This document shows positions 1 to 6,606 of a stretch of 6,606 nt of DNA, in pieces. The notes under the pieces are model-generated. The model did no database searches. It was not told the origin of the DNA and was given only the letters and a program-made list of their open reading frames with translations. A program made the position numbers and the translations under genes. Source of the DNA: an uncultured archaeon (GTDB taxonomy: Archaea; Iainarchaeota; Iainarchaeia; Iainarchaeales; Iainarchaeaceae). Where the stretch lies: NCBI GenBank assembly GCA_964577555.1, contig CAZNZM010000013.1, forward strand, positions 1-6,606. The letters are read 5' to 3'. Numbering within the stretch: the first letter of the stretch is position 1; each line of letters starts with the position of its first letter.

Positions 1-1
1 T

Positions 2-487
2 TTATATTTTTTTTATTTTTAGCCGGGAAAGCGTTGAATGGTCTAACAATGCAGGTATTGTCAATTGTGGTACTCTGTTGTGGAATTCTTGTTGAATTTC
101 GTCAATTGATGCTGGGTTTGTGGTTATTGAGTCCAGCGAGTCAAGGGCGATTAAATCGTATGTTCCTGATTCTATTTCCTTGATTACCAACTCCACTATT
201 CTTGGGTTAGAGCTTTCTATTGAAACTATTTTGAGGTTTGGCGTTTTTTTGACGTCCCAACCGAATTGTGCCATTTGTGTTGAGAGTTTTCCTTCGGTTT
301 GCTCCAAATCCAAATAGAGGCATTTTTTTCCTTTTAGTGCATTGTGGTATAATATTTGACTGCATAAATTGCTTTTGCCTGAACCAGGTGTTCCACTGAC
401 AAGTATGAGTGATCCATTTGGAAAGCCACCTGCAATAAGGTTGTCAAAGCCAGGTATGTGGGTTGGCACTCTTTCAATGCTGATCAT
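2..487 (-). CDS. KaiC/RadA-like RecA-superfamily ATPase (COG0467-type), unusually short single-domain form, 161 aa
   Basis: ATG at 487-485. Positions 2-4 (tta) are TAA on the minus strand, so the ORF is closed inside the window. Walker A GTPGSGKS is encoded at 371-394 (reverse complement ggaacacctggttcaggcaaaagc). A Walker B-like YDLIALDSLDS follows. The N-terminal RVPTHIPGFDNLIAGGFPNGSLILVSG is the typical KaiC-like lead-in. Confidence 0.85.
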   Translation of the reverse strand: MISIERVPTHIPGFDNLIAGGFPNGSLILVSGTPGSGKSNLCSQILYHNALKGKKCLYLDLEQTEGKLSTQMAQFGWDVKKTPNLKIVSIESSNPRIVELVIKEIESGTYDLIALDSLDSITTNPASIDEIQQEFHNRVPQLTIPALLDHSTLSRLKIKKI

Positions 488-514
488 GTCAAGTAATTAG
501 TTTATTAAAGTAGT

Positions 515-522
515 ATATTAAA
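515..522 (-). promoter_or_regulatory. Candidate TATA box (TTTAATAT on the minus strand) for the ATPase gene
   Basis: Plus-strand atattaaa reads tttaatat on the minus strand. Its centre is about 31 nt upstream of ATG 487. No SD-like purine run lies between it and the start. Match is by eye in AT-rich DNA only. Confidence 0.3.
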
Positions 523-643
523 GTTATTGGTTTTTATTTAAAAAAGCATTTTTAAAGTAAATGCAAACATTTAGTCTCTTTGAGAAAGTTATTTAAACTA
601 AAATTTAATTAGTAAAAAAAGTCTGTAAAGTAAAAAAACATTA

Positions 644-651
644 ATTTAAAA
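644..651 (+). promoter_or_regulatory. Candidate TATA box (ATTTAAAA) for the small secreted-protein gene
   Basis: An A/T octamer centred near 647 predicts a transcription start near 673. That is downstream of the track's TTG at 668 and upstream of the G-run and TTG 701. Weak evidence because the background is AT-rich. Confidence 0.3.
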
Positions 652-688
652 ACTTTTCTTAACTATATTGAGTTTACAAGTTAATTTT

Positions 689-696
689 AGGGGGGG
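689..696 (+). promoter_or_regulatory. Shine-Dalgarno-like purine run (AGGGGGGG)
   Basis: It is the only G-run in the 488-700 spacer. It ends 4 nt before the in-frame TTG at 701. Confidence 0.45.
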
Positions 697-700
697 TTTT

Positions 701-1165
701 TTGAACAAAACTAAATTCATAGGATTAATCGCTTTTGCATTGGCCATTATTTTGCCATCTGCACTTAGCGTAACAACAGAAATTATAAACATCGATAATA
801 AGCTAAATTGGCTTGGAATGGGCAATCTTCAAAGGGTTGATTCCAATGGAGTTATAGGAAATTTGTTTTTCCAAAATGGCTCTACCACTTTGTTTTTGCC
901 TTCCAAAACTGCGGAAATAAATTTTATAGGCACTAATTTTGTAAGATATAGTGCTGAGTACGACGATGCTATTTTGTCAATAAATAATGTTGATTGCGAT
1001 GCTGAGGTCAAATTCCATGGCACTGCAAGTTATGTGAGTTCGCCTAATCCAAATAATAAATTGGCGGTTTTCATAGGAGTGGTAAGCGTCAGTCCTTTGA
1101 ATTGTAATGCTGCTCCATTTTTCTTTGTAGTGACTGGAAATGGCACAAGCACCACAAGCACCTAG
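701..1165 (+). CDS. Small secreted protein of unknown function (about 154 aa; the track's alternative start at 668 gives 165 aa)
   Basis: ORF is closed by TAG at 1163-1165. There is no ATG near the 5' end. Both candidate starts are TTG (668, 701), and 701 has the SD-like run upstream. From 701 the product begins (M)NKTKFIGLIAFALAIILPSALS-VTTE, which is a basic n-region, a hydrophobic core and an A-L-S cleavage-like site. The mature part looks beta-rich and ends in a Ser/Thr-rich tail, GNGTSTTST. I recognise no family. Confidence 0.7.
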   Translation: MNKTKFIGLIAFALAIILPSALSVTTEIINIDNKLNWLGMGNLQRVDSNGVIGNLFFQNGSTTLFLPSKTAEINFIGTNFVRYSAEYDDAILSINNVDCDAEVKFHGTASYVSSPNPNNKLAVFIGVVSVSPLNCNAAPFFFVVTGNGTSTTST

Positions 1166-1193
1166 GCTTAAATTTTTGACTCTAAATTTTTTG

Positions 1194-1234
1194 CCTTTAT
1201 GGGAATCGCCCCATAAAGGACTAATTTTATTTTT
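1194..1234 (+). terminator. Hairpin plus T-tract terminator downstream of the secreted-protein gene
   Basis: Perfect 10-bp stem, cctttatggg (1194-1203) pairing with cccataaagg (1210-1219). The loop is 6 nt (aatcgc). It is followed by tttt a ttttt (1225-1234). The stem starts 29 nt after the stop codon. Confidence 0.55.
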
Positions 1235-1452
1235 GCAAATTTGAAAGTTAAATTAAAAAATAAATTTATTTGAAGTTTGTTTTTTGTTTTTCTTTTTTGC
1301 CAAAATTTTTTTTGTTTCATATTTTTTTTGTCTTATACTTTAATTCTTTTTACAATGTTTTTTGGAAGCCATTTTTTTTGATTTTGCTTGACAAATTTTT
1401 GCCAAGTATTTTTTGTTTGGCGATTAACGGGTTTTAATTTTTAATAGTATAC

Positions 1453-2055
1453 TCAGTATTCTGTTCCATCGTCATTTGTTGCCCATATGTAAAGCGAGGC
1501 TATTGTTTTGTATGGCTCCCATTTTTTTGCTATTTCGTTTATTTGTTTTTTGTCTGGCTTTTCTTTCAAACCATAGTTTTTTTGCAGCGCCTTGATAAAG
1601 CCTAAATCCGTGCTTGGCAGTACGTTTTGCCTGCCAAGTGAAAATATTAGAAACATTTGTGCTGTCCAAAGCCCTATTCCTTTCAAAGAAGTCAAATATT
1701 CGATTATTTCTTCATCGCTCATTTTTTCCATGCGTTCTTTGGTTATGGCTTCTGTCAGAAATTTTTTTGCCATTTCCTCTATGTACTCTGTTTTTTTTGT
1801 TGAAACGCCTGTTTCAAAAATTTTTGTTTTTCCTAACAGCAATGTTTTTTCAGGGACAACTTGATTTTCGTGTATTTCTTTGAATCGCTGGAATATTTTT
1901 GAAGCCGCTTTCATTGAAAGTTGCTGGAATATTATTGCTTGACAAAGGCTTTCATAGTAATTTTCCTTTTTGTTTAACTTTATTGGCCCTAATTTTTCAA
2001 TTATTTTTGCTATTACTTTGTCCTTTTTTTTCAAATACTCTATTACTTTTCGCAT
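1453..2055 (-). CDS. alkA: DNA-3-methyladenine glycosylase II, AlkA family (HhH-GPD superfamily, COG0122-type)
   Basis: ESLCQAIIFQQLSMKAASKIF matches the AlkA-type helix motif. LTSLKGIGLWTAQMFLIFSLGRQNVLPSTDLGF is the helix-hairpin-helix and Gly-rich loop followed by the catalytic-type Asp. The track starts the ORF at a TTG (2067). I prefer the in-frame ATG at 2055-2053 (MRKVIEYL...), giving 200 aa. Confidence 0.85.
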   Translation of the reverse strand: MRKVIEYLKKKDKVIAKIIEKLGPIKLNKKENYYESLCQAIIFQQLSMKAASKIFQRFKEIHENQVVPEKTLLLGKTKIFETGVSTKKTEYIEEMAKKFLTEAITKERMEKMSDEEIIEYLTSLKGIGLWTAQMFLIFSLGRQNVLPSTDLGFIKALQKNYGLKEKPDKKQINEIAKKWEPYKTIASLYIWATNDDGTEY

Positions 2056-2082
2056 TTTCAAAATCAAGAATAATCCGGTAAG

Positions 2083-2090
2083 TTTAAATT
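2083..2090. promoter_or_regulatory. Palindromic TTTAAATT element, candidate shared TATA box for the divergent alkA-like and RNase P RNA genes
   Basis: Centre near 2086.5. It lies about 25 nt upstream of the RNase P RNA 5' stem (2112-2114) and about 31 nt upstream of ATG 2055 on the other strand. The core TTTAAA reads the same on both strands. Confidence 0.4.
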
Positions 2091-2111
2091 TTTTTTAGAT
2101 ACACAATTATA

Positions 2112-2411
2112 GTGAGGAGCAGGGCGACAGGCTGCCGGTGCTTTGTGCGCTGAGGAAAGTCCGTCCACACTGAAAACTCCTGCATAAGCAGGGCATCGAG
2201 AGATGGCCAAGGGAAACAGAAACGACACCCGTTTTTGGGATGAAACGAGCCCTTGAGTGTGCAACTCCATTTTGGAGGCTTAGTCGAATGCCTGTGCGGC
2301 CAAAGGCTTAATTGCCAAAAAACCATTTTTTTAATGGGTTTTGCTTTTTTAAAGGCTTTTTGCCAAAAAAAGCGGCGCAAAACAGAAGACGGCTTATGCC
2401 CTGCACCTCTT
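2112..2411 (+). ncRNA. rnpB: RNase P RNA (type-A-like architecture, about 300 nt)
   Basis: The conserved GAGGAAAGTCCG is at 2152-2163 and ACAGAAGACGGCTTA at 2383-2396. P4 forms between 2157-2164 and 2389-2395 (A-T, A-T, G-C, bulged T2160, C-G, C-G, G-C, T-A), including the universally conserved bulged U. The terminal helices P1/P2 pair 2114-2125 (gaggagcagggc) with 2398-2409 (gccctgcacctc), with one mismatch. An oligo-T tract follows immediately. Confidence 0.9.
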
Positions 2412-2415
2412 TTTT
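2410..2415 (+). terminator. Oligo-T tract (T6) at the 3' end of the RNase P RNA
   Basis: tttttt directly follows the 3' strand of P1. This is consistent with oligo-T termination, as used by archaeal RNA polymerase. Confidence 0.45.
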
Positions 2416-2451
2416 AAGTTAATTAAAATTTTTTGGCGAAGTAAGTAAAGT

Positions 2452-2459
2452 TTTATATA
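2452..2459 (+). promoter_or_regulatory. Candidate TATA box (TTTATATA) for the giant subtilase gene
   Basis: Close match to the archaeal TATA consensus. Its centre is 25-26 nt upstream of ATG 2481. It is preceded by purine-rich gaagtaagtaaag. No SD-like sequence lies between it and the ATG, which suggests a leaderless mRNA. Confidence 0.45.
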
Positions 2460-2480
2460 TTGTTAAAATTAATCTAATTT

Positions 2481-2534
2481 ATGCATTGGCTTTTTTTGTT
2501 GGTGATTTTTTTTTATTCGTTGTTAGCCGGTTGT
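2481..2534 (+). other. Signal peptide with lipobox (MHWLFLLVIFFYSLLAG|C)
   Basis: A hydrophobic N-terminus is followed by L-A-G-C, which fits the lipobox pattern [LVI][ASTVI][GAS]C. The Cys codon is at 2532-2534. Confidence 0.7.
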
Positions 2535-5500
2535 GGCGAGCCTGTTCAAGAAATTTCTGTTTGTGGCGATGGAATTTGTTTTCCTAACGAAATTTCTTCT
2601 TGCAGTGCAGATTGCGTAAACTTGGCTGGGAGCGTTTCGCCTGCAAGTGTTTTGCCAAGCGAGACAGGAAGCGGCTCAAATCCTGTGACAAACAATTCAG
2701 ATCTTTCAAATGTCTATTTAGAATTTTTTCCTCCTAATCCTGCTCCGCAAGAAAATATGATTATAAAAGCTGAAGCGACTCTTAAAGAAGATGTTCCTCC
2801 AGGCACTTTTATTGATAAAATATCAATTGATTTTGGAAATGGAGAAGTTTTGGAATCGCTTTGTTCAAACAAAAAAAGATGTGTAGTGTCTTTTTCCAAG
2901 TCTTTTTCTTCTCAAGGGCGTTTTCCTGTAACAGCAAAAGTTTTTTCTTCAAATTCAGTTATTGGTAGCAATAATTATGTTGCGGAAGTATCTTATCCTG
3001 ATTATTCTTTTACTTGTGACGATTCTCAACTTCAAACTGCAGGCAGTGGCGCAACTGAAAATGCTTCTAGGTTGGAAATTTTGAAAGTTTCTGATTTTAG
3101 TACTCCTGACGCGGGCAAGGACAAAAATTTTTCTTTTTATTCTTTTGATGAAGGACCATTGCTTGACAGGGATTTTAGTGAGAGTATTAAAGGCGACAAG
3201 GTTTCTTTGATAGTTCAATTCAATTCCAAGTCACTAATTGAAAAAGCCAAAGAATTAAAGCTTAATCTTCCTGAATTGAGCAAAAATCCAGAACTTAATT
3301 ATTATTTGAATTATTTGAAAAAAGAACAAGAAACCTCTTTTGCGACTCTTTCAAAGTATTTTAAAGGACTTAAAAAGAAGCATTCTTTGCTTAACGTATT
3401 TAATGGGGTAGTAATAGAGGTTGATGTTGAAGATTTTAAAGAAGCTATTGTTCAGGTTGAAAAGCTCGGAATTGTAAAGAAAATTTATCCAGACGCTAAC
3501 GTTTATCCTTCATTATCAAACAGCGTGCCCAATATTAAAGCAAATCAAGTTTGGAGTTTGAAGGATTCTCGCGGTTTGCCTTTGGAAGGAGAAGGAACTG
3601 TTATTTCAATAATAGATTCTGGCATTGATTATAAACACAGTGATTTGGGAGGTTGTTTTGGGCCTGCATGCAAAGTAATTGGAGGATATGATATAGTCAA
3701 TAACGATTCCGATCCAATGGATGATCATGGACATGGCACTCATGTTGCAGGCATAGCCGCAGGAGATGGAACATTAAAAGGTGTTGCGCCAAAGTCAAAA
3801 CTCTTGGCTTATAAAATATTTGACAAATACGGGTCAGGAAAATGGTCAGATATTTTAAAAGCCATGGATTTGTCTGTTGATCCTAACCAGGATTTGGATT
3901 ATTCTGACAGCGCAGACGTAATAAATTTAAGCTTGGGTGGATATGGAAATTCTGATGACCCTATAAGCGTGGCTGTTGATAATATAGTTGATAAAGGCGT
4001 TGTAGTAGTAGCCGCGGCTGGAAATTATGGGCTATTAGGATATATGGGTGCTCCTTCTGCTTCAAGAAAAGCTATTTCAGTAGGTGCTTCGTCTGGCAAT
4101 GAAATTACTGATTTTAGCATGAATGGGCCTGTATTTTCCAATAATCTTTCCGAAATGTTTGTAAAACCTGATATTGTTGCACCAGGCTTGGAAATTTGTT
4201 CTGCTTTGAGTTCACAACTTTTTAAAAGCGGAAATTGCGTTGATTCAACTCATACAAAAATGAGTGGGACAAGCATGTCGACACCTCATATTTCTGGTTT
4301 GGTTGCTTTAATAAAACAAGCACACCCTGACTGGACTCCATCAGAAATCAAAGGGGCAATAGTCAGTTCGGGAATTGATCTTGGTTATAGCCACTTTGTT
4401 CAAGGCACCGGTTTGGTTGATTCCGTTGAAGCAATAAATGCTAAAGTTATTACAGAACCTGTTTCTTTGGGTTTTATTTCCGTTAATCCTTTTACTGAAC
4501 AAACAAAGAATTTTGTTGTAAAAAATTTGAGTGCCAATTCATTAGGCGTAAAAGTATTGTTGCCTTCCGTTGTTTATGAGTCTAAAATCGAAGAAACAGG
4601 ATTTGATACAGGTTACTCTTCGGAACATAGCCCTGTAAATCTTGGAAAGAGATTGCTTGAAAAAAGCTTTTCAGCTTCGTTCTCTATTTCGCAAAACTCT
4701 TTATGTCTTTCTCCAAAGTCTTTCCAAAATTTGGCTCTTACATTTAATTCAACCAATGCTCCTTTAGGCGGTTATTATACTAATGCAATAACCTTTGAAG
4801 TTTATTCGGATTGCAGTTTTAGCAACAAATTAAAAGAAACTAAAATGCCTATAGCGATTGGAAGGTTGAATAAAGCTTTAATTAATTTTACACAAAGAAA
4901 TGACAAAAAAGGAGAAACTATTTTTAGAGCTTTAGATTTTTTTAAAAAGGACGAGTTACCAATATACTTTAATTTTTTATTGAGTAAAAACGAAAATTCA
5001 AAATCATTTTACTTTTTGAAAGAGCCTCTTGAAGTTGTTTATACGCATGTTTGGGCTGAAAAATCCAATGAAAAAATAACTAACATAAATTTTTTATATG
5101 CTGTGAGGCAAATAAATTTTTCAGATTCTTCAAATGGATTATTAACAATAAATATTAATGAAAATGAAATTCCTTTGCTGGCTGACGACTCTGAAAGAAT
5201 CCTAAGGGAAACAAACTTGGAGTTATTCGGCAAATACTTTGAGTTAGATAGAACTTTAAATAATATTCGTTATGATATACCCATTGCTACAGGAAGAATT
5301 CTTGAAACAAATGCATGTCCTTCAATCAAAAAATTTAATCAATACTTTTCCATTGACGACCCTTCTTCAACCAAGTGGGAATTTTACACGGGTTTTTATG
5401 CAAAAGATAAGGGCAAGAGCTTTTACAATGCAAAAAACATCCTTATGGCAACCAATTATATAGACAATTTGAAAGGCAAAAACAGCATTAGTTTTGGATC

Positions 5501-6606
5501 AGTTGCAAGAAAAGAAATGATTTTTTTCCAACCAATAAAAAGCGAAAATAAAAATTTTTTATTTGACATGGGGATTGCACCGAAGATGGCTGAACATAAT
5601 CATCTGTTAGGTACTGGTTGGTTTATTGAAAGGGTCAATCCAAATGTAAAAAAAACATTATTGCATAATTCATACTCATTTCCAATAGTTTTAGATTATT
5701 CAATAGCTTATCTTTCTTTAACCCCTGAATTTGAATACATTTCCGAATTAGAACAACGGTTTGTGGGAAATCTTTCAAATTCAGATTCTATTAAATTTGA
5801 ATTCATGAAACCGCCTATTTCCGCATATTTCCTTATTAGAGAGAAAGACGATGGCCCAATAACAAACCTAGTAAATTCATTGAATATTATGTTAAAAGAT
5901 GAAGGAAAAAAGCCGTTGCAAATAAATAAACCTCTTTGGTATAAATTTTCAGAAAATGATTTGCTTTTTGGACATTACTCAAAAAACATCAAAATTTCCA
6001 TAAAAAGACCTGATGGCAAAACCATAATACTAACGCCAAAGGAATCGAAAATATCATGCCTGTTAATAATGGAAAATACAAATCAGTATTGCCTTGACGG
6101 CAAGTATGAATTTACTGCAGAATATTCTGGCTTGAAAGACATTGAACACTATGTTTTGAAGGGATTTGCAAATTATAATCGTGCTTCTGGCGGTTGGACT
6201 TTAGAACCTAATAACAAACCATCAGTTTCTTTGTCTGTTTCAAAAAATGAAAACATAGTTGAAGGAGATAATTTAACTTTTGAAGCTGTTGCTTCAGACT
6301 CAGACGGTATTGCATTTGTGCAATTTTATGATAATGGTGTTAAAATAGGAACTGACGAAAGTCCGCCTTATTCACTTCAAACTTCTTTAAACAAAGGCTC
6401 GCACGAAATAACTGCTTATGCTTTTGACACTTTTGGACTATTAGGTTCAAGCCCCAGTATTTTGCTTAATGTTAATGAAAATGTCGTGGTTACTAACATG
6501 CCGCCTGTTGTTTCTTTAACTTCGCCACTTGACAGAACAACCTACACAGCCCCAGCAAACATAACCATAACAGCAAACGCCAACGACCCAGACGGAACCA
6601 TAACAA
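2481..6606 (+). CDS. Giant lipobox-bearing multidomain S8 subtilisin-family serine protease (3' partial, at least 1375 aa, continues past the window)
   Basis: Translated by hand from ATG 2481 (in-frame TAA at 2475-2477 just upstream) to 6605 with no stop codon. The catalytic motifs are IIDSGID (Asp 3615-3617), HGHGTHVAG (His 3732-3734), AAAGNYG (Asn 4023-4025) and SGTSMSTPH (Ser 4272-4274). It is absent from the supplied track, probably because that track lists only ORFs closed by a stop within the window. Confidence 0.95.
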   Translation, partial: MHWLFLLVIFFYSLLAGCGEPVQEISVCGDGICFPNEISSCSADCVNLAGSVSPASVLPSETGSGSNPVTNNSDLSNVYLEFFPPNPAPQENMIIKAEATLKEDVPPGTFIDKISIDFGNGEVLESLCSNKKRCVVSFSKSFSSQGRFPVTAKVFSSNSVIGSNNYVAEVSYPDYSFTCDDSQLQTAGSGATENASRLEILKVSDFSTPDAGKDKNFSFYSFDEGPLLDRDFSESIKGDKVSLIVQFNSKSLIEKAKELKLNLPELSKNPELNYYLNYLKKEQETSFATLSKYFKGLKKKHSLLNVFNGVVIEVDVEDFKEAIVQVEKLGIVKKIYPDANVYPSLSNSVPNIKANQVWSLKDSRGLPLEGEGTVISIIDSGIDYKHSDLGGCFGPACKVIGGYDIVNNDSDPMDDHGHGTHVAGIAAGDGTLKGVAPKSKLLAYKIFDKYGSGKWSDILKAMDLSVDPNQDLDYSDSADVINLSLGGYGNSDDPISVAVDNIVDKGVVVVAAAGNYGLLGYMGAPSASRKAISVGASSGNEITDFSMNGPVFSNNLSEMFVKPDIVAPGLEICSALSSQLFKSGNCVDSTHTKMSGTSMSTPHISGLVALIKQAHPDWTPSEIKGAIVSSGIDLGYSHFVQGTGLVDSVEAINAKVITEPVSLGFISVNPFTEQTKNFVVKNLSANSLGVKVLLPSVVYESKIEETGFDTGYSSEHSPVNLGKRLLEKSFSASFSISQNSLCLSPKSFQNLALTFNSTNAPLGGYYTNAITFEVYSDCSFSNKLKETKMPIAIGRLNKALINFTQRNDKKGETIFRALDFFKKDELPIYFNFLLSKNENSKSFYFLKEPLEVVYTHVWAEKSNEKITNINFLYAVRQINFSDSSNGLLTININENEIPLLADDSERILRETNLELFGKYFELDRTLNNIRYDIPIATGRILETNACPSIKKFNQYFSIDDPSSTKWEFYTGFYAKDKGKSFYNAKNILMATNYIDNLKGKNSISFGSVARKEMIFFQPIKSENKNFLFDMGIAPKMAEHNHLLGTGWFIERVNPNVKKTLLHNSYSFPIVLDYSIAYLSLTPEFEYISELEQRFVGNLSNSDSIKFEFMKPPISAYFLIREKDDGPITNLVNSLNIMLKDEGKKPLQINKPLWYKFSENDLLFGHYSKNIKISIKRPDGKTIILTPKESKISCLLIMENTNQYCLDGKYEFTAEYSGLKDIEHYVLKGFANYNRASGGWTLEPNNKPSVSLSVSKNENIVEGDNLTFEAVASDSDGIAFVQFYDNGVKIGTDESPPYSLQTSLNKGSHEITAYAFDTFGLLGSSPSILLNVNENVVVTNMPPVVSLTSPLDRTTYTAPANITITANANDPDGTIT
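2532..2615 (+). other. Short Cys-rich module, C-x9-C-x4-C-x7-C-x3-C (CGEPVQEISVCGDGICFPNEISSCSADC)
   Basis: Five Cys in 28 residues directly after the signal peptide. It is followed by a low-complexity Ser/Pro/Gly linker (SVSPASVLPSETGSGSNPVTNNS). Confidence 0.6.
2709..2999 (+). other. PKD-like / Ig-like beta-sandwich domain
   Basis: IDFGNGEV...SFSKSFSSQGRFPVTAKVFSSNSVIGSNNYVAEV resembles the PKD signature (xDFGDG ... HxYxxxGxYxVxLxV). Assignment is by motif resemblance only. Confidence 0.5.
3195..3506 (+). other. Subtilase N-terminal propeptide (inhibitor I9-like)
   Basis: DKVSLIVQFNS ... LLNVFNGVVIEVDVEDFKEAIVQVEKLGIVKKIYPDANVY lies immediately upstream of the catalytic domain. This is the typical I9 pattern and position. 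Confidence 0.65.
3525..4440 (+). other. Peptidase S8 (subtilisin) catalytic domain
   Basis: Complete Asp-His-Ser triad plus the oxyanion Asn, in canonical order and motif context (see the CDS entry). It ends near GTGLVDSVEAINA. Confidence 0.95.
4449..4808 (+). other. Post-catalytic beta-sandwich-like segment (Fn3/CARDB-like position in subtilases)
   Basis: ITEPVSLGFISVNPFTEQTKNFVVKNLSANSLGVKV ... YYTNAITFEVYS shows an alternating hydrophobic pattern. Its placement is typical of accessory domains after S8 catalytic domains. Inference only. Confidence 0.4.
6219..6473 (+). other. Ig-like repeat 1 (bacterial-Ig-type, xSDSDGIxxVxFYxNGxxIG...PY...GxHxITAxAxD)
   Basis: PSVSLSVSKNENIVEGDNLTFEAVASDSDGIAFVQFYDNGVKIGTDESPPYSLQTSLNKGSHEITAYAFDTFGLLGSSPSILLNV matches the common Ig-like repeat pattern of secreted glycosidases and proteases. 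Confidence 0.7.
6501..6606 (+). other. Ig-like repeat 2 (partial, runs off the window)
   Basis: PPVVSLTSPLDRTTYTAPANITITANANDPDGTIT aligns with the start of repeat 1 (P-x-V-x-L-x-S ... N-[LI]-T-[FI]-x-A-x-A-x-D-x-D-G). Confidence 0.65.

Follow-up and report, generated by a model that had tools for sequence, protein, structure and literature searches.

A large exported subtilase gene left open at the edge of an archaeal DNA stretch

What is encoded in the 62% of this archaeal DNA where a list of open reading frames shows only a handful of small ORFs? The 6,606 nucleotides analysed here (the window) had been described in an earlier note as carrying an unlisted frame that opens at ATG 2481 and meets no stop. 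Re-translation of the window confirmed this reading: the frame 2481-6605 on the plus strand comprises 1375 codons and 0 stops, and the other five frames over the same span contain 53-139 stops each. An in-frame TAA is located just before the ATG, at 2475-2477, so ATG 2481 is the earliest possible start. The computed probability of finding no stop in 1375 codons, given the local base composition, is ~4e-47, in agreement with the view that an accidental open frame was essentially impossible. The frame is missing from the ORF list because the list omits ORFs that run off an end, and the suggestion that this one had been dropped at the window edge thus matches the lister's own rule. The four small listed ORFs that had been called shadow frames, at 2714-2899 (minus strand), 2955-3218 (minus), 5039-5233 (minus) and 5272-5463 (plus), together with 4341-4502 (minus), all lie in other frames within the gene.

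Next, we compared the frame with public sequences. The orthologue P0001, annotated as 'S8 family serine peptidase, partial' in a Ca. Diapherotrites/Iainarchaeum MAG (GCA_038895675.1, contig JAWANB010000030.1), is colinear across all 1375 aa at 46% identity. The DNA itself is 100% identical in four independent public assemblies, three of them JGI metagenomes and one an SRA assembly (the source samples include JGI 3300043177 and 3300037501 and SRR12686701), and a 1399-aa partial product has been called on two JGI contigs that are each 100% identical to the window. The only thing in favour of an accidental frame or a faulty assembly is the absence from the ORF list; against it stand the ~4e-47 probability, the strong domain matches described below, the orthologue across the full 1375 aa and the same sequence in four independent assemblies, which together rule it out and leave this reading a negligible chance. 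The unlisted frame belongs to a genuine gene that continues past the window edge. It spans 2481-6606 on the plus strand, as do all its features given below, with a complete 5' end and a truncated 3' end, and its frame is still open after the 1375 codons in the window. The S8 match, the orthologue, the lipobox and the Big_7 repeats uphold its description as a very large, exported, multidomain subtilase.

An archaeal RNase P RNA at 2115-2408, 72 nt upstream of the subtilase gene, identifies the host as an archaeon. This is probably a DPANN archaeon: the best S8 relatives among the matches listed are DPANN MAGs, and the earlier hint at a small-genome episymbiont is consistent with a host of that type. 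The neighbouring genes are housekeeping ones, namely the RNase P RNA, a HhH-GPD glycosylase and a KaiC-like ATPase. An exact look-up of the 161-aa KaiC-like ORF returned no identical protein on record; this ORF proved to be an edge artefact. Approximately 25 nt upstream of the ATG we read a TATA-like box, TTTATATA, at 2452-2459 (plus strand). The P0001 locus belongs to a different genome and does not share the window's gene neighbourhood; it carries TTTAAATA at 3199-3206 before an ATG at 3230, with the same spacing. Judged from its sequence the box is a possible archaeal promoter of a leaderless mRNA. TATA-like boxes are common in AT-rich DNA.

The protein begins with a signal peptide (2481-2534) that ends in a lipobox, MHWLFLLVIFFYSLLAG followed by C18. 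A hydrophobic segment covers aa 1-22, with a helix at aa 2-15 in the AlphaFold2 (AF2) model, and after the hydrophobic core LFLLVIFFYSL the lipobox reads LLAGC (L15-A16-G17-C18), which fits [LVI][ASTVI][GAS]C. The motif is kept in three relatives, as FLAGC in P0001, LLSGC in P0121 and IISGC in P0149, the last being an S8 peptidase known in full (1267 aa) from a Ca. Diapherotrites MAG (MEM4390860.1). A point against reading this end as that of an exported lipoprotein is its n-region (MHW...), which has neither Lys nor Arg. The N-terminal lipobox that the earlier note had proposed is thus present, but its term 'lipobox-anchored' holds at most for the zymogen, because the lipobox precedes a propeptide, a part that is usually removed by cleavage. 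One study predicts that lipoproteins are prevalent among DPANN and reports arCOG02177, the AliA family, there 'with some gaps' (PMC12462473).

Downstream lies the Cys-rich module, a four-Cys motif CGDGIC-x7-C-x3-C at aa 28-45 (2562-2615). It matches no Pfam or NCBIfam family, and it is conserved in P0001, P0121 and P0149, which bears out its earlier recognition as a module. Closely spaced cysteines recur along the protein (28/33/41/45, 128/134, 392/397, 573/586, 742/778 and 1193/1204), and their spacing would fit disulfides of an extracytoplasmic protein.

Two of the domains named in the earlier note escaped direct family searches and were retained on other grounds. The segment aa 73-172 (2697-2996) is predicted by AF2 to form a PKD-like beta-sandwich, with seven strands at aa 76-170 and block-mean pLDDT values of 71-91. 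It has the signature IDFGNG...QGRFPVTAKV and reads IDFGNG...SSQGRFPVTAKV, beside the PKD signature (W)DFGDG ... Y..xGxYxV. The Pfam check (PF00801 / PF18911) gave no match for aa 70-175 of the window protein even at E ≤ 10, and a profile search of the segment against the PDB returned a single, non-significant match. The aligned segment of P0149, on the other hand, scores 26.4 bits with PKD_4, against a cut-off of 27 (E = 7.5e-6), and P0001 scores E = 0.04 with PKD_4. The PKD call thus holds only through the predicted beta-sandwich and the homology to the P0149 segment just under the cut-off. A low-confidence linker that is probably disordered follows at aa 173-229 (2997-3167; AF2 pLDDT <50).

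Similarly, the Inhibitor_I9 propeptide could not be confirmed directly, as PF05922 gave no match at E ≤ 10 in the whole protein, in aa 181-370 or in aa 228-350; the propeptide segment of P0001 likewise has no PF05922 match. What supports the assignment instead is homology, a comparison of profiles and the predicted fold. Each of the 14 homologue segments that align to aa 232-348 matches PF05922 (best E = 5.9e-11) at the same place before the S8 domain, and hhalign of the window protein plus P0001 against these segments gave 97.6% at E = 3.2e-12 over 110 columns. The AF2 model of aa 240-337 follows a predicted beta-alpha-alpha-beta-beta-alpha-beta order, and Foldseek alignments to the pro-forms 3afg (ProN-Tk-SP) and 3whi (pro-subtilisin E) ran ~120 columns longer than those to mature subtilisins, with a high rmsd. 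We consider aa 238-345 (3192-3515), which contains a long inserted helix, a putative I9-type propeptide that would act as intramolecular chaperone and inhibitor.

The catalytic domain gave the clearest result. The complete S8 domain claimed earlier was found by PF00082 at aa 370-634 (3588-4382) with E = 5e-55 and 187.3 bits against a cut-off of 21.8, and its triad is intact: D379 (3615-3617) lies in IIDSGID, H418 (3732-3734) in HGHGTHVAG and S598 (4272-4274) in SGTSMSTPH, with the oxyanion residue N515 (4023-4025) in AAGNYG. These four residues are invariant across a 40-sequence alignment. Neither outcome that the earlier note had set as a refutation, an in-frame stop or the lack of a significant Peptidase_S8 match centred on 3525-4440, was observed. 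In the AF2 model the region has pLDDT values mostly >90, and the predicted structure reaches Foldseek TM-scores, normalised to target, of 0.83-0.90 against subtilisins BPN' and Carlsberg and thermitase; the nearest structures are ProN-Tk-SP (3afg), Vpr (8jmw) and pro-subtilisin E (3whi). By profile, triad order and predicted fold, the protein belongs to peptidase family S8. The best NCBIfam match, mycosin TIGR03921, scores 137.1 bits against an equivalog cut-off of 278.75 and appears to reflect shared S8 similarity only. Membership of the mycosin, CspBA, PatA and LPXTG-peptidase families was rejected, their NCBIfam scores being far under the cut-offs. Pseudoprotease subtilases such as CspC exist, and the protein could in principle be a non-catalytic one, or a pure adhesin that retains the subtilase fold. 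Weak CspC-type NCBIfam matches, far under their cut-offs, point that way, but the catalytic and oxyanion residues sit in canonical motifs (DSGID, HGTHVAG, GNYG, GTSMSTPH) that do not vary in 40 homologues, and we rejected this very improbable reading on those intact motifs.

Beyond the catalytic domain the earlier note had left an unassigned region of about 468 aa. This figure needs correction: the region measures ~590 aa, and its first ~260 aa model as two Ig-like domains. A model built from a 5-sequence alignment of the whole module has a mean pLDDT of 50.6, confident over module residues 1-150 and moderate over 150-260. This first part, aa 656-915 (4446-5225), is predicted by AF2 and Foldseek to form two Ig-like beta-sandwiches of ASH/PapD/MSP type. 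Foldseek against the PDB retrieved CEP192 ASH domains and PapD/FimC-type chaperones at E ~1e-5, and there are weak Pfam matches to SusE and Ig_CFAP65_4th. The second part, aa 916-1245 (5226-6215), spans ~330 conserved residues, mostly predicted as beta; its AF2 pLDDT is <50, which leaves no usable model. It is colinear, with conserved cysteines, in the window protein, P0001, P0121, P0027 and P0122/P0149, and only 4 matches were found among 1.84 billion representative proteins. The module has no Pfam match in any of five members and no PDB sequence match by profile. About six proteins carry the ~590-aa module, and those with a name are all from Ca. Diapherotrites. A profile of the 5-sequence alignment run against 5.8 billion proteins gave zero matches and missed even P0001, so this search is uninformative; its candidate list may have been taken up by a poly-G stretch of P0027.

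The tandem Ig-like repeats predicted for the C-terminal side proved to be Big_7 domains. PF17957, whose cut-off is 24.1 bits, matches in two stretches; the whole translated frame scores 66.6 bits, and the C-terminal piece searched by itself reaches 78.3 bits (E = 7e-22). Repeat 1 covers aa 1247-1312 (6219-6416). Repeat 2 starts at ~aa 1342 (6504-6605), aligns locally with repeat 1 and is cut by the window end. At the DNA level, no tandem repeats were found in the window's Big_7 region. Two long contigs, reached by exact look-up of the neighbouring HhH-GPD protein, carry the gene and end 72 nt beyond the window, inside the repeats; in one of them, L082, repeat 2 runs on for 24 codons before the contig ends. 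For the 3' part of the gene, a scan of genome contigs did not show the source contig among the 80 loci listed from it, a scan of metagenome contigs by an exact 48-mer and the module pattern found nothing, and a search with the 561-aa C-terminal fragment of P0001 gave low-complexity and Big_7 matches only, with no counterpart. Past a 100-N scaffold gap, P0001 itself continues to a terminal TM helix, after which come RK and the stop codon. P0149 has no such helix, and since the C-terminal ends differ in this way, the anchoring of the mature enzyme cannot be inferred from them.

Altogether, we regard it as very likely that 2481-6606 encodes a large pre-pro-subtilase (MEROPS S8, subtilisin type) of an uncultivated DPANN-type archaeon, nearest to Iainarchaeota/Diapherotrites, that works as follows. 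The N-terminal signal peptide would carry the protein over the membrane via Sec, and Cys18 of the lipobox would probably be lipid-modified, so that the zymogen is tethered. The I9-type propeptide would fold the catalytic domain and then probably be cut off near aa 345/346; the sequence directly after this point, SNSVPNIKANQVW, is similar to the N-terminus of mature subtilisin. The mature enzyme, bearing two Ig-like domains, the ~330-aa family-specific region and a Big_7 stalk, would degrade extracellular proteins with its Asp379-His418-Ser598 triad. Its purpose would most likely be the scavenging of peptides and amino acids by a metabolically reduced cell, although it may also act on a host cell surface. 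Lipidation, autoprocessing, substrate and the retention or release of the mature enzyme are what we infer from the domain layout.

Two other roles were weighed against this scheme. When subtilisin matures, its propeptide is cut off and broken down. With the lipobox located N-terminal to the I9 propeptide, autoprocessing could free the catalytic part into the medium as a soluble protease and leave the lipobox fragment as a transient tether of the zymogen. The complete P0149, which stops right after the module with no C-terminal TM helix, is in line with such a secreted enzyme. We nevertheless find this somewhat unlikely, because the closest orthologue, P0001, does reach a C-terminal TM helix and the window protein has the Big_7 extension of P0001 that is absent from P0149. 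The extension common to these two proteins suggests, on sequence grounds, a stalk-and-anchor design.

An unlikely alternative, although one with a precedent in the SPEARE proteins of Nanohaloarchaeota (PMC6642349), makes the protein a host-interaction factor, that is, an adhesin-protease with which an episymbiotic DPANN cell attaches to the host envelope or digests it locally, the module and the Big_7 stalk providing recognition and reach. The DPANN-type lineage, the large size with multiple Ig-like domains and a module confined, among named carriers, to Ca. Diapherotrites are compatible with it, and in contig L087 the P0149 gene adjoins one for a surface-type protein of >2333 aa. Conversely, S8 proteases with Ig-like tails are common among bacteria and archaea that live freely, the neighbouring genes of the window are housekeeping ones, and Pfam and NCBIfam detected no laminin-G, toxin or restriction-enzyme domains in the 1375 aa. 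Moreover, P0001 stops three residues after its TM helix and so lacks the cytoplasmic part of SPEARE. A narrower version, in which the ~590-aa module, chiefly its 330 aa without a model, would be an Iainarchaeota/Diapherotrites-restricted recognition module that steers the protease to, for example, a host envelope as a SPEARE-like host-interaction device, is in our view quite doubtful.

Under the favoured scheme of a scavenging pre-pro-subtilase, the protein is of an ordinary, known type, whose relatives NCBI names 'S8 family serine peptidase', and only the 590-aa module is unusual. Large exported subtilases have been seen many times in DPANN archaea and CPR bacteria, and one more is not surprising; coming from a reduced-genome archaeon, it is useful as a candidate for work on surface biology or extracellular proteolysis there. 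The points of note are the rare module and the arrangement of anchors, in which the lipobox precedes the propeptide and, in the orthologue, a TM helix lies at the far C-terminal end. The locus also illustrates a practical problem, as the ORF track silently omits the largest gene of the window for running off its edge. Because edge-open genes are dropped, scans relying on such a track miss partial genes at contig ends, which is where repeat-rich surface proteins typically sit since repeats break assemblies.

Finally, we compared the protein with known relatives. P0001 shares its whole layout (lipobox, four-Cys motif, PKD-like domain, I9, S8, 590-aa module and Big_7 repeats) and continues after the scaffold gap with more repeats, a second Cys motif, G/S- and P/E-rich linkers and the C-terminal TM helix. 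P0149 has a lipobox, the Cys motif, a PKD-like domain, I9, S8 and the same module, at 34% identity over 854 aligned columns, but it carries an extra CarboxypepD_reg-like domain after the lipobox and, ending right after the module, has neither Big_7 repeats nor a TM helix. For the catalytic domain together with the propeptide, the relative of known structure that matches best is Tk-SP of Thermococcus kodakarensis (PDB 3afg, 9ues), with 3afg matching at E = 2.8e-51 by sequence and at 2.4e-30 with 34% identity by Foldseek. Like the window protein, Tk-SP is archaeal and made as a pro-enzyme, whereas its deposited chain has 539 aa. It has a single C-terminal beta-jelly-roll domain and is not known to carry a lipobox, a PKD-like domain, the 590-aa module or Big_7 repeats.

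The bacterial cell-envelope proteinases, such as lactocepin PrtP and the streptococcal C5a peptidase ScpA, are likewise S8 enzymes of very large size made in pre-pro form; long beta-rich domains follow their catalytic domain, and a C-terminal anchor attaches them to the cell. They differ from the window protein in that the NCBIfam models for LPXTG-anchored S8 enzymes score 50 bits on it against a cut-off of 1400, that the window holds no Fn3_5 or LPXTG feature and that the host is archaeal. The SPEARE proteins of Nanohaloarchaeota combine a serine protease with adhesion domains and a C-terminal TM helix, are 3,000-8,500 aa long, include laminin-G domains as well as a type III restriction-enzyme part in the cytoplasm, and have been proposed to mediate host contact (PMC6642349). 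Neither laminin-G nor type III restriction-enzyme domains were detected in the 1375 aa of the 3'-truncated window protein. The resemblance lies in SPEARE being giant DPANN surface proteins with an N-terminal serine-protease region and adhesion domains, and they share with P0001 a TM helix near the C-terminus.

Re-translation of the forward strand from ATG 2481 gave 1375 codons without a single stop through 6605, just as the earlier note had read it, and each of the five remaining frames carried 53-139 stops over the same span. With A+T at 65% locally, 1375 codons would be free of stops by chance with a probability of ~4e-47. An in-frame TAA at 2475-2477, immediately 5' of ATG 2481, makes this codon the earliest possible start. 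The frame is missing from the ORF track because the lister leaves out ORFs running off an end, and the small ORFs previously called shadow frames do lie in other frames within 2481-6605.

A search of 5.8 billion proteins returned 2170 matches, among them P0001, an orthologue from a Ca. Diapherotrites/Iainarchaeum MAG that NCBI names 'S8 family serine peptidase, partial [Ca. Diapherotrites archaeon]' and that is colinear with the entire query (46% identity, 100% coverage). All other matches listed covered 16-54% of the query, which is consistent with similarity of the catalytic domain and propeptide alone. Using an exact match to the adjacent 200-aa HhH-GPD protein to trace the source DNA, we found the window DNA at 100% identity in 4 independent assemblies: JGI 3300043177 (15.5 kb), JGI 3300037501 (23.8 kb), JGI 3300043267 (1.9 kb) and Logan SRR12686701 (4.1 kb). 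Both long contigs call the gene as a 1399-aa partial product, and these independent JGI assemblies (L082, 15.5 kb, and L086, 23.8 kb) stop at one and the same base, 72 nt outside the window; their ends beyond window 6606 (positions 1-73 in each) lie inside the second Big_7 repeat. The assembly break is probably due to near-identical downstream repeats, and the orthologue scaffold likewise has a 100-N gap within its repeats. Judged from its sequence and relatives, 2481-6606 is a real, conserved gene.

The S8 catalytic domain occupies aa 370-634, structurally to ~655 (Pfam E=5e-55), and is complete as proposed, with D379, H418, N515 and S598 invariant in 40 sequences. Profile, triad and fold were each tested and all are those of a family S8 member, the best solved relative being the archaeal Tk-SP (3afg). 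The protein is not a mycosin, CspBA, PatA/G protease or LPXTG-type peptidase, each of which scored far below its NCBIfam cut-off. The I9-type propeptide at aa 238-345 was recognized from homologue profile comparison and predicted fold: a direct Pfam search of the window protein gave no I9 (PF05922) match, but 14/14 homologue segments aligned to this region were PF05922-positive, and hhalign of the window protein plus P0001 against those segments gave 97.6% (E=3e-12). The model has the expected alpha/beta arrangement plus an extra long helix, and Foldseek alignments, though of high rmsd, were ~120 columns longer for the pro-forms 3afg and 3whi than for mature subtilisins.

Upstream of the propeptide, aa 1-18 form a predicted signal peptide (MHWLFLLVIFFYSLLAGC) in which a hydrophobic core leads into L-A-G-C, a predicted lipobox of textbook form that is retained in P0001 (FLAGC), in the related protein P0121 (LLSGC) and in P0149 (IISGC), the complete S8 peptidase MEM4390860.1 of a Ca. 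Diapherotrites MAG. Predicted lipoproteins and the AliA family have been reported in DPANN (PMC12462473). The 4-Cys motif CGDGIC-x7-C-x3-C (aa 28-45) is conserved in the same three proteins, and neither Pfam nor NCBIfam has a family that it matches. The form CG[DN][GN]xC-x(6-20)-C-x2/3-C recurs in a number of DPANN S8 proteins, right behind the signal peptide (window 2562-2615; N-termini of P0121, P0149, P0068 and P0044), and a second copy of the short motif occurs near the orthologue C-terminus as CNDGIQNQGELGVDCGGPCPAC (C-terminal fragment on its contig L001). For aa 73-172 AF2 predicted a beta-sandwich of seven strands (block-mean pLDDT 71-91). The PKD-like domain of the earlier note is supported by this predicted fold and by a PKD_4 score just under the cut-off in the homologous segment of P0149 (E=7.5e-6, 26.4 bits vs 27), but not by a Pfam match, since the window protein gave none for PKD even at E<=10; 'PKD-like' is a reasonable name that stops short of established membership. 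The linker at aa 173-229 is predicted to be disordered.

Downstream of the catalytic domain lies a family-specific module (aa 656-1245) found in about six proteins. When 1.84 billion representatives were scanned exhaustively with phmmer, just four relatives emerged, P0001, P0121, P0122 (part of P0149, which is complete at 1267 aa) and P0027, and all the named ones are from Ca. Diapherotrites. The module is colinear across five sequences for ~560 aa with conserved cysteines. With so few sequences, its AF2 pLDDT was just 50.6; residues 1-150 were confident and the next 110 moderate, and both stretches are modelled as Ig-like beta-sandwiches matching ASH/PapD/MSP-type domains (E ~1e-5). No match in Pfam or PDB sequences and no usable AF2 model was obtained for aa 916-1245, so that the region once given as ~468 unassigned residues is really ~590 aa long, with ~330 aa still lacking assignment. 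This rare, partly unmodelled module is the sole unusual element of the protein. It is followed by the expected tandem Ig-like repeats, two of the Big_7 type, at aa 1247-1312 and from ~aa 1342, the latter cut by the window end.

The precursor is of the exported type, its subtilisin active site is intact and its propeptide is of the chaperone type. From what is established for subtilases, the precursor would be exported by Sec, its catalytic domain would fold with help from the I9 domain, and the protein would cleave itself at the C-terminal end of that domain. Beyond aa 345 the sequence, SNSVPNIKANQVW, is similar to the subtilisin mature N-terminus AQSVPYGVSQIKA, and L345, S348, I352, A354 and W358 are invariant or almost so in the family. 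Because the lipobox, Cys motif and PKD-like domain all precede the propeptide, the lipid would tether the zymogen and not the processed enzyme; the 'lipobox-anchored' description was right about the lipobox and overlooked this point. The relatives disagree on the predicted fate after processing. On the orthologue contig the frame resumes past the 100-N gap, inside identical repeats, for another 561 aa comprising further Big_7 repeats, another Cys motif, low-complexity linkers and a C-terminal transmembrane helix, then RK and the stop, whereas P0149 ends straight after the module without a second anchor. Since the window protein shares the Big_7 extension with P0001, a C-terminal anchor is plausible, if unproven.

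Upstream of the protease gene, a complete archaeal RNase P RNA (2115-2408, +; Rfam RF00373, 109.6 bits, E=1e-30) ends 72 nt from it, which identifies the organism as an archaeon and makes the ORFs 2084-2380(-), 2064-2270(-) and 2253-2417(+) probably spurious. The window G+C is ~30-39%, and the closest protein relatives listed come from Iainarchaeum/Diapherotrites, Woesearchaeota, Nanoarchaeota, Pacearchaeota and Aenigmatarchaeota MAGs and some CPR bacteria; our best guess is that the host is a DPANN archaeon near Iainarchaeota. The S8-domain relatives listed as closest (44-53% identity) occur in DPANN and in CPR/Patescibacteria (Saccharibacteria, Daviesbacteria, Nealsonbacteria), unrelated groups that both have ultra-small cells, a spread that could reflect shared habitat and sampling, or gene exchange. 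A TATA-like box (TTTATATA, 2452-2459, +) lies ~25 nt 5' of the ATG, as one does in the orthologue, and would fit a leaderless archaeal mRNA, although such a box is weak evidence in AT-rich DNA.

Among the neighbouring genes, the 161-aa KaiC-like ORF (1-487, -; Pfam KaiC/ATPase, E=4e-23) has its terminal TAA (2-4) in the window alone, whose bases 1-3 read TTT vs TGA in the otherwise identical L082, where the gene continues to 243 aa; by this comparison the stop is an artefact of the window edge or contig end, and the KaiC-like gene, like the protease gene, is cut short by the window. The 165-aa ORF at 668-1165 (+), called in public assemblies with 165 aa (Logan) or 154 aa (JGI), has a hydrophobic stretch at its N-terminus and matched nothing in Pfam; its product may be a small protein that is secreted or sits in the membrane. 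A HhH-GPD family DNA glycosylase, 200 aa from its ATG, is encoded at 1456-2055 (-; Pfam E=3e-14), and this exact protein is present in four assemblies. In the MAG of P0149, the gene next downstream encodes >2333 aa that match CarboxypepD_reg and SpaA faintly (L087, the contig encoding P0149, 7861-11804, JAWAGW010000007.1); its product may be a giant surface protein that forms a pair with the protease.

Most likely the protein serves to degrade extracellular proteins on the cell surface or close to it, which would supply nutrients to a cell whose biosynthesis is reduced. A rival that deserves consideration is a role in host-cell contact, for which SPEARE proteins offer a precedent (PMC6642349), but we found none of the SPEARE-defining domains in the window protein. 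NCBI already annotates the relatives as S8 family serine peptidases. The finding is correct and merits recording as a correction to the annotation, but it is biologically ordinary. In function, the surface protease that we favor resembles the bacterial cell-envelope proteinases and the archaeal Tk-SP-type pro-enzymes.
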